Part shown: one piece after another, positions 1-64,000 of the stretch | Layout: each line of letters starts with the position of its first letter | How positions within the stretch are numbered: position 1 is the first letter of the stretch | NCBI GenBank assembly: GCA_038087875.1 | Contig: CM075990.1 | Location: forward strand, 16,556,001 to 16,620,000 | From: Malacoraja senta | Lineage: Eukaryota | Direction: 5' to 3' | DNA: 64,000 nucleotides | Program-made: the position numbers and the translations under genes | Notes under the pieces: model-generated | The model's database searches: none | What the model was told of the DNA's origin: nothing | The model's input: only the letters and a program-made list of their open reading frames with translations

Positions 1-875
1 CCCACCATCACAAATGCCAGTCTTCAACTATTTTGATGCATTTCATATGATATCTAAAAATGTCCAAGATACTAGATACAGCAGAGACTGTAAGTCTTCA
101 GTGCTGAAGACATGTCCTCTAGAATTGGTTACCTCTAATCAAACTAATTCAGTACATAGTATTTACTTGACAAATGTCCAGGCAAGTTCTGATATAAAGT
201 CCAATATAATTAATTACTAACTCAACAACTCTATTTTCAATGATCAGCAAAGTGATGGGAAATGCCATCAACAATGTGAGCATTGGCTCACAAATAAGCT
301 ACTCTCTCATGCTCAGATTAACATTTTTCAAACCAAGTGGCTCCAGATTGTATTAAGATTTTTGTTCGGCAAAAGCAGGGCAATGAGACTGCCCTTGATA
401 TCAAGGCACAAATCTGATGAATGAAATATTAGGAAATTATAGAAAAGGTGGCCCGTGGGAATTTCTGGCAGAAGTCATACCGAGCACAAAGGAAGATGGA
501 TGTGACTGTTGGAGGCCAATCATGTCAGCCCAGGTCAGTGTTGCATAAATTCCTCATGTCTCCACCTTCTTAAGCTGGTTCAATGTCCTTATTTTACATC
601 ATGGGACAGAGGTGGGGAGCTTTGCTAAAAATTCCATTCCAGCTCTCAAAATAACGCAGTTTTACTCACATGCATCAAGCAGGATAATGGCAAGTACACT
701 AATGCCACAACATGTCAAGCCATGGCCAACTCCAGCACACAGTTCTGGGATTATCCCAATATTCAATGATAATCCATCACCATTGACCAGAAACTAAACT
801 GGATGGCCATAAAAATACTGCAGCTATACGAGGTAACCTGTGTCATGTAATGATTCTCAAAGTCTCTCCATCTAA

Positions 876-1006
876 AAGGCATAAGTCTTTCCATTATCTC
901 TAAGGCACAAGTCTTTCTATTTTCTCTAAGGCACAAATCTTTCCATTATCTCTAAGGTACGTCATATTATTATCTCCAGGGCACAAGTCTTTCATTATGT
1001 CTAAGG
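876..1006. repeat. Short tandem repeat of about 26 bp, about 5 copies
   Basis: AAGGCACAAGTCTTTCCATTATCTCT-like units. Confidence 0.8.
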
Positions 1007-1752
1007 CAGGAATGTGATGAAATATTAGCCATCTTACCGGGACATGGGTGATGACAATATGTCCTCCAAAGCAACCACTTGATTGAACATCCCACCCACC
1101 ATCCGAACTATTCATTCCCACATCCACTGCGAAGCGTGATTCCAATGTGTACCCTTTGCAAATTGCCTTATCATTAATTGCCATGACTATTCCAACAGAG
1201 CCTCCCAAATATACCACTACTAGCCAAGGTAAAGGACAGCATAAGCATCAGAACACCATCATGATGCATGCCCCCCTTGAGAGCAAAGTAGTCTTAATTT
1301 GGGAATATATGTGTGTTTTTGTAGTCTTTCCAGGAACTCTCTGCTTAACATCATCGTGGGACTATTTTCACCAGATGCACTGCCTTTGTCCAAGATGCCA
1401 TCTCAACTTTATCTTTTCAGAGGCAATTGGGGCTGGGGGGGAAATGCTGGTACGCATAACATAAACTAGAGGAACAACGCATTTTGCACACAGTAAATCC
1501 TTCATATGACAAAATGCTGTTCCTGATCATTGTTCTCACTTTATAACAAAAACATAAATACATATAAAGAGCACAGATTGTTGAAGACTTCTTTCACATT
1601 CTACTGGCATGTTGTCTCATTTTAATGTGCAGTGCTGGTCTTAATTTGAACTAACAAAAGGTGTGATAATTACTATTTCTAAAAAAAAAATACCAGTCCA
1701 GCTCTTGTAACGCAAGCTTGCAGAAATAAACGCGCTAGATTTTGCAACCTAC

Positions 1753-1845
1753 CTGTGTACAAAGAGTATGCAACCGCCGAGCCAGTTGAGCCATTTCCGG
1801 CAAAAGGGACTGCAGAAGATGCTGTGTTTCCACATCATTTAAATC
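1753..1845 (-). CDS. PARG: PARG exon DLNDVETQHLLQSLLPEMAQLARRLHTLCTQ; gene continues beyond window start
   Basis: 93 nt, ttttaag/gtaggt. Matches human [31 protein letters not shown]. Confidence 0.94.
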
Positions 1846-2269
1846 CTTAAAAAAAGAAAGTTTATCATTGTTGCAGTGTTGCAATACTGTGTGTACAGCA
1901 TTTAAATAAAACAAATGAACAATACAGATATACAAAACAAATACCTAAGGGATTTTTTAAATTTAATATTTTATATACAGGCATATCACATTTCATAATA
2001 CTATGCAATAAATTGCCACGGCAATATCCTAATACTCCATAATTTAATTTATGTCTTAAATTAACTTGATTAAATAAGTAGCTATAATGTTTTAAAAAAG
2101 ACCATCTTCCTTAAAACCTGGTGTCATAAAATTATCAGTGATGTCTATTAATGGCATGCTTCAGTTTCAAATAACTTCAATGCAAGGATGAATTTTATTG
2201 GTCATTTCTAAATGCTTGTGTTATATTTGTGAAATCAAAATTAAAAAGCAGGTTTGTGAAATCATAATT

Positions 2270-2660
2270 AGTAGTAGCAGGCCCCCCTCGGTCATGGCTG
2301 ACCATGGGTGATGCATCCTAGTTTGCAGGTGATGTGTGGTCGGATGCAAGCCTGGGCGATGTCATACGGAGGACAGGCTGTTGCCCATGCAGCACGTCCC
2401 CCCTCTCCACATCGCTGATCGATCCAAAGGAACAGCAGGTCCATTACAGTTAGGCACCAGCGCCGTCGCAGGAGCTGCCAGAGCGAGGTTGTAGACAACG
2501 ACAAACTGCCTTAGGGGCTCCGACTCCGGATTTTCTTGAGGTTTACTCCAGGAGCCTTTTCCATGACTGGATATGGCCACAAGGCAGCGGAGATTTTAAA
2601 TCAGAGTTTCCCCTACCCTAGACGGACTGCCTTCCCAGGCTGACGAGCCCCATCTGCCCA
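2270..2660 (-). mobile_element. RTE-related non-autonomous element
   Basis: GC-rich block starting GGGCAGATGGGGCTCGTCAGCCTGGGAAGGCAG..GGAAACTCTGATTT, which resembles RTE 5'UTRs; ends in a (CTA)n tail; no RT ORF. Confidence 0.55.
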
Positions 2661-4109
2661 AAATAGTGCTTATAAAATGAGTATATCCACTAGAGTGGAT
2701 TCTGCAGCAATAATAATAGCAAAGCTTTCAGTACTGGATATTATTACAAGGTACATGTGACAGTCGTGTCTGGTGTTCATACATACGCTGCTAAACACCA
2801 AGATCCAGAAGTTGTTTTACAAGGATGTGGTTTCCAGTTTTTGTTAATAGACTCTCTTACTAGCATTGAGTTTTATTAAATGTTTCTCCTCCTGGTATTT
2901 ATGCATAGGATATTGCACAAAGTGTTACTTAGATTATAGTAAAACACTTAGCTCTGGAGATTGGGGGGGGGGGGGGGGGGGGGGGGGGTCAAACCAAGGT
3001 TAGTGAGCCAAGAGTTAATGTACTTTCAGCATGGAGGAATTAATTACACAATCCAGCCTGTAATACTTCAAATCCCAAGTACCAAAATAACTCATCACAA
3101 CCTTAGTGCAGGCCTTCAAATACGATATAGACACAAACAATATATAGAATGGAATGACATCAAATGGAAGTAAAAAAACCAAGAGATAGAACAATAAAGG
3201 AATAAAGAATTGGAGTTGGATAGACAGCAGAACTTTATTTCTATGGAATAAATGAGGAAGATGCTAATATATCCCTTCTAAACTATCTAAACACTGCATC
3301 CACTCGCACTGTGGGAAGTACAAGACTTTTAAGGCCCAATGGTAGTGCACTGATCTTGCACCCTGCTGCTGGGCACTGTACATCATGTATTGAGCTGGAG
3401 GGCTGATATACTTCATATCCAGTCCCCTATTTATGCCAACATAGTGGGTGCATCCAGTGTGGCCTCATTATGTTGAATGTAGTTTTAAAACTGCTTTCAA
3501 ATTTAAAATAATTTTAAATATGTGTCAGCATGAGATACTTCAATAAAAACATAATAAAGCAAATTAAATGAATTAAATACGAAAACTATCCACTTACTTT
3601 TTCCCCCCAGAGATGATGCCTCTTGACAAATGTGTTTGCACCATGTTTAACTTGCCACAGACTCAGCAGCAGAGATTTCCCAGCCTGAGCGCTTTGAAAC
3701 CAAGGGAAGGGCAATGTGGCCTCCTGGAGAAATCTGGGCAAGTCCTAACATTAACACTGATGTCGAGGTAGCTATACAGCTGGCAGTTTAGCCATTTGTT
3801 TCAATGCTATTATCCTCCCCTGTGATTTCAGTCAATACCATGTCATTTTTTTTAGTTATTAGTTATCTGACAATCTTAAATCAAGGAAATGAAGTTCCAC
3901 ACTTATGCAACTTTACAACCATGACATTTGGTATTAGCTAGACCGTTTAAGTACTGACAACTCCTGAGAAATACCGGAGGAGAAAAGACAATCAGCCTTC
4001 AGATTGTGACCAAAAGATTGCAGCTTTTTATTGTCCGATTGATTTCTAACACCTGTCAGTAGCTTCCATACAGTACACAATTATATCATTCAAAATAATA
4101 AATTATCCT

Positions 4110-5040
4110 TTGGTTCTTGGTTTCTTGGTCCTCCAAAATATTCCAAATGGAATTTAAACTGGAGGTGGTGGAGGGATAACTTAAGCCAGAAAGGGTTTTT
4201 GGGAAGAAAGAGCTACCTTAAATTTAGTTGCATCTGGTTGGGTAACTAAAGTAGGGTGGAGATTATTCCATGCTTTAATTGTGTGGGGGAAGAACGAATT
4301 GCTGTACACATCTGTCTTGGTAGCTGGAATCAGAAATTGTATCGAATGCCCTCGTCTGCTCCTAGTTGGTTGGGGTTTGGTGTAGGTCTTGTAATCTATG
4401 TCGAGCTGACCATTTAACATTTTGTAAAAACTGGTCAAACAGTGAGCTTCACGTCTGTCTTGGAGAGGGTTCCACCCCAGAGAATTCAGAAGTTTGGTAA
4501 CACTCGCTTCTCTCTCATAGGTGTTAGTAACAAATCGAGCTGCCTGTCTTTGGACATGTTCGATGGAAGACATTTTTTTATTTGTGTATGGGTCCCATGC
4601 TGCAACTGCGTAGTCCAAATGAGGTCTAACGAGGGTGAAGTATAGCTTCTCCTTGACAGAAGTTGAACAATGATGAAAGTTGCGCCTCAGAAAATTTAGG
4701 ACACCTGTTGCTTTCACCGTTGCATGATGAGTCTGACCATTCCAGCGCAGATCATTCTGCAACTTGATGCCAAGATATTTGGTTTGTTTGGATTCTTCAA
4801 GGGTAGTACCAAGTATATTGTACGATGTTTCGCCTGTACAAAGTTTCGCCTGGATTCCTCTTTCTGGTGACACACATGGTTTCACATTTGGAAGGGTTGA
4901 AGGGTTGAACTGCATGCCCCATTGTTGTGACCACTCAACCATTGTATCGAGGTCCTTTTGGAGAGCATCTTCATCATCAGCTGACTTAATTGTACGGTAC
5001 AGCAAACTCAGCTGACTTAATTGGACGGTACAGCAAACTT
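4110..5040 (-). mobile_element. CR1-group LINE 3' fragment of a distinct family
   Basis: RPHLDYAVAAWDPY..VQRQAARFV..LGWNPLQDRR..NSFFPHTIKAWNNL; (CCAAGAA)-like tail. Confidence 0.85.
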
Positions 5041-8000
5041 TGGGTACTAACATTTTCCACTTTTCAATGCAACTGTGGAATACAGAAAACAGCAACAGAT
5101 TCATAAATAGGATCGTGTTGTTGAAGTTCCATCAGGCAGGATGGCCATTTCTAGCGGCAATGAACAAAAGACTATTTCCCAAAGATGGTCCACATAATTG
5201 ACATATCAGCCTCAGTATTGTGTAGATATTGTATCTTTTTTTAACATGGTTAACAGGGTAATTAAACTGGAAGGAAAATCATGGAGTTATAAGAAAATTC
5301 TTGCCAACAGTACCGGGTTGCGATCGGAAATAAGAGTGGCCAACTCTGCATTAAATCTGAACCAAACGCATTCAGAATCCTGACCTGCGCAAGTATTGAT
5401 TTACGGAGATATTGGCTGGAACATGTCAGCACAATCAATCACTCAGTAATTTTATCACGGCTGTTTTTCAGGATGCTGATTAAATGGAGGCAATGCAAAT
5501 GGCTTGATTTAGTTGGAGGTTGGCAACTTCCTGGGCAGACAGCCTTGACTAGCAATTTAGGAAAGTGAACATTTATATTGCTACAAAGAGGCTTGACTAA
5601 ATACTGCCATAACTAATGACTGCTTGTCACTGTAAAACTGTTCTAGTGTGGGTAATGAATGAGTACCCCTGACGGGACGAGATGAGAAGGCGCTGAGGCA
5701 GCATGCTTAGCAGGTTTAAATCAAGACTTGACAATGCATCAAATCAAGTAAACCAAGATATGTCACATGACCGTAGGCATTTCCATACATCACAATGGAG
5801 AAGCAGTAATCAAGTAAAAAGGCAGGTTTAATGCCCCTGTGTACATAAAGGTGGAGATTTACAGTATTGTATTTATCCATGCCAATAACCTGACTTGGTT
5901 GATTTACTTTGACAGACCTTGACAATAGGATGAATGAACTCTTTGAATGGCTACGTTCTAAACATTTCAAGTCAAATTTGTAATCAGGCATGCGCCAAGT
6001 AAATGGTATTTCAAAGAACCAAGTCCACTGAAAATAAACATATCCATCAGGCTTTGACTTTGTTATCTTGTGGACTGTAAATCTACATCTGCATTTCAGC
6101 TGAACCACGTCTTCCCTTTCGCTCAGGAGCAAGAATGACAAGCGTATTTTTTAAGAAGTTATTATTCATCCTTCTCTGCTGAGAGCCAAAAGCATCAGTA
6201 AATAGACAGCATTCCTTTGTTACTAGTCCCCAGACTGTTTAATACTTCAATGTCATCAAAATTGAGACTGCCGCTAGACTTTCTACTCTCAAAGGTTAAG
6301 ATGCATTTTTAGAGAAAAATGTAATTTATTGATTGTAAGTTACATTTGGAAACACGTGGTTACTGCTTTAAGGAATGTAACAACCATTCGTGATTGCCAT
6401 TATGCTGAGTGCTTTGTCCAACACAAATTTATTTTTTGACATGGACCAATTTGGTGCAAATTCCCAAGAATTTTATGTCCACAGCATTTAGAACTGGTAG
6501 GTTCACATCAAGCAAGATTGGTACATGTGGCACTTGATTTTAGCAGCATCACAGAAAAAAAATCTGGTTTAGAAACAATACATTGTTCATTAGATTTTGC
6601 TTATCATGTGGTGAAGTGAAGAGCACCTACAAGTGATTTTTGTTGATCTACAAGGTGGCAATAATGGGAAGATTTCCTCTGCACACTCAGGTTATCAAAA
6701 TTATAATCTTGCATTCCACTTCATAGCGCTGAGAGTTCAATAAAAATAATTTCCCACCGTTCAATGTTACTACCGCTGAATGCAAAAGTCATTTTGTCAA
6801 AGCTATGAAAAGTTTGGTAGCAGAACACAACCTTCCGTGGTAAAGCAAATCACGTGAAAATAGTGGAGAACCATAGCATATGAAAAAAATAACAGCTGAA
6901 ATTAGTCCTGAACCCTCACAGAAAGGTAGCGAAGACACAAGATTGCAGTTACTGGAATCTTGAGGAAATCACAAAGTTCTGGAGGAATTCAGAGGATCAG
7001 GCAGCATCTGTGGAGGGAATTGACAGACGATGCTTTGGGTCAGGACAATTCGTCAGACTTCAGTTTCATTGCTTATGTTGCCAATTTCCATCCTGACATT
7101 TCTTTATTTTCTAAATCTGTGTCTCTATCTCAGGAGATAAGGCAAAGAAACGTCACCCATTCCTTCTCTCCAGAGATGCTGCCTGACCCGCTGTGTTACT
7201 CCAGCATATTGTGTCTACCTTCAAAGGTGACCACAAACATCTATTACAAGACTATTGACTCCAGATATCTTGACCACCCTGCCTCCTGAAAAGACTCTGT
7301 TCCATTCTCCCAGTTCCTTGTCTCTGACCTATTTTCTCCAAGAAGGAGACTTTCCATCGATGGTGTCCCCCGAAATGTTTCTCATTCTGGAGCATGGCTT
7401 CCCTGTTAAGAAAGACCTTGACAGCATCAGCCACTTATATCTCACGCCTTTGCCTATCTTCTGTTTAAACCAGGATCTGCAGTTCCTGCCTACACATATC
7501 TTTTTTTTCCCCCAATCTCCTTTCAGCATTTAGCAGGGACCACTCCCTTCAAAGACACCTTGGTCCACTCTTCCATTCCACCAACCATCTCAAAAATATT
7601 GCACATAAGGAAGGAGTCTGGAGAAGGGACCCGCCATAAAACATCACCTATCTATGGTCTCCAGACATGTTGCATGGTCTGCTCAGTTAATCCAACATTT
7701 TGTGCCTTTTGTTCTGTAAACCAGCATCTGCAGTTCCTTGCTTCTACACATTTCTACCAGCTCTGCCAATCATGATCAAGAAAGCCACCATTTTCTTTCT
7801 AGTTTGCGCCACATTAACTAATATCAACCCAGGAAACATTATGAGATTCTGCAATTAATATCCGGGTGAAAAGAGAATAGTGGGAAAAAAGTTTAAGAAG
7901 GAACTGCAGATGCTGGAAAATCGAAGGTAGACAATCTATGGAGCGAAGGAAATAGGCAACGTTTCGGTCTGAAGAAGGGTTTTGGCCTAAAACGTTGCCT

Positions 8001-11000
8001 ATTTCCTTCGCTCCATAGATGCTGCCGCACCCGCTGAGTTTCTCCAGCACTTTTGCCTAGTGGGAAAAAAGTGGCAGGTCTTAAAATATATTTTTTTTTT
8101 CGAGATTTAGAAAAAGAGTTTTTAATGTATAGGAAATGGCAATTAAAGAATAGGTCCAAAAGTAGGGCAAGAAAAAATCGGATGTACAAGAGAACTAAAG
8201 CAAAGTGTTGCAGAATACTGCCAGGATGGTGAAGGTCACAATAGTCTTTCATTTTCACTGATTAAAAACCTAGTATGGAGCCACTGGGGAGAGGAGAGAA
8301 TATTTTTGTTTTTCAACGATAAATATTTTCAGACTGGTCTTTATTTCCTGCTGGTACGAGGGAAATGCAAAATTAGATGTCTTCATTAATTAAGAGATCT
8401 TTAAAGGTAGACATCATCTGTGATACAATATAGTGTTTTATAGTCGTCATTTAGCCGAACTGTCAATCTCACCATCACTCAGACCTCCTTCACCTCCAGG
8501 CTCAACCTCGACAGGGTCAGCAGGAAATAATTAACTGAATCTTTTCGTCTTTATTTACTTGCAAGGTAATAAACTCAATTGTATTAATGTGATGTGAGAC
8601 ATCCACAAATGTCAACCATGCTCCTCAATTACTCTGCTTTCTGATTAGAAGTAAGAAGATTGTAAAATAATTCTGCACAAAAGTGCATCTATGATTTCTA
8701 CATTTAATTAGAGCACCAAATTATGCAGCTTCCATTCCACTCCATAAAAAGGTTGTGTTTTCCCCCACACAAAAACTCAACTCGAGACTTCATTTCAAAA
8801 GAAAATTGTCAAACATGACAAGATGCACTAATTATATCATCCCATTAAAATACTGACATAGTGATCCCAATTATATTTGATATTTACTGTTTGCAAACAT
8901 CTTGTTCGAATACAAAGAAAATATGTATAATTAATTCAGGATCATGTGGTTTTTTTTAATGCACTTTTATTTTCTTCCCAAATGCAAATTTAAATCAATT
9001 TATATATCAAGTTTCATAGAAATAAAAAGATATTCTAAGTCAACATTATTTTTTTAATTTATCTTTAATTTCAGGATTATTGGTATTAGTTATCATGTAG
9101 AGCACGAACCTTTTGTTTTAAATTCCAATTGAACACTGTCAAGTAAACTTTTCTGCAAAATGCATTGCTAAAGCATAATGTTAAACATTTTGGTTGGGAT
9201 TAAGAAACAACTGAGATCCCAAGTGCTTCTTCGTCTTTCACATTTTTCAGTTCACGCAGGGGTTGGTACTGAGAGCATTTGCTGATGACACTGAGATATA
9301 TGGCCAAGGGTTGAATGCAAGGGGACTTGATACTATTCAGAGACACAGAAAATGATTAAGTGAATGAGCCAAGAGGAAATGGACACAATTTAATTTAAGT
9401 AAATGCGCAGGAAGGTAAATCCAAGGTTCTGATTTAATGACAAGAATTAATGCTGGTGCATGAAGAAACTAGGATGTTGTGAGAGCTGGAGGAAAACAGT
9501 GGAATGAAATGTATATTTTACATTGACACAGGAATAGAAAAGTACAGCACAGGAACAGTCCCATAAGTTCACAAAGATAGACACAAAATGCTGGAGTAAC
9601 TCAGCAGGACAGACACCATCTCTGGATAGAAGGAATGGGTAATGTTTCGGGTCGAGATCCTTCTTCAGACCACAATGTCTGTGCCAAACATTACACCAGG
9701 TTAAACTAATCTCCTCTGCCTACATTGATCTACACCCTTCCATTCCCTGCATCTCCACATGACCATCTAAAAGCCTCTTCAATGCCACTGTTATATCTGC
9801 CTCCACCACCACCACTGGCATTGTGTTCCAAGCAGTCACCATTCCGTGTAGAAAACAACTTGCTCCACATAAACCTCCAATAGGCAATTCATTTACAAAT
9901 AGATTACTTCATATTTTCAGTAGATCGCCTGAAATAGCAATGAATGGATGGAGAGCGTAAAGCATTCAAAAAGGAACTGCATTTACTTCGCACCTTAACA
10001 TGTCCTGGCAAATCAGATAAAGCAAATGAAATATAATGCAAGAAATTGTAAAATTGTCCATTTTGGCAGGAAAAATAAAAAGCGAATTATCTAAATGATG
10101 AGAAACAGCAGAGCATAATTGACGTTGATTGGAAGCAATTCAAAGAAGGTTTAGTAGATTAATTGAATGTGGATTGTCTTAAAAGCAAAAGTTGAACAGG
10201 CTAGGTTTGTAACCAATGGAGCTTAGAGCAGCCTGAACTGAACATAGTGATCCTGAGGGTTCTTGAGGGGATGCATATGGAGACAATTCCCCTCGTGTGA
10301 GAATCTAGAGTTGCAGCTTCTTCATTCTCACACAAGGGGAAACATCTCCACAACAATCCTGCCAACAACTCTCAGGTATGTTTCTGTCCAAAACCAAAGC
10401 TGGCTGCTCTAAACCTCAGTAAGGGATAATGATTTTTTTAAGCATGAGCATTTTGAACACTTGACCAAAGGTCAGTGGAAGCAGAGTCCAGGTAGGGGGA
10501 AGTTTTCCACTTGGATCCAATCAACTTCAATTTTACCGGGACTTCTTAATGCCAGACTTGGTCAAATGCTGCCTTGAGGCAGTAATGTTCACCTCATCTG
10601 TAGATTGCAAAGCACTCTATTCGAGCATGAGAATTGTACAAGGGTACTGACATGCTTCCTGGTTGTAAATTGTTTATTTTTAAGAAACCGTGGCCATAGG
10701 AGTCTATTTGCAAAAAAAATTACAAGTATCTGTTAAAATGTCTAGAAAAATACATAGGCTGCTAAACAACTTACTACATTCCGCTTCATACCACTCATAT
10801 TTAATTCCATGCACGTCAAGCTATGTTTCATTAATTGGGCACCCTGGGCCTGAATCTCGTTAAATCTATACTCAAACTGCGCTCTTTAAGTTCTTTCGTT
10901 TTTGCACAAAGTGCATGGACTTTGCAAAACATTGTGTTCTAATTTGAGTTAGATTTTGTCAAGGAAATAAACTCCATTTTGTTTTGGACCCCAATAATAC

Positions 11001-12014
11001 AATTGGGAACAAGTCAGACACCTCCTTCCCCCACCACCATCAGTCTGAAGAAGAGTCTTGACCCAAAATGTCTCTTATCCACGTTCTCCCGAGATGCTGC
11101 CTGACCTGCTGAGTTACTCCAGCACTTTGTGTCTATTTTGTAAACCAGTTCCTTGCATCCATGTTTTTGTTTAGTTTGTGCTGCTGAAGATTGAAAATTT
11201 TCTATTTTAGCTTTCTCTTATTTGATCATCCACACGGTCCTTTTACTGCAAAGATCTGGTTTAGATGAAGCAGGTTTTAAATGACTAAGTGTCTCTGATA
11301 GTGGTTAGCCGGCAAATCCAAGTCAGAATCAGTGACTCTTCAATGTCAAACAAAAGGTAATCATAATTGGATCTGGCAAGTTTCCCCCCTGTACTTTGAA
11401 TTTAGTTCCCAAACAAATGAATTGTTAACATGTTATATGAACACAGGATGCTTGCAGTTTGTCTCAAGACATGCATGAACAATTTTTAATATTTTACAGA
11501 TGGAATTAGGCACAGAGCCTCTTCCTCTATCGTCGTAGTCATTGTACGATGACTCAAAAGCTAATCAAATTTCCATGGAAATCCTTTATTCAATTTCCAT
11601 TGATAAGAAAAGGTTTTAAGCTATTAGCTTTCACTTATTTGATTATCCACAAGGTCCTTTTACTGTAAAGATCTGGTTTAGGCTAAGCAGTTTTTAAATA
11701 AGTAGAATTTATACTTAAGTGTCTCTGAGAGCAGATCAACTAACAAGTCCAAATCAGAATTAATGACTTTCAATGTCAAACATTTATGCATTTTGCCAAC
11801 AGCCAAAACAGAACTGAAACTGTAAGATTACTAGGATTTGAATGAAACTATTACAGGAAAACGTCTTAAAATTCTTCACTATGAATTACCACTGAAGAGT
11901 ACTAATATTTACATTAAATGTGGCAGTGTTTGCAGCAACTGACCAAAAAAATGAGTTAGGGGCTGGGGGAATGTTAAAATTCTCAGCATCACTCACCCAT
12001 CCTCCCCTTCAGAT

Positions 12015-12830
12015 GTAGAATATGGAACAGTATAGCACAACAGGTCCTTCAGCCCACAATGTCTGTGCTGAACATAATGCCAAGACCATCTTTTATCAGC
12101 CTGCACATAATCCATACCTCTTCATTCCATTTGTTATCCAAAGTCTCTTAAATGCCACTATCATATCTGCCTCAACCACCACCCGCCAACACTGTGTATC
12201 AGGTGCACACCAACCACCCTTTGTGTAAAAAACCTGCCCCACACAGCTCCTTTAAACATTGCCTCTCTCACCTTAAAGTTATGCCCTCTAGTACTGATTT
12301 TTCCATCCTGGGAAAATAGGATCTGACTGACTGTCTGTCTGATCAACATTGAACCTCCTCCGCACACTTTCCAAAGCCTCTGCATCCATCTTGTAATGGG
12401 TGAACAGCACTGCACACAATACTCTAAACGTGGCTTCACCAAGGTCCTATAAAGCAGCACCATGATTTGCTGGCTCTTATACTTAATAACCTGACCTATG
12501 AAAGTAAGCATAACATATGCCTACTTTACCACTCTATCGACATGTGTTGCCACTTTCAGGGAGTTATGGACCTCTAGATCCCTCTGTACATCAATGCTGT
12601 TGAGAGTCATGCCATTAATTAGCTATATTCCCCTTACATTTGACCTCCCAATGTGCATCAGTTGCTCGGATTAAATGCCATCTACAATTTCTCCGCCCAT
12701 TTTTGTAGCTGATCTATTTCCCCACTGCATCCTTTGGCAGCCTTCCTCACCATTCGTAATCCCAGTAATCTTGGTATCATCTGCAAACCTACTAACCAAC
12801 CCATCCATGTTAAGTTCAAGTCATTTATAT
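12015..12830 (-). mobile_element. Degraded CR1 3' fragment
   Basis: LYRTLVKPRLEYCVQ and FFTQRVVG motifs. Confidence 0.85.
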
Positions 12831-13081
12831 ATATCAAAAACAGCAAAAGTCCCAGAACTTCCTAAAATCCCATTCTTTCCTATACAAACTGCACTCCACA
12901 TACCGATTAATCTGTCCTATGCTAAAAAACAATTACAAACAATAATAATATTAATGAGGAAAGTAGTCACAAAACTGATGTAGATTTTAGAATATTGTAT
13001 CAGGACTTTTCTCCGCAGACAGATCATTTGAAAATTCATACGAGCATAACTTCCCTTTGAAGTCACTACAGTAACTAAGCA

Positions 13082-13303
13082 GGTACACAAAAATGCTGGA
13101 GAAACTCAGCGGGTGCAGCAGCATCTATGGAGCGAAGGAAATAGGCAATGTTTCGGGCCGAAACCCTTCTTCAGTCTGAAGAAGGGTTTCGGCCCGAAAC
13201 GTTGCCTATTTCCTTCGCTCCATAGATGCTGCTGCACCCGCTGAGTTTCTCCAGCATTTTTGTGTACCTTCGATTTTCCAGCATCTGCAGTTCCTTCTTT
13301 AAC
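13082..13303. mobile_element. Fold-back Penelope-derived short element with hammerhead cores
   Basis: Near-perfect palindrome of about 190 bp centred at 13175. 14-bp TSD ACAGTAACTAAGCA. Related copies at about 7893-8057, 9575-9670, 11040-11150, 20585-20665, 29015-29150, 34293-34490, 42637-42769, 43140-43370, 52900-53075, 53510-53712 and 63785-64000. Confidence 0.85.
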
Positions 13304-13638
13304 ACAGTAACTAAGCAAATGTGCTCAGAAACTTCAAAGCAATAGGTTTGAAAAATACCTCAGATTTTTCGATCAAGACAAAAATCTACAAAACAAAGTC
13401 TAAATATGAAACCTGTAGTTATGGGAAATATATTATTCAATTGGTGGTAATGGCATTGTATATTCATTACTTATGATTTGATGCATGTTTATGTTCTAAT
13501 CATTCGAATGCACTTTTAAATGCAATTAATCAATTATGTAAATATCAGTAACATGGGTGACTATACTACTGAGGTAATTCTTTAGCAATGAAGTACACAT
13601 GTCCCAAGGACAAAGGGGAAAAAAAGCAAAATGACCAA

Positions 13639-13658
13639 GCAGTGCCATCTGTTGGCAG
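13639..13658 (-). promoter_or_regulatory. CTCF-like motif
   Basis: CTGCCAACAGATGGCACTGC fits the CTCF core consensus; motif match only. Confidence 0.45.
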
Positions 13659-15039
13659 GAACACACTAGAACAGGAACAGAATTTTAAATGGAGATCGGT
13701 CTACTGACAAAAGTCCTGATGCAACATTCTAAAATCAACATCAGTTTTGTGACTACGTTCCTTCCTCAATAATATTATTATTGATTTGTAATTATTTGTC
13801 TTTTAGCATTGGACAGAGAGGAATTGGTATGTGGAGTGCAGTTTGTAATAGGAAAGAATAGAAATTTTGGAAATTCTGGGACTTTGGCTGTTTTGACAAT
13901 ATTCAACGGAGCAGAATTATTTTTTTCCTCACTAGAGGGCACAAGACCCAAACCAAAGTATGAAACTTCACGAGCACCACAGAACCCAATCCCTACTTTT
14001 AAAAATATCTTCATTTTAAACAGATGACTGGTACAAAATTCAACATGGCAAATTTTCCTTTAAAGGGACAAATGCCAAATAGAGCTGCAGCATGCACATA
14101 GTGCGGTGTGCTCAGTCATTTAACCACAAACCGGAGTGGCAGCAACCCCTAGTCTTTACCTTGTGGAACCACTTGAGAGAGAATGTACATACCACCAAAG
14201 GGTGTGGCCCCAAGATTTGAAGTGTGCTATGTAAATAATAACGCAATAAATTTATTCCTTTGAATATTTTTGATCCTTGATATTTTTAAGGCAGAGATAG
14301 ATAGATTCTTGATTAGTACTGGTTTCAAAGGTTTTGGGCAGAAGGCAGGAGAATGGGATTAAGAGGGAGAGGTAGATCAGCCATGATTGAATGGCAGAGT
14401 AGATTTGATGGGCTGAATGGCCTAATTCTGCTCCTATTACTTATGACCTTAAATGCATACAATTAACAGCATTTTTTTCAGTGAATTGTACCGGCTGATT
14501 GTTCAAGTTCAAATTTATTGTCACTTAACCAATTAAGGTACAGTGAAATTTGAGTTACCGTACAGCCATACTAAGTGAAAAGAAAACAATACACACATAA
14601 AATAAAATTTAACATAAACATCCTCCACAGCGGAATCAACATTCCTCAGTCAATAAAGTTCAGTCATCTTCCTCCTTTGTTCACCAGGCGGGGCCTTTGA
14701 ACCCTCTGCAGTTCGCCGCTACAGACGGTCCGATGTTCAGGCCCTCTCGTCTGGATGATCGAAACTCCGACGTCCGGACGGATCGGAACCCTCCGCGGCA
14801 TGGAGTTCCCGAGTCGGCCGCTTCTTACCGGAGACCTTCACGGTGTTAAAAGTCCACAGGCCCTGCGGTCGGAGCACTTCTTCTGGCGATCCTCGGCAAA
14901 GGATCGCAGCTCCGCGATGTTAAAGTCCGTGCCGCGCCTGCCGCTTGAAAATCCAGGCCGGTCTCCAGGAAAGGCCGCAGCAGTCCAGTCGTTAGGCCGC
15001 GGGGGGGGAGGGGGGGGGGCGGAGATGTGACACTGAGAA

Positions 15040-16051
15040 TAGGTATGTTACAATACAGTTCTGCCACTGGCCGTGTGCGCGACTTTGAGGGGGTGGGGAA
15101 TTCAAATGCTGTTTTCTCCTCCCTGTCCGAGATATATTTTCTCGGGCTGTTAGCTGATGCTGAAAAATAGTTCCGACTTGCGTTCTCGGAAGTTTAAAAA
15201 AAATTCCTGGACAATTTAATCGCTGGAGTAATATAAAAATACGACTTCTAACGCCCTCAACGCCGACAACGGGACGGATCTCACGTAGGGGACAAAACAT
15301 AAGGTAAGTCGTTTATTTTACATATAAACTTGCTTCTTAGGATGACTTTAATCAAAATTTCCTAGGCGAAAATGTGATTATGGCCCCATACGAACCGGCA
15401 GTGTTTTTCCTGCCGATATGGGGTTCAAATTCACTGCAACCGCAACGTTCCAATCAATTGCGTTCCACAAAAACCCACTCGCAAGATGATTTAAATGGCC
15501 ATTAATTTACGGGAATTAAACATTAAATTCCTTCCATTTGGCCTATAAATTCATGACAATGAGATTTAAAAATCATGTTATATTGTGAATTCTTGTGTGA
15601 ATGTTATTTGGACACTTAGGCTATTTAAAAATGTTAATCTTTTCTTAAGAAATGGATAGATGTTTAGATGTAGTAATTGAATTTTGTAATTAGCTACAAT
15701 TAGGTAACTAACTAATTATATGCTTTAAATTCAGGTCATCCAAGTAAGATTGTTTCATATCTGTTTCAGAATGCTTCAATCAATAATAACTGAAAATGTC
15801 TTTCAGTTCTCTTAATTTTTAAGAAAGTTATGGGCTTTTGACTGTCCTCGATCACTGCTTTTGTGTTAAGTCAATGGAAAAGCAATAGGGAACAAGATGC
15901 TAATTTCCGAGTATGAAAATGGCCATATCTTTTTTAATACTGAAGATATGAAAGTGAATTAGGTGTCAAATTAAACTTATTTTTATGCTTTATCTGATGG
16001 GATAAATTGCAGACTTGATTTTTAAAACCTCAAAATTTTGTAACATTGCTA
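15040..16051. mobile_element. Non-autonomous DNA transposon with 14-bp TIRs and 7-bp TSD, nested in another repeat (about 14500-16245)
   Basis: TAGGTATGTTACAA..TTGTAACATTGCTA; CTGAGAA at 15033-15039 and 16052-16058. Confidence 0.75.
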
Positions 16052-19000
16052 CTGAGAAAGTCGCATCTCCGTCGAGGTAAGTGACTGAAAAAACGTTTAC
16101 CCCTATCCCCCAACCCCCCCTCCCCACACATAAACTAACCAAGAAACATTGAAACACACATTTAAAACACACTTAAAGTAATAAAAACAGAGAAGGGACG
16201 TGACAGATTGCTGGTGAGACAGCCATTGCTGTCGCCACCCGGTGGATTGTTGCAGTTTTAAGACTTTTGCAAGCATGTGGGTGCACTTGAAAAATGTTTA
16301 AACATTCTGTGCAGGGAAATATCATCTTATATTCCCTAGGGAAAATCAGTTGTTATCACTAATATAATTGTCATGTCTATTGCTGAGCTATACTCAACAT
16401 TCCTGGCTCGAAGGGCCGAATGGCCTCCTGCTGCACCTATTTTCCATGTTTCCTAAAATAAATACAAACCATAAGGATTGTTCAAATAATCACAACTATA
16501 AATAATGAAAATCAACTGGAAACTGTTTGAAGTTAAGCAGTAAATGGGAAGATAATAAAGATAAAATTCATCTTTTACACATATGCACTGTTCAGATTCC
16601 AATATCCAACGTACTTTGCAATATCTTCTCATTACAAGTGGAGAAATCCCACTTTCAGTGATAAGATTAATAAATTCATTAGTTCTAGTGTCCATCGAGC
16701 ATTTACTGACACTAACCAACCAACAGTCACAGAAAGTGACAAATTAAATACTCTATTGGGTCATTCATAACTTGTGTAAAAATACTTAATGTTCTTCTTG
16801 TGAGAAAGAGTAACAGCTGCTGATTTCATGCTCCATCTCTGCACCTTGCCTAATTAGCTGTCAGTCTACTTCAATCTCATAAAAACATAAAATGTATACT
16901 TGAGGTGATAGAGTGCTCAGCTTCATCAACATTATGATGAGCTCTGTTGCAGACTGTGCATTCTCTTTCACTGCACATCTTAGTAAAATGAGAGAGATAA
17001 AACACACAAAATGGTTCATCCCCCCAGACGATATTAATGATGATTATGTACTGGTATTTTCATATTTGCAAAAGCTTTTCACCGTACCTCAGGAGGGGGG
17101 AGCAGAGATGGGGGAACAGAAAATGTTTCAGATATATTATTAAAATCTGAACTGGTAATAAAAAGAAATGAAACATGTTTAAAGTTATTGCGACAAAGGA
17201 GGGTGAGAGAGCCACAGGGAATATCTGTATCGGGCAAAGATATGAATGGTGGTGGTGCCAGGTGAAAGTGGGTGATAAAAGGGTGGTACATGTTTTGGAA
17301 GTAATGCATTTCCCCACCATCTCTGTCTCTGTCTATCGCTAAACTTTCCCATCAGCTAATATTAAGTCTGCTTCTCGTCACGGATGCAGGCAAACTTGTT
17401 AAGCATTCCTACTATATTTTTATTTAAACACTTAAAAGTTAGTGCTCCAATGGAGTTTGTGCTCCAGTTCTTAAGGAATTGTTTGACAATACCATCTTAC
17501 AAATAAATGGCTGCAACTTAAAATAGAAATTCATTAATAAAGTTTTCCCCATGTGTGCTTCAACAAAGTATATCAAAGATGTATCTTGCCCTCTGCAAAA
17601 TACCATTAATTTTTCAGCCACATACAGAACACCTTTCATGGATGTGGCAACACAAATTACAAAAAGCAATCAAAGTTCAAATTAAAATGGGTGAGATTCG
17701 CTTACAAAGCTGCATCTCTGGGATATCTTGTGAATTTATTTTTCTTGGCACTTTCAGATTGCTAATTAACCTTACCAGCTGCAATGTTAATGGACTGTTG
17801 TTGTCAGAGTGACGAAGTGTGCGCTATGTAAGTGTCCATCTCAATTCAATTTATTGGCATATATCGGATTCCATGCTTGCGTTTGAGTTTCATATTGGCA
17901 ATAGTGTCAGTCTCTTTTTAAAGAAGTGTTGGTATAATGATATACTTTGCTTGCAACATGTCATCGCATACAGATGCCTTTTTAAAAATGATATTAAAAA
18001 ATGTATATATATATATATATACATACACACACACACGCACTGAACTTTATTTTATTATTTATTATATTGTTTTGTTGTGCTGCTGCAAGTAAGAATTTAA
18101 TTGTTCCATCGGGAACATATGACAATAAAACCCTCTTGATTCCAACATTTCAAAAATGATTTTTATACTTGGGGTGCAAGTTCACAGTTCCCTGAAAATG
18201 GCAACACAAGTAGATTGGTAGCACGCCCCATGCTACCCTTCAGCAGTCAAGATATAAACATTGAGAAGTCATGTTGCAGCTGTATAAAGTGTTGGTTCGG
18301 CCACATTTGGAATATTGTGCATAGTTCTGCTTACCATACTATTTGCCATTCCGACAAACTTGGTAGCCATGCTTTAAATACCTTTGCAACAGATGAATGA
18401 TGGCGGAGGGAAGATGGTGATGAGCATGGCAGAAATAGCTTGGATGCACAACTAAAATGGACATGGATTTAAGGCCACAGAGGGAGAATGCTTATGGTAG
18501 ACGCATTTTTTTGGGTTTAAACAGAGTGGTAGGTGCTTGGAACATGCTTTCTGGAGAGATGGTAGAAGCAGATACAAAAGCAACATTTAAGAGGCACTTA
18601 GCCAAGCAAATTTTCTTTTCTTTTTGCCCCCGCAAAGAATGATATTTTCAGCGAAGATTCTTCAGAGTTAAAGAAAAAGTTTTGAACATCAAGGATCTAT
18701 CTCATGGGACAAAATCTTGCTTCACCACATTCAAGATAAGAGTGCTGCCACAATTTTAATTGGTGGAAATCTGTTTCAAAACATATTTCTTTAATTTCCC
18801 GTGAAAAAGATTGTAAATACAAGACTGGAGGCAAAAACGGAAAAATACTTATCACTGGACTACATTACCCTAGATTGGAAGTTAGAAACCTGAAATGGCA
18901 TCTCTGCTTTCTTCCTCATCATTGTTGCAGTCTGACCTGCTGAGTATTCTAGTCTTTTCAATGATTAATTCAAATAGGTCAATTCTCTCATGGGTAGTTT

Positions 19001-22000
19001 GTTGAAACGATGAAAAGAAAAGAGTGTTAAAAAAAACAACATGATCTTCAGAAGCCACTTTGGCGAGTCTGGGAGAGAACTATCATCCATCAGACAAGTC
19101 AGGCATTAGGCTCAAAAGTAGCATGGTCTGTAAAAAGATGGTGGCCTGGATTGGCATTCAAATTAAAAGGTTACGGGTGAATTTTCCATAGAGACAATTT
19201 AGAAAGATTTTTGTTTGATACCAACCAGCTCTATTTCAATATAGCTTGTGTGTATATTTGTAAACCATAATTTTGATCTCCAAATGGAGATGGAAGAAGC
19301 ATCTTCTCCTCCACTTGAAAAATACAAGAAAAGTCACTTCTGATTGTAGTGTTAGATTTTTTTAAAAGACTTCCCACTATTGCAAACATTGCTTTTGATT
19401 GTACAAACCTTCAGGCAGACAGTAACTTAAAATAATTCAATGAAAATATTTGTATTTTAGCCAGTGCAGATTAATAGAAATGCTGGGTCCTGTCACAGGG
19501 CATCACTCAGAATAAACATTACAGACGTGAGATTCAGCCAAAGAAAAAGTAGACTGCAGGCAATGATGATATAATGCACATTAAAGTCAGATTCGGTTAG
19601 TCATTTAAAAAATAATATTTTGAGGTTAGTTTTCCATGCTTTCAATTTTCTGTGGCCAATTAACCTACAAACCTGCACGTCCCTGAGATGTTGGAGCAAA
19701 CTGGAGCACCTGGAGAATACCCATGTACAAACTCCGTACAGACAGCACCCATTGCCAGGATCAAACCCGAGTCTCTGGCATTGTAAGGCAGCAATGCTAC
19801 TGCTGCGCCACTGTGGGTGAATGAGTACTTTGCATTCATCTTCATCCAAAGGAGGGAGCTTCTAAAGTAATAGTGAAGGAGATAGTTGAGACAGTTAAAA
19901 ATTGAACATTTATACTGATGAAGTTGGCTAAGTCACGTCAATAGGATAAGAAGGGATGGAATGCATCCTAGAACTTTAAGGGGAGTATGGAGTAAATCAT
20001 CGGGCACTGATTATAATCTTCCATGGAAAAGGAGTGGTACCAGAGAGCTGGAGAATACAAGTGTAACTCTCTTGCTGAAAAAAGGCCAAACTACAATTTA
20101 ACTTTGATATTGGGAAAGCATTTAGATGCATCAGTCTGGGGCAGAATTAAGGAGGAAAAAGAATTAAGGAAAGCCAGCAGAGTTTTGTTTAGCACAAATT
20201 TTATTTAATCAATTTATTATTTTTGATGAGGCAATAAAGTTGAAGAGGTCAATGCAATTGATGTTGTGTATATGGAATACCAGAAGGCTTTTGACAACGT
20301 GCCATATAACAGGCTTATCAGCAAAGTTGAAAGGGGCATTAAAAGGGACATTGAGTGCATGAAAGTGAGCTTAGCTTAAGTAACTGGTTACAGAGGATGA
20401 TGGTGAATGGGTGTTGTTTTATGGACCCTAGGTAAGGTGGACTGGTGCTCCCCAAGGATAGCTTTTTCTGATGTACATTAAGTGACCTAGATTTGGGAGT
20501 GCATTGTACAATTTCTACATTTTCTGAAGACACAAAACTTGTGAACTGCAAATAGGACATAAACAGGCAAGTAGAATAAGCACAAAAGACAAAGCATTGG
20601 AGTAACTCGCGGGTCAGGAGACATCTCTGCAGAACGTTTCGAGTTGGGACCCTTCTTCAGACTGATTGGGATGATGGAGGGGAAGGAAGCTGGAAAGGAG
20701 TCTCCTTCAATATTACATTAGCAGTTCCCTATTTTGGAATGGGAGGGACCTGTCGGGCCATGGCCCGGCAACAGGACAAGTCCGCTCGCCTTGGAACCAG
20801 TAAGATTTAGTTTCAGAAACAGTACAGCTATGTGTACGCAGTTTAAATTTGATTTGAATTTTTATTAAAACTGAAACGAATAGCCTGATTTCTTGCATAA
20901 AATTTTACTGCAAACTAATTTCAATTCACCGGAAAAACATGAAATACCTTGCCAGAAAACCTTATTCAGATGCAGTAAAATACGTGGCCATCCCCTCTGT
21001 CAATATACTTAGAGGTAGGAAAAAAAACCTGAGGGAAGGTTATCTTGAATCTTATGTTCACGGCTAATTAGAGTTGTATAAAAAATCACATTCGGCTTAC
21101 CCGATAACATTTAATTAAATGCATGGTTATTTAATTTAATAGTAAGTTTGTAAACCCATTAATATTGCTCTTTTCAATTTGCAAATTAAATCAGTTTTTG
21201 AACTCATTTCACATGGCAGATATTTGATAGAAATCTTAAAGTATTTGATTATAGAGTAATATCTGAAACTCCCTTCTGGCAAGTGGTTTTCTAACTACAT
21301 CCCCCTGCAGCAAGGAAAGACATTTCTGCAGTATTAAAAACTATAGTACACATTAAAAACTAAATACAAGTTAAAAATGACATTAATTTATTGTAATTCC
21401 ATATAACCTTTAAAATTGTAAAATATCATTAACTTTGAGAATGTGGTAAATACTGAGATAAAACTTCACTTTCCTGATTATTGTATATAGAGGTACATCT
21501 AAACTTTTACATTGTCAACTGTTCTCCAGCATTTAAGAGAGCATGATAGTGCCTGCAGGGATGAGCTGCATGTCGACACTGCTTTTCCCTTAAATGGATC
21601 ACGACTAGGATTATACCTTCAATTCGCCATTTTGGCTTTCAGTTTACAATCGATAAAGTAGGAATGTGAAGCCCTTGGGTGCAAGATAGTAGGGAGGATA
21701 AATCTTGAAGCAATTGTGCATTTTGATCATAATATAGAATAAATTGACGATCAACTAATTAAAAGAAAAAAAATAATTTAAGGAGACAAAAAAGAGGAAT
21801 ATGTTGAGAAGATGAGATAAAGAGCAGAAGAGGCTCAAACAAAGCTTGAAGGAGGGGGGGGGGGTGGGGGAATCAATTGCCCAACTGAGACAGGTGGCGG
21901 TTAACCAAATAATTAAATAATAAGAGAATTATACTGAACTTCCATTTTAATTTCAGGTGCACGTTCCCGATGAATGCAACAAAGCACACACAAGTAAGCA

Positions 22001-23500
22001 GCAAAATCCTTTAAGCTTGCATCAACTTTAAAATGTTCTATCTATAATCCAATTACTTCCCCAACAGCTTGAAGATGTTTCTTTAAAAAAATAAAATACA
22101 CTTAGGAAATTAAATAACCATCTTAAATTTATACTTGGTGTAAAATGATAATAGACCATCTGCCTTTAATGGGGATTTTGACAATTTTAATAGTAGGCAA
22201 TGGAGATCGGTTTCTCTAGGGTTTGTGTACCTTCTGTTGCCTGACCTCCCCTTGCATTGCATCTCTATACAAAATACAGCAGAATCTTGATAAATGATAA
22301 GTGAAGTGGAAATTAACTATTCCTGGAGTAGAAAGAGAATGGTAATTGGATTCCGCACTAAGTTCTAAAGCAATATGCAAGCAAAGTTATGCTTGCCACA
22401 AAAACACAGCAGCTACTGGAAGCATCTCTAAAACTGAACTGCATTACAAAAATCAATATTTACATCAGAAGTGCACAGTAAATCTCACACCAAGTACAAT
22501 GTTGGTTTACGTTCTTTCACGTGACTGAATAGAAGAAATGGAAGTGGGCGTAGGCCATACTGCCCATCAAACCTTTAGATATTTTATGTCAGGACTACGT
22601 TTGAGCACTGGCTTTATTTCTCTTGATTTCCAGAAATCACAAGATCAAAGTTATTTAATAGAAACATATCCAAATCACCCAATAATGTGAATTAACATAA
22701 CGCAGCAAAATAAGCACTCTGAACTGAATATAAGGAGTATAACACATTGTTAGCTGGTCCTTGACATACTGGTCTTTTATTCATTATCAGAAGAGCCAAT
22801 TGAAAAAACAGTTTCATTGTTCCTTTCACGATGTGACAATAATACACACAAACCTAAAATACATTCCTTGGTCAAGATAAGAAAGAAGCAGTAGCCAAAA
22901 CGCTTCAGAACTCCTGCATTTCAATACATTATCAACATAATTTCCTCTTGCGAATCTAACACTAGTAACTCACTGCCTATACATGTCATCCCAAAACACA
23001 AGCTGATGTGTTGGTCTGGTGAGAGAGGGGGGTGGGGGGAGTCAATAATCCTACCCATTTCTTCTCCTCTTCATGAGCTGAAGATTTCTTAAAGTGCAAT
23101 TTTAAAATTAATTTAATATTTTGAATTTTTGGAAAAGTAATTAAGAGCTTCTTTGTAGCAAGAAGATTAAAGCCACTAAAATGTAACTGATTTTCATTAT
23201 AGACATCAACTGACATTACCAACTTATTTATTAAAATAAAGTGATTTAGGTTAGCCAATGCCATGCCAAATGGTAAATTGTTACAATAATTTTAAAACAA
23301 GTTGGAAGAGAACTTGTAACATTCTCCTTCACAACTTGTAACATTCTCCTTCACAACACACGATCTATGTTGCAATTTTTCAAAAGCAGCAACATTAAGG
23401 GCAAGTTGCATAAGTGGGACAGGCCCTCAATGCCAATGGTCAATTTGAAAAGTACGTACCCCGTTTCATATCCTTACAAACTCATCAGTATTTGTCTTAC

Positions 23501-23575
23501 CTCAGTGCAAAGGTAATTCAGGGTAGTGAAGTCCCATTTCTTTGCATATCCTGCATTGTACTTCAGTATTGCATC
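23501..23575 (-). CDS. PARG: PARG exon DAILKYNAGYAKKWDFTTLNYLCTE
   Basis: 75 nt, ttttcag/gtaaga. Matches human DAILKYNVAYSKKWDFTAL. Not in the ORF track; read by hand. Confidence 0.96.
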
Positions 23576-23719
23576 CTGAAAAATAAAATACAAGCAGTAA
23601 TTATTTAACTGGTTTCATTTGAAGAATACACTCATTACTTGGAGAGTTTGTTGCCAAACATCCTAAGAAAACTATTAAGGACAGAAACTTACTTAAATTC
23701 CGTAATGTCAAAAAAGACT

Positions 23720-26700
23720 TAAGTGACTCCTCCCATTTCCTCCAAATCCAAGGCGTAGCTATGGGCACGCGCATGGATCCCAGCTATGCCTGCCTCTTTG
23801 TAGGGTACGTCAAACAAACCTTGTTCGAAGCGTACCGTGGCCCTATCCCCGAACTCTACATCGACGACTGCATTGGTGTTATCTCCTGCACCCATGCAGA
23901 ACTCACTGACTTCATCCATTTCACCACGAACTTCCATCAGGCACTCAAATTCACCTGGACCATTTCCAACATCTCCCTACCATTTCTAGACCTCACTATC
24001 TCCATCGCAAGCAACAGATTTCTTTTTTTTTCTTTCTTTCTTTTATTAGAAGTACAAGAATATTGCACCAAGGTGCCTAATATATATTGACATGTTACAT
24101 TTTATGTAGAGCTTCTTTTTTTTTTTTAATAATAATAATGAAAAAGAAAAAGAAATAGATAAGAAAAGATAGAAAAACGTGTGATATATAGTGTGTGAAA
24201 AGGAGAAAAGGGTGAAAGAAGAAAAATGAAGAAAAGAAGATAGAAAGAGAAAGAGTAGAAAGTAAGAGATTAAGGAGATTGTTATCTATATTCTTGACCA
24301 TCCCTCACCCAATCCTGAAACAATTAGCTTCTACGATTTTGTTGCACCATATGCTTCCAAAAAATCGACAAATGGAGACCAACTCGTTAAGAATTGGTCT
24401 GATTTATCTATTAGGAGGAATCGCATTTCCTCAAGATGTGCGGTGTCCAACATGTTTGAAATCCACATGTTAAGCGTTGGTATGGGTGTATTTTTCCAAA
24501 ATTTAAGTATATGTTTTTTGCCGTTATTAACCCATAATTAAAAAATAAATTTTGAGATGAGTTCAATTTATTCCCATCTTCCATTACTCCAAATATAATC
24601 ATTTCAGTATTAGGTTCCATTTATATCTTGAATAATTTTGTAAATATTTCAAAAATATCACTCCAGAATTTATAAAGTTTTATGCAGGAAACAAAAGTGT
24701 GTGTTATAGTTGCATTTTGGGATAAACATTTATCATAAATGGGGGAAGTATTTGGATAGAATTTATTCAATCTAGTTTTTGAATAATATAATCTATGTAA
24801 AATTTTAAATTGAATTAAATTATGTCTTACATTAATCGAACATTTGTGCATATATATCAAATACTTTTCCCATGTTTCCTTCGTGATTTTTATCATTAAT
24901 TCTCGTTCCCACTCTTCTCTGTGCCTCTGTCGATGGTAGGTCTATATTTAAAATACTATTATATAAATATGATATAAATTTCTGTGAGTCAGCCTTAATA
25001 TTCATTGCTTCTTCCAGTGGATCTAAAGTTATGTTTTGATATCTTTGTATGTATTTCTTCATGAAGTCGCAAATCTGAAGATATTTAAAATATTGGTTAT
25101 TTTTCAGTTTAAATTTTAATTGTAATTGTTGGAATAATAGATTTCCCATTTCATACATATCACCGATCCTCTTAATTCCCATTCTTTCCCATTGATTATG
25201 TGTTTTATCAATAAGAGATGGTTTAAATAAAGGATTATTCACTATTGGCATTAACAATGATAGGTTTCTTAATTTTAAAGATAATTTTATTTGTTTCCAA
25301 ATTCTTATTGTATCGTATAATTGGGTTATTCCTATATATTGTGTTGTTCAGTTTTATCGGGGAGAAGAAGATCGCTCCTATGTTACAAGGAGAACAATCC
25401 TCTTTCTCCATTCTTATCCATTCTGTCTGTTGGGTAGAACTGTCCAACCAGTAAATTATATTCTTAATATGCACTGCCCAATAGTAATACAAAAAGTTTG
25501 GAAAGTCCCCCAACGTCTTTTCATTAACGCAAGTGTTTTCTTTGAATTCTGTGTGATCTATAATCCCAAATAAAATTGGTAATATTAGAGTCTAGTTTTT
25601 TTAATTAAAGTTTTTTGGTATATATAATGGTATAGATTGAAATAGGTATAATAATTGTGGTAACAGACTTCTGACCGACATCTACTATAAACCTACTGAC
25701 TCCCATGGCTATCTGGACTATGCTTCTTCCCACCCTGCCTCCTGTAAGGACTCTATCCCCTACTCCCAATTCCTCCGTCTACGCCGCATCTGCACCCAGG
25801 ATGAGGTGTTCCAAACCAGGGCATCGAAGATGTCCAAATTCTTCAGGGAACGGGGGTTCCCCTCTTCGACTATAGATGAGGCTCTCACCAGGGTCTCTTC
25901 TATACCCCGCAACTCTGCTCTCACTCCCCATCCCCCCCACTCGTAACATGGGCAGAGTCCTCCTTGTCCTCACCTTCCACCCTACCAGCCGTCACATACA
26001 ACAGATAATCCTCTGACATTTTCTCCACCTCCAACGGGATCACACCACCGGCTACATCTTCCCATCTCCTCCCCTTGCGGCTTTCCGCAGAGACTGCTCC
26101 CTCCGTAACTCCCTGGTCAATTCTTCCCTTCCAGCCCAAACCACCCCCTCCCTTGGTACTTTCCCTTGCAACCGCAGGAAATGCTACACTTGTCGCTTTA
26201 CCTCCCCCCTTGACTCCATGCTACACTTGTCGCTTTACCTCCCCCCTTGACATAAGCAGTCTTTCCAGGTGCGGCAGAGGTTCACCTGCACCTCCTCCAA
26301 CCTCATCTATTGCATCCGCTGCTCTAGGTGTCAACTGCTCTACATCAGTGAGACCAAGCGTAGGCTTGTCGATCGCTTCGCCCAACACCTCCGTTCAGTT
26401 CGCAATAACCAACCTGATCACCGGTGGCTCAGCACTTCAACTCCCCCTCCCATTCCGAATCCGACCTATCTGTCCTGGGCCACCTCCATGGCCAGAGTGA
26501 GTCCCACCGTAAATTGGAGGAGCAGCACCTCATATTTTGCTTGGGTAGTTTACACCCCAGCGGTAAGAAAATTGACCCCCAATTTCAAGTAGTCCTTGCT
26601 TTCTCCCTCTTTCCCCTCCCCTTCCCAGCTCACTGTCTCCGCCTCTTCCTTTCTTCTTCCCGCCCCCCCCCCCCCCCCATCCTCTCATCAGTCTGAAGAA

Positions 26701-26785
26701 GGGCCTTGTCCCGAAACGTCACCTATTCCTTCGCTCCATAGATGCTGCCTCACCCGCTGAGTTTCTCCAGCATTTCTGTCTACCT
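23720..26785 (+). mobile_element. Penelope-like element (RT + GIY-YIG remnants, 3' terminal repeat), interrupted by an L1-type insertion
   Basis: GVAMGTRMDPSYACLFVGY..YIDD (RT) and FTCTSSNLIYCIRCSRCQLLYISETKRRL (GIY-YIG). Terminal repeat with hammerhead core at 26693-26720. Confidence 0.88.
24019..25661 (-). mobile_element. 5'-truncated L1/Tx1-type LINE (ORF2 C-terminus and 3'UTR)
   Basis: PQLLYLFQSIP, YYWA and QFKILHRLYY..C..H..C zinc-knuckle region; A-rich tail. AACAGA is duplicated at 24013-24018 and 25662-25667. Confidence 0.85.
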
Positions 26786-28824
26786 ATCTCCAGAAGAAGT
26801 GCCTTGGGACAAAATCAAAGAAAATGCGGCAAAATCTCTCACTATAATAAATCTTCTGAATTTAGAAAACATTCCTTTAAATTAGAAAACTGAGCATGTC
26901 ATTTTATCAATTCATGAAGAGAATTAAAAAAACGGAACATTAAACAGGTTAGAAAATCCCGTTTCCAAGTATATAATTAAGGATAGTTAGAGTACCTTAG
27001 AAATGCTGCAGCTGATCAGGGAAAAGCAGGATTGATGCACTTTAAAGTGTAGTAGGTAACTGATGATCCCAATTCAATGTTCCCCAAGATGTGGCCATTA
27101 ATGTCATTAAGAGATAATATCTACGGCTGTTATTCATACAGATTTCAGGTAGTCATTTGATAAAAAGTTAGATAAAAGATAAAAGGTTGTTTTCTAAAGT
27201 TGAAGCTCATGGGATCGAAAGCTATTTGTTAATAATTTAGAAAAAATAAATCACACACATAGGAGGCACCAGAGTATGATAACAGTAAGTTAGACTTGAC
27301 ATGCAATGTCCTGCATGAATATGTGGCAACTATTTACTGCATTTACAAATGACTTTGATGAGAAGATAGGAAACATATGTACCCAGCCATTGGTACAAGA
27401 CATACAATGGTGTAGGTAATACAGATGACAGTATTAACATTAATTGATTAATAGAGCAAGTAAACAGGTAAAAATATTGCAAATTAATTTCACGGAAAAA
27501 GGAGGCCATCCATATTGGACAAAACAAAGTTAGAGCAGATCACTCTTAATGGTGGGAAGTTAGAAGTGGTCTGAAGTACGTTTTGGTCCAAGTACCAGTT
27601 TAAAGCGTACCAGTGAAAACTACACATCAAGTTTTTTAATTCATTTTTTGGAATGTTGCCATCACTGGCAAGAGGATGTCCTTATTTTCGCTTTCAAGGT
27701 GAGCCAACTTCAAGACCCATTACAATTTTTCTTGAAGGCCATCCCGCAGCAAGGGAAAGAATTCCATGATTTAGACCCAGCATGATAGTAGTGTTACAGA
27801 CCATAGATTCAGGAAGTGGAGAAAATAGGTTTTCAGAAGTGCAGTTGGAGTAACAGCAGTGAAGTTTGTTGATAATACCCAATGAAGGCTCGGTCTACTG
27901 GTGGTGTGGCAGTGTGTGTTTAGGGTGGTAGAAGGAATATAATTCAAGTAACCTACTTTACCTGAATATTGTCACACTTCCAGTATTATTGAAGCTGCAC
28001 TCATTAAGGCAAGTGGAGAACTTTCCTTCACATTCTTGAATTATGCATTGTAAATTGTGAAGAGGGTGGCATGGAGGCACAGCTGGTAGAGCTATTACCT
28101 CACAGTGCCAGACACCCATGTTCGATCCTGAACTCAGGTGCTGTCTGTATGGAGCTTGCACTTTCTCCCTGTGACTGCATGGGCTTCCTCTAGTTGCTCC
28201 AGTTTCCTCCAACATCTTAAAAAAGTGCAGGGTTGTAGGTTAATTGACCTCAGTAAAGTTCCTCCAGTATGTAGGGAACTGATGAGAAAGTCGGATAACA
28301 TAATTAGTGTGAACGGGTCATGGATGGTCTCATGGAAGAAAGACTTTTGAGTGCCAAGGACCAAATCATCTGTTGGATCCAACATCCAAGTTGCCCTTGT
28401 ATGTAAAGACTGGTTTAGCCAAGTTTCTGCACGGCTGGTCTTTAAATGTGAGTAGCTCTGTATATCATATCTTAGGGAGAATAAATCGGCTTAGGAGAAA
28501 ACACATTGTCAATTCACTAGTACAGCACATGGAGAACATGGAAAAGTGCCATTTCATGTCGGGACCCGTGTTCAGTCTAAGGAAGCACTTTGATTCTTTT
28601 TTTTGTGAACCAGCATCAGCAGTTCCTCGTTTCTACATAGTGACTGACAGTGTTGTGCATAAAAGTCTGAAGCTAATAACCAGGTAGATTAAGAGATGTT
28701 GCAATATTTACTGAACTAAGGTGATCAAAAGAATGACTATACTTATATTTCACACAAATTTAGTGAAATCCCTCTCAAGCCCTGTAATACATTGTAGCAC
28801 ATTTAATCTAATTTCACACCACAC

Positions 28825-28908
28825 CTTTACATCCAGCGAGTTATCAAACTTTCTCGACAATGCAATGTCAATCAATTTCCATCGACTGCTCACATTCTTG
28901 CTTCCATC
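28825..28908 (-). CDS. PARG: PARG exon DGSKNVSSRWKLIDIALSRKFDNSLDVK
   Basis: 84 nt, ttcttcag/gtgtgg. Matches human SRWELIQTALLNKF. Confidence 0.94.
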
Positions 28909-29998
28909 CTGAAGAAAAAAAGGATTGACAATGTAAGGTGGCAGCTGGTCAGAGGCAATGTAGAAGAATTTACATAACATTATCAAATGAGAAACATTAT
29001 TCAAATGTTTATGTGTAGGAAAGAACTGCAGATAGATGCTGGTTTAAACCGGATACACTCAAAATACTGGAATAACTCAGCGGGTCAGACAGCTTCTCTG
29101 GAGAAAAGGAATAGGTAACGTTTCGGGACTCGAGCTGAAATGTCACCTATTCAAAAGTTCATCCTTTAAATCTCAAGATTTACTTGGAAACCAATTAAGT
29201 TTCTGAAAAAGAGTAATCTTTCCAATTGTAAAAGTGAACTGTGTTATCGTTAAAATATTAAGCCCTTCACTCAAATATAAATCATGTGAAAATGTCCCCA
29301 TTTCTAAAAAGCTAATGAGCCCACAAAATTATTTCTAAGTTCCTCCAGCAATTTGTTTTTGCCAATTTTGATACTAATTTTAAAGAGACACCTAGTGACA
29401 AAAGTTAAAAACTGCAATTGCAAAAAACAGACACTATAGAAATTTTTGATTTGTTTTCTATTCATGCATTTAAGTGCAAGTTAACCAACCAATTTTTAAA
29501 ATAATCTTTCAAAGTTGCTACCCTATGAGATATCCATCATTTCAAAGCCAAATACTGAAAATCTAGAAATAAAAAGAGATAAAGATAGAACTATCAAAAT
29601 AAGTCAGACCGTGTTTTTGGAGAATGAAACAGAGTACACAATCCAGGTCCTTATTCAATTAAGAAATTTAAGCAAACTAGTTCTAATTGATCTGTCTTTT
29701 CACTATAATTGCTTTGGCTTTTAAGTACGTTTCAAAAGCTGAATCACCAAGTGATACATATTATTTCAAATTAAGTTTAGGCCTCGATAGAAATCGAATG
29801 AACAGCACATTGCCACTTGTTGCATTTGAAAGATCTGTGATACTAGTTAATCAATTGTTGATACCATTGGAGGCTCAGAAAAACGATTACATTCTTGATT
29901 ATTGTTCCAATTGCAGTGCTACATCTATTCCAAGATATTGCAACTACATTCTATGGTTAAGCCTTGCCATGCTATATACATTCAAACTTGCTAACTAA

Positions 29999-30273
29999 AG
30001 GGCCTGTCTCACTTGCGCGATTTTTTCGACGACTTGCCAGCACCCGTCATAGTCGCAGCAGGTCGCCGAAAAATTTCAAAATGTTGAAAATCCAAAAAGG
30101 TACGACTCTTTGGGCGACTACTCACCACCAAACAGGCGTCACCCCGGTTGCCCAAAGAGTCATACCTTTTTCTGGTCGCCGCTGGATTTTCAACATTTTG
30201 AAAATTTTCGTCAACCTGCTGCGACTATGACGGGCAAGTCGCCGAAAAAAATCGCATAAGTGCGACAGGCCCT
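29999..30273. mobile_element. PIF/Harbinger-type MITE, palindromic over its full length
   Basis: AGGGCCTGTCTCACTT..AAGTGCGACAGGCCCT flanked by TAA/TAA. Confidence 0.85.
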
Positions 30274-30370
30274 TAACTGGTTACCATTTCAGGAAGCTGA
30301 TACTACACATGATTAAAAACGTGCAAACGTGAAAATTGGCCACAAATGAATTCAATAACCAACAATACTA

Positions 30371-30628
<258 letters not shown>

Positions 30629-31083
30629 TTACATCTAATGAAATGCAAAATTGATTTTTTCTGTCTTTAAATATTAGGAGGCAGCACACTTAAGCAATTT
30701 AGAAACAGGCTTTAAAAAAAATAGGGAAAAGGTGTCATGACAGTTTCTAATTTATGGATTATAATTTACTATGAAGTATTTTCAGCTTGTAGGTGTTTAG
30801 ATTCACAATTAAATTTAGAAAATAAGGTTAATTTTGTTAGATTTATACAATCTATTTAGAAATGAGTGCCATTCATCTTTTTTTTAGGATTTCATCCCAA
30901 AACATTTTAAAATGTGGCTGATGAGTTATTATTATAGGTCAGCACTGTCACAAAGCCTCAATATACCCCGTGGTTTGATTAGATAAGGAATAGCGAAGTT
31001 TGTATTGCTGCTTAATAAATAATGAATGGATTTTGTCATATTTTCAGAAAAATTGTATATTGCTTGGATAAAGACCAACTTAC

Positions 31084-31243
31084 TCGGATGGTTACTGAAT
31101 GGTTGCTAGATGTTCTTAGTGCTGGCAAAGTGCCACTGCAATCTGGCATTCTTCTCATCTCACAGATTGGAGTTCCAAGCCATTTAACATCTGTGGTAAA
31201 CCTTCCATGAGACAGCCTCTTATCTTCCAAGCAATTTCCTCTT
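31084..31243 (-). CDS. PARG: PARG exon (..[34 protein letters not shown])
   Basis: Matches human KWLGTPIEEMRRMP..NHTVTIR. ttttttag acceptor and gtaagt donor; phases agree. Confidence 0.96.
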
Positions 31244-34200
31244 CTAAAAAAAATTTAAACATTTGTTAGCGTAACCAGACAATAACCTACATCAGAAATT
31301 CAGTCACTAAATTGTATATAATCCAACATTCCATACAAATCAGAAAATGAAGATAATAAACTTAGCTTACAGCACTTGCTTTCTGTGAAGATTATTAATT
31401 GCAAAGCTCAACAGCATAACCTTGCAGGGGAGCAAACAAATAATCCTTCATATTTACCTTTACAATGAAATCAAAATTTCAAAGAAAAGATGCAGTTAAT
31501 GTAAATAGTATACCAGATTCTGCTATTCTATAACAGGCTCGACGATGTACAGACGACCACTGTGTAACTAGGTGGGAGAGGGCAGGGTAAGGGTTTGCAT
31601 TGACATTTTGCACAACATTAAGCCACACCGCCTGTACATGTGTGAAGAAACAGTTGTTGCCAAAATTAATATATTTACTTGCCCCTTACCCCTTCCCACA
31701 TAAATTCCATGAGAGCGATTGCTAGGGTGACAAATTGTGAATTCTATCAGAGTAAATTTCCATTACCCAAACGGTTGCAACGTGGATTGGGTGATAGTGG
31801 TATGGAGTGATGATTGGGGAGCACCTGTACAGCATGCGATTTCAGTCAGAAAGATTAGAGCTGCATGTAACAATAACCACACATGCAGATAAGGCAACCC
31901 AAAATTTCAGGAATAGTACTGAGGACAAATTCACAGAGCATTTATGAGAGTTGTTTTTTATTTCAACACAAGCATGGAATCTATAAGGGAACAAACTATT
32001 TTAGACCCAGCATTCTGCAATGAGAAAGTGTTCATGAATAATCTGCTGGTTAGGATGCATTGAGAGAAGTGTAAGCATAATATGACAGAACTTTACATAC
32101 ATAGGGAAAGCGATTTTGTACCGTCTGAAACCATAATCTTAAACCTAAAGTGCAGTAAATTACAAAAGATACTGGTACGAGTTGCCCACAGTAGATTAAA
32201 AAATATTATTAAAAGGGTATGACAGTAAATGAGCAATGGCTAACGTTTAAAGTTAAAAAGCAGTTTGACGCACATATTCATCCTTTCAGTCACAAAAACC
32301 CGCGAGGAAAAGTGTTCTAGTTGTGACAAATAATCTAAAGGCAGATCAAACAAGGATGCTTTGACGTATTTAAAGACAATGTCTTTTTAGTACATTATTT
32401 TATGACCATAAAAAAGAATGAATGCCATAGTCAACCTAAGGCACTGTTGGCTTTAATCTTTACAAATGCTCCAATCAACGTTATTACTTATTTGCCATCC
32501 TTCTTTCTCATTCACTTATCGCCTTTGGAACTGAATGCCAAAGAAACTAGTGTCTTGACCTAAGACAAAGTCTTCCATTGGTAGTCATATTCTCCCGTAT
32601 CTGGTAAGAGTAACAGTAGTATAATGTGGACCTCTAAAGAGAATAGAGGTGTAACTAGTGAGTTAACATCCGGAAGATACTATTCACAAAAATCACAAAC
32701 CAACATAGAGATGGAAAGAAAAGGTAGGTCACATCATCATTTCACATCATTTTTGGCTCAAATGGATGACAGCACTGCTTGTCCAAGTTCTGAGCTATAC
32801 AATCAATGATATAGAACTTCTAACTTTCACCAACAGGCTTGGAGGCAGGAGATGCCGCAGATACTGGAATCTGGAGGGGAATAAAAGTTGCTGGAGGAAC
32901 TCAACGGGTCAGGCAGCATCCGCAGAGGAAAATGGACAATCGATGTTTCAGGTTGAGTCCCTTCACCTGGACTGAGAGAGTAGTGGGGAAATAGCTGTAA
33001 TGTAAGAAATGGAGGAAGAGGTGTGGGGTAAGAGTTGGCAGTGATAGGTTGATTCAGGAAACTGAGAGGTTAAGAGCAGAGAACAAATGGCTGCAGATTG
33101 TGGAATTTAATACGGAAGGAAGGTCAAGAGGAGAACTGAAGGAGTGGTAGCAGATGGGAAAAGCAAGAGGGTGAGAAGGGCGAGTAGCAAGGGGAAGGGT
33201 ATCCAGTTGGAGTATTGTGGGAATGAAGTCCAATAGGATTGGGGAAATAAAGAGTGATATTAGGGGAGAAGGGTGTGTGCGAGACGGACTGGATGGATCG
33301 GGCAAGAGAGACAGGGACAGACAGGTATGAGTTTCATGCTGTTGGATTGCAGACTAATCAAACAAACATGCAATGCTCCTACTCTAGTTTGTGCGTGGCC
33401 ACACCCTGGCAGTGGAGGCAGAGGACAGACTGTTACTTGTGGGATAGTGGCTTCTTAGACATATGTCAATCGTGTAATGTTTTAAGATCAAGTTATGACA
33501 GAAGATGCACAATGCTGCAGATGTATTAGGGGTGTTAAAAACACAAACATTCACTTACAGATTTTTCCATTTTTGCCGGCACCAGATGAACAGCCCAGAA
33601 GCAGAGGAGTGCTCCTGATTTCTATTCTTTCCATTGCTGCACATGCACATTACTGCAGCACCTCTGCAGATGTACTTTACTATCTGTCAATTACACAACA
33701 TGCTCAATTCAATGCAAATATACCTCGGAATAAGCCAGACTGCGCAGAAACCTGGAGCTCTATGACCTGTTTGAGAATCTTTTATTAATGACTTTATGAG
33801 TAATATTATGCTAATATTTCTCAGTGACATTTAAAAATACCCTGACCAAGGGGTTCCAGCAAAAAGTACATATGAATAGTGCTAAGTTAAAGATTTATTT
33901 GAAATAAAATGGCTAAAAAAACATTTAGTACAAAAGTAATTGAAAGATTAACATTCAATTGATTAACTTAAGATTAATTTAAAAATAGGGTGAAATACTC
34001 TAGAAGCTGTCTGCAGAGTCGGTATGCTGAAGTTCTATTGCCAAATAGGGAGTGTTGCTAGTGTAGTCTCTTCAAACTCATTGTAAGCATTGACACAAGA
34101 GCCAATATCATGCTGACAAATGGCATGAGTTAGTGGGAACCCAGCACCGGTTTGTTACAAATAAGGTTGATTCTTCCATTTTTAAAGTACCGATATCAAA

Positions 34201-36340
34201 TTGCTTTAGGATGGTAATCTCTGGTTAATGTGCTAACTGTTTACTATCAACTTGGATGTTTTAATAATGAAATACAATAACTTTAAAATATTGTGTAGGA
34301 AGGAACTGCAGATGCTGGTTTAAACCGAGATAGACACAAAATGCTGGAGTAACTCAGCGAGACAGGCAGCATCTCTGGAGAGAAGGAATGGGTGATGTTT
34401 CGGGTCGAGACCTTTCTTCAGACTCGACCCGAAATGTCACCCATTCCTTCTCTCCTGAGATACTGCCTGACCCGCTGAGTTACTCCAGCATCTTTAACAT
34501 CTTTTCTGATTAAAACTTGGCCTTTAAACACACTGATTTATCCCATTTCATTTTCTCTTTCAAGCTTTCAATTCATGCATAAACTCAGAAGTCTAGTTGC
34601 CTTTTTTTGCCAATTTTGTTCGTAAGTGAATGGACTTTGGCAAGGGTATAGTTCATGGGCACTCAAATACTTTGTCCAAGTGACCATTATTGTAAGAGTA
34701 TACACAATGAGTAATCATAGGCTCTTTATTTACACTACAGTCAAAATCAATATTCAATCTCACCCAACTGGTACACCTTCTAGCAAGGATGATGCATAGC
34801 AATTCCTTACCAACTGGTAAGAAGAACTTTGCCTGACTTACTTTGTTCCCAAGAGGACATTTTCCCCAAAGAGTGAGGTAGGTCGGCATTGGGAATCAGA
34901 TAATAATACTTTTGTTATCTTTGTTAACTTAATTGTATTAAGATGCAAGGACTAGCAGGCAAACCATTACGGATGAGTAAATTTCATATATTTATAATAT
35001 TATAAATTTCATATATTTAAAACACTAACATGGTTCATCCAAAATAGTATTAAATTTTCCTTAAAGTAAAATTATAGATTTTTGTGGGCCTTTACTTTCA
35101 GATTACTTCCAAAGTGAATCTATTAACTGAGTAATGAGCACAATTTTTTACTGAAATATATAATGCCACTAACATATCCCAGTATCACTGGTTTACAGGA
35201 ACAATGCCACAAGGAGACATAGCGGTACACAATTTTGAATCTCACCAAATTTGCAAGATATCTGAAGTAAAATTGAATTGTCATTTTAGTTTCACTTTCA
35301 CTTGTTCCAAAATGGGGAAAAAACAAAAAAAAGGAATGATCTTTATTTCACAGCTGCTGCAGGCTCCGATTTCTAATAATTTAGTTCTTCAACATGTAAC
35401 TGGAGAGAGATTTACTTTGAAGAATCCTGACCTCACTAGTTCTAGTCAGAAAGTAGTAAGATTCTTCACTGTGAACTAGTGCTGCGATGCATTTTATCAG
35501 AACCTTCTGTAATATGAGACAACTGGCACAACAATATAAAATGGCTTCTCAAAGATTTACAAAGCAATTATTTTTAAGCCTTCTTTAAAGGATTTGTAGA
35601 TGGCGCCAAATAAAAGTAGACTATTGCTATGTGTACCCTCTCTATACTGTACACCACAGGCCGACTCATCAACTCTGTAACTATCCAGTAGACTATCGTT
35701 CAACAAAACTGCAACACCCTTCATAACCAAACCAGCAGCACCATCACTACAAACCTTCATGATTGCAAAACACAATAACTACAAAGCAGCAGCATGTGGT
35801 GTCCAATTTACAGCAAGTTCAGCTAACTCATTGTGCTGCAGTGCAGCTCTCATGCCTCGCCAGTCGACAGTTCCTGCAATCTGTTCAGCAAATCAACTTC
35901 ACGCACACACAGAAGCCACCGCCCACGGTTTACTTCCTGCTTGCGTAACAGACCTGATCAACTCGGGATCTTTGCTCGGGATGACTATTACAGTTTAGAC
36001 ACCTTGTGTTTCACTCGTAACTATTTTGCAACCGTACAAATTTAAAAGCAAATGAGCTTTATTTCAGTAATATAATTTTTTTTTTAAGACATTGAATGTA
36101 GATAGACTCAAAAAAACTGTTCAGCAGGTCAGGCAGCATCTCTGGAAAAACGAAATAGGCGATGTTTTGGGTGGAGTCCCTTCCTCAATGTGTACACAAT
36201 GTGTAGAATGATATCTGCCCAACAATTCCCATATTCGGTTACACAACTCCATGTGGAGTTGCTGTGTAGCCCTGCACTGATACTCTCTCTCTTTACATTT
36301 GAATTACTGGAACAAAGAAAAGTTGAAAAACAAACATTAC

Positions 36341-37387
36341 CTCTTGTCATTTATCCTATGTGGCTTCCTGACCAGGTACTCAAAATGATCGGTGATTTTT
36401 GTAGGAACCTTTGCAGTGCCTTTCCAACTTCCAAGCTGTGAAGGGGAACTTGTCGAAGGATAAGTTTTTTGCTCCGGCTTTACTGATCCATCCTTTAAAC
36501 CACAGAATGTTTTCTGTTTTGCCTTTGGGAAGGAATCCTCACATTGACATTGCACATCCTTGTCCACCTCCATCATATCTTCATCGTTTTTATTATCAGA
36601 GTAAGGATTAACACAAAAAGATCTGTGGCACGGAGAAGCGTCCTCAAAACCTTCTGAAACTTTGGCTGTAAAACACGCAGGTTCAGTGTCTGATTCGTGA
36701 GGGCTATTACCAGCAAAGTCAAAGTGCGCGGGAAAGATGGACTTGGTCTCTTTCTTAGCAGTGAGCCAATCTCCTGAATTTTCCTTCCCATGGTCTTGTT
36801 TTTCACCTCCACTTGTGCCAGGGGTACACTGTTCACACCCAGAATCAGAGAGCGGACTTTCAGGAACAACATAAATCTCATCCTGTGAATCTTCATTAGA
36901 GTTCATGGTCTCAAGCTCTCTCAAGTGATGCTCCTCTTGGTTTTTTTCATCAGCCTGAGTGACTACAGTGTTCCTTGAGCCTTTTGAATCAGGAGGCTTT
37001 ACCACCCATTCCACAAGTGTTTTGCATTTCTTTTTATCTGGAATAATGTTCTTAGCTTTGTCTTTAGAACCAGAGGTTTCTAAAGTGGGGTTCGGTGCTA
37101 TTTGGTTACCTCTATCATTTTCAGAGGCGTACCTGTCTACACTTTTAACTAAACAGACAGAGGACTGTTCAAACCTCTGAGCCTCCACGGCAAAGGGATT
37201 TTTCCACTTTTGTTTCTGAATCTTCTCATCAGACTCACAGCACTCTGTTGATTTGCTACTCCTAGACTCGGTGCCTGAAGAATTAACCATCCCGTCCTGT
37301 TGCATAAACTGAACTGTCCACGAATCCTTGCATCCTCTCTCAGTGTCTTCTAATCCTCCGTCTTTGCCTTGTAGTTTGTTCTCAGTG
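36341..37387 (-). CDS. PARG: PARG large exon (disordered N-terminal regulatory region)
   Basis: 1047-nt open exon, atgcag acceptor, AG|gtaatg donor. Contains QDEIYVVPESPLSD, GNSP and KITDHF, which match human PARG motifs (ORF 36337..37305). Confidence 0.93.
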
Positions 37388-38070
37388 CTGCATGATACAA
37401 CGTAGAGAAGAATGAGAAAATACTTGAAAACAAATGTGAGAAATTAGATCTTGATAAAATTACCATTTTAAATTGAACATTTTAAAAAATATTTTCTGTC
37501 TTTAGCCATTTAACCAATCTTTTTTTCAAGCTCCGGGTCTATTAACTAGGTTACAATGCTTTATTCAATCATCAACTCATTTTCATCCTGACTAAATTTC
37601 ATCAATTGCAGTGGGAATTTTGAGAGTCAACTACAGGTGGCATGGCATAGGGTTGATATCATGAGTGATTTTGTTAAGGTTTATTATAACATCCTAGGAC
37701 CATTCCACTGCAGCCCACTCAGTCCTTTGAGCCAATTCCTTCATTAAACATGATCTTTTAACTAAACACCAATTCCTTGTCCTCCCACATCAGTTGCTTG
37801 CTTTAACTTCTATAAATCCATGTCTGTTCTGAACATAACCACTGATTACTAATCCACTAGCACCCGAGGCATTGTACCCATGGCTCAGTTGGAAATAAAA
37901 CTTTAACCTGGTTCAGTTCTTTTCACTAATTGTCTCTCATACTGTCTTGTGTTAATATTTTTCCATTTTCTGAAAACAGTATGCTATCAAGACAATGTTA
38001 TCATTGGGAAGGGAAGCAGCGGATTTTCGGATCTGTTATGCTCTCTGTGATTTCTGTTGAACGGGCTCAT

Positions 38071-38100
38071 GCCTGGTCAATACTTGGACGGGAGACCACC
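38071..38100 (+). pseudogene. 5S rRNA-derived fragment (box C region), probably a relic of an old 5S-headed SINE
   Basis: GCCTGGTCAATACTTGGACGGGAGACCACC matches 5S GCCTGGTTAGTACTTGGATGGGAGACCGCC at 26 of 30 positions; flanks do not match 5S. Confidence 0.55.
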
Positions 38101-39455
38101 AGGTTCGGTGGTAGTTGTTGCCTGAGAAAACACAATCCAAATCAGCAGACAACATTGATATTGAAAAAGGTTTTGTGGTCCTACGGCTAAAAATAAAATG
38201 ACTGGGTCAGAGAATGGCTAGATTGTGAATCTTTAAGCAGGAATTCATTGTTGTACCAAATACTGGGTAAAAATGCCTGCAACACAAACGAGACATGCTA
38301 TATTATACCTGGCTTGGTCCATCCTTAAATCTTTACTTTTCTCTGTGGTCAAATCTGCACACTTTTCGTCGTAACCTGCAAGAATTCAAAACCTATATCA
38401 ATACACATTTCATTATTTCAAACATAAAATCAGAAACCCCTGTTGCATTTTACCGCTATTGTCCGAGCTTCTGGCACAATACCTAACAGAATAGCCATAA
38501 CTTTCAAAAACGTGGATTTTGTTTTCCACTGACGGTATTTTTTTATATTTCCAATTAACTCCACAGAAGCTGTTCCCTTATGTTTCTGCATCATCAACAA
38601 GAGGTACTGCACCCTTCTAAGTAACAAATTGTCAAACATTCCCCGAAATCAAAGAACACAAGAAAAAATATGTTCTTATTCATTGAGCTCATTAGGTTCA
38701 ATCATCCTGAGCAGGAAAGATTCTTGACCTACAGAACAAGCTGCAAAATGCTTCCGACACAAGTTCATTCAAAAACGAAAGAGTTTGAAATGCAAATCTG
38801 CACATCCTTTATCTTTTTAAAGCCACAGATCCTGAATATCTGACTGGCTTGGATGGCTTCATCAATGGCAGAGCAAGCAACTTTTATCCGGTCACATTAA
38901 GCCAAATGACATTGAATAATTTTTTTATGTCAAAAATATAGGGTTTGATTTAAGAATGGAAAAGAGACCAGACCATAGTTGGAAAGAGTAAGATTTGGGG
39001 GTTTTCATCACCTGAGCCCAATTGGGAGCGCACATATACCTCGAGAATAGCCAGTAATAATTAGTAATATTATAGATAATAAAAACTAATTTCCATAAAG
39101 AGCTCAGATAATGATCTTATTTGAAGAGCAACCATCTTTCCTGCACATGCTGTATAGTTAGGTGACAAGAACACATTACACCAGCAAAACAGTGTTTTGT
39201 AGCGCAGATGGTGTTTGGTTGCAACCAGTCGAAATGTTAATATTATGTAATTAATTATTGATATTGCATGTGTAACTTTCCCAACTGCTCAGTATATTTA
39301 TTGTCACTGAAGCACATGGCAGGAATAGCCTCTGATTCCCTGATATTAATTGGATACAGCAACCCCTGTCTGGACAGTTCTAGAAAATTGATCCAAGTGT
39401 GCATCCTGAGCACGATTCAGCATCTCTCAAAAGAAACGCATTAAATAAAAATAAC

Positions 39456-39492
39456 CACGTGGTGAAATATCCTGTGGTATTTTGTTTTACAC
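39456..39492 (-). CDS. PARG: Candidate small PARG coding exon 2 (GVKQNTTGYFTT..)
   Basis: ttttgcag acceptor. Phase 1 in and phase 2 out bridges the flanking exons. Loose resemblance to human VFKQKTITSW. The donor (gttatt) is weak. Confidence 0.3.
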
Positions 39493-40126
39493 CTGCAAAA
39501 TAGGTGCTCAGAAGGGACACAAATATATCGACAGAACTTCAACCCGAAAAGGTGACAAATATTAATGGAGGGAATGAAAATAAGTTTTTAAAGACCCAAG
39601 GCTCAGTAGTACTGATCAGCTGTTGGACATTTTGGTAAATGTTTCAATGATACAAATTTCTTGCTATCCCATTATAATTTGTTAAAGGATTGCTTTCAAA
39701 AGTAATTTTCGACTCCACAATGTGCAGAAATAAAATCTGTAACCAAAACTGTTTTATGGCATGAAATAATCTGCAGAAAATACTGCAACATTTATTGGAA
39801 ATAATTTGCAATGAACAATCACACTGCATGGAAGCAGCCAACATGGACATAACGCAGCACATGAAACTGCATGCACATAAACTGCAACAAATGCTGTCAC
39901 ATTGCAAGGAATAACTTGTGCCTAATTGTGTGAAATGAACTCCCTGCAAACATTACCCAATTTGCAGTGAATGCTGGTGTTGCGTTTATGATTTGTATTG
40001 TGTTGTGGTGAAATGGTGTGTACGTGGAAACAATGGAAGTACAAACGTTGCTGCATGAAGATTGCAATATGCTGACAGGTTGCATGGAAATAATCCGCCT
40101 TTGCTCCCACTCGCCCTAGTCGCATT

Positions 40127-40990
40127 AGAGTCCCCCTAGTCCTTACCTTCTACCCCATCTGCCGTCGCAGACAACATATAATCCTCCGAAATTTCCACCA
40201 CCCCCAACGGGATCCCACCACAAGCCACATTTTCTCACCTCCGCCTCTTTCCGCCGAGACCGTTCCCTCTGCAACTCCCTGGTTAACTCATCCCTTCCCA
40301 CCAAAACCACCCCCTCCCCAGCAACCACAGAAGATGCAACACCTGTCGCGATACCTCCTCCCTCAACTCTGTCCAGGGACCCCGACAGTCATTTCAGGTT
40401 GGGCAGAGGTTCACTTGCACCTCCTCCAACCTCATCTACTGTATCGTTGTTCAAGATGTGGGCTCATACATCGGCGAAACTAAAACACAGGCTGGGCGAT
40501 CGTTTCGCGGAATGTCTTCGCTCAGCCCGTCTGAACCAACTTGATCTCCCGGTTGCTGGATACTTTAATTCTCCTTCCCATTCCTAAACAGACGTTCCTC
40601 AGTCTCCTCCATTGTCAGAGTGAGGCTAAATGCAAATTGGAGGAATAGCATCTCATATTTCACTTGGGCAGCTTACAGCTCAGTGGTATGAATATTGATT
40701 TCTCTCACTTCAGGTAGCCCCGGCATTCCCTCTCTCTATATCGCTCCCCCACCAGGGTCGCATTAGCTTCTCTTTTTCACCCTACAAACAGCTAACAATG
40801 GCAGTTTCCTTTATCATGTTACTTTTTTGCGTATCTTTCATTCATTGTTCTTTATCTCTCCACATCACCATCTATATCTCTCGTTTCCCTTATCCCTAAC
40901 CAGTCTGAAGAAGGGTCTCGACCCAAAACGTCACCCATTATTTCTCTCCAGAGATGCTGCCTGTGAGTTACTATAGCTTTTTGTGCCTAT
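40127..40990 (+). mobile_element. Penelope-like element 3' fragment (GIY-YIG remnant and terminal repeat)
   Basis: Similar to 25960-26780; HRLGDRFAE motif; degenerate hammerhead core at 40905-40932. Confidence 0.8.
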
Positions 40991-41009
40991 CTTCGAAATA
41001 ACCAGGAGC

Positions 41010-41504
41010 TGTGTGTGTTGTGTTTATGGTGTATGTTGTGTTTATTGTGTGTGTGTGTTTATTGTGTGTGTGTGTTTATTGTGTGTGTGGTGTTTATTGT
41101 GTGTGTGGTGTTTATTGTGGGTGGTGTGTTTATTGTGTGTGTGTGTGTGTGTATATTGTCGGTGTGGTGTGTGTATATTGCCAGTGTGGTGTGTGTGTGT
41201 GTGAATGGTGTGCATGTATATTGTGTGTGCATTCTGTCGGTGTGGTATGTGAATAGAGTATGTGTGTATATTGTCGATGTGGTGTGTGTGAATACAGTGT
41301 GTGTGTGTGCATATAGTGTGTGTGTGTATTATGTTTATATATTGTGTGTGTCTATTGTCGATGTGTAGTGTGTGTATTGTGTGTATATATGTGTATGTAT
41401 ATTGTGTGTGTGTATATATATTGTGTGTGTGTATATATATATTGTGTGTGTGTATATATATATTGTGTGTATTGTGTGCGTGTGTATATAGGGTGTGTAT
41501 GTAT

Positions 41505-41547
<43 letters not shown>

Positions 41548-41632
41548 TGTGTGCATTGTGTGCGTGTGTATATAGGGTGCGTGTGTATATAGGGTGTGTA
41601 TGTATATTGTGTGTGTATGTATATTGTGTGTG
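41010..41632. repeat. Complex (TG)n/(TA)n microsatellite
   Basis: About 620 bp of TG/TA dinucleotide runs. Confidence 0.97.
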
Positions 41633-41663
41633 CACCAAGGCCGGGCACTGCCTGGTTACAGAC

Positions 41664-41781
41664 CTTTGCTGCAGCCTGCAGTGCCAGAGATGCTCTCTCC
41701 CGGCCCGGCCCCGCTGTGAGAGGAGAGCTGCTGCGGGCAAACCTCGGGCCGCAACCTTTTCCTCGCCGGCTCTGCGCTCAT
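41664..41781 (-). CDS. PARG: PARG first coding exon, MSAEPARKRLRPEVCPQQLSSHSGAGPGESISGTAGCSK
   Basis: ATG at 41781, 17 nt after the acceptor. EPARKRLR resembles the human PARG N-terminal NLS (EPCTKRPR). Donor AAG|gtctgt is phase 1, as I recall for human exon 1. Confidence 0.7.
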
Positions 41782-42089
41782 ATTAATTGGGATGGCAACT
41801 GTAATGGGGTGGGTGGGTCAGGGAGGGAGGGAGGGAGGGAGGGAGGCGCCGGTGCTGCAGCAGCACCTCAGGCCGCCATGACAGACGACAACCGGCAGCG
41901 GTGGCCACCTCAAGATGGCGGCGGGCGAGGGGGCGGGCCCGGGCCCAGCGGGCATATCCCGCAAACGCGACTTTACAGAGGCGGCCCGCGGTTCAGGCGG
42001 CCGCCGGGGACGGCGGAGAGGCTCCACTACCGCCCGAACATCTTCATCGCCTCGCTAACCGCCATTTCCCACCGGCAATCCTATTTTAC

Positions 42090-42140
42090 CTGCCTTGTCT
42101 GCGTCCCCGAACGCTGTAGTTTCTCACCGTCGTGGCGGAG
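42090..42140 (-). other. PARG: PARG putative 5'UTR exon (5' boundary approximate)
   Basis: Donor CAG|gtaaaa at 42090/42089 inside the CpG island, just downstream of the CCAAT and ZNF143-type motifs. It pairs with an acceptor at 41799 (pyrimidine run, ctgac branch point, ccccattacag). Confidence 0.5.
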
Positions 42141-43442
42141 CCGGGAACCAATGGCCGGAGCTCCGCAGCGGACTACAGATCCCGGCATGCGTTGCCGGCG
42201 GCCGCACGCACCAACCAGGGAAGCGCGCATTACGTCACGGGAAGAGTGGGTGGTACCAAGCTGCAGAAACTCCAGCCATTCATAAAAAATAGAAACAGAA
42301 AAACAGGTGTAGGTCATTCGGCCCTTCGAGCCAGCACCGCCATTCAATATGATCATGGCTGATCATCCAAAATCAGTACCCCGTTCCTGCTTTTCCCCCA
42401 CATCTCTCGATTCCTTTAGCCCTAAGAGCTCTATCTAACTCTATTGAATACATCCAGTGAATTGGCCTCCACTGCTTTCTGTGATTCACAACTCTCTGGG
42501 TGAAAAACCGTCATGGCAGCAATGTTTTGTTGTTTGCATTACACACTAATGCAATGCATGCTTAAATGTCGTTGCACAACTAACACAATGCATGATTAAA
42601 TGTCCTGACACAACTAATGCAATGAATGGGTAAATGATCAGTCTGAAGAAGGATCTCGACCCGAAACGTCACGCATTCCTTCGCTCCATAGATGCTGTCT
42701 CACCCGCTGAGTTTCTCCAGATTTCTGTCTACCTTTGATTTTTCCAGCATCTGCATTTCTTTCTTAAACATGAATGGGTAAATGTCATTACACACTAATA
42801 AATGCCAAGTATAGTTAAATGTTGTTGCACAACTAATGCAATGCATGGTTAAATGAGAAGACTGGAGAATGGGGTTGAGTGGGAAAGATAGAATGGCAGA
42901 GTAGACTTGATGGGCCCAATGGCTTAATTCTGCTCCTCGAACTTATGTTGTTGCACAACTAATGCAAAGCATGGGATAAACATTGACTCAATAACATTGT
43001 ATACGACTGTGTACATCATATTATTTCCTTAATGTTATGGCCTTTAGTAAACAGGATGTTAAAATACTTTAGGTCCACACCTATAGTGCTGAGTGATGCT
43101 CTACCTGGAGCTTTTCAGTGTATTACATCCAGATCCACACAAAATTCAGGAGTAACTCATCGGATCAGGCGCCATCTCTGAAAAAAGTCACAAAAACCTA
43201 AGTAACAGCGGGTCAGGCAGCATCTCTGGGGAAAAGGAATGGGTGACATTTCGGGTCCAGACCCTTCTTCAAAATCTTTTCTCCAAAGATGGTGCCTGAC
43301 CCGCTGAGCTTTTTGTGTCTATCTTCAGTTTAAACCAAAGATCTTTGGTTTAAACCAGCAACTGGGGGTTCCATCCCACTCAGCCTCTCTGGAGAAAATG
43401 GATATGTGGCGTTTCGGCTCGGGAGTTTTTTATGATACAAAG

Positions 43443-43737
43443 AAGTCACTAATTTCAAATTAATTAATATTGTCAAACACCCATAGGTATATTTTTTTAT
43501 ACATGCAAATAAGTCACTAATTTCAAATTAGTGTATAATGTCAAACATCCATAGGTATATATTTAATATATGCAAATGTCACTAATTTCAAATTAGTGTG
43601 TGTTTTCAAGCATCTGTAGGTATGTTTTTATATTTGCAAATAAGTCAAATTAGTGTATATTGTCAAACATCCATAGGTATATATATTTATATATGCAAAT
43701 AAGTCACACATTTCAAATTAGTGTATATTGTCAAACA
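43443..43737. repeat. AT-rich tandem repeat, units of about 60-68 bp, about 4.5 copies
   Basis: Unit AAGTCACTAATTTCAAATTAGTGTATATTGTCAAACATCCATAGGTATAT..ATGCAAAT. Confidence 0.9.
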
Positions 43738-43789
43738 ATATTTTACTTATGGAAAAGTTTGAAGGTAAAATAAAAAGTTTTAAGCAGGC

Positions 43790-44050
43790 AGCAGCGTGGC
43801 CGTGCCCGAGGTGACTTGTTTGACGTGCGAGGGGTCCTTCGCCCTTTGGCAGCGCGGCGCGGCGGCGGCAGCAGAGATGGTGAGTGAGGGACGCCCGCCA
43901 TCCGCGCTCAATCCCACCCCAATCCCCGCCATCCGCCGCCACACTGCCCCGACATCGCCGCCCCTGCCCAGCACCACCCCGACCGCGGCGGGTGCCCGCT
44001 CCATTTCATCCCCAGCGTGTCGGATTGTTGGTTTTAATGTGTCCGCGGCC
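43790..44050 (+). promoter_or_regulatory. RPS24: RPS24 CpG island promoter with 5'TOP pyrimidine tract
   Basis: TCCTTCGCCCTTT at 43835-43847 precedes a short GC-rich UTR and ATG|gtgagt, the usual ribosomal-protein gene layout. Confidence 0.8.
43877..43879 (+). CDS. RPS24: RPS24 exon 1 coding part (ATG only)
   Basis: ATG followed directly by the donor gtgagt, as in vertebrate RPS24. Confidence 0.9.
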
Positions 44051-44154
44051 TAGTCATGAAGGAAGCCTGGGCCTCGGTTGCTGCTGCTGCAGACTGGAGG
44101 GGAGGGGAGAGGTGGCTGCTGATGCCCTGCCCTGCCCTTGCTGCAATCTGGGGT

Positions 44155-44435
44155 AGAGCCTGGTCTGCTGCTACTACTGCCACGTACTGGGGCAAAGCCT
44201 CGGCTACTGTTACTACTACAGACTGAGGGAGAGCCTGGTCTGCTGGTACTACTGCCACGGACTGGGGCAAAGCCTCGGCTACTGTTACTACTACAGACTG
44301 AGGGAGAGCCTGGGCTGCTGGTACTGCTGCCACGGACTGGGGCAAAGCCTCGGCCACTACTACTACTACTACAGACTGAGGGAGAGCCTGGGCTGCTAGT
44401 GTTGCTGCTGCAGCTACGGACTGGGCAGAGCCTCG
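44155..44435. repeat. Minisatellite, about 75-bp higher-order unit of 36+39 bp subunits, in RPS24 intron 1
   Basis: GAGCCTGGTCTGCTG..GGGCAAAGCCTCGGCTACT..CAGACTGAGGGA repeated about 3.5 times. Confidence 0.9.
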
Positions 44436-44730
44436 GTTGTTGGTGCCTGGCCTCATCTACTGATGCCTAGCCCTTGTTGCACACTGGGGCAGATCCTGGG
44501 ATGATGCTTCTACAGTCCGGGGGTGGGCAGAGTTGTCTGCTAGTGCTGCTACTGCCACAGACTGAGGCAGAGCTTTATTTTATGTGCTGTGTGTATTTTT
44601 TGCTTTTCACTTGGTATGGCTATATGGTATCTCAAATTTCACTGTACCTTAAATTGGTACATGTGACAATTAAATTGAATCTTGAATCTAGACTTGGCTG
44701 CTAGTGTCCTGGTGGCTGCTGATGTTGTGC

Positions 44731-45755
44731 AGTTTTGTTCTCCTAATTTGAGGAAGGACATTCTTGCTATCAAGGGATTGCAGCGTAGGTTCACCAGGTT
44801 AATTCCCGTGATGGCGGGACTGACATATGATGAATGAATGGGTTGACTGGGCTTGTATTCACTGGAGTTTAGAAGGATGAGAGGGAATCTTATAGAAACA
44901 AATAAAATTCTTACGGGATTGGACAGGCTAGATGCAGGAAAAATGTTCCCCGTGTTGCGGGAGTCTAGAACCAGGGGTCACAGTTTAAGAATAAGGGGAA
45001 GACCATACATGGTAAATGGTAGGGAATTGAAGAATGCAGGTGAACAGAGGGATCTTGGAATAACTGTGCACAGTTCCCTGAAAGTGGAATCTCATGTAGA
45101 TAGGGTGGTAAAGAAAGCTTTTGGTGTGCTGGCTTTTATAAATCAGAGCATTGAGTATAGAAGTTGGGATGTAATGTTAAAATTGTACAAGGCATTGGTG
45201 AGGCCAATTCTGGAGTATGGTGTACAATTTTGGTCGCCTAATTATAGGAAGGATGTCAACAAAATAGAGAGAGTACAGAGGAGATTTACTAGAATGTTGC
45301 CTGGGTTTCAACAACTAAGTTACAGAGAAAGGTTGAACAAGTTAGGGCTTTATTCTTTGGAGCGCAGAAGGTTAAGGGGGGACTTGATAGAGGTCTTTAA
45401 AATGATGAGAGGGATAGACAGAGTTGACGTGGATAAGCTTTTCCCATTGAGAGTAGGGAAGATTCAAACAAGGGGACATGACTTGAGAATTAAGGGACAG
45501 AAGTTTAGGGGTAACATGAGGGGGAACTTCTTTACTCAGAGAGTGGTGGCTGTGTGGAATGAGCTTCCAGTGAAGGTGGTGGAGGCAGGTTCGTTTTTAT
45601 CATTTAAAAATAAATTGGATAGTTATATGGACGGGAAAGGAATGGAGGGTTATGGTCTGAGCGCAGGTATATGGGACTAGGGGAGAATACGTGTTCGGCA
45701 CGGACTAGAAGGGTCGAGATGGCCTGTTTCCGTGCTGTAATTGTTATATGGTTAT
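44731..45755 (+). mobile_element. Two abutting CR1 3' fragments of different subfamilies in RPS24 intron 1
   Basis: ORF 44853..45680 contains the RT C-terminal motifs twice; junction near 45004. Confidence 0.9.
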
Positions 45756-45802
45756 TTAGTCAACAGTAAGTAGTTGGAATACTGTGTGATTTTGTTTAAT
45801 AA

Positions 45803-45940
<138 letters not shown>

Positions 45941-46386
45941 TAAAATGCAGGCGGTGTGGACTTTAGTGATTTTTTTTGTTCCTCCATAAATGCAAGCTTC
46001 AGGCTCTACCCATTCATTAGTTTCATTGAGTTTATTGATGTGATATCCTACTGCTTTGGCTTTGCTTGTTTTTTATCATGGGTCAGAAGTAGAGCTCTTT
46101 TCCCTTAGGTCGTCAATATTTAAATAACCAAAGTTTAGATGAACTAAGCAAAATATAAAGTGCTGGATGACCAGGAAGGAAATGGACAGGTGATGTTTTG
46201 GATCAGCATCATTCTTCAGAAGAAATGTCATCTGTTCATTCCCTCCACTGATGCGGCCTAACCTGCTGACTTCCACCAACACTTTATTGTTTTGCACAAG
46301 ATTCTAGCATCTAGTTTCCTGTGCAATTTTATGCGTAGAAGAACTGGACAGCACAAAAGAGAAAGTTTCATAATCCCAACTGCAGC

Positions 46387-46672
46387 TGGGGCAGCCCAGT
46401 GAAGCAGCGGTAGAGTTGCTGCCTTGCTGCGCCAGGTACCCAGGTTCGATCCTGACTGGGTGCAGTCTACGGAGTTCGTACCTCCTCCTTGAGAACATGT
46501 GAGTTTTCTCCGGGTGCTCCAGTTTCCTCCCACACTCCAAAGACGTACAGCTTTGAGGGTTAATTGGCTTTGGTAAATTGTAAATTGTCCCTCGTGTAGG
46601 GTAGCGCTAGTGATCGCAGGTCAGCACAGACTCGGTGGGCTGAAGGAACTGTTTCCCTGCTGTGTCTCTAAA
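46387..46672 (+). mobile_element. tRNA-derived V-SINE (HE1-like)
   Basis: A-box region, B box GTTCGATCC, V-domain-like core and CR1-like tail. Other copies at about 19640-19815(-), 28065-28330(+) and 60065-60765(-). Confidence 0.8.
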
Positions 46673-47499
46673 GTCTATCCTAATTCATTATATTCCATAT
46701 GTGCATCGGCTTCTCCCTCCACACCTCCGTTTCTGGCACTTACCTCCTCACCATCTTCCAGTCCCGCCTCAAGACCCATCTCTTCACCTCTGCATATCCT
46801 TAGTCCCATGTTCCCCTCCCGTTTGCATTTCTGTCTTACTGCTCTATTTTGTTTTGTTTATTCTTGACTCTCAATGTAAAGCGACTTTGAGTCCTGAAAA
46901 GCGCTATATAAATAAAATGTATTATTATTATTATTATTATTAGAGGCAATTTACAGGAACCAAATGTCCTCCCAGCCGGCATGTTTTTGAGATGCAGAAG
47001 GCAATACAGTCAGAGAGTGCAGACTCCTCGCTGAGAGCACCAGAGGTCGGAAATGATCCTGGATTGCCGGGGCTGTGAGGCAGCCAGTATTTGATTAGGC
47101 CTGAAACAGTTGATTCCTTATTACAAATGATTCATTAAGTTTGAGAATTGTATGGGTGTTTTCAATAATTTTGATTCTGTTGCCTTCCAAAGAAAAATGG
47201 TGGGGGGGGTGGTATTTTAAAAAGGCACCTTTGACCAGCTGTGAAGTAGGAGAGAATTGCTGCCTTTTGAAGGTAGACTATAAAGCTGCTGAAGCAGCAT
47301 CTATGGAGCGATGGAATAGGCAACATTTCGGGTTGAGACCCTTCTTCATTGCCTTTTGAGGTCATTCTTTGCCGTTTCTAACGTGTTCTCCCTTGATACC
47401 ACGCCCAACATATCTGGGCAGTTCTATACGTCTAATTCGATGTTCTTGAAATCATGATTTTTGATTCTGGTCTCACCCATTTTCTAATTTTATACATAG

Positions 47500-47772
<273 letters not shown>

Positions 47773-47775
47773 TGA

Positions 47776-47910
<135 letters not shown>

Positions 47911-48295
47911 TGAAACTGTTGGTGGCAATGAAAATTTAATCCTGCATTTTGTGTAACAATTTAGATTCTTACTCTTAGTATTGACCCTGCAGCTATCTGA
48001 TCAGCTACATCCCTATCAGCTTATCCCTGAAATCTCCATACATCCCTTGCTGTCTTCCTCCTTACCTCTTCCTAAACCTGCCTCCTTCATTAGCCTGTTG
48101 GTCCTCTGTCTTGCTATTTTTATGACTTGCTTCATATTTTGCATTGATTTGTTTTTACTATGGTTTGTTAGTTTGAAAGTGTTATTGCATTAACATTTGT
48201 TTGAAGTACCGTACTGCCATCTTGAGAACTTTGCTTTTCAGTTTTTGTCTTTCTTTTTGTTCACGTTTGCTATCTTTTTCTTCTCTGGACCACAG

Positions 48296-48298
48296 AAG
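48296..48298 (+). CDS. RPS24: RPS24 3-nt alternative microexon (AAG, Lys)
   Basis: Long pyrimidine tract, then cacag|AAG|gtaaaa. Mammalian RPS24 has a 3-nt microexon at this position. Confidence 0.75.
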
Positions 48299-49052
48299 GT
48301 AAAATTATTTGTACATGTTGGAGCTTCAGTGTTCTGTTCACCAATCACTTTAGATTTTCAACAGCTAAATAGAATCTCTAATACAAATGTGTGTTTTTAC
48401 AATTGATTGTTACAGCATGGTGCAATGTGAACATTTATCCCACTGACTCAGTTGTAAAAAAGTAGAATGGTTCTGACGATGGGCTTAAAACAATAGATAT
48501 TGGGGTGTTGCAGTGTAAGGGGTTCCTCAGCTGTGAGTCATAACCCATGATTCCTTTTGGCCCCATGCACCAAATCAATCACCTTCAGCTTTTTGGTTTC
48601 AGGACCAGGTACATTGACAGGTAATGAGTTCCACTGGTGCAAAAATCTTAGAGTTGAAGCTGTACATTTTCTGTCATTGTGGACAGCAGAAGCTCACTCT
48701 TGTGTATGGAGAGCTTGTCTCTTTTTTAGTTTCCCTAGCCTTTTTCCCCAAATCTTATCTTAGTGGTTGTGACACCTACTTCTGGAAATGGCTGCCAGGG
48801 AAGGCTATCCCTGTATTAATGTGCCCTGCTAATTCTTTCACCCCAAAAAAGAATCTGGCAGCATGCTAAATGTGTGACTAGTGGAACTTTGTCAACTAAA
48901 ATAGTTGGCAGGTGTTGCTTTTTGCGGTGAATTTTGATGCTCTTAACTGTTTGCCAACTTCTGTTTTTTAGATTGATTTATTTGACTTGTTCCTGTATAA
49001 CATTAACTTTGTTTTGCCTCTTTTTAATGCTCTTATGGAATATGTCCTTCAG

Positions 49053-49072
49053 AAATGAAGCATCGGTGGCAG
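49053..49072 (+). CDS. RPS24: RPS24 20-nt alternative exon (AAA TGA, K-stop)
   Basis: ccttcag|AAATGAAGCATCGGTGGCAG|gtactg. Resembles the mammalian 18-nt exon AAATGAAG..GCAG. Confidence 0.75.
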
Positions 49073-50868
49073 GTACTGACGCCTATGCATGAGTGTGATG
49101 ACCCGCACAGTACGTGACTGATTTGCGTTGCTCAATGTTGCTCCACTTGATGTCTTGCATGCTGTTTTTCTAATGGGATTGGTGGTGGTTTCTGATCAAA
49201 GCCAAGCGAAAAATTATCTGAAACATGTTATCGGTTGAGGCTTGAGTAGTATTGATGAGCTGCATTAATGCCCAGATAGATCCATGTTTAGTTTTCCCCA
49301 AATTATGTTAGAAGTAAAGGCCATAGTTACTACGCTGTTTGGAATTCTGAATAGTTATTACCTTATTGTCCTTGCATAACCTCTACCAAAATATCATGCC
49401 AATTCTTGCTGGTTTTGAGATAGTATGAATAAATTTGATTGGGCTACAGTTTCACTCATCAGAGGCTGGAATTGTGAATGATGCAACTTTCACAGATTTA
49501 TACAGTACAAGGCTATACCATAATTGGAGTTTAGTATAACCGTAATAGTTTTCATGCATCATGAAATTGAAGCAAATGTATCTTGTGAATTGGTATTTTG
49601 TTCAAATGGAACTCAGTTATGTTTTAATTCATATTAAAGCAAACATTTATTACGTTCCTAATTCATATAAAGCTAACATTATACTTAATATGTATAATGT
49701 TATACATAATGAGAAGAGAGAAAACTTACACCCACATATATCTACAGGCTTCCTTCTATAAAACTGAATTACACTAAAATGAAATTAACAAAATTAAGTG
49801 CAAAGAGTTGAGTGATGCAAAATAAAGATTAGAGTGAACAGAAGCTCTAGAAAGTTGGTTATATAGTGCTGATTTGTTTTAATGTGTATGGGTTTGAGTT
49901 GCTGAGGATGTACATAAAAGATATTACATGATTTTAAAAAGTTTGTGCCATTATTTTGGATAGAATACATTTGTTTGGGCCAATATAAATAGTGGAGCAA
50001 TGGTATTTTTCTGAGATTAAGGTTTATTGTGCAAATTTGTTGTGGGATGATGTTTTATAATGATCAGTTGGCGGTATGTTTAGTGGGTAGGCCACTTGTG
50101 TGAAGCCACGGAGTCGAGAGTATTTCAGTGTGGTCTGTAGCAACATGGAACACCAGCTTATCAGGCCAGTAAAAGCAAGACCCAGAGATAATATGGTGGT
50201 GGCCCGTTGTTAACGACCACAGCATGGTTGTGCAGGCCCATGTCTTGTGGGATCCAGTTGTTTTAAACGATGCTGCTATATTAAATGGTTGCGAGGGAAA
50301 GATAGATCGGCCATGATTGAATGGTGGAGTGGACTTGAGTGGCCGAATGGCCTAATTCTGCTAGAATTTATCAGCTTGTGTAGCGAAATTAATCCTGACC
50401 CTCATCTGCAGTTTGGGGTAAAATGGAATACAATTGATTTTTCATTTTAGGGACAAACTATGTGCATGCTTTATTTCAAGTTAATCTAAAAATTAATCCT
50501 GGCGTGAAATCTCATTCAAGGCTTTCAATCTTTTGCTTTCTGCTACCTTGTGTTAAATTTAATTCCGTTTAGAATGTTTTAAGGTTAACAATCATTTTCT
50601 TACAACAAATGTGTGAGCAATCACTCTTGGAGAGTTCACGTTTTGCTTCTTGTTTAAAACGCACTACAGTCTTGATAATTTGAGAATGCCATTTTCTGTC
50701 TCGCTTTTGTTTTAAATCATTGTTCTCTCCTGCAAAACTTTCAGTGCCTTAATTTGTCATGCTGGTTTTAATTATTGATTATGTGTCTGATATTGTGCAC
50801 CAGAGCTGTGACTTTGCAATTTAGATTATGATTATTATTACTAATCCAATCAATCATGTTTGTGTATA

Positions 50869-51066
50869 CAGGTGACCCCTGCGTTCAAAAACAAAACTTG
50901 CCACAATATCTATGCATGCATCAAAAAATGCATGTGGTTAAATATGACGCGATAAAATTCGCCATTTATTTTGCAATTTGTCTTCATTTAATTTTATTGG
51001 GTATCTCCGATTTTTTGATAGATTTGATTAGCCTCCATAAACTGGCCATAACATGGGGGCCACCTG
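50869..51066. mobile_element. Tc1/mariner-pogo-type MITE in an RPS24 3' intron
   Basis: TA-CAGGTGACCCC..GGGGCCACCTG-TA. Confidence 0.75.
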
Positions 51067-51167
51067 TAGTGGTATGTAGAGAAAGCATTTTCTCCAATAA
51101 ATGATGACACAGCAAGAAATATTACTCAATGTGGTTATTTTATTTTTCTACATTTTGTTCCCCATAG

Positions 51168-51196
51168 TAACGTGACTTTTGAAGGTTCCTTGAAAT
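51168..51196 (+). CDS. RPS24: RPS24 candidate 29-nt stop-first alternative exon (TAA..)
   Basis: ttttgttccccatag|TAACGTG..GAAAT|gtgagt. Positional counterpart of the mammalian stop-first 22-nt exon. Confidence 0.6.
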
Positions 51197-51406
51197 GTGA
51201 GTATTTGACTGAACTTGCTGATTGTTTCATGTTGAAGAAGTATTATTAAATGAAGTGTGGTTACTTGCTGTTTCAAAAATGTATTTCATAATTGCAAAAC
51301 TTGTAGCTTTGCTCAGTTTTTGAGGAGGCAGCCCTGCGCATGACAGAACTCTCAGATAATTGTTGTTTAAGATGCAGACTTTAATTTTATTTCTTTTCAC
51401 CAACAG

Positions 51407-51480
51407 GCTGATTTAACCATGGATCGTCATCTCTGATTATTTGTCCTCGTGCTCAAATAAATGCTATAAAAATTGGAACG
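51407..51480 (+). CDS. RPS24: RPS24 terminal exon (ADLTMDRHL-stop at 51436 if stop exons are skipped) and 3'UTR
   Basis: ttcttttcaccaacag acceptor, AATAAA at 51456-51461, GT-rich downstream element. Confidence 0.75.
51456..51461 (+). terminator. RPS24 poly(A) signal
   Basis: AATAAA followed about 20 nt later by ttgtctcttggtt. Confidence 0.75.
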
Positions 51481-52467
51481 TTGTCTCTTGGTTATATCGT
51501 GCAGATTTTTTAAATTGTGTATGGGTTTGAGTTGCTGAGGATGTACATAAAAGATATTAACTTATAATTTTAAAAAAGGTTTGTGCCATTATTTTGGATA
51601 GAATACATTTGTTCTGGCCAATATAAATAGTGGAGCAATGGTAATTTTCTGAGATTAAGGTTTATTGTGCAAATTTGTTGTGTGATGGTATTTTATAATG
51701 ATCAGTTGGCATGCAGCTTGTGGGTAGGCTACTTGTGTGAAGCCAGGGAGTCAAGAGTGATTCATTGTGGCCTGTAGCAACATGGAACGCCAGCTTATCA
51801 GGCCTGTAAATGCAAGACACAGAGATAATATGGTGGTGGCCCGTCGTAGACGACCATAGCATGGTTGTGCAGTCTTGTGTCTTGTAGGATCCAGTGTAGC
51901 TCAGGAGTCCGATACGCGAGCCACACACGGTGGGGGGGGGGGGGGGGGGCAGTGGGAGCACATGATAGCCGCTGAGGGGGGATTCGGGGCTGCAGCCTTT
52001 CCTCCTGTTTTGGGAAGCCATCGAGTCGGCTTCAGCGATTATCCTCAAAACTGCTGACCGCCTTCCTAGTGGTTGTACACCAGCCAGTCCTGTCACTGGC
52101 ATGGGTTATAATATATAGTAATCAAAACATTCAATAAATTAGTGACTGTAATATTAGGTAGTCGCAGGTCAGATTCATGGTTGCTGAGGTTAGTGTTGTG
52201 CAGTGTTCAAGAACGTGACGGTTGCTGGGAGTAGCCATTCTTCAACGTAGTGGTCATGGTTTTCCAGGGTCCTGTGGCGTCTTCCTGTTGGTACAAGCAA
52301 AATGAAAATATGGCCTGGGTGGTGTGAGTCTTAAATACTGGCTGGGACTTTTTGTTGGTTTTATTAGTTTGGGCTACATTTACTCCATCTGTTCTATAAG
52401 GAAACAAATATTCAAAAAAACTTGACTTTCACATACATTTAAGAAGAGAGTTCCAAGCACATGCATG

Positions 52468-52765
52468 CAGTGCCCTCCATAATGTTTGGGACAAAGACCC
52501 GTCGTTTATTTATTTGCCTCTGTACTCCACAATTTGAGATTTGTAATATAAATAATCACATGTAGTTAAAGTGCACATTGTCAGATTTTAATAAAGGCCA
52601 TTTTTATACATTTCGGTTTCACCATGTAGAAATTACAGCAGTGTTTATACATAGTCCCCCATTTCACGGCACCATAATGCTTGGGACACATGGCTTCACA
52701 GGTGTTTGTAATTGCTCAGGTGTGTATAAATGCCTCAATGCAGGTATAAGGGAGCTCTCAGCACC
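52468..52765 (+). mobile_element. Tc1-like transposon end fragment
   Basis: CAGTGCCCTCCATAATGTTTGGGACA terminus with internal direct repeat CATAATGCTTGGGACA at about 52672. Confidence 0.65.
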
Positions 52766-54339
52766 AAGGCTATGCCATTGAGTATTTGATAAAATAGTCG
52801 AGAATGTATTATTGTCATGTGCTGAACAAACAATAACATTCTTACTTGCAGAAACTTAACAGGTTTGCAATCACTACACAATAGATAAAATAAGAAACAA
52901 AGAGACACAAAAACTGGAGTAACTCAGCGGGACAGGCAGCATCTCTGGAGAGATGGAATAGGTGACGTTTCGGGTCGAGACCCTCTTCATTCCTTCTCTC
53001 CTGTCCTGCTGCGTTACTCCAGCTTTTTGTGTCTATCTTCGATTTAAACCAGCATCTGCAATTCCTTCCTACATGTAAAAAAACAACGTTTTTTAAAAAA
53101 AAGGCTAAATGTGTAAGGAGGAGCTGCAGATGCTGGTTAAACCGAAGACAGACATGAAAAGCTGGATGGAGCGTAAAAATGCTGTTCGTTCAATTAAAAC
53201 AATATTGTACAAAAGAAAAACCATGGCCAATGTGCAATCAAGGCAATTTGTAGTTCGCCGTTTGGTTGGAGTTCGGAGCATTCAATAGCCTGATGATGGG
53301 AAGAAGCTGCTCCCGAACCTGGATGTTACAGTTTTCAAGCTCCTGTACCACCTTTATGATAGCAGGAGCGAAATGAGTGTGTGGCCAGGATGGTGTGGGT
53401 CCTTGATGCTGGACAGTGGCGCAGCGGGTGACCAGATTAGCTGGTCTGAAAACGGCTCTCATGTCAGATGTGGACTTATCCAATTAACATCTGCTCCCAT
53501 TTTACTCTTGTTTAAGAAGGAACTGCAGATGCTGGAAAATCGAAGGTAGACAAAAGTGCTGGAGAAACTCAGCGGGTGCAGCAGCATCTCTGGAGCGAAG
53601 GAAATAGGCAACATTTCGGGCCGAAACCCTTCTTCGGCCCAACACGTTGCCTATTTCCTTCGCTCCATAGATGCTGCCGCACCCGCTGAGTTTCTCCAGC
53701 ACTTTTGTCTACCTCCCATTTTACTCTTCCTAGCTCTCTTATAATAATGCTTTAATTTGCCCCCTCCACATTAGCACTTTGCCCCAAGTTCCAGATTTAT
53801 CCAGACTATCTTCAAACTTAAGGTATCACCAAGGCTCTATAGATTTGATCAGATTCTCTAGCAATACAGAGTACATGCACTTGCCCTCCCAAATGCACCA
53901 CATTCAGGGCATACCCAGGGTATGCAAATAGCGGCCACCTACGGTGCTGACAAAGTTACAATTGCGCTGGCTTCTCCTTTGTTCTCCCCCACAGGTTCTC
54001 CCTCCCCAACACCGGCTGTCCACTGTTCTCCCCCCACTCCCCATTGTCCCACCACGTTGAGTCCTCCATTGTCTTTCCCCTCCCCTCATGGCTGTTCCCC
54101 ACTCTCATCGTCCATATCGCGCACAAATGATCCATATCCCTCTATTCCCTGTACATCCATGTGTCTTATCGAAAAGTGTCTTAAATGCCACTAACATTGC
54201 CTCCACCACCACCCCTGGCAGTGCTTTCTAGGCCCACACCACCCTCTAAAAATAAATACATATATAAAAGCACGTCTTGGACATCTTTAAACGTTGCCCC
54301 TCTCCCCTTAAAGTTATGCTTTGTTGGGGGGAGGGACTC

Positions 54340-57300
54340 AAATAGAGAATGCTATTAGACAGTGTGTGAGGCAGGAGGCAGAGAAGGAAAGCACTCAGAC
54401 CCAACATGTAGGGGGGAAAAGAAGAAAACAATAATAAACACAGAAAAGAGGTGGTGGGGTTCTTAAATGGGTGAGCAGAGAAACAGAGGGGTGTAAAATG
54501 CGGGCGGAAGCAATAGGTAGCAAGGTGAAAAGTAAAAGTGGCAGGCAGACAAATCCACGGCAAAAATCAAAAAGAGCCACTTTTCAACATAATTGTATAA
54601 GGGGTAAGAGCGTTGTAAAAACAAGCCTGAAGGCTTTGTGTCTCAATGCACGGAGCATTCGTAATAAGGTGGATGAGTTGAACGTGCAGATAGCAATTAA
54701 TGATTATGATATAGTTGGGATCACGGAGACATGGCTCCAGGGTGACCAAGGCTGGGAGCTGAACATCCAGGGATATTCAATATTCAGGAGGGATAGATGA
54801 GAAGGAAAAGGAGGTGGGGTTAGCGTTGCTGGTTAGAGGAGATTAACGCAGTGGAAAGGAAGGACATTAGCTTGGAGGATGTGGAATCGGTATGGGTAGA
54901 GCTGCGAAACACTAAGGGGCAGAAAACGCTGGTGGGTGTTGTGTACAGGCCACCTAGCAGTAGTAGTGAAGTTGGGGATGGCATCAAACAGGAAATTAGA
55001 AATGCGTGCAACAAAGGCAAAACAGTTATAATGGGTGACTTCAATCTACATATAGATTGGGTGAATCAAATTGGCAGGGGTGCTGAGGAAGAGGATTTCT
55101 TGGAATGTATGAGGGATAGTTATCTAAACCAACATGTAGAGGAACCAACGAGAGAGCAGGCTATTCTAGACTGGGTATTGAGTAATGAGGAAGGGTTAGT
55201 TAGCAGACTTGTTGTGCATGCCCCTTGGGCAAGAGGGACCATAATATGGTTGAGTTCTTCATTAGGATGGAGAGTGACATTGTTAATTCAGAAACAACGG
55301 TTCTGAACTTAAAGAAAGGTAACTTTGAGGGTATGAGACGTGAATTGGCCAAGATTGACTGGCAATTAGTTCTAAAAGGGTTGACGGTGGATATGCAATG
55401 GAAGGCATTTAAAGACTGCATGGATGAACTACAAAAATTGTTCATCCCAGTTTGGCAAAAGAATAAATCAGGGAAGGTAGTGCATCCGTGGATAACAAGG
55501 GAAATCAGGGATAGTATCAAAGCAAAAGATGATGCGTACAAATTAGCCAGAAAAAGCAGCATACCAGAGGACTGGGAGAAATTCAGAGACCAGCAGAGGA
55601 GGACAAAGGGCTTAATTAGGAAAGGGAAAATAGATTATGAAAGGAAACTGGCAGGGAACATAAAAACTGACTGCAAAAGTTTTTATAGATATGTGAAGAG
55701 AAAGAGATTAGTTAAAACAAATGTAGGTCCTTTGCAGTCAGAAACAGGTGAATTGATCATGGGGAACAAGGATATGGCGGACCAATTGAATAACTACTTT
55801 GGTTCCGTCTTCACTAAGGAAGACATAAATAATCTGCCGGAAATAGCAGGGGGCCGCGGGTCAAAGGAGATGGAGGAACTGAGTGAAATCCAGGTTAGTC
55901 GGGAAGTGGTGTTGGGTAAATTGAATGGATTAAAGGTCGATAAATCACCAGGGCCAGATAGGCTGCATCCCAGAGTACTTAAGGAAGTAGCTCCAGAAAT
56001 AGTGGATGCATTAGTGATAATTTTTCAAAACTCTTTAGATTCTGGAGTAGTTCCTGAGGATTGGAGGGTAGCAAATGTAACCCCATTTTTTAAGAAGGGA
56101 GGGAGAGAGAAAACGGGGAATTACAGACCAGTTAGTCTAACATCGGTAGTGGGGAAACTGCTAGAGTCAGTTATTAAAAATGGGATAGCAGCACATTTGG
56201 AAAGTGGTGAAATCATTGGACAAAGTCAGCATGGATTTACGAAAGGTAAATCGTGTCTGACGAATCTTATAGAATTTTTCGAGGATGTAACTAGTAGAGT
56301 GGATAGGGGAGAACCAGTGGATGTGTTGTATCTGGACTTTCAGAAGGCTTTCGACAAGGTACCACATAAGAGATTAGGATACAAACTTAAATCACACGGT
56401 ATTGGGGGTTCAGTATTGATGTGGATAGAGAACTGGCTGGCAAACAGGAAGCAAAGAGTAGGAGTAAACGGGTCCTTTTCACAATGGCAGGCAGTGACTA
56501 GTGGGGTACCGCAAGGCTCAGTGCTGGGACCCCAGCTATTTACAATTTATATTAATGATCTGGACGAGGGAATTGAAAGCAACATCTCCAAGTTTGCAGA
56601 TGACACTAAGCTGGGGGGCAGTGTTAACTGTGAGGAGGATGCTAGGAGACTGCAAGGTGACTTGGATAGGCTGGGTGAGTGGGCAAATGTTTGGCAGATG
56701 CAGTATAATGTGGATAAATGTGAGGTTATCCACTTTGGTGGCAAAAACGGGAAGGCAGACTATTATCTAAATGGTGGCCGATTAGGAAATGGGGAGATGC
56801 AGCGAGACCTGGGTGTCATGGTACACCAGTCATTGAAAGTAGGCATGCAGGTGCAGCAGGCAGTGAAGAAAGCGAATGGTATGATGGCCTTCATAGCAAG
56901 AGGATTTGAGTATAGGAGCAGGGAGGTTCTACTGCAGTTGTACAGGGTCTTGGTGAGACCACACCTGGAGTATTGTGTACAGTTTTGGTCTCCAAATCTG
57001 AGGAAGAACATTATAGCCATAGAGGGAGTGCAGAGAAGGTTCACCAGACTGATTCCTGGGATGTCAGGACTTTCATATGAAGAAAGACTGGATAGACTTG
57101 GCTTATACTCGCTAGAATTTAGGAGATTGAGAGGGGATCTTATAGAAACGTACAAAATTCTTATGGGGTTGGACAGGCTAGATGCAGGAAGATTGTTCCC
57201 GATGTTGGGGAAGTCCAGGACAAGGGGTCACAGCTTAAGGATAAGGGGGAAATCCTTTAAGACCGAGATGAGGAAAAACTTTTTCACACAGAGAGTGGTG

Positions 57301-57530
57301 AATCTCTGGAACTCTCTGCCACAGAGGGTAGTTGAGGCCAGTTCATTGGCTATATTTAAGAGGGAATTAGATGTGGCACTTGTGGCTAAAGGGATCAGGG
57401 GGTATGGAGAGAAGGCAGGTACGGGATACTGAGTTGGATGATCAGCCATGGTCATATTGAATGGCGGTGCAGGCTCGAAGGGCTGAATGGCCTACTCCTG
57501 CACCTATTTTATATGTATCTATGTATCTAT
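54340..57530 (+). mobile_element. Long CR1 LINE, near-complete ORF2 (APE endonuclease + RT) with frameshifts
   Basis: CLNARSI..GITETWL, GVVYRPP, MGDFN (endonuclease); YLDFQKAFDKV, GVPQGSVLGP, KFADDTK (RT; 735-aa ORF); (TATC/TATG) tail. 5' boundary approximate. Confidence 0.95.
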
Positions 57531-58949
57531 GCCATCTTGTTTTTGAACACGCCACCCAGGGAAACAATTTCCAGTCTCCTACCCTTCTTATGCCTTTCGT
57601 TACTTTGTATACTTCTATCAGGTCACCCCTCAACCTCTGACAATCCAAGTATGTTCAATATTCAAGAGAGTTTATTGTCATGTGTCCCAAATAGGACAAT
57701 GAAATTCTTGCTTTGCTTCAGCACAACAGAATATAGGAGGCATGAATACAGACCAGATCAGTGTGTCCATATGCCATTATATAAATATATACACACATGA
57801 ATAAATAAAATAGATAAAGTGCAGATAATGGGCTATTAATGTTCAGAGTTTTGTTTGAGTTGAGTTTAATAGCCTGATGGCTGTGTCCAACGCCACATAG
57901 CAAATACCCTCTAATCCAGACAGCATTCTGGCAAGTCTTTTCTGTATCCTCTACAAAGCCTCCATCTCTTTCCTGTATTGGGGCAACCAGAACTGCACAC
58001 AATACTCCAGATGCTGCCTAACCAAAGTCCTATTAAACTGCAGTACGTCTTTTGCTTCCGACACCCGTTTGGTTTGAGGATAATGAAAAGCAAGAGCCTC
58101 ATTCAAATGTTCTTAAAGGCTTGAGATTCTAATTTACATGGGTAAAGACAGTCTAAATTACATGAGATCAAGGGCAATGTCTCACATTTTAATTGAAAAG
58201 TTCTGTGATTTAATCAGAACATGGAATCCCACGTCAACGGAGAATGATTCAGTTTATGTCAAGAAGTCATCCTTAACAATCATATTCTATCTTTTTTTCC
58301 ACATCGTAAGTTTACAAGCCAATGGTTTAACAAAATAAATGATCAAAGAGATCAGATCTTTATATAATAATACTTGAGCATTTTGTTCTGTAATTCGGGC
58401 TTGATTTTTCAATTTAAAATGATTAAGAAACAAAAGAACCTTAAAGCTGGTGGGAAATCTAGGATTTGGAGAGTTTTCATTGATTAAAAAATTCCTTTTT
58501 CTAATCCATAAATTTCATTTTGTTTGAAGAATTCCAGCCATGAACAAAGGGTACAAACCAATGGCAATTGTCTGGTGGATGTTAGTTGCATGATGTTGGT
58601 TAAAACAAAAATCCATATGAGTGCGTGATGGAGTTTGTTTTAGTTATGAATACTGATCGTACAAAACACCGATTTAAAAACTAGAAAGAAACACTCCCTT
58701 AAACTAAGCAAAAGTAAAACAGCAAAACTCAAGCCCAATTTCAATACATCCATTTTCTTTTAATAGCAAGTGCTATGTTATGGTAGGGGGCACTGTAAGC
58801 CTGCTTTCAAGACTGTTCATAAAAATGTTTTAGCAAACAATAACAAGTGTTGCTTGCAAATTGTTCCTTTTCGTTTACAGTGCTAGAATCTCAGCAACTG
58901 TATCATTTTTAAACTGTTTATTTCATCATGAATTTTAAAAAAAAATATT

Positions 58950-60005
58950 TTAATTTTATTAGAAGTAAGTACAATCATATGGCACCAATGTGCCTAATAC
59001 ATTGACATAATACATTTTATGTACAGCTTCTTATTTTTTTTAAATTATAATAAAGAAGAAAAAGAAAAAGAATAGATAATAAAAGATAGAACATTATGAG
59101 ATATATAGTGTGTGAAAAATAAAAAAAAGAATGAAAGAAGAAAAGTGAAGAAAAGAAGATAGAAAGAAAGTAGAAAATAAAAAAGAAAATTAAGGAGATC
59201 ATTATTTATATTCTTGACCATCCCTCACCCAGTCCTGGAACAATTAGCTTCTACAATTGTGTTGCACCATATGCTTCCAAAAAGACGACAAATGGAGACC
59301 AACTCGTTAAGAATTGGTCTGATTTATCTATTAGGTGGAATCGCATTTCCTCAAGATGTGTGGTGTCCAACATGCTTGAAATCCACATTTTAAGTGTTGG
59401 TATGGGTGTATTTTTCCAGAATTTAAGTATTAGTTTTTTTGCTATTATTAAACCATAATTAAAAAATAAATTTTTAGATGAGTTCAATTCATTCTCATCT
59501 TCCATTACTCCAAATATGATCATTTCAGTATTAGGTTCCATTTTTATCTTGAATAATTTTGTAAATATTTCAAAAATATCACTCCAAAATTTATAAAGTT
59601 TTCTGCAGGAAACGAAAGTGTGTGTTATAGTTGCATTTTGGAATAAACATTTATCACAAATGGGGGATATATTTGGATAACATTTATTCAATCTAGTTTT
59701 TGAATAATATAATCTATGTAAAAGTTTTAATTGAATTAAATTACGTCTTGCATTAATCGAACATTTGTGTATATATATCAAATACTTTCCCCATGTAACC
59801 TTCGTAATTTTTATCATTAATTCCCGTTCCCACTCTTCTCTAAGTACCTCTGTCGATGGTAGGTCTATATTTAAAATACTATTATATAAATATGATATTA
59901 ATTTCTGTGTCAGCCTTAATATTCATTGCTTCTTCCAGTAAATCAAAAGTTATGTTTTGATATCCTTGTATGTATTTCTTCATGAAATCGCAAATCTGAA
60001 GATAT
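58950..60005 (-). mobile_element. Second copy of the same L1-type LINE 3' end
   Basis: Highly similar to 24040-25085 (ORF 59251..59817). Confidence 0.88.
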
Positions 60006-60333
60006 CCTGAATTTTTAAGCACATTTTGTTCAAAGCTCACCCAGTGATGGTTCATAGAGTCACAGAGTTTAGTTTAGAGATACAGAACGGAAACAGGCCC
60101 TTCGGCCCACCGAGCGCATGCCGACCAGCGATCCCTGTACACTAGCACTATCCTATACTATCCATCCTGGGGACAATTTTCAATTTTTACTGAAGCCAGA
60201 TTAATCTACAAACCTGTACGTCTTTGGAGTGTGGGAGGAAACCAAAGCACCTGGAGAAAGCCCATGCAGTCAAGGGGAGAACGTACAGATGGCACCAATA
60301 GTCAGGATCAACCCCGGGTCTCTGGCACTGTTT

Positions 60334-60724
60334 AGCCCCTGTCCCACTTAGGAGACCCAAACAGCAACCTCTGGTGACCTTGCCCGCCACCCAAAAAAAA
60401 ATCAGGGTCGAGGTGACCTGCAACCTCCTACCATCTCCCACGCATACGTTGAAAACCTTCCTTGACTATGAAGAAAACCGGCTTCGACTAGACCTGCGAC
60501 TAAAACATTATCGATTTTTAAAACGGCAACCTATTTTTAGCCGAGGCCGGTTTTAAACATGATGAAAAAATAGCAGCGACTTAGATGAAGCCTCGACCTC
60601 GCGGAAACCACTTTAGACCATTAGGGAGAGTGACCAAAACCTCCAGTGACCTCATGGAAACCTTGGGTGGCGGGCAAGGTCACCAGAGGTTGCTGTTTAG
60701 GTCTGCTAAGTGGGACAGGGGGCT
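60334..60724. mobile_element. PIF/Harbinger-type MITE nested in a V-SINE
   Basis: Terminal inverted repeats (TIRs) of about 60 bp starting AGCCCCTGTCCCACTTAG. The SINE sequence resumes at about 60728. Confidence 0.85.
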
Positions 60725-62309
60725 TAATAAGGCAGCATCTCTACTGCTGCGCCACCATGCCGCCTTATGTTGTACAGCATAGAAACGAGCTCTTTGGCCC
60801 TTCATGCCCATTCTGCCCATCATGCCTATCTATACTAATCCCACCTGTCTAGGCAGCCAGAATAATAATTACTGTACACAAAGTCCTCCCATATGCTTCT
60901 GAGACTTGTACAACCTACAGCGAGCACCTGGGAGCACTGGAAAGAGGTTGGCCATTTAGAACGGAGATGAGGAAAAACTTTTTCATCCAGAGAGTTCTGA
61001 ATCTGGAATTCTCTGCCTCAGAAGGCAGTGGAGGCCGATCCTCTGGATGCTTTCAAGAGAGAGTTAGATCGAGCTATTAAAGATAGTGGAGTCAAGGGAT
61101 ATGGGGCGAAGGCAGGAATGAGGTACTGATTGTTGATGATCAGCCATGATCATAGTGAATGGCGGTGCTGGCTCAAAGGGCTGAATGGCCTACTCCTGCA
61201 CCTATTGTCTATTGAAAGATAACAATAATTCTGTCTGCAAAATCCTCCAGATCCACTTGAATGATAAGTGAACCACCACTCTCAGGCCAACATTCCCAGC
61301 AATGAATATAGACACAAAAAGCAGGTCAGATAGGGAGAAAAGGAATAAGGTTCTCATGACACTCAATCAGCTCTGCTGGGCAGGGCACATTGTTTACGCG
61401 TCTGACACCATAGTCCAAAACATATTGCCTTTGTTGTGGGAAGAGGCTATCAGGAGAGTATTCAAGGACGCACTTTAAGCCTCCTGGGATTAATGTAACA
61501 TGCGCACTGGGTCCTAGAAATGCTTGTACCATGATCACTCGATGTGGACAAGGAGCGCACGATCTCACAAGCTACTCACTTACCCACCCAACCTATCAGG
61601 AACCTTCTGCCCCATCTGTGAAAGGCTCTCCATTGTAACATTGGGCTCTGCAGTCACTTCAGGACCCGGCGTGGGGGAACCGCTGAGAGGGGGGGGGGGT
61701 GAGAATAACGGAGGAGCCGGCCTGCGGTACTTGGTAACTTTGTTGGTGCCCTTTGTGTGGTGACTATTTGCATACCTTGGGTACCTTGCAAAACAAAGGA
61801 TATCACAAAGGATGCATGTGGCAATAAAGTTCATCCATTCAGAACCCACAAAACTGGAGTGAAAGCACATCATCCTCGATCACACGGAATGTCTAAGCAG
61901 AAGAAGATTGTCATTATTTTCTGTCGAAAATTGTTCTATTACCAGCTTTAAGGTATTCATTGTGTTTTCCCATGTAAAAGAGGGGTCCACAAAATGTTTT
62001 AATCTTCTTAATTGAAGAGCACCCATAGTGTCTTCTCTGGAGCGTCAGAGGTTGAGGCGAGACCCGATAGAAGTATATAAAATTGTACGAGGCATAGATA
62101 GAGTAGACATTCAGAACCTTGTATCCAGGCGGAAATGTTAAAGACTAGGGAGTGTTGCATTGATGTCAGAGGGGGAACATTTTTTACACAGAGGTTGGTG
62201 GGAGCCTGGAACCAAAGATACCAGAGGAGCGCTCTGCTAGTATCTGCCTGGGACGTTCTGCCTGGGGTAATTGTGCAACAGATAGGATAGTGACATTTTA
62301 AAGGCTTGT

Positions 62310-62824
62310 AGATACAGGTGCACAGTAGAGAGCATGCTGACCGGTTGCATCGTGGCTTGGTTCGGCAACTTGAGTGCCCTGGAGAGGAAAAGACTACAAA
62401 AAGTAGTAAACACTGCCCAGTCCATCATCGGCTCTGACCTCCCTTCCATCGAGGGGATCTACCACAGTCGCTGCCTCAAAAAGGCTGGCAGTATCATCAA
62501 GGACCCACACCATCCTGGCCACACACTCATCTCCCCACTACCTTCAGGTGGAAGGTACAGGAGCCTGAAGACTGCAACGACCAGGTTCAGGAACAGCTAC
62601 TTCCCCACAGCCATCAGGCTATTAAACCTGGCTCGGACATAACACTGAACTTTATTAGCCAATACTGTTATTTGCACTTTATCAGTATATTGACCATTGT
62701 GTATATATTTATAGAATGCCTTGTAGTAAATGCCTACTATGTTCTGTTGTGCTCAAGCAAAGCAAGAATTTCATTGTCCTACCAGGGACACATGACAATA
62801 AACTCACTTGACTTGACTTGACTT
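62310..62824 (+). mobile_element. Rex1/Babar LINE 3' fragment inside a CR1 remnant
   Basis: LTGCIVAWFGN..LQKVVNTAQSIIG..LPSGGRYRS..NSYFPTAIRLLN; (ACTTG)n tail. Confidence 0.85.
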
Positions 62825-63803
62825 GATAGGTCCATGGATATGCCAAAAATGGAGGGATATGGATCACGTGCAGGCAGAGTGGATTGACTTGGCATCATGT
62901 TCAGCCCAGACATCGTGGGTAAAAGGACTTGTTCATGTGCTGCACTGTTGTACGTTCAACTTTTACTTGGTTTCAACTTGTACAGAAGGTTGTGGTTTGT
63001 GCTTATTTGAGCTTGAGCCACATATCCAGGTGCGGCAATCTGTCTGAATGGAAAATGAGAGACAAGTCCTACCGTAAATGCGTTATGCATTTTAGTCATT
63101 GCATCACTGACGAATGCCCATCGTATGTTTACAGAGGACCGACTGACATTATATAACAAGTAACTTTAATGTCCTTAGCTGATTGAGTTGTTAGATTGCT
63201 TTGGTGGACATTACTAATGGCATTGCCTCCACTCAATGGCATTGAGTATTAATATCCTCCAAACATTACATTACATTTCGCTCAGATGTATGAACAAAAC
63301 GAGCAATATTAATATTTAATAGCAGTTAATATCTTTTAACTGATGTAAATAATTATAGTGACATTAATATAATATATTGGATCCATATATACCCATTGCT
63401 GCTTGAATTTAATAAAAGTAATATATCACAGATTTGCTCATCTGTGTGTCATCAATTAGACTTTAACTAATCATTTTCTTAGGATAATTAAACATTTCAG
63501 TCCATAAATGTTGATTATCCAATACGTGCCTAAATATTTTTAAAGCAACTTAATTATCTGACTGCAATATTAACTGAAGACACAAGGAATGAGGCAAAAT
63601 ACTAAATATTTACAGTAAACACACTTTTAATATGTTGTATGTAAAATGGTGGATGTGGTCAGCAGGATAGGTCACACCCATAGAGAGAAGTAGACTTAAT
63701 GTTTCTGGTCAGCACCTCTTCAGCAGAACCGAAGAATTTACTGATCTGGACTCTATATTCTTAAAAGGACACCGAGGTAGTGAGACAGACACAAATGCTG
63801 TAG

Positions 63804-63945
63804 TCTTCTTCTTCTTGCGTATGGCGTGCACAGGCTAAAGTTGTGGAACAACTTGTTCTATTTGACCTTATTTGCTTGTGCACACCAGGTTGATTGCATT
63901 CGTTGAAACAGGGCGGACCACGTGAAGGTTACAATCTCCCACCCC
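63804..63945 (-). mobile_element. 142-bp non-autonomous retroelement (probably Ingi/Vingi- or RTE-mobilised) with ribozyme head and (AAG)n tail
   Basis: 10-bp TSD AATGCTGTAG at 63794-63803 and 63946-63955. 3' end is CCATACGC(AAG)n. Inserted into a Penelope-derived short repeat. Confidence 0.8.
63892..63945 (-). ncRNA. Minimal HDV-like (CPEB3-type) ribozyme motif
   Basis: GGGGUGG-GA-GAUUGUA-ACC-UUCACGU-GGU-CCGCCCU-GU-UUCAA-CGAA-UGCAAUC. P1 7 bp, P2 7 bp, P3 3 bp, L3 UUCACGU, J4/2 CGAA. Confidence 0.85.
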
Positions 63946-64000
63946 AATGCTGTAGCAACTCAGCGGGACAGGCAGCATCTCTGGAGAGAAGGAATGGGTG

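What the first reader, a model, noticed from the sequence alone, without database searches (positions are those of the whole stretch)
63804..63945. 142-bp retroelement whose 5' end is a minimal, essentially P4-less HDV-like ribozyme
Seen: the minus strand starts GGGGUGG GA GAUUGUA ACC UUCACGU GGU CCGCCCU GU UUCAA CGAA UGCAAUC (54 nt). This gives a 7-bp P1 with a G1-U wobble, a 7-bp P2, a 3-bp P3 and L3 UUCACGU. L3 and the GU after P1 are the same as in the mammalian CPEB3 ribozyme, and J4/2 CGAA carries the candidate catalytic C. Only about 5 nt replace P4. G1 coincides exactly with the element boundary set independently by a 10-bp TSD (AATGCTGTAG). The remaining 88 nt form a nested hairpin (GGUGUGCACA/UGUGCACGCC enclosing AAGUUGU/ACAACUU) and end in CCAUACGC(AAG)n. 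Known: R2, RTE and L1Tc/ingi retrotransposons use 5' HDV-like ribozymes to cut their RNA out of host transcripts. Inference: this is a promoterless ribozyme-headed SINE (self-cleaving head, LINE-recognition hairpin, tail), mobilised in trans, probably by an Ingi/Vingi- or RTE-type LINE. I cannot tell from sequence alone whether the family is already described.
Basis: partly seen in the sequence, partly recalled or inferred. Interest (0 to 1): 0.92.

Follow-up and report, generated by a model that had tools for sequence, protein, structure and literature searches.

The report
Ribozyme-headed short retroelement and its LINE
This 142-base repeat is a stripped-down copy of a jumping gene that kept only the parent's two ends, and its first 54 bases fold like a very small self-cutting RNA of the hepatitis-delta type, which probably trims the element's RNA to its exact start.

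Summary
Window 63804-63945(-) is a 142-bp element flanked by a 10-bp target-site duplication and ending in an (AAG)n tail. Its genome gave at least 2298 candidate copies. All 30 copies inspected start at the same G, and 24 of those 30 have an exact duplication ending at that G.

The first 54 nt draw as an HDV-like double pseudoknot without P4. The unpaired core (L3 UUCACGU, CCCUGU, C-N-A-A) equals the Rfam CPEB3 consensus.

The fold alone is not rare: 2 perfect hits in 10 shuffled windows. Comparison makes the case:
- Rfam's CPEB3 model hits five other repeat families in this genome (39 of 60 listed matches over cut-off).
- Their P1, P2 and P3 covary with the 142-mer's (93% of cells paired against 72% shuffled).
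- A model built only from those families finds the window head at 27.6 bits (E about 5e-5).

I found the parent. It is an RTE-like LINE ("LINE-X") with the same P4-less head at its 5' end and the same last 36-40 nt plus tail. The 142-mer is therefore an internal-deletion derivative, like the SIDEs of R2.

Self-cleavage itself is untested, and the one RNA read-laying was confounded. Verdict: new variant of a known kind.

The parts
63946..63955 (-). Upstream copy of the 10-bp target-site duplication (CTACAGCATT on the minus strand).
   Evidence: In one search, reads from other copies of the host repeat run straight through this point, which serves as empty-site evidence.
63892..63945 (-). 54-nt head: an HDV-like (CPEB3-type core) ribozyme fold without P4. 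Cleavage is predicted 5' of G63945.
   Evidence: RF00622 14.9 bits, E 0.068, best of 4227 families; R1 27.6 bits, E 5.5e-5.
63939..63945 (-). P1 5' strand GGGGUGG. It pairs with 63910-63916 (CCGCCCU), with a G1-U wobble at the base.
   Evidence: In one search, helix 1 has 92.9% of cells paired and 3 pairs with changes on both sides; this helix was not part of the model that made the alignment.
63930..63936 (-). P2 5' strand GAUUGUA (family: GAUUGCA). It pairs with 63892-63898 (UGCAAUC).
   Evidence: 63931 A>G in about 95% of reads; helix 2: 6 of 7 pairs changed on both sides.
63917..63929 (-). P3 (ACC/GGU) enclosing L3 UUCACGU. The AC of L3 can pair with the GU at 63908-63909 to form P1.1.
   Evidence: The P1.1 pairing is inferred from sequence only.
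63903..63907 (-). 5-nt linker UUCAA (family majority UUCGA) in the place of P4.
   Evidence: (63904 T>C in about 70-87% of reads or depth, by run).
63899..63902 (-). J4/2 CGAA. C63902 is the candidate catalytic cytosine.
   Evidence: C63902 aligns to the C of the CPEB3 J4/2. No variant reaching 10% is listed at 63902, while 63901 and 63904 both vary.
63863..63891 (-). Spacer shared with the 5' UTR of LINE-X. It holds the 5' arm of the outer hairpin (63877-63886).
   Evidence: L132, L134-L143 read ...TGCAATCAACCCGACGTGCACAAAC....
63823..63886 (-). Nested hairpin. The outer stem is 63877-63886 with 63823-63832. The inner stem of the family is 63848-63854 with 63838-63844.
63811..63851 (-). Stretch shared with the 3' end of LINE-X. 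It includes the last codons and the stop codon of the LINE ORF (CTACAACTTTAG) and its roughly 20-nt 3' UTR.
63804..63816 (-). (AAG)n tail.
63794..63803 (-). Downstream copy of the target-site duplication.

Best explanation
The element is a non-autonomous, internally deleted derivative of an RTE-like LINE ('LINE-X') of the same genome.

What it keeps from the parent:
- The LINE's first ~83 nt: a 54-nt HDV-like ribozyme fold without P4, plus the start of the 5' UTR.
- Its last 36-40 nt, plus the (AAG)n tail.

Proposed mechanism (inferred steps are marked):
1. Copies are transcribed as part of longer host transcripts (inferred).
2. The head folds into the P1/P1.1/P2/P3 double pseudoknot. The cytosine of C-N-A-A cuts the chain just 5' of G1, giving an RNA that starts exactly at the element boundary (inferred from fold, homology and boundaries; not assayed).
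3. The LINE-X protein recognises the shared 3' end and tail in trans and copies the RNA into a nicked target by target-primed reverse transcription. This leaves 7-14-bp target-site duplications (the duplications are shown; the trans step is inferred from 3'-end sharing).
For: Family and boundaries:
- 2298 candidates, 40 scored at 94-100% identity, 39 of 40 starting at query position 1.
- 30 of 30 fetched copies begin with the same GGG(G/A)TG motif, and 24 of 30 have an exact duplication of at least 7 nt ending at G1. These 30 are the best-scoring copies, so they are biased towards full length, and L015 equals L018.

Fold:
- It is the only perfect descriptor hit in the window.
- RF00622 aligns end to end and is the best of 4227 families.

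Context:
- RF00622 gives 39 of 60 listed matches over its cut-off in this genome and none over cut-off in 14 control genomes.
- The matches fall into families A-E, whose upstream flanks differ from copy to copy right up to G1.
- Family A heads a 3.15-kb LINE with one APE+RVT_1 ORF, an (AAG)n tail and a target-site duplication.
- Family B is a 170-nt P4-less tailed element with target-site duplications.

Covariation:
- 9 of 17 head pairs change on both sides between the 142-mer and families A, C and E.
- On alignment A2 (14 rows), 93.0% of cells pair against 71.9% in shuffles (0 of 500 as high) and 40-49% when partners are slid. 18 of 25 pairs change on both sides.
- Model R1, built from A-E only, finds the window head as the top hit of the 64 kb (27.6 bits, E 5.5e-5).

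Variation within the family:
- The five head sites with at least 10% variant reads are n8 (J1/2), n15 (P2, U-G to C-G), n32 (P1, U-G to U-A), n42 (linker) and n45 (second base of J4/2).
- None of these breaks a helix, and the candidate catalytic C shows no listed variant.

Parent LINE:
- The 3' end is shared over 36-40 nt plus tail.
- LINE-X has an RT domain (RVT_1 42.7 bits) with 38% identity over 329 aa to LINE A. Its APE region matches at 27.5% over 109 aa.
- All 10 LINE-X 5' ends fetched carry the head. Two start at GGGGTGG; the other 8 lack 1-12 nt.

Precedent: natural HDV-like ribozymes without P4 cleave in vitro in other settings (passages read in bioRxiv 10.1101/2023.06.13.544163).
Against: - No cleavage assay was done and no RNA 5'-end evidence was obtained.
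- The window head scores only 14.9 bits on RF00622, against a cut-off of 35. It was missed entirely in a 501-nt search and in the 3-kb loci L003 and L090.
- The pairing pattern alone arises by chance about once in five shuffled windows.
- P4 is absent, and its loss could weaken or abolish activity in this scaffold.
- In sister family B, the register that keeps the G1-U wobble leaves two mismatches in P1.
- L090 and L142 were not recovered by R1 at E <= 0.001.
- The rows of the covariation count are related copies from six families, not independent events.
- Clade assignment of LINE-X rests on architecture and similarity to LINE A, not on a tree.
Confidence: 0.72

Rival explanations
1. The head keeps an HDV-like fold but no longer cuts. 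It would serve as a protein-binding or translation-start module for LINE-X, as the R2 5' pseudoknot binds R2 protein. The 5' end would be set some other way, for example by a transcription start at G1.
For: - P4 is missing.
- The window copy scores below the Rfam cut-off.
- In one LINE-X copy (L132) the first in-frame ATG of the ORF lies inside J4/2-P2, so the head overlaps the translation start.
- The review passages read state that R2 protein binds a pseudoknot within its ribozyme.
Against: - The candidate catalytic C and the C-N-A-A frame are kept while their neighbours vary.
- The G1-U wobble is kept in 11 of 14 rows.
- Every copy has a different upstream flank, so no upstream promoter can be shared.
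- P4-less natural ribozymes are active elsewhere.
Confidence: 0.17
2. It is a classical SINE transcribed by RNA polymerase III from an internal promoter, and the ribozyme-like pairing is incidental.
For: - Copies have precise 5' ends and a LINE-derived 3' end, as in classical SINEs.
- The stretch GTTTCGACGAA distantly recalls a B box. I made this comparison by eye against a recalled consensus, with 3 mismatches.
Against: - No tRNA was found, and there were no 7SL, 5S or other Rfam hits.
- The same head sits at the 5' end of the protein-coding LINE-X, which is not a pol III unit.
- Covariation supports the fold.
Confidence: 0.04
3. The match to an HDV-like fold is a chance look-alike in an ordinary repeat.
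For: The descriptor alone gives 2 perfect hits in 10 shuffled windows.
Against: Core identity to the CPEB3 consensus. The independent model R1 gives E 5.5e-5. Covariation across six families. The boundary coincides with G1.
Confidence: 0.02

Closest known systems
SIDEs (short internally deleted elements) of R2 (Eickbush & Eickbush 2012, PMC3414825: search listing and abstract; described in passages of PMC3774820 and PMC6765202)
   Same: Both are non-autonomous elements that keep only the parent LINE's 5' HDV-like ribozyme and its 3' end, and are mobilised by the parent's protein.
   Different: R2 and its SIDEs insert site-specifically in 28S rDNA and are cut out of an rRNA co-transcript. This element is dispersed, has variable target-site duplications, derives from an RTE-like LINE, has an (AAG)n tail, and its ribozyme lacks P4.
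RTE and other non-LTR retrotransposons with 5' HDV-like ribozymes (Ruminski et al. 2011, not held: known to me only through citing passages, and by recall)
   Same: An HDV-like ribozyme sits at the exact 5' end of an APE+RT LINE. It is thought to free the element RNA from read-through transcripts.
   Different: Here the head is 54 nt without P4 and has the CPEB3-type core. I could not read the primary paper, so I cannot say whether similar vertebrate RTE heads are listed there.
Mammalian CPEB3 ribozyme (Rfam RF00622)
   Same: Same L3 UUCACGU, CCCUGU after P1, CGAA in J4/2, and G-rich P1 with a G1-U wobble. Sister families score up to 64.2 bits on the model.
   Different: CPEB3 is a single-copy intronic ribozyme with a P4 helix. 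The window head lacks P4, has different P2 and P3 sequences, scores 14.9 bits against a cut-off of 35, and is part of a mobile element.
Minimal HDV-like ribozymes without P4: drz-Mtgn-1 (Riccitelli et al. 2014, recalled and cited) and theta ribozymes of gut phages (bioRxiv 10.1101/2023.06.13.544163, passages read)
   Same: Both are natural double pseudoknots that lack the P4 domain.
   Different: Those come from metagenomes or phages and sit next to tRNAs or have unknown hosts. This one heads a eukaryotic LINE and its deletion derivative.
L1Tc / NARTc of Trypanosoma cruzi (PMC3185411, PMC3383444: abstracts seen)
   Same: An autonomous LINE and its truncated non-autonomous partner share a 5' HDV-like ribozyme.
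   Different: There the same 77 nt also act as an internal promoter, and the clade is L1Tc/ingi. No promoter function was tested here, and the LINE looks RTE-like.

Membership tests
HDV-like (delta-like) self-cleaving ribozymes | Nested double-pseudoknot order: P1, P2, P3-L3-P3', P1', (P4), J4/2, P2'. | tested here: met
   (17 of 17 pairs standard); 93% of cells paired; P1, P2 and P3 each have pairs changed on both sides.
HDV-like (delta-like) self-cleaving ribozymes | G1-U wobble at the cleavage site, at the base of P1. | tested here: met
   G63945 with U63910. G-U in 11 of 14 aligned rows.
HDV-like (delta-like) self-cleaving ribozymes | Catalytic cytosine in J4/2, just before the P2 3' strand. 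| tested here: met
   C63902 aligns to the J4/2 C of RF00622 and of R1. No variant of at least 10% is listed there, while both neighbouring variable sites change. Its catalytic role is inferred.
HDV-like (delta-like) self-cleaving ribozymes | P1.1 between L3 and the two bases after P1. | tested here: inconclusive
   The AC of L3 can pair with GU 63908-63909. These columns do not vary, so they give no comparative support.
HDV-like (delta-like) self-cleaving ribozymes | P4 helix. | tested here: not met
   Five nt (UUCAA) stand in its place. P4 is dispensable in the accepted 'minimal' members, so its absence does not exclude membership.
HDV-like (delta-like) self-cleaving ribozymes | Site-specific self-scission. 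| not testable with these tools
   No assay was possible. The one read-laying was uninformative.
Rfam CPEB3_ribozyme (RF00622) | Score at or above the gathering cut-off of 35 bits. | tested here: not met
   The window head scores 14.9 bits. Sister families A-E score 35-64 bits, and B copy L050 scores 36.3 bits.
Internal-deletion derivative of a LINE (SIDE-like) | 5' end shared with the autonomous element. | tested here: met
   LINE-X copies L140 and L142 begin with the same head, and L132 continues from it into the APE-RT ORF.
Internal-deletion derivative of a LINE (SIDE-like) | 3' end shared with the autonomous element. | tested here: met
   36-40 nt plus (AAG)n are shared with LINE-X 3' ends. 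The shared stretch includes the ORF's stop codon.
Classical SINE | 5' part derived from a pol III gene (tRNA, 7SL, 5S) with an internal promoter. | tested here: not met
   No tRNA found and no such Rfam family matched.
Non-LTR retroelement copies made by target-primed reverse transcription | Target-site duplications of variable sequence, and a 3' tail. | tested here: met
   24 of 30 copies have an exact duplication of at least 7 nt, and all 30 have an (AAG)n tail.
RTE clade (for LINE-X and LINE A) | A single ORF with APE then RT, no RNase H, about 3.2 kb, very short 3' UTR. | tested here: met
   LINE A: 940-aa ORF hitting Exo_endo_phos and RVT_1 only, 3.15 kb in all. LINE-X was seen in pieces only: RVT_1, APE-like, and a 3' UTR of about 20 nt.
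RTE clade (for LINE-X and LINE A) | Placement within RTE on an RT tree with reference elements. | not tested
   No reference RT set was at hand.

The most novel reading that the evidence does not exclude
The CPEB3-type core (L3 UUCACGU, CCCUGU, C-N-A-A) is the hereditary 5' head of a lineage of RTE-like retrotransposons, and the single-copy mammalian CPEB3 intron ribozyme is a domesticated head of that lineage. Within the lineage, a 54-nt form without P4 is fully sufficient in vivo. It heads an autonomous LINE and two short derivatives with thousands of copies, which would make it the smallest HDV-like ribozyme with a known job in a eukaryote.
Probability: 0.35. Interest if true: 0.8.

Novelty: new variant of a known kind. 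Interest (0 to 1): 0.62.

Why it matters
LINEs with HDV-like ribozymes at their 5' ends, and short derivatives that ride on them, are known.

Three things appear new as far as my searches reach:
- A natural head without P4 works, or at least persists, at the 5' end of an autonomous eukaryotic LINE and of its high-copy deletion derivative. A 2023 preprint (passages read) still called the origin and role of minimal P4-less ribozymes undetermined.
- The core is the same as that of the mammalian CPEB3 ribozyme. Several repeat families of one genome pass Rfam's CPEB3 cut-off, which gives a testable origin for that ribozyme.
- The family offers a natural series of heads with and without P4 on one scaffold, ready for cleavage assays.

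My paper searches found no description of this. However, Ruminski et al. 2011 and Webb et al. 2009 were not held, and Repbase and Dfam could not be consulted.

Tried and rejected
- **RNA evidence.** The look-up of sequencing runs listed no RNA holder. I laid two raw oligo-dT RNA runs (X23, X24) and two contig sets (X1, X16) on window 63700-64000. The element is covered about 580-1070 deep on both directions in the 5% sample. No place of many starts or ends was flagged. The test says nothing either way, for two reasons. The neighbouring repeat at 63946-64000 is 10-20 times deeper and sets the threshold and fills the loose-end table. Also, reads from other copies lose their flanks at the same point.

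- **Negative-IUPAC pattern searches for a LINE sharing one end.** These returned only indel or deletion variants of the 142-mer (21 and 6 matches). Later work showed why: my negative positions lay inside the stretch that LINE-X also shares. One search was also too strict, with six negative positions.

- **Walking up LINE-X.** All 8 windows fetched at the expected 5' distance were blank. The copy at C1:156.58 Mb ends near aa 285. L133 ends near aa 146. No full-length LINE-X copy was read end to end. The element is pieced together from L096, L110, L132, L140 and L142.

- **Family C (L035, L039).** These share only about 109 nt and then differ, so I make no claim about their bodies. A weak tblastn hit in L035 was not pursued.

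- **Earlier notes of this scan.** Nothing was found.

- **Papers not held.** DOI 10.1074/jbc.M111.297283, PMC3308841 and PMC3159031.

Full report
**What is there**

On the minus strand the window reads CTACAGCATT | GGGGTGGGAGATTGTAACCTTCACGTGGTCCGCCCTGTTTCAACGAATGCAATC ... CCATACGC(AAG)4A | CTACAGCATT. It sits inside another, far more abundant repeat. Reads from other copies of that repeat run straight through the insertion point (loose ends at 63946), which serves as empty-site evidence.

**Family and boundaries**

- The window's own genome (G000, 1.94 Gb, unnamed) gave 2298 first-look candidates. The 40 scored copies are 94-100% identical, and 39 of 40 start at query position 1.
- In the 30 loci fetched, 30 of 30 copies begin with the same GGG(G/A)TG... 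motif and all have an (AAG)n tail. 24 of 30 have an exact duplication of 7-14 nt that ends right before G1.
- These are the top-scoring copies, so they are biased towards full length. L015 and L018 are the same sequence. 5'-truncated and internally deleted copies also exist.
- The majority sequence differs from the window copy at a few places. In particular the family has C where the window has U in P2 (C-G instead of U-G), and C in the outer hairpin arm.
- Contigs or reads of four differently labelled organisms (runs X1, X16, X23/X24) carry the element with the same majority letters. The family is therefore shared by related species.

**The head as a fold**

The 54 nt can be drawn as:
- P1 GGGGUGG/CCGCCCU (G1-U at the base)
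- J1/2 GA
- P2 GAUUGUA/UGCAAUC
- P3 ACC/GGU around L3 UUCACGU
- GU
- five nt (UUCAA) where P4 would be
- J4/2 CGAA

A strict descriptor finds this as the only perfect hit in the window on either strand. Ten block-shuffles of the window gave 2 perfect and 59 relaxed hits, so pairing alone proves little.

Rfam's CPEB3 model misses the head in a 501-nt search. In an 81-nt search it aligns end to end at 14.9 bits, E 0.068. That is the best of 4227 families, but it is far under the 35-bit cut-off. That alignment confirms that L3, CCCUGU and CGAA equal the CPEB3 consensus.

**Context that decides the matter**

Run over the whole genome, the CPEB3 model gave 60 listed matches, 39 over the cut-off, the best at 64.2 bits. 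None of 14 control genomes passed it. Reading 50 of these places shows five repeat families:

- **Family A** (P1 GGGGATC/GATCCCT, P2 GGTAGAA/TTCTACC, P3 GCG/CGC, an 8-bp P4). It is the first 84 nt of a 3.15-kb LINE with one 940-aa ORF that hits Exo_endo_phos and RVT_1. The LINE has an (AAG)n tail and its own target-site duplication.
- **Family B** is a 170-nt tailed element with target-site duplications. Its head also lacks P4 (GU UUCCA CCAA).
- **Families C, D and E** are older heads with P4.

In all families the flanks differ from copy to copy right up to the first G.

**Covariation**

- Between the 142-mer and families A, C and E, 9 of the 17 head pairs differ on both sides, while the unpaired core stays the same.
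- A covariance model built only from A-E (P2, P3 and P4 as pairs; P1 left out) finds the window head as the top hit of the 64 kb: 27.6 bits, E 5.5e-5 with rough calibration.
- On the model-made alignment of 14 heads, the full pseudoknotted structure has 93.0% of cells paired against 71.9% in shuffles (0 of 500 as high) and 40-49% with slid partners. 18 of 25 pairs change on both sides. P1, which the model did not know, is 92.9% paired, with three pairs changed on both sides.
- Caveats: the rows are related copies from six families, not independent events. L090 and L142 did not pass E <= 0.001.

**Variation inside the family**

In the laid reads and contigs, the head sites where at least 10% differ from the window copy are:

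| Site | Region | Change |
|---|---|---|
| n8 | J1/2 | G>A |
| n15 | P2 | restores C-G |
| n32 | P1 | U-G to U-A |
| n42 | linker | A>G, so most copies read UUCGA |
| n45 | second base of J4/2 | G to U or A |

None breaks a helix. The candidate catalytic C (63902) shows no listed variant, although both nearby variable sites change. The free second base of C-N-A-A also differs between families (CGAA, CUAA, CCAA). From recalled HDV structures, that base is flipped out.

**The parent LINE**

*3' side.* A pattern search for the 3' anchor with a foreign upstream (50 matches) turned up L086. There, the last 36-40 nt of the element are the end of a LINE ORF (...CGHPDQTIPHIMNDC...LDLQL, with the stop codon TAG inside CTACAACTTTAG), followed by a roughly 20-nt UTR and the tail. 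561 candidates were found for this 3' end.

*Body.* Walking upstream gave an RT part (RVT_1 42.7 bits; 38% identity over 329 aa to LINE A). It also gave an APE-like N-terminal part (27.5% over 109 aa).

*5' side.* At the 5' side of copy L132 the sequence reads ...CTAATGCAATCAACCCGACGTGCACAAACAAATAGAT..., which corresponds to positions 44 to about 83 of the 142-mer. Ten further LINE-X 5' ends were fetched. All ten carry the head. L140 and L142 start at GGGGTGG, and eight lack the first 1-12 nt, as LINE copies often do. The LINE head is the P4-less form (CCACCCT, UUCGA, CUAA) also seen in older 142-mer copies (L084, L090).

*Conclusion.* The 142-mer is LINE-X positions 1 to about 83, a dozen or so bases of unclear origin, and the LINE's last 36-40 nt plus tail. 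Its long hairpin is made of one arm from the LINE's 5' UTR and one from its 3' end. The LINE's 3' end alone is not structured (z +1.08).

**How it most likely works**

*Shown:*
- the anatomy;
- the shared ends;
- the target-site duplications;
- the conserved and covarying fold;
- the sameness of the core with a proven ribozyme class.

*Inferred:*
- copies are read through from host promoters;
- the head cuts 5' of G1;
- LINE-X protein uses the shared 3' end and tail in trans.

That P4 can be dispensed with is known from natural minimal ribozymes of metagenomes and phages (passages of bioRxiv 10.1101/2023.06.13.544163). No tRNA or other pol III gene part is present.

**What is known**

- Reviews state that R2, L1Tc, Baggins and RTE elements carry 5' HDV-like ribozymes, and that R2 has ribozyme-bearing deletion derivatives called SIDEs (passages of PMC6765202, PMC7761336, PMC3774820). 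L1Tc and NARTc share such a head (abstracts).
- The CPEB3 ribozyme is described as a conserved mammalian intron ribozyme (passages of PMC8256844 and PMC10274809).
- My six paper searches found no P4-less head in a eukaryotic retrotransposon. They also found no statement that the CPEB3 ribozyme descends from one.
- The key primary papers (Ruminski 2011, Webb 2009) were not held, and Repbase and Dfam could not be checked.

**Verdict**

I refine it to a SIDE-like deletion derivative of an RTE-like LINE that itself has the minimal head. The kind is known. The P4-less head with a CPEB3-type core, in a eukaryotic LINE and its deletion derivative, is a new variant. Catalysis remains to be shown.

Noticed in passing
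L061 201-3350 (G000:C1:217550485 onward); other copies L031-L040: LINE A: a 3.15-kb RTE-like LINE. Its first 84 nt score up to 64 bits on Rfam's mammalian CPEB3 ribozyme model (cut-off 35). It has an (AAG)n tail and a target-site duplication, ACAGAACAAAA.
   Followed up: partly
L041-L055, L063, L064, L121, L122, L128, L129: Family B: a second short (about 170 nt) tailed element with target-site duplications and a P4-less head (GU UUCCA CCAA). Its copies start with four Gs, so the register that keeps the G1-U wobble leaves two mismatches in P1. A shifted 6-bp register pairs fully.
   Followed up: partly
L132, read on the minus strand, positions 371-373 onward: In this LINE-X copy, the ATG formed by the last A of J4/2 and the first UG of the P2 3' strand is in frame with the APE-RT ORF, with no stop in between. 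The ORF may therefore start inside the ribozyme. Seen in one copy only.
   Followed up: no
window 63877-63886 with 63823-63832; LINE-X ends in L132/L140 and L086: The two arms of the element's outer hairpin come from the LINE's 5' UTR (CGTGCACA) and its 3' end (TGTGCACG). The full LINE RNA could therefore pair its two ends over 8-9 bp. GTGCAC is a palindrome, so this may be chance.
   Followed up: no
window 63946-64000 and 63700-63803: The host of the insertion is a much more abundant repeat, 10-20 times the depth of the 142-mer in RNA and DNA runs. A copy of it in L003 (2653-2750) gives sub-threshold hits to hairpin miRNA families (mir-9186 35.2 bits against a cut-off of 73).
   Followed up: no
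window 50613-50685 (+): Second-best hit of model R1 in the window (13.4 bits, E 0.34). It contains GUUCACGU and may be a decayed ribozyme head, or chance.
   Followed up: no
window 55858-56880 (+): A reverse-transcriptase-like stretch, 27% identical over 349 aa to the LINE A ORF (tblastn E 1.6e-23). It is a different LINE fragment.
   Followed up: no
L015 and L018 (G000:C3554:207183 and C17:4802220): Identical copy and flanks on two contigs. This is probably the same locus assembled twice.
   Followed up: no
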